Source: Oculina patagonica (taxonomy: Eukaryota). From it: 64,000 nt of DNA. The notes under the pieces are model-generated. The model did not search any database. It was not told where the DNA came from and was given only the letters and a program-made list of their open reading frames with translations. Below, piece after piece: positions 1 through 64,000 of the stretch. The number at the start of each line of letters is the position of its first letter. Position 1 is the stretch's first letter. The translations under genes were made by a program, and so were the position numbers. The stretch covers positions 30,938,001 to 31,002,000 of the forward strand of contig NC_135769.1 in assembly GCF_052425735.1 (NCBI RefSeq), in the 5' to 3' direction.

Positions 1-137
1 AGGTAGGTAGGTAGGTAGGTAGGAAGGAAGGAAGGAAGGAAGGAAGGAAGGAAGGAAGGTAGGAAGGTAGGTAGGTAGGTAGGTAGGTAGGTTAGGTTAG
101 GTGGGTGGGTTTTAGGTAGGTAGGCTGTCTGTCTGTC
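1..137. repeat. Compound tetranucleotide microsatellite (AGGT)n/(AAGG)n/(CTGT)n in an intron
   Basis: Tandem AGGT, AAGG and TGTC units directly visible. Confidence 0.95.
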
Positions 138-177
138 TAACTCTGTAGTTATTATTTTTTTTTATTACAATCACCAG

Positions 178-687
178 AGGATGACCAATGACGATGTACA
201 GCCTACTGAGAGAATGATGGAAGTGCTTGAGCGAGCTTACAAATTACCCTGCAACAAGCCAGATATCGCGGTAAGAAGTCTTAAGTTCTCTCTCTCCTCC
301 CCTAGACCTACTCCCCTGACCTCCTTTACTCCAGGCCGTCACCCTCGTTCCAAACGCCGCCATTTCTGCCCCTTATTTTGCATTCTGTACCTGTGAATCC
401 TTGATCGTGATGTAAATTATTTGCTACATTATTTCTGTTTTTAGAGAACCATGGATGACCGTTTGGTAAAGTTGAGAAAATTCCGGTATGTCGAGCAGAG
501 AGGGTTCCAAACTTTCTTTGAAAACTGGAAAGCGAAAGTGCTGGAAAAAGAGACTGTAACAAGAAAGACTGGAACGAGTTCGGATATTGATCACTATGAT
601 GACAGTACTGATGAAACGAGAGATAATTACGTCAGTGATGACGAAACAAGCGATTATGACGACGATTCTAAATTTAGCCATCTCTAA
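178..687 (+). CDS. Last two coding exons of a gene entering from the left; possibly the C-terminus of a PTCD1-like pentatricopeptide-repeat protein with an acidic tail
   Basis: Exons 178-270 (cag|AGG...GCG|gtaag) and 445-687 (tag|AGA...TAA) join in phase 0: RMTNDDVQPTERMMEVLERAYKLP...RGFQTFFENWK...DDDSKFSHL*. AATAAA at ~801. The M..V.P.E....LE.A...P...GF......W pattern resembles the PTCD1 C-terminus from memory; identity tentative. Confidence 0.65.
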
Positions 688-1277
688 AGTAAAGAGAAAG
701 TTATATGGTTTTACAATGCAGTTGACATCACAGAAAACGCGAGTGGCTTTAATTTCAAGTGGGTCATTTATCGACGGCCCTCGTAACAATGTAAAAGCGT
801 AATAAAAACTGCCAGCGTTTATTTGAACGCTTACATGTATAAACAGCATCAGCTTCATAATGCATGCGGGGATCTTTTTCTGTTTGTTTTATCTGTACAG
901 TTTGATTAATGGCTGTCCCAACACTTAGCACGGTGTTTAATTTTGTTGTTGTTGTTCATTTGATATCCACACCGGTATTTTTTTTTAAAGAAAGCCTTTT
1001 TCTCGTGCGCGAGTAATTCGATCAGGTTTTGGCAGATTACTTTTTGCCCTGTACTCAACATGGGGTGACAGCGGTAGGTAGATCTCAGTCCGCGTAGTTC
1101 AGGCCTGTAACTTTGAACTGCGGAGGTCATTATCAAGCGTTTGTTAGCTCGCCACAAAAAAACACTGAAAAAAGGAAAATTCTATCCCGTGGATATGACA
1201 GATCGGTGAAAGTGAAAAGAGGGCCTATGGCTCTTGAAGGGTGGTCGTTATCCCTCAGTTACGCAACTGATCTTTAA

Positions 1278-2049
1278 AGGCTGGTTTTGCACTAGCGACG
1301 AAGTGGGAGTCTTAATCAGAAGCGATCTAGTGAAAATCAACCCGTCGGAGTCGTAAGCAGAGTTTCAGATTCCAGCTCTCCGAGTACTTCCTTTCTGCTT
1401 GCGACTTCGACAATTAAGTTTTCACTGGATCGTAAGCGGAATCAAAAGAAAATGGAAACGTCCTGATTTTTTCGACTCCGATACTGTCGTGCTTATGACT
1501 CCGCTTACGACACCGATTTTCGATTTTTACTAAATAATAATAATAATAATAAAATTTTCAACAGGAGGCTCCCGTCACATGAATTACAAGGTTAAAAATC
1601 AAGTTAAAAAGGTAAAAATATAAAATTACAAGTATAATGTTCTAAAAATAAAAAGCTTAAAGTACTTTGCTATTAAAAAGTTCTTAATCTCGGGTTAAAA
1701 ATGACATACGGTATAGGTATTTTTAAAACATCAGGTAAAGATGACCAATCAATGGTACATTTGTAGCTGGTGATTATCTTTCCCCAGTCAGTTCTTATTT
1801 TTGGGAGTCTAGGCAGATAGCTGTTTCTTGTGCTGTAGCCGCGTGAATCTTTCATTGAGGTTCTGAATGTGTTAAAATGTTCTGGAATGTCCCCTTTAAT
1901 AGCGTTTTGTACAGCACAGCAGCGGTGCCAAAAGCGTCGACCAGCTAGCGGAATCCATTTGAGATGTTCGAGAGCTTCAGTTGATGACAATCGTAATCAC
2001 CCATACGACTCCGACTCAATTTCCGTTGCTTGCTAAAAAAAACAGTGTA
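1278..2049. mobile_element. Degenerate Harbinger-like MITE (GGCTGGTTTT(G)CACTAGCGACG terminus) interrupted by a LINE fragment
   Basis: Left end resembles the TIR of the intact 2057-2264 element. GACTCC/GGAGTC subterminal repeats continue after the LINE fragment at 1991-2049. Confidence 0.5.
1531..1990 (-). mobile_element. 5'-truncated CR1/L2-group LINE 3' end
   Basis: ORF 1673-1990 (EALEHLKWIPLAGRRFWHR...YSTRNS...LPKIRTDWGK...WSSLP) matches the typical C-terminus of CR1/L2/Crack ORF2. It is followed on the minus strand by a 3'UTR and (TTA)n tail at 1531-1553. Confidence 0.8.
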
Positions 2050-2056
2050 ACCCTAA

Positions 2057-2264
2057 AGCCTGGTTTTCACTAGCGACGCAAGCATAAGCGCAATTACGCA
2101 AAGAGGACAAATTTTGATCCTTGTTCTTGTGCTTGCCGCAAGCACAAGCACAAGCATAAAACTGCAATGTGCTTGTGCTTTTGCTTGAGCCGAACCCGTT
2201 TTCACGGTGAAATAAGAGCTGTTATTCTTGCGCTTGTGCTTGCGTCGCTAGTGAAAACCAGGCT
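2057..2264. mobile_element. PIF/Harbinger-type MITE
   Basis: ~35-bp TIR AGCCTGGTTTTCACTAGCGACGCAAGCA.../...TGCTTGCGTCGCTAGTGAAAACCAGGCT, flanked by TAA on both sides. Confidence 0.9.
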
Positions 2265-2368
2265 TAAACCCTCCTCCCTCCTACTTTGACATGTAAAGCG
2301 CTTGCCAGTTCTCTCGATATACTGTAACCATCTACGAGGCAAAGAAATTCAAAAGTGCTATGCGTATA

Positions 2369-2518
2369 CGTCAACTCTCGCCTTGCGGACACCCCGCTTT
2401 GCGGACGCTCTCTTTGAAAAAACCCCGCCGAAAAGAATGACTCCCGCTATTACGGACTCTCGCTATTACGGACACTAAACGACGCCCCGAGCGTGTCCGC
2501 TTTAACGAGAGTTGACTG
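2369..2518. mobile_element. Short Tc1/pogo-type MITE
   Basis: TA-C(A)GTCAACTCTCG...CGAGAGTTGACTG-TA termini with CGGACAC subterminal repeats. Confidence 0.7.
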
Positions 2519-2611
2519 TATTCAGTGGGGCCATCAGTAGTACATTGAGGACCCTTAATACAAGCAGCATTGACAAAAACAGAACTTAAAATATCCGAAT
2601 ACATGATAAGT

Positions 2612-2780
2612 GGTGACTTGGATTGAAGTGAAAATAAGTGGAGAAGTGGTCGCAAGTCAAATTTCCGAGTTCCCCAACGGGAGTCGAACCCATGACCTTC
2701 CACAATACCGGTTGGACGCTCTATTAAACCACTGAGCTATGGGGGACTCATGGTGAGCGAGGTCATATTCTGGGTTCTTA
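2612..2780 (-). mobile_element. tRNA-like cloverleaf-containing repeat, divergent relative of 55069-55720
   Basis: Minus strand reads TGACCTCGCTC leader, TCCCCCA-TAGCTCAGTGG (A box)...CCGGTAT loop...GGTTCGACTCC (B box)-TGGGGAA, then a downstream stem-loop. Confidence 0.75.
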
Positions 2781-3342
2781 TTAAAATATCCGATCGTCGA
2801 TTAATCTTCCTTAAATTTCCTGTTCAATGCCTAAACGACTGATCGAGTAATCTTCACCGCCAGCTGCAGACTAGGGTAGATAAGTTTGGATGGAGCGCGA
2901 GCCTTGCTTAGAGGAAAGGAACGTTATTTTTTCACTTCTCCCTGGCGCATCTCAAGCTTGGGTAAACACGCCTGGCTCTTCGCGTTATCGAGCGCGTAAT
3001 TCCTTTACTGCTCGCGGAAAAACTCTGAAGTTTGACCGGGAAAATTTGATACTGATGTCATACCTTATGAACTAACAGAGATTCGTAGTGTCCCTGATTG
3101 GTTGTTTCTTGCGCGCGAAAATTTAAAAGGCGGCCAACCAATCAGAGGCACTGACAGATCTATTTAGAGTTACGTCATCAGTTTGAATTTTTCGGAATTT
3201 CAGACGTCCCTGGGTACCAGGTTTTCTTTTTTGCGTGCGTCGGGAGACTAATAAATGGCCAGCACCAGAAATTAAGTACGACAAGCCTCGTGTAAAAGAC
3301 GTCTCTCCAGCTGGGGAAGAATTAAGCAAGCGAAGAGAACTA

Positions 3343-4376
3343 CAGTGGAACCCCGTTAATACGGACACCAAGGGGACAGGCCAAATTGTCCGTATTAACG
3401 GGGTGTCCGTATTAAGCGGGGTCTCAGAAAAAAGTCACGGATACATGTTTTATCGACACAAAGACAAAGGGAAACGTTTTTACGGCAACAAAACGTTGTT
3501 TCATCGTACTGTAACAAATGCAAACTGTGAACTATGACTCAAATTAATAGTTTTTACGAAAACCTTACGATCTAAACTCTAATAACTTCAACAGTGGAAT
3601 TATTTATTTAAAAATGTCGAAACCTTATGTATCAGTCAATTCCAAGCGAGATCACCCCAGTTGCATGGTCAAATGCCCCACCAGTCGGGGCTGAAATGTC
3701 ATTGTGAGTCGGTTTTCTCGTTGAATTGCGGTCGTTTTGCCTACGAGTACGAGCGGATTCGCTAACGGCCAGTTACCTTCTCGTTAACACTTGGTCTCAA
3801 CGGACACTCCTGCCCTATTTATCAGCCGATTTTAATAGGAAAAGATAGATACGTTGAAACTAGAACCTTTACATTAACGTAAGCATATACTAACTTCACC
3901 TGCTTACGCTCGCGGAAAGATTTCCGCACAGCCCCCTACATTAATTATGTATGCAACTATTTCATACTATCACTATACATAAACAGCAATCATGAAAAGA
4001 ACTAATCAGTCAGAAAATTGTATGCATAATTAATGTAGGGTCCTGTGCGGAAATCTTGCCACGCTCGCTAGCGTTTTATAGTTTATGACACATTTTGTCA
4101 ACGATCAAATGCCCGACCATCCAGGCTTCAGTTCGATCAAATTCCCCACTATCTGGGCCTCAGTAGCGGTCAAATGCCCGGGGGGGAATGATCTCGCTTG
4201 GAATTGACTGATACATTACTATATATAAGAAATTAAACCAGGTGAAATTAAACGAATTTCAACAGCAACAGAACGTTTTCTAAAAAACTTTCCTTTGTAA
4301 CTGAACTCTGACCGTAACCGTTCTTAAACTCTACCAACTCATATTAAGCGGGTGTCCGTAAAGCGGGGTTCCGCTG
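3343..4376. mobile_element. Tc1/pogo-type MITE carrying nested insertions
   Basis: TA|CAGTGGAACCCCG...CGGGGTTCCGCTG|TA with GTGTCCGTATTAA subterminal repeats. Confidence 0.8.
3628..4215. mobile_element. PIF/Harbinger-type MITE nested in 3343-4376
   Basis: TIR TGTATCAGTCAATTCCAAGCGAGATC / GATCTCGCTTGGAATTGACTGATACA, TTA on both sides. Contains a further ~40-bp inverted-repeat pair spanning 3917-4057. Confidence 0.85.
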
Positions 4377-5056
4377 TATTTGCTCTAAAGCATTTCACAC
4401 CCTCGTCACAAAGTCTGCCCGCAAAACGGCTTGTCCCGTAGACCCGGCCTGATGCTATAAATAATCAAAACAATCAAAACCGTAACTCATTTTATTGAAG
4501 TATGACTGAAGTTGCACTATAGCGCATGTGCAAAATATTTCAAAAATACGTACACGTGTTAAATAAAAATAATAAAAGAAAGCACTGAAAGCAAATTCGC
4601 TTATTTTTGTCAAAAATATTGTCCTTTAAAATATTTATTTTTTATATAAAATCATGCTTCAGAATGGTGGCCATAACGCTCATACGTAGATTTATAAAAC
4701 TATACTATACTAGAATATGAAACTGTCATAAAATTCTATTAAATCTCCTAATTACAAAAAACAATTTGCCTATAAAATATAAAAATTCTATCCTATTTTT
4801 GCTATGGTTGCTTTCTATATTTATTTGCACAACCTTTTACCCAGGGTACCTGGGCGTTCAAATCCAAGATGGCGACTAGTCCGAGAGAAAACAGCTGGCC
4901 GCCATCTTGGATTTAAACACGCAGAAGACTGGGACAAAGTTGTTTCACATTGTGGTGGAACGATTGAATCACCTCACAACACGAGCGTGGGAAAACTGAG
5001 ATCTTGGAAAACCTATTACATAAAAGAACTACGACATTACGTTCTAAATTTTTAAA

Positions 5057-5417
5057 GCCCTGGCTAAGCGGTAATGCAAGTAGACGCAAGTTTTCAACTT
5101 CCGTCCACTTGCGTCTTCGTTTGGCCAGGACTTGCGTGCACTTGGGTTGACTAGCATGACTTGCGTTCACTTTGGTCGAGATCGAATTTGCACTCAAGTC
5201 AAAGCAAGTTTTTCACCGTTTGGCCACCCAACGCAAGTTAACACAAGTCTTGCTGTTTACTTCAAGTACTGAATTGCAGCGCGCGCAGTAGCATTGAAAT
5301 GGCTTTTTTAACAACTTGCCTGCACTTGCGAATTCGTTTAGCCAGCCAACGCAGGTCTCTACGCAAGTTCAACTTGCGATTACTTACGTCCACTTGCGTT
5401 ACCGTTTGGCTTGGGCT
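5057..5417. mobile_element. MITE rich in ACTTGCGT repeats; second copy at ~15153-15461
   Basis: AGCCCTGG... terminus and internal sequence (TTTGGCCAGGACTTGCGTG...TTTGGTCGAGATC...GGCCACCCAACGCAAG) shared with the copy in DXO intron 1. Confidence 0.7.
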
Positions 5418-5515
5418 ATTACATTTCCAAACTTTCCTTATAAAAAATTCATTTCATTTTGAAAGTAACTTGTACATAACAACAGTGTAGTCTAAAAAGC
5501 TATCAATCAAAACTA

Positions 5516-8500
5516 TCATGCAGATAGTTCATACGCTTCCATCACATATTGTTTCGGCACCAGTCCCACACTATACCCCTGAGGTTTAAACAAGGAACCA
5601 ATCCACCAATCAGGATGAGGCTTTTCGTAAATGTAGATTAGATCACCACGTTGGAATCCAAGCTCGTCTTCAGCACCGGCATCACAGTTCCACAGCGCTT
5701 GATAGATATTAGCGTAATTTATTTCGTTCTTTTGTTCTTCTGTGGGACTTTGCGGTGGTTCGTCTTTCCTTTTTGGTGGTTGTGGTTTAGGACCAGGTCG
5801 GGCTGGTCGTTCGGGAAGATTTTCTTCTGTAAAAGTTAGCGGAAGAAAAAAAACATATTAAAGTAATTCGCAAACTTCTTAATAATTCATTAAGTTAAAA
5901 CAAAAAAATTAAAACCGTGAAAGAGGTTTGAATACCCGGTCTTGGAATAGATTTTTACGATTTTATTTCTCCGTTTACTCCTTAGTTTTCTATTTCGATT
6001 GAGATGATATATCAAACACTCGAGCCGGTGTTTCATCGGCTATCCAAACACCTCAAATTAGTCAAAAATACTCCGCTGCGCGTCGTATTTCAACTCTCTT
6101 CTCGGTGTTTGATATCCCGATGAAACACTGTCTTTCGTGTTTGATATAATAATTTTTATCACTTCTACACCGTTTGAACGACAGCAGGTAGGCCTTCCCA
6201 GCTGTTACATGTAGTAACGTTTACGTGCGAGGTGACAAAATTTCTCGATAATTCCATCTCGGAATAACAGCCCATGATTGGTTGAAATCTGAAACTGACA
6301 TTGCAGCACTTTGTTGGGTTTCTCACATACAGAGACCCAAAATAAAATCCCATTTGAGGTAATGTGCTGCCGTTTATTTAAATTAAAAAAAAGCTGGATC
6401 AGTAACGTAACCCGACAATGATACTTACGTTTTTCCGTTTTGGGAGCTTCTGACGACAGTGGTGCCTGTGGTTGAGGTATTTTGGGAGGTCTCATGGGGG
6501 GTGGGGCTGGGGCGCTTTCCGGCATTTCGTACTCTTCCTCTTCTATCGCTGGCGGTGGGGGTGGGGGTAAGTCAGCGGTATCATCAGGAGTATCAGCAAT
6601 TTCATACATTTCTTCTTGATCCGGTGTGGGAGGGACTGGTATCTGTGGTTTAGAGGGCCGAGGGGGTGGCGGGGCAGGAGGTGTGTCATCCACTGGTGAC
6701 TGCGGCGGCTGTGATTTGGTGGGTCGTGGGGGAGGGGGCGAGGGAGGTGATGTAGGAATCGTTTGTTCTGGAAGCTCATACTCTTCCTCTTGTATTGGTT
6801 GAACAGGTTCAGCTGAAATAATAAAAAAGTGGTTCAGAAAATTTTACGTACATAAGGGAAAACCAGACCTGATAGGTTAAACAAGGCATCAAACGGCAGC
6901 TTCCTTTGACAGCCTTGATTTGGGTAGTCAAGCAATGAAACGAGACATGTGCCTTGACGAGAGGATGGTGTGCAGGTCGCCACACAACAAAAGGATGCGC
7001 GTTGTGTGACGAAAGGAGAAGCGCTGCGGATACTGAGATCCAAATACACTTGAAAGAAAACTAACTTGACTTGCCGGCTTTGAAACAACGTACTAAGCTT
7101 TTAAAAACTGGAACAACCCTCCGAGAAAGCAAAAGTAAAAAAAAAAATCCAATTTTTTTTTTTTAAAAAAGTCAAGGTTTACTTGGGAAGGAATTTCAAA
7201 ACATAAAGAAGCATAGCAAGCAACCTGACGGACCGCCACAAATTGCCCTAGACGTTAGAGATTCAAGAAGAAAAATTCCATACTGATGACTTTACAGAAA
7301 TCCATGAAGTGTGACTGAGTGATTTTCGCACAGCCATAACTTTTGCGCGTAAGTCATAACCAATCAGAGACACTTCACAAATCTCATCGGTATGAAGTTT
7401 TTCGAGTCAAATCTGAGATGCTTCAAGGAGGGAGGGGGGGGGGGGGGGATTGAAAATAGGAGAGAGGCCTTTTTCCTCAGGATATTCTTGTAAAATAAAC
7501 TATCTAGATACCAACCAGGAGCTGGAGCTGGCGTTGAAGAGACCGCTGCCGCAGATATCTCATAATCGACCTCTTGTATCGGCTGCGACTGCTGGGTAGG
7601 AGCAGGAGACGGGGTACTGCCGACTACTTCATATAAATCTTCATTAGTGTCATCATAGACATCTTCATTCATCTCTTCGTCTGCTTCGTTCTTAGCTTGC
7701 CCTGCATCAGCATAATGCAAGCTGTCCTCGTCACCCGACGGCTGCTTGTTGCGGAGTTCATCTAAATAAGCACTGTGGCGCTCTGCTAACGGAGCATCAC
7801 AAGCCTTTTGTATGGCTCGTATCCATTTCTCTGTTTCCTCTTTAGAGTTACTCTCAAACTAAAGAAAGGTGCGAAATCAAAATATGCTATCAATATTTTG
7901 CAAAGTATGTTTTCCGTGCAGCTATCTCAACGAAACTGCTAACAATTGTTAGTAGAAACTCATCCGCATTCTATTGGAAATCCACAAATCTGATTGGTTC
8001 TCCCACTGTTTTCAATCTGTAGATAGTTCACAGTCGTGTGAGCGTTGCTCTTTAAAGGGACAACTATTATTGATTTTTGGCTCAAAAGTACATAAAATTC
8101 TGGGGTTTGGACTGCAATCCCTTTGAGTTTTTACTAAAAAACTAGACTACTCGGCCTTGTTTTCTATAAGCAATAGTCAACTCGGCTGCACCTTGTTGAT
8201 TATTGTTTACAAGCTGTACATTAGCAATTTTTTGGCCCAAAATGTGAAATTAAAGAGAACCACACCTTAACTTTACTGTGATTTTGAGGCCCTCTCTCAT
8301 AACTTCGTCAAAGAATGCTGACTGGGCAAAATGATAAATGGCCCTTTTAATTTCCCTTGAAACGTTGTTTGGTTTACACCATGGTCCCCCCCCCCCCCCC
8401 ACCCCAACCCACCCTTTCTTTTTAACTACATTTGATGGTTTCACGTGTGCGTAAGGATTTGTGTAGAGCGATGTTGTGAGTAAAAATTTTCGAGTTGAAT

Positions 8501-11500
8501 CAGACCTTTCTCTTTTAGGAGAGGGAGGAAGTAATGCAAAGAGGTTTGAATGAATCACCCAGCATGCAATATTCAGCACACGTGGATGCATGTACAGAAG
8601 TGTACGTAAGACTGCAAAACAAGCATGTCAAAAGGGCAGAGTATGGAGCGCGATTTCAACAAAAAAGTTGATATTTGGTTGCTTCTCCCTTGAGCTTTAC
8701 ACTTGTGTATTGCACTGCCCAGCTTAACTGCCTGTTTACCAGGCAACAGTGTATAAGTACCTGAAATGTCCTGTGTCCTTCTGAATGTGTGAGAGTAAAC
8801 TCTCGCCCCTTCTTGTTAGCAACTTGTGCCTTATAACCTGGCAACAAGATATGTCCTGCTTGCTTGGTTGATTTCTTTTCCCTGAAGTAGTAGAGAATAT
8901 GTTTACGCACCACACAGTACCGCTTCTGCCATTTGCTCCCCACATATATCTTGCCTTCCTTGCGGAGTTTCCTCAGAGAACCTCAGGAAAAATAATAACA
9001 ATGATAACAATTAACCCTATCTGAAAATTAGCCCTCCCCCCACCACCACCCCTGAAATCTCAGCTACAAAAAACTCTTTCTTTATGTGCCCCTATCCCAA
9101 CCCTCGAGTTTCCTTTTGTATAGATTGTTGTCCCTTTACTATCATACATAAATAATTCAGTAATACAGTAGAACCCCGGTAACTCGAACTCTGAAGGGAA
9201 ACAAAAAACAGTTCGATCTAGTGGGGGTTCGAGTTATCAAGGTTGGTTGAATATTTAATTTGCCAAGTTAATAATTGAAAGTTTACTGATTTTTCAGCAC
9301 TTCAGTACACAGAACAGTACAAATTATACTTATCTTGTCAGAAACTCTAACATGATCATACATTCTTATGATAAGGGTGGAAAATGACGGTCAAATACGT
9401 GACCTTTTTGTTGCTCTAATTAATGGGCAACCGTGGCGAGTTGCAAGAACTAGAATTGGAGTTATCAGGATAAATTGATCAGGGAAACAAAATTTAGTTT
9501 GAGTTAGCGGGGTTTTTGAGTTATCCCAGCTCGAGTTAACCGAGTAAAAATGACTGAAAAGTGGGCCAAATCCAGGGGAAATTGAAGTTAGTTTGAGTTA
9601 GCAGGGTGTTCGAGTTACCTGAGTTCGAGTTACTGGGGTTTCTCCTGTAGTATTATTATTTTAGAGACTTTTCATGCTTGTTTGTAGTCTCTTACAAATG
9701 TAAGCTTACCCAACCACAATTCCTGCCCTCCCCTGATAATGAACAAAAAAGAGGAGGTCAGTTTGTAGGGTTAGAGATGACAGGGGGAGGTGGTCCATCA
9801 GAATATTACACTAGGGGGAGGATGATCACTGTGAGGGGTGGGAAATTTTAAAATCATCATAGCCCCTCCCCCACCACAACATAATGTATGAACACTCCCT
9901 TACTGTCAAGAAATATCTCAATCTGCTGAACATGACAATAAATACCTGCTATAATGACGCCTTCAATGTTCTCTGGTTTAGTGTTCTTTGTCAAATGATC
10001 CCAGTTGACCTCTGACCTTTGACCATCCACTGCACTTTCCCCTGGTTCAACCCCTTCATACATACTGTCAGTTTCCACTGGTGCAGCATCTGTAGAAGTC
10101 GATTGGTCTGCCTCTGAAATAAAGAAGAATCTTCTGATGAAAAGCAGCTGCACGGTTTGGTTAATTTATAAATTTGGTACACTCAAACCCCTTCTATGTT
10201 AATAGGCAGTTTAAGATACGCTACGGCGAGGCGCTACTACGGCTGCCGGAAGTAATTTTCTCCAAATCAATCAATCAAATCAATCAACTTTGTTTTACGA
10301 GGGTTGCACGTAACAGTCTTCGACTGACAAACCTGTGGCCCTCGGATTCCCGATCGAATTGGAATTTAGAAGTGTTGGTTTTTGTGGAGGGAGGAAAACC
10401 GGAGAACCCGGAGAAAAACCCTCGGAGCAAGGACGAGAACCAACAACAAAACTCAACCCACATATGGTACCAGGCCGGAATCGAACCCGGGCCACATTGG
10501 TGGGAGGCGAGCGCTCTCACTACTGCGCCATCCCTGCTCCCCCTATAAGATACTGCGCATGTCAGTCAGTCACGTCCAGCCGTAGAGTGAAATCTGACTA
10601 CGCCAGTCGGGAGGTTTTGCCGTAGTGGTAGTACATCGGATTTTATTCGCTTCTCTGTCCTTTTTCGACGAGTTTCTCAGCATTTTAAGAGTTCCAACGA
10701 ATACTGTATCCTTTGAATTGAATTGTAGTCGAACAATTGCCGCGTTTGTCGCTCATAAGCTTAAAAAGTCTTATCCTGAATTTGACGAATTCGTTCGGTG
10801 CAAGTGTCGGTGTGGACAAGAAAAGTACTCCTGTTGAACGTGCGATTTTTTTGCCTTCACGGTTTAGTGGAGATGTACTAATAGCTGTATTTAAGTATCC
10901 GCTACCATTTTGCTTTGGTGAGTACTGGTATATTTCAGTTCATAACTCGGTATTCTTTGCGATATTCGTATTTTTAAAATTAAACATTTCATCAATTTTA
11001 ATTGTTGTTGTGTTGCTGTTTATTGCTGCTGTAGAAAGAATCTCTTGCTCAGAACTATTCTGTTAGTCCTAGCAAAGCAAACAACAACTATATATTTTTT
11101 GAGCGAAGCCATTCGGCTGTGGAAAACTAAATAAAAGAGATTTTCAACTCCTTAGCCTATGTTTCTTTGTATTTCGCCTTGCTTTTACACTAAATTTGGC
11201 AGACTGCCGAGACGTACTCTCCCCAGACCTTTTCGGTTACGGTAGCCGTAGTAGCACCTCGCCGTAGCGTATCTTAAACTGCCTAATGTTGTTAATTCTC
11301 ATGCAGGTACAGTGGGACCTTGATATAACAAAGGGCCACAAGGCACTTGTAAAATATGTTTGTTATATTGGGGATCTTTTCTATATATCTTATTATTACT
11401 GGGGCAAAGAACACCGTTTGTTATAACAAGCAATTCATTATATAGAGGTTCATTAAATCAAGGTTCCACTGTATGTATTAAGTCAGCGACTGACATTACC

Positions 11501-14236
11501 AAAACTCTGGTGTCAATAGTTGAGAGTACTACTAGCACCCCCCCCCCCCCCATCCCACGCACCTCTTTAAATGAGACACTGAAGTTTCACAGTATGTTAC
11601 CCATCCCCACCCACCCCATCCAGCATTTGGTCAGGATGCAATTTGTTGATACCCATTGATAGAAAAACTACCCAATTACTCGAACCATTTTTCGTTTTCC
11701 TTGGAGGTATGAGAAATTGGGATACCAATGTACTTAATAATGTTAGCAATTCAAAGGCCACTGGTCAGTCCTCTCCAAATACACAATAAATTATTGTTTA
11801 ACAATGGATGGTATTGCTTGATACCTTCATAGTCTGAATCAGCACCAGGCGTCTCGTATTCCTCATTCTGTGGTGCAGAAGGTTGTGTAATATTACTATC
11901 AGCAATTTCATAATTCTGTTCAGCAGTGTTCTCTTGTTGTGGCTCTTCATAATCTTCTTGAACTTGAGTATCATCCTCCATTGCCATATAATCCTCCCCA
12001 GGTGCCTCACCACCCTGTGATGTTCCATTGGTCTGCTCTGCCGAGTCCATTACCTCGTAATTTTCACCTGCTGTATCTTCACTTGCCGCCTGCGGTGAAC
12101 TCTGATTTCCTTCAGCACCTTGGTCCATTTCACAGTAGTCATCTTGTGGGATAACACCTGCCGGTATTGAATAAATTGAAATGACTTTTTTCATGAGGTT
12201 TAAATGAATTATATTTGCAACCTTACAGTAAAGAGATGTCAACACACGCTTCATAAATGTACAAGCAATCCTTTGCCTGCTTAAGTTGAAATACTGTAAG
12301 AGTTATCCAAGGTTTGATCTGAAAAATTACACACTGATCATGGTGATGTAACTTGTCTCACCCTGAAAAAAGGAAATAAAATACTCCTCTCCAAATTATT
12401 ATCATAAGTGCTAGTTTTGAGTCGCATGAATTCAAGAATGCTGATTCTGTAATAAACTTGATCACAGCCTCGTGACTCCATGCCTTGATCTACCATTCAA
12501 GTTATTTCACAGTATACAGCAGCTTTATCTTACTGGGGACAAAAATCACCATGGCACGTGTCAAAAACATACGGTCTCTTAACACCTGCACATGTTGTGT
12601 GTGCATGGCTTTAAAAATGTGTAACCCTATTCGGCGGAATGATGGAATGTCACTAGTTTGGTTGTGGTAAGCTTCACCCTGCTTTGCTTGCAGTTACCTT
12701 CACCCCAGCTTGCTTGTGGGCCCGTTAGCAAATACTCTGGTTTGCTTGCAGTTAGCTTTTATTTGTTGATTAGGGCAATGAGCTATCGCCATTCCGTCAT
12801 TCAGCCAAATAGGGCCACCCTTCAAAATTTAACAAGCTCTGTCTGTATGCATTACCTGCCACATCATCATAGAGTTCTTCTCCATCCTGGACGTCATTAG
12901 CTGCAGGTGTAGAAATAGCCATCCCACCCTTTGGTGGGCGTGGTGGTGCTTTTCCGCCACCAGGGCGGTCATTTTCACAACCAAGTTGTGTTTTCAACTT
13001 TCTGAACTTATCTGCTAGAAGGCTGCGTTCTTTTTCTGCTGATGGAGACAGTTTTTCTTGGGCCAATGTTAAGGAGAAAAACTTTTCAGCCTCTGCAAAG
13101 GAAATGACCATGCGTGTCCTGGTTAATAATAATCTTTGTAAAAAGTAAATTTACCTAACATTTATGAAACTGAAACTAATTTGAATCAGGCTGCTAGTTA
13201 TTTTCCTTGATGGGGTCTAAGCAGGTGTGGCAGACCTGGGAAAAGGCATTTTACTGTTGATTAAAGTATGTATTGTCATCATCATTTTTATTATTAGACA
13301 AATCATTGACCTAATATAGACAGCGTTTTGGTACAATTTGGGTACACTAAATACTGTTAATGATCTAATGTATGTCCACTCTCAAATATGCCTCGTATCT
13401 TATCCATGCCCCCCTTGAGGTGTAAAGTTAGTATTAGACGCCCCCCTCTAGTAAATCCCCCTGTCTTATAGACACCCCTCCAAGAACCACCTCAAAAACT
13501 AAGGTTAATGTCCCACAAGGTAAAATCACGATGCTTCTCTTATACAAGGGTAAATGCCTCATATCTATTTAACGCCCCCACTAAGGCCCCTAAAATTTGA
13601 TAGACACCCTGGGCGTTTATTAAATCATTTACGGTACCTAACCGTACGGTTTTTACTACCCTTCATTGGCACTTCAAGCTTGTCTGACTTCACCATACAT
13701 TTTGATTGGTATTTTGGCTTGATTGCATCTTGTCAAAATACAAACCATGGTTTGGCCGAATATGGAAAATTGGTAGTAATTCTTTCACTAAATTAAATTG
13801 TCTCCAGTGTCATGCACAAGTTAATAAATAACCACGTATATTTTTTACTGTCATATACACAGTGTAGAAATGTCAAGCTTAAACAATTAAGACAAAAATG
13901 CAAGTTGTCTGAATGTATGCGAAAAATGTGTCAGCCCCTATGAATCCTTCTTCGAGTACGGTCAGCCCTTAGCTTCCCTCTAAGTTAACTTACGCACAAA
14001 ACCTCCCTGTAATAGGCGCATATCATGGCCATCCACATCGATTGGCGAGGAAATAACCGCAGAAAACCATCCACACTTAGTTCTGACCGGAAGCGTAAAA
14101 ATGACCCGATCAAATGTTGCAGGCTTTCGCAACACGCGCCCTCGGTCATGATCAGTAAAATTTAGAAAGAAAAGGCTCAGTAAAGTGACAACGTACCACA
14201 TACGGCCTCCTTAACATCCTTGCTACCTGGATCCAT
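5516..14236 (-). CDS. SKAP2: SKAP1/SKAP2-like adaptor (N-terminal SKAP dimerisation helix, PH, C-terminal SH3); 8 exons, 678 aa
   Basis: Exons (-): 14197-14236, 12856-13092, 11825-12157, 9946-10113, 8761-8981, 7516-7858, 6429-6812, 5516-5826; phases consistent, total 2037 nt. N-terminus DVKEAVCEAEKFFSLTLAQEKLSPSAEKER resembles the SKAP dimerisation domain. PH: GSLRKLRK...KWQKRYCVV...LYYF...EKWIRAI. SH3: [29 protein letters not shown]...WWIG...GLVPKQYVMEAY. SKAP1 versus SKAP2 orthology cannot be resolved. Confidence 0.88.
7945..8210. repeat. Interspersed repeat; opposite-orientation copy at ~45958-46250
   Basis: AGTAGAAACTCA...CAAATCTGATTGGTTCTCCCAC...ATAGTCAACTCGGCTGCACC is the reverse complement of the RSAD1 intron 2 copy. 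Confidence 0.7.
9166..9647. mobile_element. Tc1/pogo-type MITE with TCGAGTTA subterminal repeats; shorter relative at ~20569-20767
   Basis: TA|CAGTAGAACCCCGGTAACTCGAAC...GTTCGAGTTACTGGGGTTTCTCCTG|TA. Confidence 0.75.
10204..11284. mobile_element. TIR element with ~40-bp TIRs and 3-bp AAT TSD, containing a SINE
   Basis: AGGCAGTTTAAGATACGCTACGGCGAGGCGCTACTACGGCT / AGCCGTAGTAGCACCTCGCCGTAGCGTATCTTAAACTGCCT, flanked by AAT. Confidence 0.85.
10264..10543 (-). mobile_element. tRNA-derived SINE, apparently full length, with (TTGA)n tail
   Basis: Minus strand: GGGGAGCAGGGATGGCGCAGTAGTG (A box)...GGTTCGATTCC (B box), central GGGTTCTCCGGTTTTCCTCCC core typical of V-domain-like SINEs, and a TTGA repeat tail. 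Confidence 0.9.
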
Positions 14237-14460
14237 CACAGTTTCGTTAGAAGCAAAAACGTTTAGCAATCCAAGTCAGTTCAAACATCACCTAAATCAT
14301 GTAAACACTTCCCTTCGATGAGTTCGCTGAGACGAGAAGCACCGCAAGGCATCATGGGTGAAAGTACTATTTCCTCGTGCTCACTCCTTCTCGGTCAAAA
14401 TTCCCGGAACTCGGGAAAAAAAAGAACCTTGCAACAAATTCCTAGAAATTGAGCTGAAAG
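14237..14460. promoter_or_regulatory. Putative bidirectional promoter (SKAP-like / DXO) with a ZNF143/STAF-like site and two GAS-like STAT sites
   Basis: 224 bp between divergent ATGs. CACCCATGATGCCTTGCG on minus strand at 14343-14360; TTCCCGGAA at 14401-14409; TTCCTAGAA at 14439-14447. Confidence 0.6.
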
Positions 14461-17400
14461 ATGTCTTCCCACAGAATGCCCGATCGCTTTGAGCCTTTAA
14501 GTGTTTCAGCTTGGCAGCCTAAAGCTAACAACCCAGCGCGATACTCCCATAGTGAATTAGGGTATTTTTCTATCGACGAAGAGAGGCATTTCTTGCACAA
14601 CAAATCAAAACTCGGGAACTTGAATCTGCCCCAGGACTGCAAAAGACTTGATATAGATTTGAATGCGGGATTTGAACAATGGAGAGAACTACCTAATGTG
14701 CAACAACACCTGGATTCCATGTTGTATTGGATTTTGTTGAACAAGGAACTGTTGACGATAGAAGGGGATTTCCAGGCTAGCACCGATGGAGTGAGGTATA
14801 GCACTCTATTCTTCGTCACTCCCGAACCCTACGACTTACCCTTGTTATTTGTTTTGTTAATTAATTATTTTGCATCACATTAGGTAAAATTGATTTCCCA
14901 GTTCAATTTCCTCCACCTGTGATCTCGCGAAAAATAAGGAACGACTAATCACGCACGCACTGCTGTAAGACGAAACTTGCACAAATGAAAACGCATCCTT
15001 GCAAAAGGGGAGTTAGTGGGGGGGGGGAAGGTTGGGGGAAAAAAAAAAAAAAAAAACGAATGATAACAGAACTGCACTGTAAAAGCGCAAGTTCGATTAC
15101 GCACAAAAGCAGTTTGTATGGGGAAATATAATTTGGTGCCTTAACTTAATTAAGCCCTGGGAAAACTTGCGTCTACTTGCGTCTCCGTTTGGCCAGGACT
15201 TGCGTGCCCTTGGGTTGACTTGCGTTCACTTTGGTCGAGATCTAATTTGCACGCAGGTCAACGCATGTCTTTCACCGTTTTCACCGTTTGGGCACCCAAC
15301 ACAACTCAACAAAATTTTTACTGCAGCGCGTAGCATTTTAAATGGCTTTTTGCAAACTTGCGTGCACTTGCGACTAAACTTGCGTGTCCGTTTGGCCACC
15401 CAACGCAAGCCTATACGCAAGTTCAACTTGCGACAACTTGCGTTATCGTTGGCCAGGGCTTGACTTCCAGAACAAAAGTATCATCCAACGAAAAATGGCG
15501 ACTGCGAGGCTCGACTGTATAATAACTTATTGGGTCCTTATTGGATTGTAAAGGATCGATCGCAGTTTACGATGAACGGGAAGGAGAAGGGTAGTAAGTG
15601 TACATTGACCCTATAACCCAGCCAGTCAAATATGAAGTACTTGTTAAAGGAATACCTGTGTTCAATCCTAGCTCAAAGGTCTCAAAGTGACCCTCTTACC
15701 GGTTTAGTCGTCCTCTCAGCTAAGCGCACAGAACAGTGAGTTCAAAATATTAACTCACCTTTCTAATTACTACATACTCTTCCATCGAGCCGTGTCTAAA
15801 TTAATTAATTAACTAATTATAATATCCAACTAAATTACCTATTTGTACAAGATTATTTCAAAAAAAAAAAACTATAAAAAACTATCTGTATATTAAACTA
15901 TCTATATTACGATTTAAAAGAGCCGAGAGTGGGCTGTGTCTTGCCGCTCAAAGGCAAGCTTTTCCAGAGAAAAGAACCGCGATATTGGAAGCTTCGTTTT
16001 CCTGCTTCAGTGCTCGGTTTAGGGACAAAGAGGTTATATTTTGAATTTCGTAGGTTATTCTTGTAATCTTACTTCGGAGAATGTTTTGCTACATTATGAC
16101 CGTAACAACACTTTGATGACTTTCTAGATCCTTCAATGTCTAAACAAACAATTATGCAAAGTGTCTAGGCCAAGGAGATTTGATGGTCTTTGATGTTTAT
16201 CACTTTTTCCGCCAGGCTTGATGTTGACTTCGTCACATCACGAGGAAACCTTGCCCGCATTCTCAACGTTTTGAGCGGTAAAGACGGAAAAGGGCGCGGA
16301 TGGACTCTGTTGGCCACACGCTACAGAGGAACAGTCTATCTGAGCCATATTGAAGATAACCAGAATGATCAACAGTCTACCTTTGCACGGAGAGTGTGTT
16401 ACTGGGGAAAAAGATTTGAAGTAGAAGTGACGAAAAATAATGCACAAGCAGCCTCAGTCCCAGGTTCTTCATCCGCGCCGCCACCAGCAAACGAGGTTGA
16501 ACGGCATGGTCCTCTCAAGGCTTACCCAGGATTCTTTTCCGTCGTGAAATTTCACCTGGAAAATCACAGGATTGCTTTACGAGCAGAAGTTGACGCAGAA
16601 ATGCAAGTAAGGCGTTTTGTTACAACAGGTTAACGTAGCTTGAAATAACTTGGAAAGTGAAATGCATTTGTTCGATTAGTGTTGTCGGTAGCTACAATGA
16701 CTCTAATGCGATCAGTCTCCCCGCATAAAATAAGGTTATTATGGCTTGAAACCATACCGTAAAACCCGTTATAAGCCCTGGGATTATACAACTTCATAAG
16801 AGATTTTGCGTGGGCATATCACCACTGAAGTATGAAAACTCGTTTGGAATGAGCTGACTAGACACGGCATAAAGGCTATGCCGCTAAGATGGGGAACATA
16901 TTCTAAGAAAGCGACGCTGAGGTACCGTTAAGGGGGGGGGGGGGGGAGGGGGTAATTTCCCCATATCCCAACAACAGGGCCTCTACTCTGATCTGCACCC
17001 TACTTGCAAACTTATCGCGAACGTAAGGAGGTTAATGTGGAAAACCTGGATGGGCGAGGCCTAGCTTCGAGGATAGGGAAGGGGTGTCTAATCGGGATAC
17101 TTTCTTTCGAACAGATCTACTTATAACCAGAAAGAGTTGTAAGGGGGAAGCTTATAACCGGCATTTTACCGCTTTGTGAGTCTGACCTCTTCTTATTTTT
17201 CCCCATTTAAATATTAGAGTTTGGATGATGAGCAAATTTCACGTTCGAACTACGTGGAACTCAAGGTAACTACTGAAACAATTGTTCGTGCACCGTGGGC
17301 CTTTAAACGAAAGCGGTTGGTCCCGTGGTGGTGTCAATCAATCGTGTCAGGCACGCCCCTTATTGTGTACGGTATCAGAGACTACGATGGTCACGTGACA

Positions 17401-18366
17401 AGCATTGAACACGTGAGAACTGACGATATTCCCGAACGTGTCGGGCGAGAAAATCTTGATGCAGAAAAATACCTGATGTTCCTGAATGATGTGCTCTCTT
17501 GGATAAAGAACATCGTGTGTGTGGAAGACACCGCAGCAGTGTACGCATTTCACTGGGATCCAAACGCACCTGGCAGAGGCGTGACATGTAACGCACTATT
17601 GCGTGACCCTGATAACGCATTCTTACCTGAGTGGTACGTGAATGAGATGGAAGAGTATTTCGCGCGTGTGAGTGAGCAAAGGCAAAGAAAAGGAGAGAAG
17701 AGAAAAATGGAAGATGAAACGCAAAGGAATGATCAAGAAATGAAGATGCAAGGTATGCGTAAACGCTTTGAAGCATCGTGGCCAAGAACGGCAGCATTCG
17801 ACGCGGAGCCGAATGCAAGAGAGATGTACGTAAATTATGCCCGCTCAAGATCGTCGGGTGTTCTAGACGTCAGTGATCGCGGGCGATCAACACTAGAAGG
17901 ACGTCGCGATACAGCAAATGAAGAGCGCTACTCAAGAAGGGAATCATTCCAAAGTGGAGAATTCAAGAGAGAGTACTCTAGATCAAGAAGAGAAGACGAT
18001 TTAAGGCGACCTCTACCCACCGATGAACAGTTTTATCGTGATCAAACAAGCACTAGTGGTACCAACCGGCCGTCGCCGCCGTACTCTCATCGCAGCAGGA
18101 GAGACAAAATGGACAAATCAAGGAGATATGAAAGACGACGTCATGAAGATCAAGCCCAACAGCAAGCAAGGGTGCGGACGGAGAAAACCTTTCACGAGTC
18201 ACGTTCACAGAGATTCAGTGACAGATCTAAAGGTTATCCTTCGTCTAGTGATGAACGAATGTCACAGGAATCAAGAGTCAAAAGAGTAAAACGCGATGCA
18301 GAATATGAAGAACACGGCTTTGGTGCCCAGGACTCCAGGAGGCGTGAGTACCCAAACTGGAACTGA
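14461..18366 (+). CDS. DXO: DXO/Dom3Z/Rai1-family decapping and exoribonuclease protein; 3 exons, 624 aa, long charged C-terminal tail
   Basis: Exons 14461-14795, 16216-16606, 17218-18366 (1875 nt, phases 2 and 0). Family motifs: ELGYFS, FVTSRGNL, YWGKRFE, AEVDA, YVELK, WWCQS...G...IVYGIRD, FLPEWY. Confidence 0.9.
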
Positions 18367-18719
18367 ATGAAGGAGAAATGGAACTATGATACGTGTTATC
18401 AGCTTTCCCTAGCGCAATTACACTCAATTAAGACTTGGCTAGTAAAAATAGCAGTAAAAAGTTGAAAAGAAGCGAAGAATTTAACCTCTTGACGCCTCAA
18501 TACGCACAATCGAAACAGAAAGTGCTGAGGAACAACAAAACTAGGAATACTTCCTACTATTTTTATTACCAAAGTAGAACAAAACACATTTCGAATAGCC
18601 GCGGGTATCAATATTAGTACCATAACATTCCGCCCATGTAGCCTGTGTACAGCCGTCCCTCTCCGCTCAAAAAAATCGCCCATGCGACTCTTGCACTTTC
18701 CATAACTTAAGAAAACATA

Positions 18720-18830
18720 GTGAATATATGAAAGACATATGTATGAACTACAGATTAATGATGAACTGAATGAAGTGATTCTCGCAGAGTGTGTAAGCAA
18801 TTGCCCTTTTTAGCCTGAATTTTTATCTTT
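18720..18830 (-). mobile_element. Decayed fragment of the tRNA-like repeat family of 55069-55720 (non-tRNA portion), downstream of DXO
   Basis: TATATGAAA...CATATGTATGAACTACAGAT...GAAGTGATTCTCGCAG...TAAGCAATTG...AGCCTGAA parallels 55077-55177. Confidence 0.6.
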
Positions 18831-21695
18831 TTCAAATTACGTAGAATGTATGTTTGGAATAAAACGACTCCAAGTTCGTATGTTCCTCGACCGTTTATGG
18901 GTCAATCGGACGCTTTTGAGGCAAATTTCTCGGTCGCCTTTTATTCGTTTTCAAATCTAGCGATCTCCCATTTGTATTTTTATGTATATATGTCAAAAAC
19001 TTAAAACTATATCCAACAGAGTTTCGTCCCTCTTGCTCTTATTCTTAAGTGGCAAGGAGTTTCTAGTTCGCGAGGCGGAATTTTCTATTTTCCTGGATCC
19101 TCCGTTATCAAAATACAAGTCGACGACAACTCTCAAAGCTGAATTAAACGAGGAAGGCAGGGCGGCCGGCCTGTTTCGATCAGAGCAAGCCGGATGCACT
19201 TTTTGGTAGAACGTTTGTTCCAGAGCACATGTAATTCTCTAATTAAGCTGTCTTTTTTTTTTTCATTTCTTCGTGAACACAAGAACATTTTCTGCGCCGC
19301 GATCCTTGACTTTTTTTACGTATACTGATCATAACTGTCTATTCACGCCTTCACCTTCACTTGTCTCTAGAAAGCTATTTACTTACTTTTACAGCAGCAA
19401 ATCAGAGCTGAGATTGAAATGCGTGGGACTGAAACGAGCTTCATGGTGGGTGTATATTATTATTGTGTGTTTTAGGTCTGCTGTTTTAATTTTTTTTTTC
19501 ATCAGTTTTAATTACCTTCGACCACGTTTTGCATATTATTTTAATATTTTTCTGAAAGTGCGACAATTGCATAATCTTTTCCAACATGACAACAAATTCG
19601 ATCGGTCTCTCGCGTCGACTCACAAATAAAACAAAACAAAAGAAGACACAACCATAACCGTAACAACCGCACCGTCAAACATTGCGCTAGTATCAAGAAT
19701 AAAGTATCAAGAATTTCGTCCAAAAATCGTTGAACGAAAGTTATTCCAAAGCAAAAAGAAAACAGACTTAAAATGAATAGGACCCTTTTTTCCGACATGA
19801 TGTCTTCGATTTTGTCGGCACTTAATTAATATTTTGACATTTGAGTCAAAATAAAGTCGTCCCGAGTAAACTCGCGTCGAAGCGCGCAGGGCAGGGCTGG
19901 CCTTGGTGTCAGGGTAACCCTATCAGCCTTGTGAACACGTCGCTGAAATACAAGAAGAAAAGTTTAATGGCTTTTATATAACGTATCAAAATTGCCTAAC
20001 GTTAAAGCAAATCACACATTACAACATCACGCCAGTTAAAAATACGGCAAAAAGAGAGTCCAACGGCGGTGAAAAAATCCGAAACAAGAGCTGAAAGGGA
20101 AAAAATATCAATTAATGAAACAAAAATAAAGGAAATACTGTATTATAGAAGTTTTTGTTTTTCATATTCGCGCCCGCGCATCAATATTCCAGACCTCCAA
20201 CAGTTAACATCTATCACGTCCGCGCTCGATCACACAATCGACAGCACCAAACGGAGTCATAATTTCACAATTAGTAATTGTCACCGGAGTCGTAATTCTC
20301 ACACAACAGTAATTTTCACCGTTATTGTAAAATTATAAATTTTTCTGTACAGTTAGCCTGCTTGCAGGGGTACCCAATCGATGTTCATGTACGCGGGGGC
20401 TTCGGGGAGCCTACCATGCAGTCAAACATAAATAAGACAAGAGTTTAAACAAAAGATAAAAACGAATATATTGCCTCTAGGTATGAATTGCGGTTAGCCA
20501 CACAACAGAGCTAATTACGTAAGCATACTGCCTGTAGCCCATGCTGATTACGTATTTTGGAACGCTGTACAGTTGAGTCCCGATATTATCGATTAAACTC
20601 GCCCTACAATAACTCGAACCTTCCGCTAACTCGAGCCTTTTTCCATTGCCCTCCAGGTCATTTTCCTACGAATTTTACCCTCGGTAACTCGACCCTTTTT
20701 CGATTTTCCCTGGAGGTTCAAGTTATTTATCAGGATACAACTCATGTATGTCACAGCCAACTGACTGTAGGCGGAAAAATCTCATTGAAAACCTGTTTAT
20801 CAATTGTCTTGTTGTGCCTTTGTTTTTCCCGGTTATGTCTTATTAGTTGTTCATTCATACGGCCTTGGTTTACTTTTTCTAGAAAATACATCACCTCAAG
20901 AAAAAAATTATCAGCCAAAATATCACTCATCTTCAGTCGGACTTTCCGTCAAGAGTTTTAAGTACACTTGACATATCATAAAAAACAAGCCGGTCCGATA
21001 TCGGATTTATTACAGGGCTGACAATGAAATAAAAAAAGGTTTACCAAAATGGTAAACTTTCCAATCACTTTTATAATTATTTTTCAATATCCAACTCCTT
21101 GTTCCAAATTGAACTTTTTGACGCATAAATTAACTGATATCAATTCAAAACGCGTTATTATATAAAGAGGTGTCAAAGTACGCACACCTACAGGCACTCG
21201 TCGCCTAGCAACTGTCAAATACCGTTCCATACAAATTGATGTGAATTGTCTTGCTTTACTCCAGCAGTGTCCAAGTTTGGTTGCGATGGAGTTAAATCTG
21301 AGACGTCAGCCAACAACATTGTGGGCTCCTCACTGCCTGTATTTATAGACGAAAGCGTTTTTCGATAGGATCATGCCAACGGCGAAGTGCATCGACAAGT
21401 GGACATCTTGGTTGCTATATACTAAACTACATTTACTTAAAAGCTGACTGCAATTTGCAAGCGACTGTCCTTGCACGCGCAGTTTTAATTTAGATTTCCG
21501 TTGGATAAATTTGTTTCATAAACTCTAGATTTCAACAGTGATAACGACACGCAGTATTTTGCTAACAGTACAATCTGACCTACATAACTGCTAGTATTCA
21601 GTTCCGGTGCCGGGCTTTTTTCGGATCACAACAAACCGATCGAATACACTCGTGAGTTCATTTCAGTGTATTACTTTAAATTCGATTTTCACGCA

Positions 21696-24600
21696 ATGGC
21701 TGTCGACGAATGTTCCGAAGGGACACTTTTGTTGCCATTTCTGGACGAATCTGGTTGGAATCAAGGATTAAGAACGTTTATCTATTTGATAGCGCTTTTA
21801 TGGTGCTTTATGGGAATTGCTATCGTCGCCGACCTTTTCATGTGCGCAATCGAAACAATTACAAGTAAAACGAAAGAAGTCAAGGTGGCAAAACAAGACG
21901 ACCCAACACAAGTAGAAGTCGTAGAAATTCGAGTTTGGAACGACACTGTCGCTAACCTGACATTAATGGCCCTGGGCTCGTCAGCACCGGAGATTTTACT
22001 AGCGATCATTGAGATCGTTATACTAAATAAATTTGAAGCTGGGGCACTTGGGCCCAGCACGATCGTTGGTTCGGCGGCGTTCAATCTTCTCGTGATCACT
22101 GGGGTTTGTGTTATGAGTATTCCAATGCACGAACAGCGAAGAATCAAAGCGATCAAGGTATTCGCGGTGACTGCATCGTTCTCAATGTTAGCCTATATTT
22201 GGCTCTACATCGCCTTGAGTGTGAGCTCCAAGGACGTGATCGAATTGTGGGAGGCAATTTTAACTTTCCTTCTGTTTCCGATTTTGGTTGTTATCGCATA
22301 CATGGCTGATAAAGAATACTGCTGCCCTGGGAAAGTAAGGCCTCAAGATAATGGAGTCCTCGAGCTCGGTATGTACCGCTACTGTTAAATATACCTAACA
22401 AGCACCATGTCAGTATACGTGAATTTAGTTTCAGGAAAGTGCTATATATAGATCGCAATGTTGACCTTACATTTTCTACGTGATAACATTTCACAAAATG
22501 TCGCGAGTAACCTAAGATTGGTAATTTAAAACTTTGTTTTCGTCCGGTTTGAGGACAAAATAAAAGGTTAACTCGTTTTAATGTTTTGACTCCCTCCGCT
22601 AAATTTGTTGCTAAGATTCGAAGTGAGAAATACACCCGTTGCTGTGGAAGATAAAACAAATTGCCATCATTTTTCATTCCCATCGAAATCTGTTTTATTC
22701 TTCAACTTCGTGATATAAATTAGTAACAAAATTTTATGTTTTGGATATCAGCCCGTTTCTACGTGCAAACTAGAAGACAAAACAGAAATTACCAGAAATC
22801 CTTTTTACCCGGTTGCTAACATGACTACGTCAAGTGAAAATTGTTCAGCTGCGCTTTGAGGTAAAAGGGGATCATTAACATATTACGAATATTGCTACGT
22901 TGGAGACCGTTAATTTTTGTGATCGAATACTAAAATAAAATCATCTTCTGGGATTAGAATTTAATAAAAGATTTCCCCCTGTATTTCGGTGTAATTTTAA
23001 TTTGGTAGACGACTCCCTGGCCACTGCATCCGCTGTGACGATTGTTTCGAAGTTAACAATTATTGCTGTAATAGTTATTCCTCTAGGCAAGTTATTACAA
23101 TCCACAGTAGATACATAGCAACTGGCAGATGTATAAGTGTTGAATATTTCTAATGTTTTGCAAATGCGATTTTTTGGTAAACATGCAAATTTGGTGTAAG
23201 ATTAACTGATTAGAAGCAAAAAATAACTTTAAGCTCGTTTTGGATAAGTGTGGTGTATATATTAATTATCTAAAACAAAATAAAATCAAGACATTCATTT
23301 TCGTTGAGGCAATCAAAATAATCCCGGCTTTTTATCTTTTTATACATGTATCATGGACAGCGTTTTGCAATTTTCAGTGGCTTTCAACGGGAAAAACAGA
23401 CATTGACAAGCTGTCAATTAAACAATGTCAGGTTTATATTGTTAATTGCATCCATCCCTCCTCCAATAAATGCCCGCAATTTATTTGCATGTTAATTATT
23501 TTCCGAACAGGAGCTTAATTTAAATGTTAACTATTTCTGCAGGTGCTTGCATTCAGTTATGTTTGTAAATCCTATTTCCCTTTTCAACTGCATATGTATC
23601 ATATCCTACTATATTGTAATTTAAGACTTGCAGTTTTGTTTTATGTTTTATGTAAGTGAATGGATTTGAAGTTTTTAGGGCTATTGTAGGAAAGAACTTT
23701 TTTTTCAAAAAAGTGTCATATTTTTAATATAATTTTTTATTGAAGAGCCTAACTGCAAGATTTGTCTTGGATGATGAATCTCGATGTTTCAAAAGACAGC
23801 AGACTATTTAGTAGCCTGCGTTGCAGACGAAAAAAAACCCTGGTTATATGTTCGTCTGCAACGCAGGCTAACTATTTAGGCTAAGTGATACATTTTACTT
23901 AATGTAACTTTTATGAATATTTACTAAATAAATATACGAGACAGTTTAAAAAAGTGGGAGTGAGTTAAATACAATTTCTTAAATATGGACAATATATTAT
24001 AAAAAAAAAAACATGTTCATAGTCTTTTTTTATTTTTATACATTTCCAAATTTTTAATTTGACGCAGGCTTAGATTGTGCAAAACTTTACAATCATGTCC
24101 AATTAGTTGAGTGCAAAGCTATGACTGATATCCAATCTTAATCTTCCAATTATATATTTGCATAAAAAATAATAAATATGACTACTTCAGCCAAATTAGG
24201 GGAACTTAACTTTTCTGTAATAATTTTATAGAATCATGTATTATGGAATAACATTGATGTATTGAACTGACAGTATTCAGTAGTCAAACTACCAATCTTG
24301 TTAAGGGAAATAACTGACTTCAAAATTGATTAATTCTGATTAAATGAATTACTTCAGTGGTGTGGTAGGAAAAGGTGGTTTTTAATTATCGATAACTGAA
24401 AACAATTAACTTCTTGGAAGGAAATGGTGTGGTCTATAACATGTTCTTTGCAAGTGCATGATATTAATTTTTTTTATCAAAGTTAGAAAAAGGTATTTTT
24501 AGAGAGGCACACATATACAATTGTTTACACAGGGCACAGAGGAGTCAAGTTTGTCCGCAGTTCAAAATCTCTACCGTGCAAAATGACCTTCTAAAGCTTT

Positions 24601-27600
24601 TCAAAGCGATCGTGTCAGCCGTACGTGATGCAGCGCCGTCATGCGAGACTTGTTTACAGATGGTCTGGTCTGGTGATATCGTATTCGTACCCTCATGCGA
24701 CATCTGCAGACAGCAATGTTTGTGGGCGTTACCAGAGAGACCAGCAGTAAGAAAGAGAGCAAGGGACGAAAGCGATTTGAGGCGAAATTCCGATCCCTCG
24801 TTTCTCGCTAAAAATCAAACGAAACGATCTCATTTTTTACATGTGGTTTAAGACTAGTATTCTCTCCCCATACGCTGTAAGAAAATCTTCAAACAAGTCG
24901 TATAAGCTGTATTTCGGGGGACGAGTTTTAGGCAGTTAAAAATGTGTTTTCGTACAATGTGGACCGGAGGATACTGGTGGCGGAAATGCGTCACGAGACA
25001 TGCGAGACGAGTGATGTTGCAATACCGTAATGTGTTTCACAAGTAACTTAGCACTCCACTTTCAATTTCTTCGGATTGCATTGATCCTCGTCTGGTAAAT
25101 TTCGCTTTTCCTGGAGAGCATTATTCATATTTTGAATCTTACCGCCGGTCGAAGGATCAGCTGTTGTTTTGAATTTCGGATTAGTGACGGTTGATTTCAT
25201 CTGTCACAGCATGGATCTCGCACGACTTCCGTTTCCGCCACCAGTATGCTTCGGGTCACATCGAGCCGATCACGTGGTATAATGTTTCGTCCCTTGTCTT
25301 TTTTTCTTCTTGGCACTTCGTGCCTCGTCGGAAAGCTTCGCTTTCCGAAAAAAAATCGTCGCTCTTCGGGCGACGATTTTTTCGCCCCAGGCGACCATTG
25401 TCAGAATACGATATCACCAGACGATTTGCAAACAAGTATCGCATGACGGTGTTTGTATCACGTACGCTTACATGCACGATCGCTTTGCTTTGAAGATCGT
25501 TTTGCACAGTAGAGATTTTGAATTGCGGACAAACTTGACTCCTCTGTGCCCTGTGTTGTTTACTGATTGTTCAGTCCTGATATAGGCTAATGGCCAATTC
25601 CCTATGAGACACACCTGCAGGGAATCATAATCATTGTTGCCAAGTCTCCTGCAGCATGTTTTGATGAAAACAACTACCTGATTCCCTGCAGGCCTAGGCG
25701 CCTCTCGCAGAGGGAATCTGTAAAATTTTGCAACATGAATTTCTTAATTTTCATTTACGAATTCTTCTGTTAGTATTTTTGTTTATAATGAGAATTTTTG
25801 CCTTTTAAATACATGTATTGTCAACATTGCAACTAGACAGTTCCACAAACTAATGGCATTATGAAAAAAATGTTAAAGAAGGGATAGAGGCAAAAAGGCT
25901 TGAAGCTAAAATTAATAAAATAAAGATGAGATTACACTGTAGTTGGAAATAGGCCTAGCAAAGCATGCAGATCCATAACGAAAAGTACATGATTAATTTT
26001 TTTGTGTCTGTGAGAATGAACATGGCAGTTTAATCTTCACTTACGTAACCCCACCCGGGAGCCTGTTCACTGGCTAAACAATTAATTCAGACTTGTATGA
26101 CAGCAAATGGCTGAATAACCATCACCTAGCCTGCATTCAATATTAATAAAAAATTTGTGAACTGGAAGTGACTACTACATTTATTTATTTTTGTACTTAA
26201 GGTACCTGATGAGGTACTGGGCATGGTGTTGCCTTCTAGATTTTAATTTTCACCAAGTTTTATCCAATGGTGTACTCAAAGGAAACAGTACAAATATTTT
26301 GTGGTGTATCATTGATAATATTGGTGGTATCGAATCTTGGGGCTTGCAGTGGTATTTCTACAGTTGGTATTTGATCGAGATATTTCATTGTTTAATATTA
26401 AAACCAAGATAGTCAGAGTGTTTTGATTTTGATTGATCTTTTGCCGCAAGATAAATTTGATACAGATTTTTTTTTTTTTTTTTTTTTTGGGGGGGGGGAA
26501 GTATTTGGGGAGAGTGGGGGTTGAATCAATTATAGTTTCAGAGTAAAGAAAATTAATAACTATATTTTTTCTTTTTTTGTTATGAACAGCGGAGGGTTCC
26601 AAAGCTCTGTCAGCACCCAAATGTACACATGATCCAGAAGTCGAGAGTTTTATAAAGGTAAGCTGCATCTGATTTAAAATAATTATCAAGCCTCACCCTA
26701 AGTTTAAGTCATTTAATATATGGTATACAGCTATTTCAATAAACGTTGTCGGGTCAAAGCTGAAAGCTAAAAGGCAAGACCGTATGGCGTTCTGGGTATT
26801 CACTACAAATTTGCATATAAGCTTCATTAAGCATCATCGCACGTGGAGAATTCACGAGTTTGTTTTTTCCTCTCAGGAGGACTTTCTGTAGCTTTACCTT
26901 CACTGTCGCTTGGTTCTGAGTTTTGAAAATTCTCCTTAAATTCAGTGTGGCTAAAACCACCTTGTTTCACATGTCTGAAGAAATAGAAAACGTGCAAATT
27001 CGCGTTTGTCATGTCATTATATATTTTAGTATTCAGCACGTGCAGTTGCCCTCTTCTTCTACCCATACTGCCTTTCAGTCTTGTCTTTAAGCTTTGATCC
27101 GGACAACGTTAATTGAAATAGCTGTATCTACAGTACTCATAAGCTAATATAGCAGTTTTTTCTCGTACAGTTCTGATACCCCCTAGCTTGCTTATTGTTC
27201 TTATCCATTTAACAAGCTGTTTTAAAATTCGGGAGACCAAAGCGAGCCAAAAATCGCACTTGTCTGCAGGGACGAATTAAAGAGTACTACAGATATTTTA
27301 GACTGATATCAGATCGTCCTCCAGTCATCGTACGCGTTCTCAGAAAACTGGGGAAATTCGATCTGATCGATAATTACAAATACTTAACTCAAATTATATT
27401 ATATGCCACTTACATTTACTTGACTCCATGTTTTCTGATCAACTTTTCCATCAAAATGAGCTTGATCCTGTGGATCGACTGTGGAAGTGCGTCTGGGAAC
27501 CCTCGAAGTCTGCTGATCTGTGCTGATACGCAAAACCGCTGGCAACCAAACTGCAGTAACAAGCGTGAAAAAATTCTGGGAAATCACCAGGAAAATCGCG

Positions 27601-30600
27601 ATTTACGGAAAATGACGTTATTTGCAGTTCGTGATCTTTCAATTCTACACTTCACGGCAAAATAAAAACTTGTTTTCCGTTACACAAATAATTCCCGTCA
27701 GTATCACTGCTCTCGGCTTTTTGGAAGATCACGTTTAGCAACAAAACAAATACTTCAATTCACGACTCTCGAAAAAACCCTTTTCAGCTTGCCTCGATGT
27801 CAACTTTGACATCGACCGATGTATAGACAGTGAGCTGTTCTGGCAGTTCCTCTTCTTTCCGCGGCTATGTTTTTCTCTTGCTTTTTTGGCGCTTCTCAAG
27901 CTTGAAGAACTAAGAGATTAAAAGTTTGCTCGCAGACTAAAGGATAGATCATAGATTTTCAACAATAATAAACCGGTTTGTTGTTTTCGCATTTCAGGAA
28001 GTTAGCAGAAATCCAAATCTATCAGAAGACGATGCCGCCATGCTTGTTGCAGCCCACATAAAATCCAAACAGCCAAAGAACTATGGGTACTACAGAGTCG
28101 GCGCTATAAGAGATATTGGGGGCGGTCACAAGCTTAGACCAAAGATGGACTCCAAACTTAGAGTGGTAAGTAACGCTTGTTATGACATGATTCACATAAA
28201 GAAGCTATATCACGGGGATTTTACAGTTTTGGTCTAAACTGTTCTGAATTTAGTGGTAGGCAACTTAAGTTAACCCATATAAAACATTATCATGAAACAA
28301 CTAAAGGAAGATATAACCTTAATTTGCGGATAGAAATCAATTAAGGACCACCAAGCTACGGCTTTAAATTTCGATTTTTGAAGACGCGCGGAAACAACTT
28401 TAAAAAGCTAGTAAGCCTTACTTTTTTAAATTGCAATTCGTTTCCATCCGAGCCATCCGCAGCTAAAGATGCTCGTTAACAGTTTAAGTGCTCTAATGTA
28501 GCAATATTTATAATAATAAACTATTATTTTTACGTTTCGTGTGACACAAATCTAAAATTTTGGCTGCTCAAAAATCTGGTAAAATCCGTGACATAGTCCC
28601 TATAAGTTTGTTTGCTAAGTAACTGGTCAGTAAAGGAGTTAGACTGATAAATTCTGCCGGTAAATTTTATTTAACAAGCTGTCAACGATAACCTCTGATT
28701 TTGCAGCGCTTTGCAAGACTTCGGACGAAACTTGCCAACCTATACTGCGTATATCGCAGGATATCTGTAGTGTTCGACTGACCATTGGCATCGCGTGCGA
28801 ATTTGTTGAATAATAATTGTTTTTAAGCGTTTTTTTTTTTACATTCACTAATTCACTTTTATTTTTATAGATCTACGAAGAGTTATCTGAAGTTGGTTTT
28901 TCGTCTTCTGGCGCTTCTGTTATCATGAGCCATGCTTTAGGTTAGTACAATAAACTGGTGCAATCTTAGTTGATTTAAACAACAAAGACTCAACAAAGGC
29001 ATTTATTTTCCTGGTCATGTACTGCAAACGCAAATCGGCAAAAAATGCACATGGACCAAAAACGTGTGCTGTACCGTCGCGCGCGAAATTTACGATTGGT
29101 TTTGGTTTGGTTTCCAGGGGCGTAGCCAGCTTTCTGAAGAGTTGTAGGCCTGGCCACTTCTAGAGGGAGAGTGGGCGGGGAGGGGGGGGGGGGGGGTTAT
29201 GCTCCAGATAAAGGCCCTCAAATGTGCTATCCGGCAGCACCTAAATTTTGGCATTTCATTGCAGAGAATGGTTCGGCAATTTTCACTCATTGTTAAATAT
29301 ATAAACGCACTTGTCTTTAACGACACATACCTATCACTTTGTAAAATAAAGTTCTCGAGTTCGAGTATAAAGTGCCAATTTAACAATATATCTTTCCAGG
29401 CGTTTCGAGCTTAGCCCTTTATCAGTGGAAGTCAAGTTGCTGTTTTGTTGAGAAATTTGCTAAGGCCACGAAAAAAGAGTTAAAGTTCCAACGCAAGCTG
29501 CGCGCGCGATGAGCGCGCGACGACTAACATTCAGTCAGCGCGGCTGACTTGTTCACAGATTGAAGATAAGTCGCTTTTCCTGACATTTTCGTTGTTTGTT
29601 CCCATCGCAGAACATGATGCTACGGACTTGTACATCTTGAATAGTGTGGCCATTTTAATTGAAATGCTTTGCGACAGGAAAGCTTGGCAGGTTTTTCTCG
29701 ATGCTGCAGAGGCGCTCAACGAAACGTTGCTGTAGCGTGCGGCCAGTTTCGGCGATGTAGATCGCAGAACAACGACGGCAAGAGATGCCATACACTGAGC
29801 CGGTTTTTTCGCAGATGAAAGTGTGCGTGCATGGAAAAGTTTTCACGTTAAGACCAGACTGGCTACTATCGGTGGTGTGAACTAAGACGTCGTGCTATTA
29901 TTAAAAAAGCCCGAAACGTTTGGAACGCTATTTTGTTAAATTGGCACTTTATACTCGAACACGAGAACTTTTTTTTTACCTTTTTATGCTTTAAAATACA
30001 AGTGTCACGCGGCCAAGAATTTCAACTTGCTAGAGACTTGATCAATCGAGAAAGGGTAGTTGCGATATTTATAATGCATATTGCTTTCTTTTTTATTTTG
30101 AAAGTGCTTCAGCCACAATTACTCTTGATAGCACATTTTAAAAATACGAGTGGGCTAAAAAATTTGTAGGCCCGGGCCTACGGGCCTATAGGCTAGATAC
30201 GCCCCTGGTTTCTGATTGGTTGAAAAAAAATCGTGTAAAGTGGCTGACTTGTTGGAGCACGTGGCACGATTTTTCGACCAATAAGAAAGCTTACCAACGC
30301 AAAAAATAGGGCCCCAATGGGTCCATGTGTTTTGCTGCTAGAGCAGTCTTAGGGAACATGTTGATGAAAGACAAGTGAGTCGAGATTGAAATCCAACGTC
30401 TTTTATTGTCTGTCACTTGTGTGCAGGTTAATAATTGCACTATATTGTAGTCACTTTGTGTTAATTCAATCCTGATAATTTTACTGATCAATGTTATGTT
30501 GAAATCAAAGACAGCAAACATAATTTAATTACTAGTAAGTTAACGTAATGTCTGACATGATTGTCTCTTTGATAAAAAACAGTAACTCTTAACATTATAA

Positions 30601-33600
30601 AAAAATCTCAATGAACTCAATGTGATTCTTTTAGTGGCGTTATCTCACTGGTTACGGTTAGTTGTATTTGGAATCATTGTCACAATGGTAGCGTTTTAAC
30701 AACAACGAAAAAGACAGAATCTATTGACCTTATAAGAACTCAATGTGATATATTTATTAGTGACAAGACAGTGGTTCTTTAACCACTTTCACCCAAATTA
30801 AACACTGGAACAACTAACTCTTAACAAACTTGTTGTGTCACCCTGAGTTAAATATGCAAAATTCAGAAATTATAAATAATCGCACGCGCACCGGCGTACA
30901 ACAACAGAAAGACGGCGTTGAACGTAACGCAAAGTTCATTTTGAAAGCGAAAGTTTACAAATAATTATTATCATTCGTCAGTCATCCCTTCACGCATGAA
31001 CACTCGTCGAATTTCAGTGTCTTCACAACAAGATCGGAAGATCGATAAGGACCAATTTTTGATTCTGCGAAAGTTCGTTTTCTTAAAGTTTTAGAAATTT
31101 GTGAAGTTGGAGGATTCACTGAGGACTGCGTAGCCGAAGATGCAGTGGCTCGCTGGACATCAAATTCTATTTTTCACGGCGTTTAATTAATCTTCACAAA
31201 ATAAACATGTGGCGCCAGCGCGCCTGGCAGTCAAAAATTCATTTTTCAAAAAACTTTCCCTTTCCAGCTATTTTAGCGGGGCTTATACTATAGTACCTAC
31301 CTGTCAGTCGTAGAAAAGCTGAAATTTAAGGATGAACTGTTTATTAAATGAAGACCGTATTATTTTTTAATAACTAGTAAACAAACTGGTCGCCACGCAT
31401 TTAAACACGAACTGACGAATGTTGCATCTGATGCAGTGAATCTGGTGAATGAGAACTTCCTTTAATATTTCTTTGTTTTCGACGGTGTGCACCACTGAAT
31501 AAGTTTCTTTCCCATTGTGATGTTACTAGTATTAATTCGTTTCTAGCTGTCTTTTATATAGCTCGAATACAGCTACAATTAGCGGTGCAGCCTACCAGCA
31601 TGGTATATTCCTTTCCAGCTGTCTTTGCGTGACAAGTTACACGTTCATACATTTTATTTTAAAATATGAAGTTCAGAGTTAATACAGTACTAGTATGCTG
31701 TAGACAGTGTAGACAAGGTGAGGGTAAGTTTATTTTCAAAGCGAAAGTTTACAAACTGTGCACTAACCGGTCCTTTGGAGAAAATATTTATGACCTTCGG
31801 CGAGGTTCCAAGTCTTCGCTCTTTTCGTAAATGATGAAAACTGCAGAATAATTTTCTCATAAAACTGGAGTGGTCGCGCCACAGTTTCTTTTCTTTCCCA
31901 ATGCGATATACTTTTAAATCGGTTTTCTGTTTTCCAACGTGTCCAACGTGGTTTGCGTTCGAATACTTTGGCCCGTAACTTCGAATGCGATCAGCGCTAC
32001 GGTTCATTGGTTTCGATTTTGTTTGTTCATGGATTTGATTGACATCGGTAGTTCAGATTTCTCCTCTGTTACGGCACTTACACCTTACGGCACTTACGGC
32101 ACAAACTTCAGCTCTCAATGTGTTTTGCTTGCAGCCATTGCGGCTGCAGCAAAACACAAAAACCAAAGCAAACGAATAGTTTTACTTTCGAAGTTTAGTG
32201 ACTAAAATTAGCTTAAAACACAAAGGCTATAAGAAACAGTGAGTGAATCTTTTTTTTTTTTTTGCTTTTTTGCAGCAGGGACTGTTCAGCCTGCTCGTGT
32301 TGAATTTGCTGCTCCAAAATGTGCTGTTCTTGAAAGCGATAAACTTGTCAGGATTGGAGTTAAACGGTCTGGAAACACGAAAATAACAGCCAGTGTAAAG
32401 TAAGTGTTAAATCCAATGTAATGAAAATTTTACTTACTTAAACGATGACGTCAGTACTGTCAATACTTCATTCGTGACTAGTGATGTCTCTCTCGTCCTT
32501 AAAGAGAGTCCATTATACTTTGGCGGTTTGGCGGTTTAAGCCAATTTTGAGTGTCCGTTTGCGGGTACATTCCCATTTATCGCGTGCGGTTTACGGTCAA
32601 GAAATTATGGCGGTTTCGGTCCGACTCCTTAGGAGAAAATGAAAGCTTTCTGCTGTCTGGGAAGAACAAAATATGGCGGTTTGCGGGATGTTAGACCTCC
32701 CTATAAATAGACCCTCTTAATTTTAGCTTTCCAGAAGATATATTTATGTGGTTTCTGTGAAGTATTCGGATTTGTGTCTAGCTTTTCTTCGACCGGCCTG
32801 GTTATATGTGACAAAATCGGAACTTCGAAAAACGTTTGTAAAATGCCCTAGCCGTTTGGCGGAAATGCAGACATGGTTGGAAGATCAAGGCCCGTTCACG
32901 CCGTCTCCAGATAAGTATTGAAATGTGTATATATATTTTTTCTAGCTATGAGACCATCAACGGTACAGCAATGGCTGGATCGGACTACGAGGCTAAAAGA
33001 GACGTGCTTGTGTTTAAACCTGGAGAGACCCTGAAACATATCGACATCACAATTATCGATGACAATGAATGGGAAGAAAATGAAGTGTTTTTCCTAAAGC
33101 TGTCTAGGTTTGATTACAAAGATGACACAGTAGACATTGGAGAGCAAAGTATTACAGAAGTAACCATTATAAATGACGACGGTAAGTCGCTTTAAGTTTA
33201 GAATCAATGAGGAAAAAGACGTTTCTTGGGTAAAGCAAGGGGAATGATAAGTTGCTTTCTAGCGTTTTGTTGTTTTGAGATCGCTAAATTCACGCCACTT
33301 TTTTCACATCTAAATTTTCCCTTTTTTCGACTGTTTCAAACACACGCCACAATAGCCCTTATGCCCTTTTGAAGAGCCAAAATGTATAGTTGTGTCGTTA
33401 GAAAACTAAAAATAGTGGTCCGTTTTTTATTAACAATTGTTATATTAGAGCATCAGAACTGTTAACAAGTGTCTTTTACTGCGGATGGCTAGGATGGAAA
33501 TGGAATGTACCTTGAAAAATTAAGCCTAAAATTTTCAAGATGTTTCCGATCATTTTCCAAAAATCGATATTTATAGCCAAAATTTGATTTCTTTCCGCAA

Positions 33601-36600
33601 ATTAGGTCAATTAAGGTTATATCTTCCTTTAGACGTTCAAAGATAACGTCTTTCATGGGTCAAGTTGCCTACCACCAATTTCAGAACAGTTTAGACAAAA
33701 ACCTGCGTAATCCCCACACGTAACTCCTTTATATTATATTCTACAGACAATCATTTGAGGCAAGTTCCAATTTTTATGATTTTCAATTTCGTTCCCAGGG
33801 CTTTTCCCTTGGTAATTTGGATTTTTACTTCTTTTTGCATAAATGTAATTTTTAACATGACTTCATTACCATCGATAGAACCCGGGACGTTTTCACTGGA
33901 GAATCCGAGCTACGTCATCAAAGAAAGCATCGGTAAAGCTCACATCAAAGTCGAGAGGACCCAAGGTACTGATGGGAAGGTCGAGGTCACGTGGAAAACC
34001 AGGGATCAGACGGCCGTGAACGGAAAAGACTACCACGGGGGGACTGGGACTTTGGTTTTTGAACACGGTGAACAAGTGAAATACATTCCAATAGACATTA
34101 TTGATGATAAAGATTTTGAAAAAGACGAAACGTTTCTTGTGGAACTCATGGAAACCTCGGAGGGAGCAAAAATTGGAAATATACGAAGTGCGGCGGTCAC
34201 TATAGTGAATGATGACGGTAAGCTAGCTAGGCATTTGCTATTTTGATGGATTAATAAACCTCTTATCTCTTGATAACCGTTTATATTTAAGGACAGGTTG
34301 TATAAGAATCCAGGACCTGATAAACTCACGGAAGACGTTTAGACTGTGAACGAAACTATCTTAAGACAAAAGAGATTTTTTTCAATTCTTGCGTCTTGGT
34401 CGACATATCGAAAGTAACGTAATGATCCCCCTCAGAATAAGCCCCCCCCCCCCTCCCCCCCACAATCTACCGTAATGTAAGTTCGCCTACGAACTATTGC
34501 GGACGTATTTTCGGCCGTTATGTCTCTCCCGGGAGGGAAGCAACGGCCTGAAATTCGCCTACGTTCGCAGGCTAAACGTACTGAAGTCCATGTTGATTGC
34601 TTTTAAACTAAGAATGAGATAACTTTCTCTGATTAAAAGCCACCTTCTGTTTTGTATTTTGTGTCGTTAGAGTCTGCTCATGTAGAGAATTGTAATGTTC
34701 ATTTAATGACTGTACGTAGATTTTTGGAGTGTTATTTCTATTATTAAAAATGTACTTACTATTTTTTATTCGCAACATCGCTCCTGCAAATATAAACCCA
34801 AACGTAAATAGGCTCCCACCCGACTAAGAAATTAAGCCACGAAAAAAAAGCCATTTCAACAAACAAAATATATTATGACCACGGCATCCATTATCGAATT
34901 TTTGCGGTATTTAGACTATGAGACTATGATTGACCATACTTTTAAACTAATGACCGTGAAATCTGCTGTATGCTTATTCTTTAAACAGACACTTAAGCTT
35001 TGCTTGTTTGATTGTGTTATTCAGAGTATCGCCGCTTATTTGACCGGGTAGTATCGCTGACTCATTTAAACCTTCGCCGCTTGGAGCTTGGATCCGAGAC
35101 GTGGGGCGCGCAGTTCAGAGAAGCCATGTCAGTGAATGGCGGTGACGTGGAGAATGCGACCACACTCGATTACGTCATGCACTTTTTGACCTTTGCTTGG
35201 AAGGTGGGTTAATTGTTGTTAATTTGGAAGAATATTCTAAACTGATTATGTACGGAAGCTCTACAGAAACAGATCCGTGAAGTGTCCCTGTTAGGGGTAT
35301 CAAATGGTCCTTGCGGGCATTTACGAGCATGCGAGCACGGCGTTTTTCTTTGCGAGCACGAGCATTGACAAAAATTAGCCTTGCGAGCAACGTGCACTTT
35401 TCAAAAAGCTACCCCTCTAAAAACCGAGCACGCGAGCACTTGTAAAAATGTGCGAGCACGAGCAAACGAGCACCCACTAAAAATTTTGCGAGCATTCAGA
35501 GCAAAAGCTTATTTTTGCGAGCACTGCGACATTTTGAGGGACCCCTTCTGTTTGAATTTATCTTACACAGTATAGGCCATAAACATGCATAAACAGTTAC
35601 TACAACATTAGTAAACAACTAAAAGGGCCAAGTCAATAGCATCCTCGGAGACCCAGGGGCAGTTAGTGGGGCGAAACGAAGGAAAACCGGGCAGAAATCG
35701 TAGTGACGAAAGTTTTCAAGAACGGCACGAAGTACGATTTCTGCCCGGTTTTCCTTCATTTCGCCCCACTAACTGCCCCTGGGTCTCCGAGGATGAGTCA
35801 ATAGCTAAAATCAGCCGACAATACTGGACTGGGTAAAGATCCTGCAGCTGCTTTTCAGTCATTCATGCCCGGGGGGGGGGGGGGGGTACTCTCATAAATT
35901 TCGGATAGGGGTGTACCGCCAAGGTTCTTAAACCCTGACCCTATTTAAGGATAAAGAAACCGAAAATTGATACCCTTTTAAGGCCCAAAACCGAAAAATA
36001 ACACCCTATTCAAGGGGAGCAGAAGCATTCCATGACGACCCAAATAACGGCTAACCGCGCACGGCAAGACACAAATCTCTATAAATCGCTTTACTAATAC
36101 CTGAACAGAAAATTCAGTTTTAAGATACCTTTTTTGGTTTAGCTGGGCGTTTATTTTAGCTTATAGAATTTAGGTACCCTATCTAAGGATCACACCGGGA
36201 ACTCCAAAAGGAGCAAAAATGATACCCTATTTAAGGACCGAGAACCTTAAAAACCATACCCTATCGGGCGGCACATACCTATATAGGCCACTGTGGGAGT
36301 ACCCCCCCCCCCCGGGCATTCATGCAATAAATCTCTTATTAGAGGGTGGTAAGTGTAGCCTCCTTTCGTAGACGTTTTTTTGCCTCGTCACGCAATGACA
36401 AGCCAAAAGAACATATGTTCAGGAGGCTAAATAGACTAAGTAAAGTGGGGTCTAGATCACGTTTCACGAAATCACGATCCACGAGGAAAAAGGGCCTTTC
36501 ACGGATAACGATGACACCCTTTACCACCCTCGATCACATTTCACGGGAAAAACACCTATCCATTTCACGATTCACGAGCGGAAAAAGGCCTTTCACAGAT

Positions 36601-38346
36601 CAAAAAAAAAATTTTACCACCCTCTTATTAACCAAGCTTGCTCGTTCCGTAACGGGAAGAATGTTGGCCATCTGTCATTTCTGTACGGACCTCGCTTCAC
36701 TAGGGCGGACGTGTCAAGGACCTATATTCTCCTAGCACGACCCTTTAAGTTATAGGCATTTTGTACCTTTGTCTTGCGTCGTTTGTGTGGATCACCCATA
36801 AATGAATCTAGCCTAAGTTCTTTTTTCTTTAATTTCAAACATGATTCGTTTAAACCGGGGGGGGGGGGGGGCATTTAAACCGATCTATTATTCCTTTCTT
36901 GCAGGTTATCTTCGCAATCGTTCCGCCTTGCACTTGGCTAGGCGGTTGGTTAACATTTGTTGTTGCCTTGGCAATGATCGGCCTCGTCACAGCCATAGTC
37001 GGCGACTTGGCGACTGTATTTGGTTGCTTGGTTGGACTCAAATCAGAAGCGACCGCCATTTTGTTTGTGGCTCTCGGTACCAGTCTTCCAGACTTATTTG
37101 CCAGCAAAACGGCGGCAGTGAACGAGAAGTATGCAGACGCGTCTGTTGGAAATGTAACGGGCAGCAACTCGGTGAATGTGTTCCTTGGTCTGGGGACGCC
37201 CTGGGTAATAGCTAGCATTTATCATGAAGTTAAGGTAAGTTTGGATTGAAGTTATTAACCGAAATTCAGTTAACTACCGTACTGATTCGACTCATCGCCC
37301 TCCTTCTAATAAGCGCCTTTCCTTGAGTGTTTTTTTTTTTTGGAAATACGCGCCCCTATTCCAATAAGAACTCCTAGTTGTGTTCTGCTTCAATTACATC
37401 GTCGAACCGTGTTTCCTCTTCCTTCTGAACTGCTCACATCATTCCCGTCTCAACTGTCATTTTCATGCTCATGTGAGGGCACAGCTCCTTCAAACGAAAT
37501 ATCTCTTTTGTTTTATGCATTCAGATGTTCATGTCAAAAAAATAAATAAGCGTGCCGTCCCTTATGAGCGCCCTTCCTAAGCTTGAGCTTCCAAAATAAA
37601 ATTAGCGCCCGGGAGCTAAATCGAACCATTACGGAATCGCCATTCGTGATTACAAAGGAAGGCGCGGTGGCCCAATGCGTGGTTCGTGAGCGGACTCCGG
37701 TTGAAGTCCTGATTTAATAGAGTCATCGCGTAGTGTTCTTGGGTAAGAGACTCCCTCTTTCCAGTTTGCCTCTCTCCACCTAGGATATAAATACCATCCT
37801 GCTTCAGAAATCGGAGATATGCACCGGCACCAATCAGCCATACGGCTCCTACGACCCCTTTGCCTTTCCTTCCCTTAGCTAGACTGTTCCGGCCTCTCTA
37901 TTTTTTCAGCGCAAACGAATGCAAGAGAAACACCCTCTCGCGCCTCTCGTATTGCGCTGGCGTCCAGTTCTCTTGCAATGCTTTTCCCGCGTTTAGCGAT
38001 AGAAAAAACGTGAAAACAGAGTGCTGTGAACAGCCTATATTTCATCAATGGCTGTATATGACTGATATAATTTACTAAACTCCTGTTTTGTCTCTCTTTT
38101 TAATCGCAGGGCTCGACATTCAAAGTCAACGCAGGGACATTATCTATCAGTGTCGTCACCTACAGCGTGTGTGCGGTCCTGTGTTTTATGCTGCTGTTGA
38201 TCAGACGGTACACTAAATTTTTTGGCCGTGCGGAACTTGGAGGACCATCTATGCCCAAATATATCTCAGGGGTTTTCTTGATATTTCTATGGCTCGTTTA
38301 CGTATTAATTTCTTGCCTGGTAGTTTATGAAATAATTAAATTTTAA
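21696..38346 (+). CDS. SLC8A: Na+/Ca2+ exchanger (SLC8/NCX family) with two Calx-beta domains; 10 exons, 807 aa
   Basis: Exons 21696-22368, 26590-26657, 27998-28165, 28871-28940, 32276-32399, 32946-33181, 33879-34217, 35025-35203, 36905-37234, 38110-38346 (2424 nt, phases consistent). Alpha-1 repeat ANLTLMALGSSAPEILL; alpha-2 ALGTSLPDLFASK...GNVTGSNSVNVFLGLG; CBD motifs IIDDNEWEENEVF and IIDDKDFEKDETF; C-terminal AELGGP. Confidence 0.95.
23812..23870. mobile_element. 59-bp hairpin MITE with TAG...CTA ends and 9-bp TSD (AcademH-like)
   Basis: TAGCCTGCGTTGCAGACGAA...TTCGTCTGCAACGCAGGCTA (perfect 20-bp TIR), flanked by ACTATTTAG at 23803-23811 and 23871-23879. Confidence 0.85.
24528..25555. mobile_element. 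Non-autonomous DNA transposon with ~160-bp imperfect TIRs and 7-bp TSD (P/Galileo-like)
   Basis: CACAGGGCACAGAGGAGTCAAGTTTGTCCGCA... / ...TGCGGACAAACTTGACTCCTCTGTGCCCTGTG, with TTGTTTA on both sides. Confidence 0.85.
26728..27124. mobile_element. Tc1/mariner-type MITE
   Basis: TA|CAGCTATTTCAATAAACGTTGTCGGGTCAAAGC / GCTTTGATCCGGACAACGTTAATTGAAATAGCTG|TA. Confidence 0.8.
29115..30207. mobile_element. TIR element (CAGGGGCGTA...TACGCCCCTG) containing a Penelope-like remnant
   Basis: 10-bp perfect TIR; GTTTC duplicated on both flanks; GGCCCG/GGGCCT subterminal repeats. Confidence 0.7.
29341..29979 (-). mobile_element. Penelope-like retroelement remnant: GIY-YIG endonuclease fragment plus inverted pLTR pieces and a degenerate hammerhead ribozyme
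   Basis: ORF 29655-29846 (FICEKTGSVYGISCRRCSAIYIAETGRTLQQRFVERLCSIEKNLPSFPVAKHFN) is Penelope GIY-YIG-like. 29348-29411 and 29907-29971 are inverted copies. Minus 29399-29427 reads CACTGATAAAGGGCTAAGCTCGAAACGCC. Confidence 0.85.
30303..32160 (-). mobile_element. Helentron/DINE-1-like non-autonomous element (HINE architecture)
   Basis: 13-bp subTIRs TGTGTTTTGCTGC (30326-30338) and GCAGCAAAACACA (32146-32158). 5' hairpin 32119-32158, adjacent TTACGGCAC microsatellite, 3' stem-loop GGCCCCAATGGGTCC, A/T-run ends. Confidence 0.7.
35291..35550. mobile_element. CGAGCA-repeat MITE; second copy at ~56559-56822
   Basis: Both start TTAGGGGTATCAAATGGTC and share near-identical GCGAGCA-rich bodies ending in TTTTGAGGGACC. 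Confidence 0.85.
35640..35795. mobile_element. 156-bp foldback MITE with 9-bp TSD
   Basis: ~63-bp near-perfect arms starting CATCCTCGGAGACCCAGGGGCAG; AGTCAATAG on both flanks. Confidence 0.9.
35868..36316. mobile_element. Unclassified DNA-transposon MITE with CCCGGG-polyG ends and 8-bp TSD
   Basis: CCCGGG(G)nTACTC...GAGTA(C)nGGG; CATTCATG on both sides; ACCCTATTTAAGG internal repeats. Confidence 0.85.
36341..36625. mobile_element. Short TIR element with 4-bp TATT TSD (Sola-like), with a nested TAGCCT...AGGCTA remnant
   Basis: AGAGGGTGGTAA / TTACCACCCTCT flanked by TATT; TTTCACG internal repeats. Confidence 0.55.
37655..37795 (+). mobile_element. Decayed tRNA-SINE; relative at ~52350-52605
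   Basis: GGCGCGGTGGCCCAATG head and GTGTTCTTGGGTAAGAGACT...GCCTCTCTCCACCTAGGATATAAAT core. The 52.4-kb copy shows GGTCAAGACACT...CTCCACCCAGGAGTAT...GCTTCATGCTACAGGAAC. Confidence 0.6.
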
Positions 38347-40583
38347 GGTTGTAAAGTACACAAGATTTTATCCACTGTAAATCCACGACTATATTTATTT
38401 CACGATTTTGTCAACAGCCAATTTCTTTACGGACTTTTGGTCCTGTTTTTACAGGTTTTTATAACTGTTTTGTCTATCCTTTCCGTAACATTAATATCAC
38501 ATTTTCATTTCATGTAATTTTAGTCGCCGATATCTTGAAATCCAACAAAAAATATTCGTTCATTTTCTTTCCCAGAAATTAAAAAAGTAACGCGCGTTCC
38601 ATGCCTTTTTTTGTTTGTTGGTTTTCCGATATCATTCACCTTTTTACATGTGTTTTATACAAATCAATAAAACAAAGCAGGTCTTCAGGTCAGACCAGTT
38701 TTGAAACAACTATTTATGAGTCGAAGACATACTATTTAACCTCTGTACTATAATAAAATATCAGGACTAACTTCGTTTATCAGCTAGTGTTAGAATTAAT
38801 TTTGGGTAAGACTTTTTGGTCTCGGAACTGCCAGTATAAATGTCAGCAAATAGTTCACGAGAATTTAAGGACCTGATCATTTGAAGTGCCAATAGAACTA
38901 AATGAAAACTCTACCAAGATATACAGAATACACGAGTTAGTATTATGTAAACCTTTATCTTATCTTTAGTTACGTGTTTTTATTGAAACTTTTTTTGAAA
39001 AGGTAAATAAGTTGAGGAGATATTTTCCGCGAGTTTCAAAGACAAGCGTGCGACATGTTTTAGTCTAAAAGAGTTTATCGTCTTATTCTAAAGTAAAAGT
39101 TTTCGGTGAGCGTAACAACACTTCGTTGTAAGAAATGTTGTTTCATGGGCACTAAAGTGAAATGGTCCAGTGATGTTACGGTAACAAAACTCAGGGTGTA
39201 TTATAAGATTAGATTAGAAGAGGGAGTCATGCCTAGTGCTACGTCTAACCTGGGGCGGTTATTACTTGAAATTTGTGGCTTTTATAGTGGCGTTAGGCTT
39301 GTATCGGCTTTTCGTTGGAAATGTTTTACATGAACATTGCACAGGATATTAGACAAACTTTTTTTATTTATTTTGTACAATATCTTGAGCTAAAAGTTTG
39401 AAATGTGTTTATCCTGAAGTGTGTAAAACATAACTTATTCCTTACTTTATTTATTACAAGTTGTATATATAACTGGAACTAGCGAGCGCCTGTATTTCTG
39501 TAGCTGTGAAGAATAGTGACGATTCGTTCTGTTCCAAAACAAACAGTACTGCTGTTACAATATATTAAGTTAATATGATAGTTTGATAAACCAAAGGTGG
39601 GAAAATACTTGTCCGAAGATAAATAAGAATGTTCACTTTCGTTTGAGGCCCATCCAGGTAGTAATTATCCCTCACATTGATGTTCTCAACTAATAGAAAG
39701 CAACACTTTTCCCAGTGTTAAATATCAAGCAATCATTAGTATAAAACCATTTAGTGTTTTGCTTCATACACACAGTCACGACCTATGGAAGGTCTTGAAG
39801 AAATTGTTTCATCAGTGAGTGTCACTTGCCACAGAGTATTTTTTAATTGCATTTAGCAAGAAGTTCTTCCTAAAAGGCTAACCACCTTGAACTAAATCAA
39901 GCACTTCTAAATGCAAGAACTTCCTGTTAAATTGAAAAAATTGCGTTGTTTTCCTTCAATAGATAGGTCACATTTGTTTAGTGAACGTTTTATGCGAAAC
40001 ATTTTGAATGAAAAGGAAGACACAACACGTTATCTGTACAAAGACACGAACAGTCACCTAATTCATTACAGAGATGTATAGAACGTCATTTTCAAAGGAC
40101 ATTTGATGAACGTTTTGTAGATAGAGAGTATAGTTACATAGAGTAGATAAGTTTGTCCTAGAGACATTTTAGATTGCCATTTCTTAGTTGTTTGTAGACT
40201 GCAATGCATGGCTAATAAAAGATTTACAACAAATAAAATGGTGTCCATTATCTAAAAACTGACTTAGCGGAGGGGCTGCCAGGCATTCAATATCATCCTC
40301 GGAATCTGTTTAACTTAAATAACACCAGAATTCTCAGAACTAACATTATATAAAATGCACAGACAGTAAGGAGAAATAACATTGAGTTCTTGGGAGCGAA
40401 AGGGTTTATGTGAATTTTGGAGTCCTAGAAAACTCAATCCTTGACCTGGAAAAGTCCTGAATAATTTTTGTGAAAAAGGGTATGAACCCTGTGCCACTAA
40501 TATCAGGGAAGACCTTGAGATGAGCAAGGGCATTACCACTGGGGCAAAGCAGTTGGTGAAAGATTAGTTTCTTTTTTTACCAT

Positions 40584-43500
40584 TTAAATTAACTCCATTC
40601 CCTGAACTGTCCTGTTTTGTTCCTCTCTTAGTTCTTCTAATGTCTGAGCTATCATTTCCCGCAGTTCTTGTTCAAGAGGATGGTTTCCGTGAGTAACCTT
40701 GAGAATTGCCTCCGCCTGTAACAGTGTCTGGAAGCCATCTTTCAGCTTGTCCAAATAAACTTGGAGTTTGCCTGAAAATCAGATTTAAACTAAGATTCAT
40801 TGATACCAGTTACAGCCCACTCATTTTCTCTGCACCTGACTAGCCTACATGTGAAATACATGTACCCATAAAATCTGGTATTCATGGTATTCATATACTC
40901 ACAAAAATCCTAAGATTGGGACACCCAAGTGAAATGCAGACTGAAGAGGATGGCTGAGAGAGAGGTAGTGAAGAACCATAAAATTAATAAGGAGAGGGAG
41001 CATCTTAGATTTAAGACTTGGAGTAAGGCAGAGGTTTTGGCCAGACACAGGGTGGCATGGAGGAGGTGAATCAATGGCCCCATTCTCCACGAGGAGAGAA
41101 GGGATAGATGATGATGATGATGATAATGATTCATGTACCCTCCTTAAGTTTTTCTGATGCAATATCTTATCCAAAAAAACCCAAACACTTTGAAATCCTT
41201 CCTTGGCCAGTAATAAGTCAGAGATTCCAGCCCTTTTTGAAGGAAAATAGGGAGTATTTTAAACGCTGAAGGTGTGAGCCTCAAAGGGGGTCTGGGGGCA
41301 TGTTTGACCGGAAAATTTTGCATATTTAGGTTCTCTTAAGTGCCATTTCTGGCATTTTGACATCATTTCTAAGTTATTTTATAAAATCTTTATTCTCTTC
41401 GAGAACATTTTTGATGCTTTTCTTTACTTTTTGGTTACACTCAGATCGCAAAAAGTACTAAAGATAAGCAATTTTCTCTCGTTTTCAGAATTTCATAATA
41501 AATTGGGATAATCTGATAAAAATCGGGAGGGCGGGAGGCAACGCATCAAATCAGGAGGGTTGGAATCTCTAAATAAGCCAACACCCCCAACCCCAAAGTA
41601 GCCCATCAAAAAGCCTTTTGAACAAATATAAACCCAGAGTTTTTATCACAATTAATTTTATGGTAGAACCTACCTATTCTGAACAACTGAATCCCTACAC
41701 TTGGATGGTTTCTTGGATAGTACAGCTTGTAAGCATCCATTGTTTGTAGTCCAAACGCTAATGCTCTATCCCACAACTCAAGATAGATGCAGGCATCCAT
41801 AGCTTTGTCAAGGATGCCGACCTTGCTGTAGTGTAGCTTGTGAAAGAAACCTCTCTGCTCTGCTAGAATATTCTCAGCAAGGTCAAGAATGGCTTCATAG
41901 TTGTCTGTTTTTTCCAAGGCTTTGATTTCTTTTAAGGCTTCTTGAGACTTTGAGATGATGGCTTGTGCTTTACTTGTTGCTGTTTTGTCCGATAGATTTT
42001 TACCGCAAGTATTACAAACAGCAAAACCACCTCCTGGAGAAAGAAACAGTATTAATTTGAAAAAGTTAATACAAAATAGAGGACCTCGGCAGGGAACAAA
42101 TAAAAAAATATTATTCAGATATTAAAGGATCTTGTACATGTAAGTGTATGTCAAATTTGTTTTTTTGAACAAATGTTTTCAATAAGTTTTTAAATCTATT
42201 TTTTTTTCCATTTTTCTGGACAGTTCTTCAGTACTTTTCTTTTCTTTTTACCTCTTCCTTTGCACTGGTTCTGACCAGTTGTCACTTGAGCTTAATGAAA
42301 TTTTTCATGATTGTTGTCAATAATTGAAAATAAAAAAAGAGGAAAATCCCCACCCCCACCCCAGGCCCATTTTTACATGGGTCCTGGAATTTAAATGGCT
42401 GGTATTTTCACATATTTAGGACAGAGCATTCACTGTAAATAGTTGAATTTTGTGAAGTTTTTGAATTGCATTAGGCAAATGTTGCAGAGCATGTACTGAC
42501 TGACATAAAGTACCTAGGAATATTTTAAATTTTTTGCAATGTCGGAAACTGAAACATTTTAAAGCCTCACCTGCTAAGTCTCTTGGGACTGCTCCATTAC
42601 AACTAAAATCAGAACACTGCAGACTTAGCATGAGTCCATCTTCCTCCAAAGGAGAGCGACACTTGGAACAGTTGCAATCAAACATGTAACGACTTTTCAA
42701 ATCTTCCTTTCTCTGGTAACTTGGACAAAGCAGTTCTGTGTAGCTTATTGTGAGTTCATCACCTTGTTTGATTTGTTCTGTTGCATGAACAAGGAGTTTT
42801 GTGCCATTAAAAATGGCAACACAGTTTGGAAGACATGAGTGGTTGAGAAGAGATGGTGTTTGATAGATGCCGACACCTATAGAAAGTAAAAAATGCAGCC
42901 AATGAAATTTAAGCACACAAGAGATAAGAAGACTTCCAAGGGGATTTCTGATGTTGCTTTGTCACTTGTATTGAACACACTTGTCACCTATTTGTTGAGG
43001 GAAATGTTGTCGTTGTCGCAAATATACACCCTTTCAATGCTAGTTTCTGTCAGCTGTGGGTGCTCTGGAACAAGATTGTCGCTACATTTTTCATTCGCCT
43101 CTAGCCGTTTAACCCCCACAGAGAACTAAAGAGAATCTACAATACACAATAAACCACCTGAATGTGCCAGATTTAATTTTTTTTCTTTTTTGCTTAGTTC
43201 TAACCAGGGATGTGACTAAGATTGAAACTGGTGAAAATTTCTTTGCTATAGGCGGGTACATATACAAGCCAAGCAAACCTATCCAATTTCACCATTTACC
43301 AGTCTTCATGGCAGTAAAATTCATGTGACAGATGGTTGTTTCACCTGGCTCCTAGCTTTAATTTACATCCCTACTACATCAGCACTACATGCCTTATTAG
43401 CTACTGTATGAGCTCATGTATAACTTGATTTTCTGAAATTTTGGCGAGTGCCATAGGTATGCAATGCGTGCAGAGAGCTATATTGCAGTAGCCTTTTGTG

Positions 43501-44153
43501 CACTTGGGGACCTATGATGCTGGCCTACGTTATGGGGGAATAAATTATTGCAGAAAGATAAAACCTTGCATACCCAGCGGCTGTAACTCGGCATCACAGA
43601 TGGTAAAACTGTTGCATGATATTTTGCCAAAAAGGTGAAACAGCTCTCCTGTTGAGCTTTTAAGAAAATCTCTCTCACCAACAAATTGCATAAGAACGGT
43701 TAAGATGGCAGAAAAAGCCTCCTTTCTTTCATCGTCAAACTCTTCCTGGTGTGAAACAAGAGTTGTGTAGACAGAGGACAGATCACCAGATTTAGAGTGT
43801 TTCTGTTGCATGATCCTTGCCATGAGTCGTACCAGATCAGTTGGAATATTAGGAGAAACATTCAGTGTGCGTTCACATTCGATTTTATGATCCTTCCACG
43901 CGCTCTTTTGACATTCTCGGTTACAGTATCGCGCAAACTTGCAGTTTGAGCAGCGCTGAAGTTCCTCGCTCTTGGCAAAACACAAGTCGCAACATTGCCC
44001 ACGAACACTGTTACTCAAAACAAATACCAAAGGAATAGATTCAAGAACTTTGTCGCCAGGTGTGAATGGTTTCAAAGCTCTTAATCCTCGTCCTTTTAAC
44101 TCCCCAGAGTCAAAAACCTCGAAAACCTCTTCACGAGGTTTCAAGTCCGCCAT
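40584..44153 (-). CDS. SMYD3: SET and MYND domain lysine methyltransferase, SMYD3-like; 4 exons, 477 aa
   Basis: Exons (-): 43574-44153, 42571-42876, 41674-42033, 40584-40771 (1434 nt). KGRGLRA S-sequence, MYND CDLC...RCSNCKFARYCNRECQKSAWKDHKIEC, NSFTI, SLLNHSCLPNC, ELTISY, post-SET YMFDCNCSKC, TPR-like C-terminus (HPSVGIQLFRIGKL...LKVTHG). Confidence 0.92.
40915..41150 (+). mobile_element. RTE-clade LINE 3' end remnant in SMYD3 intron 3
   Basis: Decayed translation ...KEREHLRFKTWSKAEVLARHRVAWRR... is typical of the RTE ORF C-terminus; followed by a (GAT)n tail. Confidence 0.65.
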
Positions 44154-44369
44154 GTTGGAAATTTAGCCGCTGAACAAAATAGTGTCGGCTCATAAAATTC
44201 ATTGGTTCTTATATGAACGGAAGTATTTTATACGTATAGCCGCTGGTTATAATGCGTCTGCAGACTTCGAAAAAATGGCGGCTAGCACTGGCTAGCATGG
44301 CTTCAATTTTCAAGTCAGTCAAGTCAAAATTTCATGTAATACTATGAAACAGGCGTGAAATCGAACCTA
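44154..44369. promoter_or_regulatory. Putative bidirectional promoter (SMYD3 / RSAD1)
   Basis: 216 bp between divergent ATGs. ATTGG (reverse CCAAT) at ~44201, ETS-like CGGAAGT at ~44218, YY1-like AAAATGGCGGC at 44272-44282; the SMYD3 ATG sits in YY1-like AACATGGCGG. Confidence 0.6.
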
Positions 44370-47300
44370 ATGAGCGTAAAGCCGCGATGCAAGCTGCTCT
44401 CACAACCGGTATTTTCAAAATTATGTGATACAGCACGTCGATGTTGCCCACAGAGAATTCGATTTCATTCAAATGCAAGAAAAGATCTTGCTTGTCAAAG
44501 CAGCACCATTACTGTACAGCTACCAAAGGACGATGAAGCTACACTGTATGTTCATGTAAGTATTGTGATCTAACCTCCATGTAAGTGTCACCTCCTGAAA
44601 CAACGTTTGATTGATTGATTAATAATTATTGACTGATTGACTGACTGGTTGACTGATTGATTGGCTAACCGACTGACTGATTGACTGACTGATTGAATGA
44701 TTGATTGATTGATTAATTGATTGATTGATTGATTGATTGATTGATAGATTGGCTGACTGACTGAAAGGTTGACTGGTTGATTGTCTGACTGACCAAGGGC
44801 CGAATCGCACTAGAGCCAGACAAATCAAAACTTGTTTACTTTATGTCAAAAATCTGTCGTCGCTTGACTTGTCCTAGTGCGATCGCGTATTTTCGTGTCA
44901 GCCAAACATTCCAGAGGACAGGCAAACTTCAAAATACAATAGCTGGTGTTTGGGTTTCAATTAAAACGTCAAAAATGACAAGAACTTGGAAGGGTTTAAT
45001 TCCTGTCTTATGTTACAATAGAACGTGACCTTTGTGTTTTCGCCCGTTCTTCAGTTTGCAATATGTCGGATCCAATGACCAAACAGTCCGCCAAACAGCT
45101 TTCCCAAAAGCAAACAGATGGTAGCTCTTCTCATTCGTAGCTGTTTCCTAAAATATTCGTCTGGGATTCTTGGATCATTGTAATGAATGTCAAACCAGGA
45201 ATCGGCGGGTTGAGGGAGAACCCAAAAGTATGGATGCCTACGGCGATTTCGTCTTCGCCTTCAAATCTCGTACAGTCTCAGAAAAGCTCGCCCCTCTAGT
45301 TGTATTTGAGCAAGAGACATGATTATCAGCATCATCCTCAGCTGCATCTGAAATTGTAGGACAAATGCTGCAGCTACAAAAATCAGAAAACGTATCGGGA
45401 TCATGTTGTTATAAAATACTGATTTAAAGCCAAGGTACTTCTGCAAAGTACTGAAATGTAAACATTTCGGCTTTGTCAAACTAAACAAAACGCTAGTCCG
45501 ATAGCGCGTGGACAACAGACAAATTGTCGGCGGACAAACTTTAGCCAAATCATGTGGAGTTTGCCCTGGGACATTTGAAATGTCTGGCTCTAGTGTGATT
45601 CGGCCCCAACTGATTGATCAATAAATGTGTGTCAGATTAGCTCTATAAATTATGTAGTCTATTTATTTATTTATTCATTTATTTATTTTTGTAGTGGCCA
45701 TTCTGCAAGCAGATCTGTACATTTTGCAATTTCAACAAATATATAAGGTATGTACTCCTATTGAAACCCCCCTACAGCAGCCACTTCTCTAGCCTCCTGT
45801 ACATACAAGATCGCATGATGACCACAAGGGAGTGTCTGCATTGGAGGGTATATATCACTTCTCCACAATGGCCAGTTCAGTCTGTTGCCCAGGATAGTCA
45901 TTATAGAGAGACAGCCCTATGTACATGTAGGCATGCACAATACTAGTCACGAACATTTAACAATAGACTTAACAAGCCCGAGTTTTCTATGAGCAAATAG
46001 TCAACGAGGTGCAGTCGAGTTGACTATCATTCATAGAAAATGAGAGCAAGTAGTATAATTGTTTTAGTAGAAACTCTAAAGGATTGCAGTCCAAAACTTA
46101 TAAATTCATGCACTTTGAAGCCAAAAATCAAGAATTTTTTTTAAAGAGCAAAGCATGCACGATTGTGTTCTATCAGCGAATAGAAAATTGTGGGAGAACC
46201 AATCAGATTTGCAGATTTCCAGTTAAACACAACTGAGTTTCTACTAAACAGCATTGTAAGTTCCAGATTTGTTTTGACTGACGTATCGTTGGTGTTTGTC
46301 TCTAGTAATAATGTGGATCATCAGCGTATGAGGAAATGCCTTGTGACGGAAACAGAAACTCTGTTACGTTTGTCTGGTGTGAAAAGAATTTCCTCAGTTT
46401 ACTTTGGTGGAGGTTAGATCACAAAAATATCAAATTGAATTTTGTGTGTACATGTGTTTGTGGAAATGTGCTGGTGTAAAATAATTCATCATTTATTCAT
46501 ACTAGGTACACCCAGTCTGGCAGAGCCTTTGACTATTTCCTCAGTGCTGGAAACTGCTGCTAGGATTTGCCATCTGTCGACTGAAGCCGAGGTGACACTG
46601 GAGGCTAACCCCACATCAGTTGAAACTGATAACCTCAGGTTTGAGCAAAATGCACATATTAAATTATTAAAGTAAAAATATATTATAATCCAGTTGCAGT
46701 GTAGACTAGTATATTTTAATTTCTACTGGCCTCTACTTAATTTTTTCCCAATTGCCCAATGGGAATGTAGCTTGCAATATTTTCTTACCCTTACTATGGT
46801 ACATGTACGTGTACATTTCATTTTTGTTTTATTGTTGTTAATTCATAGGTAATAAAACATGTTTTGTTTGCTGTTGTTTACTAGACATTTTCACACAGCT
46901 GGGATCAATCGCCTTTCACTGGGAGTCCAGGTTAATGTTTTCTATTTTTTCAACAGAATTACTTTTCATGTATGTTGAACTTTTCATTTGTAATCTTAAA
47001 AATAAATAATTAAATAAATTCAAAAAACTTCATTTTAGGGCACTTAAATTTCATTTAATAGTTTGATATTATTCTTTATTCTGACATAATTTTGTTACAT
47101 ATTCTCTCTTTTTTTTCTTGGTAGTCCTTCAGTGCAAAAGATTTGTTGCTTCTGGGAAGAGATAACACCATTAAAGATTCATTGCAGTAAGTTGATTGTG
47201 ACCTCAGGTCAGCTTGTACTTGAATCTATGGCAAAAGGCAGGTTTTAGATTTGAACTTTTCTTTGGGCTTAAAGGGACACTGCCACAGGGATTTTAATGC

Positions 47301-50300
47301 TTTTCGGTTAAAAGTACTAAAATTGGCCTGGCCAATAGCTCATCTTGTACATGAAATGCACCTAGTACATCCATTCAGTAAATTGTTGTTGAAGAAAAAA
47401 GGGAGCCATAAAAATTTAAGCAAACTGTTAATTAAAAGTAATTTGAAACAAAATTCAAAATATATTCCATGAGTCGCTGTGTGCAAAGAATAAACAAGGA
47501 GAAAAAGTGTCTGCTCAGCGAGGCAAACTTATTTTCACTAAATGGCATGAAAAAAGAGACATTTCTTTTTTATCAACCAATGTTTTGCCGAGCGAAGCCC
47601 CGCGCAATGTGCAACGAAGAAAGAACGGGCGAAATATCAATATCGAGAAGCCCCGTGTTGCTGATGTTTACACGGCAAACATGGGTGGCGTTGACCGAGC
47701 TGACCAGCTTCGCTCGTTTTATTTTGCTCGTTATTCCTCCCGAAAATGGTACAGGTACATTTTTTGGTTTTTATTCAACCGTTCAGTCTGCAATGGGTTC
47801 ATTCTCGAATCAATTTCTCGTACTTCCCGAGGAAAAAGAAAGCGCCCGATGATCAGCTTTAGGCTTGATCTGGCGAAACAACTAATCAATGGTTTCAGCC
47901 AAAGAAAAAGAAAGCGAAGATCTCAGGAGACTCAAAATCCTTCTGACTTTTTCAAGTTGAGATCTAACGTTCCTGATGGCATCACAATGATATCACTTGT
48001 TTATCGCTTCAGCACACTTGCATGGTGATTTCTAACAAAGTTGGACCACTACTTGTAGTTTCCATATATCTTTAGGCTCTTGTAATGAGTTTTTGAAGTG
48101 AAACTGGTGATAGTGTCCCTTTAATTGATGTAAAGAGAATAGGACTGTCAGTGCCAATTTTTGTTAGCATTTTAAAATACATGAACAACATAAATTGGAA
48201 TGGGTTGTTTTGTAGAGCATTGCAAACTGCAAAATCCATATTCCCTGGAAAAGTGTCAATTGATTTGATGTTTGGACGACCACAGCAAACACTTGATGAG
48301 TGGCATAAGGAGTTATCACAGGTGTGTAGAATTAGGACTTCACATTTGAGGGAAATTGAAATTTTAAAATGTTAGCTTCAAACTGGCGATATCATCATCA
48401 TAATCATCGTCATCATCATTATCATCATCATCATCATCATCGCCATTATCATCATGGTTATTTTTAATTATGATAATTATTTTTGATTATGATAATTAAT
48501 TTTAATACTTGTCTGCCAGGCATTATCTGTGTGTGATGATCATGTCTCATTATATCAGCTGACCCTTGAAAGGGGTACACCACTTTATAAGAGTGTCAAG
48601 TCAGGAAAATTGGTGAGGTGACTACTAAAATAAAAATTTAAATTTTTAGTATATTTAATTATCTCTTAATATGCAGTTAATGTTTATTTGTGGCAGTCAC
48701 TCCCTGATCCAGATGTAGTAGCAGAAATGTATCAGTTGGCTGTGGAGGTAATTGATGAACTCTTTGTGAGACATTTGATTGTATACTTTAGACTGTCTAG
48801 TACATGACTGTACTTTTAAGGGTTGTTCTAAAACCCAGAATGCTAGAAACCTGGTATACCGGAAATCCAGAAGAGAAGGCCCGGAATCCTAACACACGGA
48901 ATGACCTTTTTTATGTATGCCTTATCAAGATAAATACCAGGAAATATGTTATATTTTTGGGAAATTGGAAACTTTGTTACGAAGTTGCCAATTATGTTAC
49001 AAAAAAATCTAGTTTAGTGTTCTACGTCAAACAAATTTAATTTTTGACGAGTTTGGCTCAATTTCCTCTGGCAGTTGAAATGCTTCATTGATTTTGTTAG
49101 ACCATGTGATTGGTTTTTCTTGTCAAATGGACTTAATTCTAGTTTAAAATAACAAAAAAAAATGTTATTTAATTAATTTTATACCATGATTATTAATTTG
49201 CTGTTCTTAACTTCAAATTTTACTTCATCACTAGACTTTGATTGCAAATGGATTTCATAGATATGAAGTTGCAAACTTCGCAAAACCAGTAAGCAGAGTT
49301 TGATTGATGGCGCATGATATATTATTTTCTTAAAACAACTTGTTCACAATCTCTAAAGTAACATTCTTCATCTTTTTAGTGCAGAATGCACTTTTGTGGT
49401 GGTTTGGTGGGCAGTCGTCTGCTAACCCCCTCAAGCGCTAAAGCACTATATAGTGTAAACTTTCAATCAGCAATTAGTTATTATAATTAATATCAATTAA
49501 TTAATTATTATTTGTGGAGGGGGTAGGGGGTGGGGAGCACCTGACCGTATGCCCTAGGTAAAACGTGGGCCATATCTACTTTACCTACATATTATGAAGA
49601 TTTCAAAGGTATATATTTGTTTCAGAAAACCCTTTGCTCTCCTTGTGGTATCATTCTTTCTAGAGTAAAGTACTTTGCACCAAACGCATGCGCATATCTA
49701 CATTACTTTCATGTGAAGATTTCAAACCTAGATATTTGTTTCAGAAGACCTTTTGCTCTCCTTGTGGTACTATTCTTTTGATAGCAAAGTACTTTGCGCC
49801 AAACACATGCACAGATTCGACTATGTTTTATTCTCAGGAACATTGCGTGCATCGCGCGTTTGCAGTAGGATTCCTTCAGACTCCGTGATGCCAAGTTAAA
49901 ACCGCAAATTAACTAAAGTAGATTTTGAGACTTTCACAGCAGCTTCGTAATTAAGAATGCAAAAACTTGCTCCGTGATTTTCAGCACGAAACCCCTAATA
50001 AGCAGGAAACAAATATCCAAGCTGTAACGCACTTTTAAAAACCTTTCGAAAGAGATGGGTTTTTTTATGTTCTTTTAATTAGTTTTCGAAAAACGTCTTT
50101 TGAGCAGTTAACCGCAACTTAATTAAATTAAAGTGAAAAATTGGCTTAATTATTGAAAACAAAACAGCTGCCATCGATGTCACGTAAAGAAAACAAAAGT
50201 ATCATGTTACAGCATTTGCAAGGAAAACAAGTGTCTTGTTACAAGCAAATAACAATCGTGTTACGGTTGAAAAGATAAGAGTACTAAGGAACTCCTGGGA

Positions 50301-51380
50301 AGGAACACAAGTGGTGTTTGGTGGGGAGACACTAAAAAGTATCCGAACATTTCAGTTAAAATATCTGAGAATGCCACTGAATTCGTTTTCTGTTTGTTTA
50401 ATATTCTCGCGGGAACAGTTCAAATTGAAACTACACTCCTACATGAAAAACAGAACCCAAGCTATCGTTCGCAAATAAACAAAAAATCTCATAACATTTG
50501 CTTGAAGCAGAAACAAAACAATTTTACAGCAAGGCGCCCAAAAGTGTGACCACTTTTAATTTATCCACATTCTTTCGTGCAGATTTAATCCAATCAAAAG
50601 CCGTGGATAGCTTGCAGTTGACTTCTGATTGGATTAAATCTGCACAAAAGAATGTGAATAAATTAAAAGTGGTCACACTTTTGGGCGCCTTGCTATAATG
50701 CATATTTTCGTTGGTCAGAACTATTACAACAAAGATTTTGTTTCATTCACAAAAGAAATCATATCATCATGAAACAAACTAATTATATTAAGATTTTTTT
50801 ATAGTTTTTTCTGCAAATTATTTTTCTTATAGCCAATTGTAAATAGTGTAGGTTTCGTTTTTAATTTTCTAAAGATTGTAAATGGGTTCTTATTTTTGTA
50901 TCTATTGTAAATTTATTACCAATGTTTGTAATGCGCATTTGATTATTTTATAGAAAATGCACAATATAAATATTAAATATTATTAAATGTAATTATTATT
51001 ATGATAATTATCAAATTGTCACGAAATGGCACGTTGTTATTCTGTTGCCGCTATTGATCGCAGTTCATTTGATTTTAACTCCAAAACATACCAACTAGTC
51101 TTTAAAAGGTGACCTTATATCTCCCAATCTGAAAATTTATTTCTTGGATTTATCGATAAATTATATAGATCTGTGTTATAATTAGTTTATTAATTAAAGC
51201 AAAACAACTTCAATCGATGTCGCCCTGTTTGCCCTAGAAATGTATCAAGTAACATATGTTTTCGACCAAAACAAGTGTTGCGTAACATAAGTTTAAGAGA
51301 AAAACAAATGTGTCATGTTACATTTGTTTACACAAAAGGGAAAAGTATCACGTTTGCTGTTTTGACGTCTGAGTTTTTCT

Positions 51381-51414
<34 letters not shown>

Positions 51415-54400
51415 GGCAAAGATGAAAACTTTTCCCAAGTGCGACCCATACCCAACTGAAAATAAAACCAACGAAAGTTAAATGTTGTCTAAGCCTAGTG
51501 CCATGTGATTTTCAATGCGGTGGGATTCTTGTAGACTCTTCCTACTTAATTAAATTAGACTCATGTTACAAAAGTTTGCACGAAAAGTAAAAGTATCACG
51601 TTTGCTGCTTAAAAACTCTCAAATTAACGAAAGTTAACGTAAAACACAATGGTTCAAATGATTGAAAACTTCCTTTACTAAAAAAAATTGACTCTTTATT
51701 GTGTCAACTGGTCGGTCACGTGTGTGACTTTTCAATAAGGGAAATCTTTCTCCCGGATGAAGGTGTCACGTGATTTAGTTGTCACGTTTAGTCTTTCAAC
51801 ATCTTACAAGTACATGTGAAACAGCGTTTCAGACTGAAAGGTGAACTCATTTGACTTATTCTCAAACGAAATTACCCTGGAAAATTGACAGCATGATAAT
51901 ATTTATTATTATCATGCTGTCAATTGTTTGGCCATATTGCATTCTGCACTGTCCTTTGAGTCTCTGAGTTTGGTGTTCCTTACCTTTAGTTTGTAAACTA
52001 TTTTGAGGTAAAGTAATTAAACCAGTCCTAGGATATAATGTTATGACTGTTATAAAGTTTCTCTTACTACAGGTATTTATTGTCCATTTTTACAGGGTGC
52101 AGAAAGCAGACATAACCTTTCTTACTGGAATGGCACCCAGTACATTGGAGTGGGGCCTGGAGCTCATGGAAGGTCATTATATTAAATTGTGTTAATTTAT
52201 ACACCCAACTCCTAACACTGTACCCTCCTCCCTCTCTATCCCTTGGACATTTGCCTTTTTGTGGCTCCAAGAAAAAGCTCCTCTCCCCCTCCCCCTCAAA
52301 AAATTGTATAGTCAATATTACCTCAAAGATGGTGATGCAAAAGATGTCCTAATGGCTAGTTTATCGCAGAACTCTGGTTTGTGAATGAGATCTATGTTTG
52401 AGCCTGGCCAGAGTTATTATGTTGGTCAAGACACTATACTTTACTTGCAGTGATTCTCCACCCAGGAGTATGACAAATTTCAAAGAAGTGGCAAGTTACT
52501 TGGGGAATTTGCCAAAAATATGAATTGACATCCAGCCAATGAACTGAAAAGTGGCAATGCATGTACTTGTTTGGTGCTTCATGCTACAGGAACTGAATTA
52601 AGGCTGATTAATGTTTTAGTTTTAAACTTTACAGTAAAAAAGCCAACAGAACATGCAGCAGTCATCGTTTGCATGGGGTCCTGTTTGTCCTCAACAAGGG
52701 ACTCTGGTGGGGTGGGGGAGGGGGGAAGTCAAGGCCCCTTTCCCGAACAGGGTTTGGTAATCAAGATTTTTGTGTCAACCAACAGATTTGTTCCTCGTGG
52801 CAATGAAACTGAAATGCGACAAGCAAGAGTGCAGACACTAGAACCAAATGAGTGGATGAAAGAGGTGAACTTTTCATTTCTACTGCTTGCGAAGAACTTC
52901 CTCTGTAATTGAAGGAATTATGATGGCACTTTGATTTTTTTTCCTAGTCTTATTCTGAAATGGTTGACAATTAAAGCAAATCAGTGTTACAAAAGGAAAA
53001 AAGGTTGCATTTGACCATTGATTCTGCTGTATTTCTAACTTGATTTGACAAAAGGTGTCTCCTGAAATTTGACATGACACCGTAGTTCTGAAGCCCTATT
53101 TCTGTAACGAACGCTGAATGAGAGCTAATTTTAGCTCAAGTTTAACGTAAGGTACTCTAGTTTATGTGTTTTTTAACCAAAAAGACTGCATATATGGCAT
53201 TTTGTTTAAATCAAGAATTCTATCAATTTAATTAAGAGTGTTTACAACTTGAAATGTGAGTCAAAATTAATACCAAGATAGACATAAGAAAACACTCGGC
53301 GGAGAGCTGAACTGTAGCTTTCTTAAAGCATGCACGTCTCAAATAAACTGAACTAAAGCATTCTACATCGACATTCGATTCAACTTTAAGCAAATCAGGC
53401 GAAATATCTGAGGAAGCGGGCATGTGTTATCTCAATTGTCAACTTCATTGTCGCGGCCGGAAATGCACACGATCGCATCGCCTCCCACTAGCGAATCACA
53501 GAGAACTATGAACTATGAGTGTTAGCTAGGCGGAGAACGCCTAAAATTGAGGAAAAAAAGAAAACTATGTACTCACATCAGCGCTTGAAGCGATTCCTTG
53601 GCTATCCACTCCGACATGTTTCTTTTAGAAATAACCGACAATGTCCCGGATGTATTTGAATGTCGTCGAGCGCGTAACGCCCGCTTCCCAAACTTCAACA
53701 GTAAAAAACTAAGTCTTTAGCCACGGTAAAGTTCAAGCCAAATATCGTTATGACCGCCTTCAAATCAGCCCGTATAGTTAGTTCCGAGTCCTAATTGATG
53801 TGGCTAAAGACCTTTGCTGTCTAAAGCAAGCTCAACATTATCTGTACCTGGCAAAACGAGCCGACCGGTTATCTGTGTTTAACCGCCTAGCGCTCGGTTT
53901 GAGGTACGATAACAGCCGACGCACAACTTGCAAATCGTAAGACTTTCACCTTCACGGGACTTAATGATGTCCTCCGGCAAACTTCCTTTAGACAGCAGAA
54001 TGGAAAGCTATAGATCACAACTGTTCTACTAGTTAGCGCGCGCAACTAACATTCAAATGATAGAGAGGGGTTGGAGTTAGAGACTGGGCTAGACTAACCA
54101 CAAGTAAATCTAGAGGGAGGGAGACGGGAGGGGGGGGAGAGACAGGGAGGAAGAAAAAAAAAGTAAGATTGAATTCACTACATTAGACAGGGCGACATTT
54201 CATTGGAAGAAAGCCAAACAATTCTCCGTATCCTCAAAAAAAAAAAAAAAAATGAAACCCCATACATTTCCTAACAGCCCGATAGCCACCTTTTATCAAA
54301 TCAAGTTAGATTTACAGCCACAATAATGCAGCTCTTGAGGCAACCTGCAAATTCTCTTCAGACTCTTAGGCCTGTCTAGTGGTAAAGACTTCTGAGTATT

Positions 54401-55186
54401 ATATATGGTAAGAATTACTTGTACTAAACCTACTGTCTGATGTTCATTATTTCTAGGTTGAAGCAAGAGGTCATGCAACTAGAAAACAAGTACCACAAGC
54501 AAAACTTGAAATGTAAGTTTAAAAAATAGCACTTTTTTAATACCAATATATACTGGTTCAGTATATAATGTGTTTGATATTTGACATGACTTTAATTTAT
54601 TGCATATATTATCTATGAGGTGGGATAAAATGGGGGACTTAAAACTGGGGGTGGGGGGGGGGAGCTGAAAAACTAAATTGAGCATTGTCTAATTAATACT
54701 ATTCTTTACAATTTTTTTCTTGAATTTATCACAGATTGGAAGAAGTTCTCATGCTAAGTCTTAGAACTGCTGATGGTCTTAGTAATGAGGTACTAATAAA
54801 TAATTATGCCAATAGTCTTGAGACAGTACCTTTTTTCTGTTTTGTGCAGGGTTGCATGTCATCGTTGATTTGAAAGCTATTGAGTATATTATTTTGACAT
54901 GTGATTTTTGTTTCTTTGCACAGAAGTGGAAGAGCTTGTCTCCACTTGGCGTGTCACTGTATGATGCATTTAAAGATAATAACGATGTTCAAGATCTCAC
55001 ACAGTCTGGCCTTCTGTTATTGACTGAAAAGTAGGTCTTTTTAATACAACATCATAAAACAAATATTGATGTAATGTATATGAAATGATTCATATATGAA
55101 CTGCGGATGTATATGAAAGTGATAAATGATCGTCGCAGTGAATTTCCAATATAAGCAATTGGCTAAAGAAGCCTGAAAAAAATTCA

Positions 55187-55220
<34 letters not shown>

Positions 55221-55614
55221 GATACCGGTGCGATGCTCTACCAACGAGCTATTGAAGCCACACATTGGGAGCGAGGTCAATTGAGTTATATTTTCCCGCG
55301 AGAGGAGTGAAATGATGTAATGTATATGAAATGATTCAATAGAACTGCGGATGTATATGAAAGTGATAAATGATCGTCGCAGTGAATTTCCAATATAAGC
55401 AATTGGATAAAGAAGCCTGAAAAAAAATGCTTATATTGGAAATTCACTGCGACGATCATTTATCACTTTCATATACATCCGCAGTTCATATATGAATCAT
55501 TTCATATACATTACATCATTTCACTCCTCTCGCGGGAAAAATAATATGAACCACAATTGACCTCGCTCCCAATGTGTGGCTCAATAGCTCAGTTGGTAGA
55601 GCATCGCACCGGAC

Positions 55615-55648
<34 letters not shown>

Positions 55649-57958
55649 TGAATTTTTTTTCAGGCTTCTTTAGCAATTGCTTATATTGGAAATTCACTGC
55701 GACGATCATTTATCACTTTCAAAACAAATATTGCAGTAACATTTTTGAAGTTCCATAGACCATCTTGACATATGTTTGGACACAAAATTAATTGAGGGGC
55801 GTATTGGGCCCTATTAGAAACCGCAAAACCGAACAAAAAATCATCAAAAATCGCAAAACCGCACACAAAAATTCAAATTTCAAAACATTAACCTTATCCT
55901 ATTGACACCTGAAAAAAGGTTTTTCTTATACACTTTTGGCATTTCTGTTCAGCTACAATCTAAATCATTCTACTGAAGCGAGATTGCATTTGATCAGGAA
56001 ACCAAACGGGAAAAACCGAAAACCACATCGAATACCAAATCTAAAAAAAAACGCTTGCATTGTAGCCGAAAACCGAAAACCAAATGCCAAGAGAAGAAAA
56101 ACCCACAAACTGCATAAGACACCAAAACCGAAAAACCGGCAGTTTTTCGGGTCGAAAACCAAAAACCGAAAACCGATCTAATCCCATTGCCCCCCCCCCC
56201 CCTCCATGGTTGTTGTTGTTGTTGTTGTTGTTTGTCAACATGCTCAGAGTCTATACAGTCAACTCTCTCTAAGACGGACACTTTCGGGACCAGCCACAGC
56301 TGTCCGTCTTAGAGAGGTGTCCGCCTTGTAGAGAGTGGAGGTAACATGACACCAGTAATTCTGAGATAATAAAGCTAAACCTTTGCATAACGCAACAAAC
56401 CTTTGCTTACTGCAACAAGACTAAAATAATAAAAGGACCGTATTTGCTTGTTAAAGCAAAAATTGAGAGGTTCTACAAACTGTAATACTGTAAGTAGAAA
56501 CGACCTCTTTAGTGTCCATACACGTAAGCAGAGAAGTAACCCGTTAGAACGTCATTGTTAGGGGTATCAAATGGTCTTTGCGAGCATTTGCGAGCATGCG
56601 AGCACAGCGTTTTTCTTTGCTAGCACGAGCATTGACAAAAATAAGCCTTGCGAGCAACGAGCACTTTTCAAGAAGCTACTCCAACAAAAATCGAGCATGC
56701 GAGCACTTGTAAAAATGTGCGAGCACGAGCAAACGAGCACCCACTAAAATGTTGCGAGCATTTCGAGCAAAAGCTTAATTTTGCGAGCACTGCGACATTT
56801 TGAGGGACCATTCATGACCCATATTGTTTTTCTTTATTAAGCTTGGTATACACGTATCCTTAGGGCGCTTTAGGTCCATAGGAAGTTTGGAAGTATTTTC
56901 ACTAATAAAACATGATAAAAAAAACACTTCTCAAGTGTCCGTTAATGATTTCAAAGTGTCCGTTGTCCGTCTTAGAGAGGTGTCCGTCTTATGGGGAGTT
57001 TGGTTACAGTAAAAAGACTGAAAAACGGCAGGGACCATGACCAGGTGTCTGTCTTAAGGAGGTGTCCGTTTCATAGAGGTGTAAGTTAAAAAAAGAGTTG
57101 ACTGTAATAATGTTTACGGCTTGTTCGTACTAAAATTGCATAATTGCGGGCCCAAGAGAGGCCCGCAATCCTAATCTTGACAGTGACCAGCGGATTGCGT
57201 ATTCGCGTGCGCGCCACGTTTATAAAGGCTATCGCAAACCGGAAGTTGAAAATTTTTTCTTCCACTAAGAACGATCGGAAGCAAAAATGTGTCAATCACG
57301 ACATGTCGTAACACCGGAAGAGAAAATCTTGTCTCCAAGAGCGAAAGAATGCGAAAAATCAACAGTTTGTCACATTGATCGAGGCCTTCTTCAGACATTT
57401 TGCAGACGTTGTTTTATAGGTGTTGCTTTTGAGAAGATCTGCTGTGATTGTATCACAGATAACTACGGCAAGCGATGATTCCAACAACGGTTATTCTCGA
57501 GAAATTCCTTATAACACTGACAACAAAGCGAGTTTGCCGACGGAGGAAAATCACATCTCAATTCACACCACGTGCTCAACTACACTTCGCAAAACTGTCA
57601 ATCAAAAAAACAACTCTGATTGGTTCGCGGCAATAGGAAACGATAAAAAACATTCGTGACTTAAGCGTGACGCGTTACTCGACCTTACTCGGAATAATTT
57701 TCGTTTGTCCAGTAATTAAAAAACACTTCCCTCCCAGTACCTTCTCTTCACTGCATCGAGGCCCGCACTTTCTTACCTGTGGTTACCACTAGTAAAATCC
57801 TCTTTTTTATTATTATTTTCAGAGGTATCAAAGCCACCTACAAGGGTTTGTTCGTACTGGACAGTATTGTTCCAACATTGTTACTGCATCTTGAAAAGTT
57901 GGTTACGACTTCATCGAATACAGAAGGAGATCAACAAACGCTTAATTTTGAAAAATAG
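44370..57958 (+). CDS. RSAD1: Radical SAM domain-containing protein 1 (HemW-like heme chaperone), probably mitochondrial; 16 exons, ~466 aa
   Basis: Exons 44370-44555, 45695-45747, 46306-46412, 46506-46638, 46885-46930, 47125-47186, 48216-48321, 48520-48612, 48697-48747, 49235-49288, 52096-52172, 52786-52864, 54457-54512, 54735-54789, 54924-55030, 57823-57958 (1401 nt, phases consistent). [20 protein letters not shown] (CxxxCxxC), [39 protein letters not shown], HemW-type [16 protein letters not shown]. Start codon is the first in-frame ATG and is less certain. Confidence 0.92.
44607..44793. repeat. (TTGA/CTGA)n tetranucleotide microsatellite
   Basis: Directly visible. Confidence 0.95.
44797..45606. 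mobile_element. PIF/Harbinger-type non-autonomous element
   Basis: GGGCCGAATCGCACTAGAGCCAGACA / TGTCTGGCTCTAGTGTGATTCGGCCC with CAA on both flanks. Confidence 0.85.
47273..48120. mobile_element. Kolobok-type MITE (TTAA TSD, AG...CT ends) containing a piggyBac transposase fragment
   Basis: TTAA|AGGGACACT...AGTGTCCCT|TTAA. Related empty, decayed copies at ~28205-28603 (+) and ~33455-33731 (-). Confidence 0.75.
47470..47935 (+). pseudogene. piggyBac (PGBD4-like) transposase C-terminal fragment
   Basis: [13 protein letters not shown]...[27 protein letters not shown]...[13 protein letters not shown]...[10 protein letters not shown] matches the region around the third catalytic Asp of piggyBac transposases. 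No N-terminal half and no piggyBac TIRs. Confidence 0.88.
48388..48455. repeat. (CAT)n microsatellite; another at 60860-60920
   Basis: Directly visible. Confidence 0.9.
49595..49810. repeat. Two ~120-bp tandem direct repeats
   Basis: GAAGATTTCAAA...ATATTTGTTTCAGAA...TTTGCTCTCCTTGTGGTA...AAAGTACTTTGC.CCAAAC occurs twice. Confidence 0.85.
50527..50695. mobile_element. Foldback Tc1/mariner-type MITE
   Basis: ~73-bp arms CAGCAAGGCGCCCAAAAGTGTGACCAC... / ...GTGGTCACACTTTTGGGCGCCTTGCTA, with TA flanks. Confidence 0.85.
55069..55720. mobile_element. Inverted, partially tandem ~250-bp tRNA-like retro-insertion with 13-bp TSD
   Basis: AAAACAAATATTG at 55056-55068 and 55721-55733. Left half (55069-55427) and right half (55428-55720) are opposite-orientation permuted units. 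Confidence 0.9.
55188..55259 (-). pseudogene. tRNA-like cloverleaf (pseudo-Thr GGT) inside the repeat; second copy 55578-55647 (+)
   Basis: Acceptor GGCTTCA/TGAAGCC, D arm GCTC/GAGC, loop CCGGTAT, T arm ACGGG-TTCGAAT-CCCGT. C33 and a GGT anticodon are atypical of functional eukaryotic tRNAs. Confidence 0.75.
55795..56204. mobile_element. AAAACCG-repeat-rich MITE-like element
   Basis: GAGGGG...CCCCTC ends with numerous AAAACCG(A/C) internal repeats; no clear TSD. Confidence 0.5.
56256..57104. mobile_element. Tc1/pogo-type MITE with nested CGAGCA MITE
   Basis: TA|CAGTCAACTCT...AGAGTTGACTG|TA with GTGTCCGTCTTA repeats; nested element at ~56559-56822. Confidence 0.8.
57143..57793 (+). mobile_element. 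Helentron/HINE-like element
   Basis: 5' hairpin TTGCGGGCC-CAAGAGA-GGCCCGCAA, 3' subTIR GGCCCGCA (57760-57767), stem-loop GTGGTTACCAC, CTAGT end. Confidence 0.6.
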
Positions 57959-60859
57959 ATTGTAGATATTGCACTTTTATTAAGAATAAAGTTTAATTTA
58001 AAAATCCAAAGAAGATCTTTGCGTTGTTATTCATATAGAAAATCCTTCTGGGTTTTTTTTACAAATCCATTCATTGAAAAATGAAAAGTACGTTTTTGCC
58101 CCTTCGACACTTTTTCCTTTTTTTAATCTTTGTAGGCACCTTTTCCCTACTGATGGCAGCTAGCCCATTTATATATTGTACTCCTTCGCCTTTTATTTGC
58201 GCGGCATTCACGCTCAGGTATTTGAAATCTAACATCTCAATGGCCGTGACGATAAGCTGTAAGGTACGTGGCGCACTATTTTCTGTTGGCGACTAGCTTT
58301 CGGGCATGTACGGGCTCTCTAGGAAGCTCGTTTGTTAACCTGCGATCAGGCCGGATACTTATAAACGCCATTAAACTGACTAACTTTTCATGCAACTTGT
58401 CTCCCAATTTTGTTGCGCTCCGAAAAACTGCCATTTGTAACACACTCTAAAATGAACACTTGTAACGTTTACGTCGCAGAAAGGACTTCAAGCCAACTTC
58501 ACGAATTCGGGCCTGCATGTTTACATTGACAAAGTATTGTTCCTGTTATGAACAGTTTATGAGGGTAACCCACCGTCACCATACGGAGGCACCCCAGGAA
58601 AGAGAGAGAGGGGGGAGCTTTTCATGCATTCCTTTATTAATAGCTGCGAATTGTTTATATGAGAAATCAAAACGTTTTATTGGGAGACAGGGATCAATGA
58701 AAAACTGACGATGCATTACGTTTCTCGATCTCAACCGATTGACTAGACTTTAAAGTCGTTCGCTTTTCGTTTCCAGTTTGGTGGTCGTGCTCCGTATCGG
58801 GGGTGTGCTTAACATGTAGGCAAGTCTATCGATTGACTTACACGGTTTCCGCTACGCTGCGCAAGCTAGGGGTGTTAAACAAAAAGAACGTCATTATAGG
58901 TGGCTGTAGTGTTCTACACTGAGCCAAATCAAGCCCCAAAAGTTTGAACTGCAACTTACAACATTTTCAAACAAAGTCCTGGGCCCGGTTGTTCAAAGCA
59001 CGTTAACTAATCAGATAGGGAAATTATTTTATTTTATAATTTTTTTTTTTATTTTCCCCTTTTGGGCCTCAATAAAAAAATAAAAATAAAAAAAAAAAAA
59101 AATTTTTTTAACCCCCTGGTGGATGATGTTTTTACTGTAATACAATGTACACATCCCGAGTAACTTGCTCACGTTCCTCGTCTCAAGAGACGTCCAAGAT
59201 TCAACCGCAAAATTCCGATAATACTGCATGACGTATACTGCAAAGATTCAAGTTTACGAGCAGTCCCTTTTCTTAGTCCGTCTAGCATAAAACGTGAAAT
59301 AAAGCGCTTGTGAAAAAAAGACCGCGCGAAATCTGGTAGATAGACGCGCGTATTTTTTTTTTCGAAATAGTTAACAACTATTCACCAAAGTGGAGGTGGC
59401 TGAGGTGAATAGCTGTTTAAGTATATACTAAAACAGTGAGATAATATGACGCGAAAGGATGATTTTTGACTTATTTATTCCTGCAACGCTTACAATTTTC
59501 TCGCGCGAGTTGTTCGCAGTTTGAGTAGCCAATCAGCGCACGCCAAAAACGCTATCCACTGTTTTAGTATTTACTAATTGAAGCTAATTCAAACTTTGGG
59601 GACTTGATCAAGATTTGCCTCAGTGTGGAACGCTGCAGTCACCTAGCTTGCGCAGAGTAACGGAAACCGTGCAAGTTGATGGGAATATTTTATACAAGTC
59701 AATCGCCTGATCGAGCCTGCATTGCCAGCTTTTCATCGATCTTGTTTCTTCAATTGTTACCAATTTCGATACAGCCCAGCACACACGAGGCTCCGGGAAC
59801 CCCACCCAGAGCGGGCCCGGGGCGGGGCGGAAATGGGCTATTGTTACCTTGGTTGCCGCTCAGTGGAAGGTTAGTAAACAGTGACTAAACTGACAACATG
59901 GCGGGGAATTTGACCAAAAATTTTCAAAGAATTCAAATACTCCCGGGTTTGCCCGGGGGGTGGATGGGCAGTTTTGGATGATTGACTAAATTTGCCAACT
60001 AGGTGTGACTTGTGCTTTTCCCCACCGTCCCGAAAATGAAGGGCGCAAACATGGCGCGGAAAAAGCTTAAAAACGACACTCGTGCGTGTAAGAGAATGTG
60101 ACTCCAAACGATTGAATGTGCCCAAGCTTGGAAATAAGCCTCAGATGCCAGCAAACAGTGTTCCAATAACAAGCCCCCTTCCCCCAAGCGCGAATGCACA
60201 GTGCTTGTTTGGCCTTCTGACAGATGACTTTCTGTTCAAGAAACAGCCTCTCATTATACCAAAATAATGAGAGATGTAGAAGTTTTTTCAGACGCAAAAT
60301 CCCTTCCAATCAAGCCCGACCATTTTTGAAACATAATCGAGCTATCCGATAATAGGCCCCTCTGAAAATTAGGTCTCCCAAGGCTTCACAAACAAAATTA
60401 TATAAAAAGCTGTTGGCTTGCTTTAGCACCCCAGCCATCTTTTCTGTTAAAATTGTTAAATGCTTATAAGCTACCTAGGTTGCTAAATTTTAGGCTAGAA
60501 TGTTCTTTGCAAATGTCTCAGGACATACTTTCGCCCAAGCGTCAGAGTGAGGAGCAGGGAAAGCAAGGGGGGGAGAAAACACAGCAGCCAACTCCCCTTG
60601 CCTGAGGTTCAGCAGACTTCTGAGACATAGTGCTTCCTACAAATACAACTACTGTTTGAAAAGCTCTCTGAGATTAATTTCTTTTCCAATCAATGAACCA
60701 CAACTCAGTCTCCTCAAGGAGGCGTTCACCATTAGATGTTTAACTGTACAGTGGAACCTCAAACGTACAGTTGAACTTCTAACAGTGAACACTTTCCACA
60801 TCATTCCATACTATCTAATGTGTACACAATTAGTAGAGGGGGCTATTCCTCTCTTGTAA

Positions 60860-60891
<32 letters not shown>

Positions 60892-61229
60892 CATCAACAT
60901 CATCATCATTATTATTATTATATGAAAACTATATCTACAACTAGGTTCAGCTGCAAGACCAGGCTCTCTTGTTTGGCATTTCACATGCATGCTGTAACTT
61001 GGAGTGAAGAGGCTAATATTAAATAACAACAGTCTCAATTTTCTTTTACTATCGTTTTTATTTGCTACTGACTCTTTGGGTCATACTTAGTTTGATTGAT
61101 TGTTATCTTTACAAAGAATTGGAAAGAAAGTACATTGCAGTCTACACTCCACTCGACACACCCCTAATAAAAAGATGGCGAAAAGAGAGAAGAAAAAATA
61201 CCTTATGAACATTATCAAAGTGCCCCTAC

Positions 61230-61508
61230 TAGACTGTCCACAGCCCTTTATTTTTTCGTGTTTTTCGATCGATGAGCCTGATCAATGAGCGTGCAGTGAG
61301 AACGGCGAGAGAACTGGACGCCAGCTCGCTTCCCACCCAAACAACCGCGCGCGTCGCGCTGGGGACGAAGGGTGGGGGCCATTTTGCCTTGAAAAATCGA
61401 GGGGCCGTGGACTCTATTTTTCCTTTGCTCGCTTCCCCTCCCCCGCCCGCTCGCGCTAACTTCGTCTGCTTTTTTGCGTTGAAAAATTGAGAGGCTGTGG
61501 ACAGTCTA
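61230..61508. mobile_element. MITE with TAG...CTA ends and 9-bp TSD (AcademH-like)
   Basis: TAGACTGTCCACAGCC / GGCTGTGGACAGTCTA flanked by TGCCCCTAC on both sides. Confidence 0.85.
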
Positions 61509-62174
61509 TGCCCCTACTAAAGAGGAGTCTTGCTATTGAAGGCGAGTGACTAGAACCACAACTCACTGTTTCCTCAAGGAGGTGTTCACAGTCAGAAGTT
61601 TAACTGTACAGTGGAACCTCAAGTACATTCAAATCCACATATCTATCTTTAAAAGGAGTCTAAATGCTTCTAGCCACTCCTATTACATTTGTCACCACCT
61701 AAAAGGGGACTCTCAGATTTCACGTCTGGTCACCCTCAGGGAATGTCCAAATGTACCGTCAAACTTCTTACAGTATACACTTCCCTTTAGAAGAAAACAG
61801 AAAGCTGTGGTTCTGGCTTCGCACTTATAATCCAAAACACCTCCCAGACAGGAACAATTTGATGCCGTCCTTTAAGTATCTGTCTTTCTCACTAATTCAT
61901 CACCCCCTCATTTAAAGTGTGCCAGAGCAGAGCTATTTTTTACACAACTGAAGAATAATTATCTTAGATTATTTTATGAATTTACAATTATTTCTTTTCT
62001 GAATCTTTCGAAAAACAAAATGACCCTAAGATCCACTCATTTATCAAGCAAAAATATTTTTCATCTTCTTGTAATTACCAATGTTTATGCAAGAAAAAAT
62101 ATGAAAAAAAATAATTTGAGTCATTTCTCTAATAATTTTATATGTACATTGTTTGTAATCTGTATGTTAATCTG

Positions 62175-64000
62175 TTAACAAGATGTTGTTGAGTCTGAGC
62201 TACTATCAGTGCTTATAACACTAGGGGATTCCATGGCACTCTGAAGCCACTGATGAACACGACGATCTCCAAATATCGATAAGGCTTCTGTAGTGCCAGG
62301 GGGACTGAAGAAAACTGCATACTCTGGAATCCCATCAAAATCGTACTCTGGAGTACTTTGCCGAGCCTCCACTGTGGGGCTATCCACTGAGCTTGACTCC
62401 TCGATAAGAGCTGGTCTGCTCCTTCTTCTTCCTGTTGGTTGTACAACTGAAGAGTCACTGTTTTCGCATGTAGTGCTGCTACTATGTGAAGAAGTACTGG
62501 GTGAGGACGAAGTCCATGGTAGCCACTGTAAACCACGCCTGGTTCGAGTTGTACTAACACTCGGAGACCTCTCCCTGTTTCTCCTGGAGACACTACTGCC
62601 GTCACTTTCATCTTGTCTAAGAGGAGACCTACTGCGACTCCGTTCTCTACGGGGCAACAGCTGATGTAAGGAGCGTCGTCGTTCTCGATCTCGATCTCTG
62701 CGTGCAACACGTTCTGACAATTCCTCTGCCAAAACTGAGTGATCAAAATTGTCACTTTCCTCATCTTCTGACAGTAGGGATATTAAACCTGAATCAACAT
62801 CTCGTTGGCCAGTTGTCCCAGTACGGGTTCTACTATTGGAGCGTCCATTTTGCTCATCACGCTTTAGTAGATTGTTTACTGTCTCTTCAAGTGCTGACGT
62901 TCTTTTTGAGTAGTCAGACACCACTTTTTCCAGCTCTGCCATGAAAAGAAATTTTACCATTAACAATGGTATCAACAACTAGTGGCAAAGCATATCAACC
63001 ATTGTTGATTGTCTGCTTTTGAAACATTGAGCTACATGTAACAGGCAAGCATAAACATTGATTTTTGTAAGAGTTTGCAGACATTCTGATAAAATGACAA
63101 GAAAAATTGTCAGATTTCACTGTAATGAGAAGGTCTGTTTTGAGGATAATTGCATTAAAACAATATTCATTCTCGGTCTATTTTCAAATCTTATCATATT
63201 CATCTTTAAGTTACACTGTAATCAGTAATGGTACCCATAGTACATGTTACACAAGAACAAAATCAGTAAAAGTGGCATTGAATTTCCCATATTTAAAATG
63301 AAGAAACTTTAATATTATTGCAATATTTCATTTTTTCACTTTTAATAATAATTTTGTAACAATCCTACTTTACGCCAATTCTTCTTGATGTTTATAATAT
63401 TGTAAATTTCTTTTCGCACATTAACTCAAATTTTATTTTTAAAAAAGCCATAAGGGTCACTTATGTCTATTCAGCAAATTTAACTTCTCTTTAGTAACAT
63501 GTCATTTAATACTCACCTTCGACTCTAGACTTCAAACTTTGCACACAGTTATGGTGCGGAACTTCAGCAAGTGTTAGTTGCAATCCACAGCCTTGAAGAC
63601 ATGCCGTAGAGCAGCGAATCAGTCTTTTTGGACACTCTGCTTCATGTTCAGCTTTACTTCTTCTTGGAAACGTTATTTCGCACCCCTCGTTCTCGCAGGT
63701 CATAGGCGCAAACAGACAAGAAGAGTTGTGTGACCCAAGCTGTTCCAACTCTACTGTTTCAGTGCAACCATTTGGAGCGAAATCGCAACGAATTTTCAGC
63801 TTGTTAATGATGTTCTTAATCATTGGAAGAGCAGGTCTCAGTTCGTTAGCCCGTACTTTCTTCCTGCAGTTCGGACAAGACTTTTTCGTGTCCAGCCATC
63901 TTGAAATGCACGCCGAACAGAAAACATGGCGGCAGGGCGATTCAACCGGATCCTCTAAAACACCAGCACAAATGGAGCATATGAGCTCTGGATTAACATC
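62175..64000 (-). CDS. RING-HC + TRAF/SIAH-type zinc finger E3 ubiquitin ligase (RNF151/NRDP1/PDZRN3-type N-terminus) with Ser/Arg-rich disordered tail; 5' end beyond the window
   Basis: Exons (-): 63517->64000 and 62175-62935 (phase 1 join GAA G|AG). DVNPELICSICAGVLEDPVESPCRHVFCSACISRWLDTKKSCPNCR; KLKIRCDFAPNGC...HNSSCLFAPMTCENEGC...HEAECPKRLIRC...HNCVQSL; then a coiled coil and low-complexity tail. Confidence 0.88.

Follow-up and report, generated by a model that had tools for sequence, protein, structure and literature searches.

The window analysed here, a 64,000-nucleotide stretch of the Oculina patagonica genome, contains a 652-bp insert (window 55069-55720) that is bounded by exact 13-bp duplications and consists of two inverted arms, each bearing a tRNA-like cloverleaf. 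What kind of element has this structure, and which machinery inserts it? The insert proved to be a genuine and fairly recent copy of an abundant non-coding coral retroelement. In our preferred reading, to which we assign a probability of roughly 0.78, this young family depends on Penelope-like elements (PLEs), the candidate helpers, whose reverse transcriptase and GIY-YIG endonuclease would mobilise it in trans. The features of the locus are as follows.

54922-55030, plus strand: host coding exon, from a spliced mRNA contig of RNA run X17 with a GT..AG joint 54787->54922
55056-55068, no strand: left 13-bp target-site duplication AAAACAAATATTG; its final 2 nt (TG) could equally be assigned to the element end
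55069-55427, minus strand: arm of ~1.45 units; outer 3′ terminus at unit position 94 ('tail-bearing'), inner end in the A-run 55420-55427
55172-55188, minus strand: hairpin immediately 3′ of the tRNA-like part, containing a T7 run; Pol III terminator-like, kept in the family
55187-55258, minus strand: tRNA-like cloverleaf, tRNA-Thr-derived, 72 nt (ARAGORN); 1-nt D-loop deletion relative to the family
55420-55427, no strand: inner junction, where the arms meet head-to-head and share 3 nt (AAA) of microhomology
55425-55720, plus strand: arm of ~1.19 units; outer 3′ terminus at unit position 47 ('tail-less')
55578-55648, plus strand: tRNA-like cloverleaf, 71 nt (ARAGORN); 2-nt anticodon-loop deletion and 1-nt acceptor-stem deletion
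55648-55664, plus strand: hairpin immediately 3′ of the tRNA-like part, containing a T8 run
55721-55733, no strand: right 13-bp target-site duplication AAAACAAATATTG; its first A is ambiguous with the element end

The insertion sits in the host intron downstream of exon 54922-55030, 25-38 nt past the GT 5′ splice site at 55031. The sequence-only reading of this locus had described the 652-bp insert with its exact 13-bp duplication, about 1.45 minus-strand and 1.17 plus-strand units with a period of ~246-250 bp, and two 3′ ends that face outward in the tRNA sense without a poly-A or microsatellite tail. All of this was borne out for the window copy: we measured 1.45 and 1.19 units and direct periods of 244-250 bp, and the two arms are 91-100% complementary to each other. 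Their inner ends fall at different unit positions (228 in the minus arm and 1 in the plus arm), so that the junction is not palindromic. Contigs from a related coral (run X9) represent the empty site, with 55055 joined straight to 55721, and the same joint is present in one divergent contig of run X2. The empty-site contigs skip 665 bp, corresponding to the insert plus one duplication; 13-16 letters fit either side of the joint, and the 13-mer is present there once. Thus, the 13-bp duplication is not a chance occurrence. No allelic empty site was found in the assembly itself.

To describe the family, we scored 40 of 1326 candidate places, which gave 173 matches, and a 30-mer search returned 643 matches (329 forward and 314 reverse), that is, at least 643 units. 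The family unit is 250-251 nt long and comprises a tRNA-Thr look-alike, a T7-8 hairpin, a body and a 3′ region in which either of two sites can serve for priming. JGI metagenome contigs queried with a 22-mer of the 3′ end gave no match. At one locus (L053) a reverse transcriptase open reading frame is present, which belongs to a gypsy-like element that a family copy inserted into.

The geometry was surveyed at about 60 independent loci. Two-armed copies invariably have a minus arm followed by a plus arm, joined head-to-head with the 3′ ends outward. Their outer ends are confined to unit positions 45-53 or 92-102 (~47 and ~94), where copies end in ...ATCACTCTCA or ...CATTACATCA without repeats, and 1-5 nt of microhomology is found at these fixed ends. 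The claim that the ends fall at different points of the unit therefore stands for the two points of the window copy, 94 and 47; they are not arbitrary but the canonical termini of the family. All 29 two-armed copies flanked by duplications have one end of each kind, an outcome with a probability of ~2e-9 under free choice. By contrast with these fixed ends, the inner junctions vary in unit position, the arms overlapping by 0-13 nt or being separated by a few filler bases. Since the inner ends usually lie at different unit positions, a snap-back (hairpin self-priming) origin of the arms was rejected as a general rule. The duplications of the 29 copies were 13 bp in 15 cases, 12 bp in seven, 14 bp in four, 15 bp in two and 9 bp in one. 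Single-arm 5′-truncated copies are flanked by duplications as well (13 bp at L047, 15 bp at L043, and 10 bp at L007 and L055). An arm contains 0.05-17 units, the larger arms mostly 1.2-5.

Inverted arms with defined outer ends, starting TGA... and finishing ...TCA, a narrow spread of duplication lengths and a unit number that varies per arm, as in Foldback elements, could also be produced by a foldback/MITE-type DNA transposon, whose long terminal inverted repeats of tandem subrepeats would be cut and pasted by a transposase with a ~13-bp duplication. We consider this extremely improbable. The two termini are never alike (47 versus 94) and hence not equivalent, one-armed copies with a variable inner end are still duplication-flanked (L047 and L043), and each duplication shares 2-5 nt with the element ends, as primed synthesis would produce. 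Among the loci seen there was no coding partner with these ends, and we know of no DNA-transposon superfamily that produces 12-15-bp duplications.

The scars of the family match the published PLE signature of partial tandems, an inverted 5′-truncated copy and a one-sided 'tail'. In PLE integration, the tail is an optional extension at one end only (PMC3846280, PMC8557442). The family resembles EN+ PLEs (Penelope/Poseidon, Neptune and Naiad) and their solo-pLTR and captured-sequence derivatives in its partial tandems, adjacent inverted 5′-truncated copy in head-to-head arrangement, short duplications and junction microhomology (PMC3846280, PMC8557442). The dimensions differ: the one-end tail is 47 nt here versus 30-40 bp in published PLEs, and the duplications are 12-15 bp versus the 8-10 bp reported for Adineta vaga PLEs. 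Unlike EN+ PLEs, the family has no ORF and no hammerhead, its whole element is the 250-nt unit, and it includes a tRNA-like, Pol III-type module; its PLE likeness is known here from geometry. The genome itself holds 860 GIY-YIG candidates, and all 150 of those scored were positive. Hundreds of these GIY-YIG PLE copies share the geometry of the family, with at least 22 head-to-head (-,+) pairs against one (+,-) pair, and ten copies have identical 1371-aa open frames. No PLE was found within the 64-kb window or the fetched family loci. The earlier proposal, a retroelement that codes for no protein and enters its target through target-primed reverse transcription with Penelope-type geometry, is thus supported by the fixed 3′ termini, the variable inner junctions, the 12-15-bp duplications that include single-arm copies, the tail of 47 nt on one side only, the empty site and the GIY-YIG PLEs of like geometry.

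The copies show that a staggered cut of the target gives rise to the 12-15-bp duplication, and that element sequence sits on both exposed target 3′ ends with its outer end fixed, on one side always at unit position 94 and on the opposite side at 47. The arms meet head-to-head at a variable point, joined through microhomology or a few filler bases. According to the PLE-based scheme, each arm would be a cDNA primed on tRNA-sense RNA. Geometry alone points to the tRNA-sense template, against which counts the view of Arkhipova et al. (PMC3846280) that PLEs may use antisense templates.

The scheme is reminiscent of L1 twin priming in that two cDNAs from a staggered break are joined head-to-head through microhomology. 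In L1 twin priming, which Ostertag and Kazazian reportedly described in 2001, the two cDNAs are said to be primed at both ends of the staggered break and to be joined in this way. The difference is that L1 twin priming has the true 3′ end on one side only, whereas both outer ends of the family are specific template sites, one each.

This distinction bears on whether the family could be an ordinary tRNA-derived SINE moved by a LINE with its APE/RLE endonuclease, L1-style twin priming making the arms and later unequal crossing-over the tandems. The tRNA had been placed in the middle of the unit, rather than at the head as in SINEs. This was mistaken: when positions are counted from the fixed 3′ ends, single-arm copies most commonly begin (9 of 24) 6-26 nt upstream of the tRNA-like part, which is therefore head-proximal and SINE-like. 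This start, the intact A and B boxes of the tRNA-like head, the fixed 3′ ends, the occurrence of sub-unit monomer copies (L011:258-465, L062 and L071) and duplications of 12-15 bp, within the L1 range, all speak for a SINE, and the family, like tRNA-derived SINEs, has an A/B-box tRNA part close to its favoured 5′ end as well as defined 3′ ends, is truncated on the 5′ side and is flanked by duplications. It differs from them in that a strong T7-8 run directly follows the tRNA part, the body not being free of Pol III terminators; that a poly-A or microsatellite tail is missing and no LINE-type tail is apparent; that there are two alternative termini, one per end; and that copies are born as tandem and inverted multimers. 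Most copies, very young ones included, are multi-unit. L1 twin priming would start the inverted arm at an internal, variable position, whereas both outer ends here are canonical, one each, in 29/29 copies, and the one-sided 47-nt tail is a PLE hallmark. Thus, of the traits that the sequence-only reading had listed as signs of an ordinary SINE, two were found in part, namely a tail common to the copies and a start that is preferentially close to the tRNA, but the remaining anatomy is not that of a LINE-dependent SINE, and we regard this origin as very unlikely.

The lack of a hammerhead counts against the PLE reading, because PLE pLTRs and animal retrozymes normally carry one; Naiad-type PLEs are likewise without it (PMC8557442). 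For the window copy and a typical trimer, no ribozyme family was found in Rfam at E<=10 on either strand, the tRNA being the only credible match, and at the gathering threshold 20 loci gave no ribozyme, only tRNA. Matches of the window copy to miRNA families in Rfam were discarded as artefacts of the long inverted repeat. Inspection of both strands of the window copy and the typical unit by eye revealed no CUGANGA core. A Hammerhead_3 search of the whole genome gave no match, yet its controls gave no match either. The absence of a hammerhead noted earlier is consequently upheld by the Rfam and by-eye core searches.

These results also bear on the notion that the family is a true retrozyme, its RNA cut by a cryptic self-cleaving motif missed by current models and circularised by RtcB, with the tRNA-like part incidental. 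The 250-nt unit matches the Acropora millepora retrozymes of 225/245 nt (PMC7229834), the RNA of the unit has a strong structure (-71.7 kcal/mol, z = -5.1), and 5′ ends cluster at positions 128-148, 223-241 and 250/1. Like metazoan non-LTR retrozymes (Cervera and de la Pena 2020, PMC7229834; Li et al. 2026 preprint 10.64898/2026.07.22.740005), the family is a non-coding tandem unit in the range of 170-400 nt, occurring as dimers to long multimers, and the two have in common duplications of more than 4 bp, a presumed dependence on PLEs, Acropora-type coral hosts and a near-identical unit length. The defining type I hammerhead is missing, however, and a tRNA-like cloverleaf with a T-run stands in its place. 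With the ribozyme searches negative, we judge a cryptic retrozyme to be highly improbable.

The tRNA-like module had been called an intact tRNA mimic. This applies to the family, in which the norm is 74 nt, both the A box (TAGCTCAGTTGG) and the B box (GGTTCGAATCC) are intact, and the typical unit scores 52.9 bits with the Rfam tRNA model; the two cloverleaves of the window, of 72 and 71 nt, are slightly damaged and score 44 and 47 bits. The T7-8 run lies 5 nt past the tRNA-like part and is conserved across the family and in a diverged relative. This relative retains both the tRNA-like part and the T-run hairpin, with compensatory changes at the acceptor pair 5-68 and the anticodon-stem pair 28-42. 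The density of template-borne variants is minimal in these same two parts, despite seven CpGs in the tRNA-like part. In one array, ARAGORN reports 17 'tRNA-Thr' genes. A genuine tRNA gene array was rejected in view of C33 (not U33), an A31-C39 mismatch and the anticodon GGU, in addition to the duplications and the empty site.

The module may act as a Pol III promoter or a processing signal, or it may be a captured tRNA gene that is retained for some other reason. A function as promoter is doubtful because a T7-8 run right after the tRNA-like part should stop Pol III, and the suggested Pol III transcription of the template is accordingly unsupported. So is the cutting of concatemers by RNase P/Z, as no terminus lies at the tRNA borders (153/154 and 226/227). 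RNA depth in the poly(A) run X17, 3-6 times higher over the tRNA part than over the rest of the unit, comes from contigs summed over families and is merely suggestive. Cassandra, Helenus and Ajax have small-RNA-gene-like sequences within the LTRs of non-autonomous LTR retrotransposons (PMC10886601). Like them, the family is non-autonomous and has, within its terminal repeat unit, a Pol III module resembling a small-RNA gene (PMC10886601), but they are LTR/integrase elements with 4-6-bp duplications, whereas its insertion is of the PLE-type, target-primed kind.

How do the multiple units arise? Units differ by a median of 1 nt within an insertion versus 5 between insertions, and private variants are common to all units and both arms of an insertion at L015 (five variants), L046, L040 and L057/L058. 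These shared private variants suggest that the concatemer was copied from a monomer-type template, in support of the reiterative copying proposed earlier. It would take place during insertion, by rolling around a circular RNA or by repeated end-to-end template jumps. Alternatively, with the same insertion mechanism, the arrays could have been copied from long linear multi-unit transcripts or expanded after insertion, which is possible, though doubtful. In its favour, the variant 43G>A ('Ile' unit) at L050 occurs in a single unit, in the same register in both arms, although with four tRNAs in each arm the register itself does not discriminate a linear multimer from a circular template; the long arrays (17 units; 12+3.6 units) have a variant in common, and contigs of one poly(A) library, our only RNA evidence, place the element inside longer transcripts. 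Arrays could also expand after insertion through unequal exchange. However, private variants are mostly present in every unit of an insertion, so that a multi-unit source would itself need to be homogeneous, and the units of young insertions differ mostly in T-run length alone.

A bolder extension of the PLE reading, which we regard as rather unlikely, is that the family is a ribozyme-free counterpart of retrozymes. Its tRNA look-alike would recruit host tRNA enzymes (Pol III factors, RNase P/Z, or the splicing endonuclease with RtcB ligase) to yield a unit-length, possibly circular RNA, which a dimeric Penelope-type reverse transcriptase/endonuclease would copy repeatedly from two fixed sites 47 nt apart, one per side of the staggered break. 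If true, this would account for the one-of-each rule in 29/29 copies, and a 250-nt substrate would allow the mechanism of PLE integration to be tested directly.

No tRNA-like module in PLEs or animal retrozymes was found in the literature searched, the repeat catalogues Repbase and Dfam being outside its scope, and the same literature yielded no description of a tRNA-bearing, ribozyme-free type of PLE passenger. Copies of the family are readily mislabelled as tRNA genes, satellites or MITEs, which poses a risk for annotation. PLE integration is still unsolved, and the literature calls the origin of PLE tandems, inverted copies and one-sided tails undefined. The family is a minimal, 250-nt, very young and high-copy passenger with near-perfectly regular PLE scars; with these scars, its 12-15-bp duplications and a pair of fixed priming sites of which each end always uses a different one, it is a natural reporter for the mechanism of PLE integration. 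It would be the first Penelope-dependent element found in which a Pol III-type tRNA module takes the place of a hammerhead, linking the concepts of SINE and retrozyme.

The 652-bp insert in the window is made of two arms, that is, runs of a non-coding, tRNA-bearing unit on opposite strands, between the copies of an exact duplication, as follows:

55056-55068 and 55721-55733: two copies of the duplication AAAACAAATATTG, enclosing 652 bp (window sequence)
55069-55427, minus strand: arm of ~1.45 units (repeat finder)
55425-55720, plus strand: arm of ~1.19 units (repeat finder)

The direct repeats (repeat finder) have periods of 244-250 bp, the long inverted ones are 91-100% complementary, and the arms overlap by AAA within an A-run at their inner junction. 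Each arm carries one tRNA-like gene (ARAGORN), with tRNA scores of 44 and 47 bits (Rfam). Matches of the insert to miRNA families were discounted, because any long hairpin yields them. We aligned contigs of public sequencing runs to window 54700-56100. Two contigs from a related coral (run X9; shorter side 103 nt) join 55055 directly to 55721, and the same joint occurs in one divergent contig of a coral metagenome (run X2). These contigs omit exactly 665 bp (652 + 13), with 13-16 letters matching on either side; the filled left junction is also crossed by one X2 contig, with 1 mismatch. Because the related-coral and X2 contigs lack precisely this length, the 13-bp duplication at 55056/55721 is a genuine insertion scar. 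The feature is real and was correctly described in the sequence-only reading. By a spliced mRNA contig of RNA run X17, window 54922-55030 is a host exon; therefore the insert is intronic, 25-38 nt beyond the 5′ splice site.

The insertion site lies within an inverted pair of a G-run (TGGGGGTGGGGGGGGGG) and a C-run, 1.5 kb apart (window 54646-54662 and 56189-56206). To the right of the insert, window 55800-56180 is dense in short repeats of the AAAACCGAAAACC type, and its contig depth in DNA runs is ~10 times the single-copy level, so that the intron probably holds another repeat family here. Other features of the window are:

17221-18366: RAI1-like nuclease domain (host gene piece)
21666-22388: Na/Ca exchanger domain (host gene piece)
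43545-44153: MYND zinc finger (host gene piece)
49595-49810: 119-bp tandem repeat, 1.8 copies

To define the family, we used window 55425-55674 (250 nt, tRNA sense) as the reference unit, in which two parts are distinguished:

unit positions 154-224: tRNA-like part
unit positions 225-241: T-run hairpin

The 529-Mb O. patagonica genome has 1326 candidate places for the unit, 40 of which were scored and gave 173 matches at ~94% identity; there are 643 occurrences, with no more than 2 mismatches, of a 30-mer across the T-arm and trailer. The family is also present in four related species. The typical unit is 251 nt long and has a tRNA-like part of 74 nt (52.9 bits, Rfam), and the longest arrays reach 17 units (locus L057) and 12.4 + 3.6 units over two arms (L058). 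The window copy falls into a minor variant of older appearance, which has 94-96% identity to the main family. Between its arms there are ~11 single-base indels, several of them in the tRNA-like part (in the acceptor stem, the D loop and the anticodon loop), but only 2 substitutions. This indel-rich difference is absent from the other family loci, and possibly reflects a long-read assembly error in the inverted repeat or error-prone cDNA synthesis. Two further loci, L063 and L064 (G000:C1:18033342 and 18040961), lie 7.6 kb apart with identical flanks and ends; they are a segmental duplication carrying one element, not two insertions. Another copy (L053:1535-2143) is nested in the RT frame (ORF L053:1685-3700; RVT_1, 2.5e-39) of a gypsy-like element with a PNMA-type gag upstream, the frame staying open through the plus arm.

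The anatomy of ~60 independent loci was then compared. All two-armed copies have the minus arm followed by the plus arm, with the tRNA-sense 3′ ends outward, and paired 30-mer matches show the same order; none of the surveyed copies has a poly-A or microsatellite tail. The earlier description of the window insert as tailless with outward 3′ ends holds across these loci. Outer ends are confined to unit positions 45-53 (...ATCACTCTCA) or 92-102 (...CATTACATCA). All 29 duplication-flanked two-armed copies have one end of each type (47 and 94), an outcome with a probability of ~2e-9 under free choice, and the end type of an arm is unrelated to which arm is longer. The uniform ends of a DNA transposon are not seen. 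Inner ends are variable and mostly differ between the two arms, which join with an overlap of 0-13 nt or with filler, mostly of a few bases (up to ~40, and ~160 once). Apparent duplications in the 29 copies measure 13 bp (n = 15), 12 bp (n = 7), 14 bp (n = 4), 15 bp (n = 2) and 9 bp (n = 1); typically 2-5 nt of them are ambiguous with the element ends, hence microhomology at priming. One-armed copies end at either terminus, their 5′ ends vary, and several are flanked by duplications (L047, 13 bp; L043, 15 bp; L007 and L055, 10 bp). Of 24 one-armed copies, 9 begin at positions 128-148, which precede the tRNA-like part by 6-26 nt, so that the proposed placement of the tRNA in the middle of the unit was wrong. 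The fixed 3′ ends, the variable 5′ ends, the microhomology and the duplications on truncated one-ended copies, taken together, indicate that the family inserts by target-primed reverse transcription. Cut-and-paste transposition is the less likely reading, given the fixed 3′ and variable 5′ ends and the duplications of one-ended truncated copies.

These insertion mechanics are like those of Penelope-like elements (PLEs), whose insertions feature partial tandems (pLTRs), an adjoining inverted 5′-truncated copy that gives inverted repeats, an optional tail on one side only, short duplications and microhomology-mediated 5′ junctions (PMC8557442, PMC3846280). The Penelope-type target priming suspected from the window alone is supported by the fixed 3′ ends, the inverted truncated copies and the duplications of 12-15 bp. 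The counterpart of the PLE tail is a 47-nt segment, positions 48-94. Inside it, between the two priming sites, the 12 nt of positions 61-72 (window 55485-55496, for example) form a perfect palindrome, TTCATATATGAA, with CATATACAT on both sides; the palindrome may matter for template dimerisation or priming-site choice. A Pfam search for GIY-YIG gave 860 candidates in the O. patagonica genome, and all 150 scored were positive. Pairs 0.5-7 kb apart are head-to-head (-,+) in at least 22 cases versus one (+,-). At least 10 copies have identical uninterrupted frames of 1371 aa (e.g. G000 C3:1323294, C5:25727195 and C12:33422650) and, like the many head-to-head pairs, have the look of very young, possibly active PLEs. 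The genome is rich in candidate helpers, PLEs that could supply enzymes. The mechanism class, a non-coding passenger retrotransposed in the Penelope manner, is well supported.

The multimers appear to arise during copying. The median difference between units is 1 nt per 251 nt within one insertion, mainly in T-run length, and 5 nt between insertions. Private variants are present in every unit and both arms of L015 (five variants), L046, L040, L011 and L057/L058. Because such variants are common to all units and arms of an insertion, the simplest reading of the sequences is that a single monomer-type template gave rise to each concatemer; reverse transcription would either circle a circular RNA or jump repeatedly from the end of one template to the next. 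Reiterated copying of a monomer-type template is also the retrozyme model (PMC7229834). As a rival, arrays could be copied from long homogeneous array transcripts or expanded after insertion. At L050, where each arm has four tRNAs, one variant unit occupies the same register in both arms, a placement that does not discriminate between these readings.

The tRNA-like part derives from tRNA-Thr. It has a perfect acceptor stem of 7-8 bp and canonical A and B boxes, but its C33, A31-C39 mismatch and anticodon GGU mark it as no working tRNA. The density of template-borne variants is 0.008 in the tRNA-like part (0.005 minus one polymorphic loop site), despite its 7 CpGs, and 0.005 in the T-run hairpin, as against 0.010-0.017 in the rest of the unit. 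A diverged relative (L036:3181-3420) retains the anticodon loop CUAGUAU (U33, AGU) and the T7 hairpin, and its acceptor pair 5-68 and its anticodon-stem pair 28-42 both carry compensatory changes. The low variation and these compensatory changes suggest that the module is maintained by selection on propagating copies. Pol III should terminate at the T7-8 run directly 3′ of the tRNA-like part, so that the module is unlikely to yield a Pol III template in the manner of a SINE. None of the termini falls at the RNase P/Z sites, the tRNA borders. That the tRNA mimic takes the place of a hammerhead in processing, as proposed from the sequence, is a hypothesis. The 5′ ends cluster at 128-148, which we speculate could mark a start site, and at 223-241, which might mark the weak rU:dA hairpin region. 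The unit RNA is predicted to be strongly structured (-71.7 kcal/mol, z = -5.1), and in its minimum-energy fold the tRNA-like part pairs through its 3′ half with a leader segment (~positions 104-140). RNA contigs contain the family: in X17 poly(A) RNA, contig depth, from which levels, ends and circles are not readable, is 0 in the intron bins adjoining the insert, ~120 in the exon and 1e4-9e4 over the element bins, peaking at the tRNA part. Near family copies there are also tRNA-like sequences whose acceptor and anticodon arms are different (L046:16-89 and L062:737-809); these may be further tRNA-bearing repeat families or tRNA pseudogenes.

Animal retrozymes share with the family a tandem non-coding unit but differ in their defining hammerhead; consistent with the absence of a hammerhead noted from the sequence, no ribozyme family matched the window insert even at E <= 10 (Rfam). 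A hammerhead-free passenger is unsurprising, because Naiad-type PLEs, reported in Acropora millepora (10.64898/2026.07.22.740005), also are without hammerheads. SINEs, unlike the family, have a terminator-free body and a LINE-type tail. In full-text literature searches, we found no tRNA-like module in PLEs or animal retrozymes; the nearest idea is that of small-RNA-gene-like modules in the LTRs of non-autonomous LTR elements (PMC10886601). The family is valuable mainly because it offers a minimal substrate of high regularity on which the integration of PLEs could be studied.
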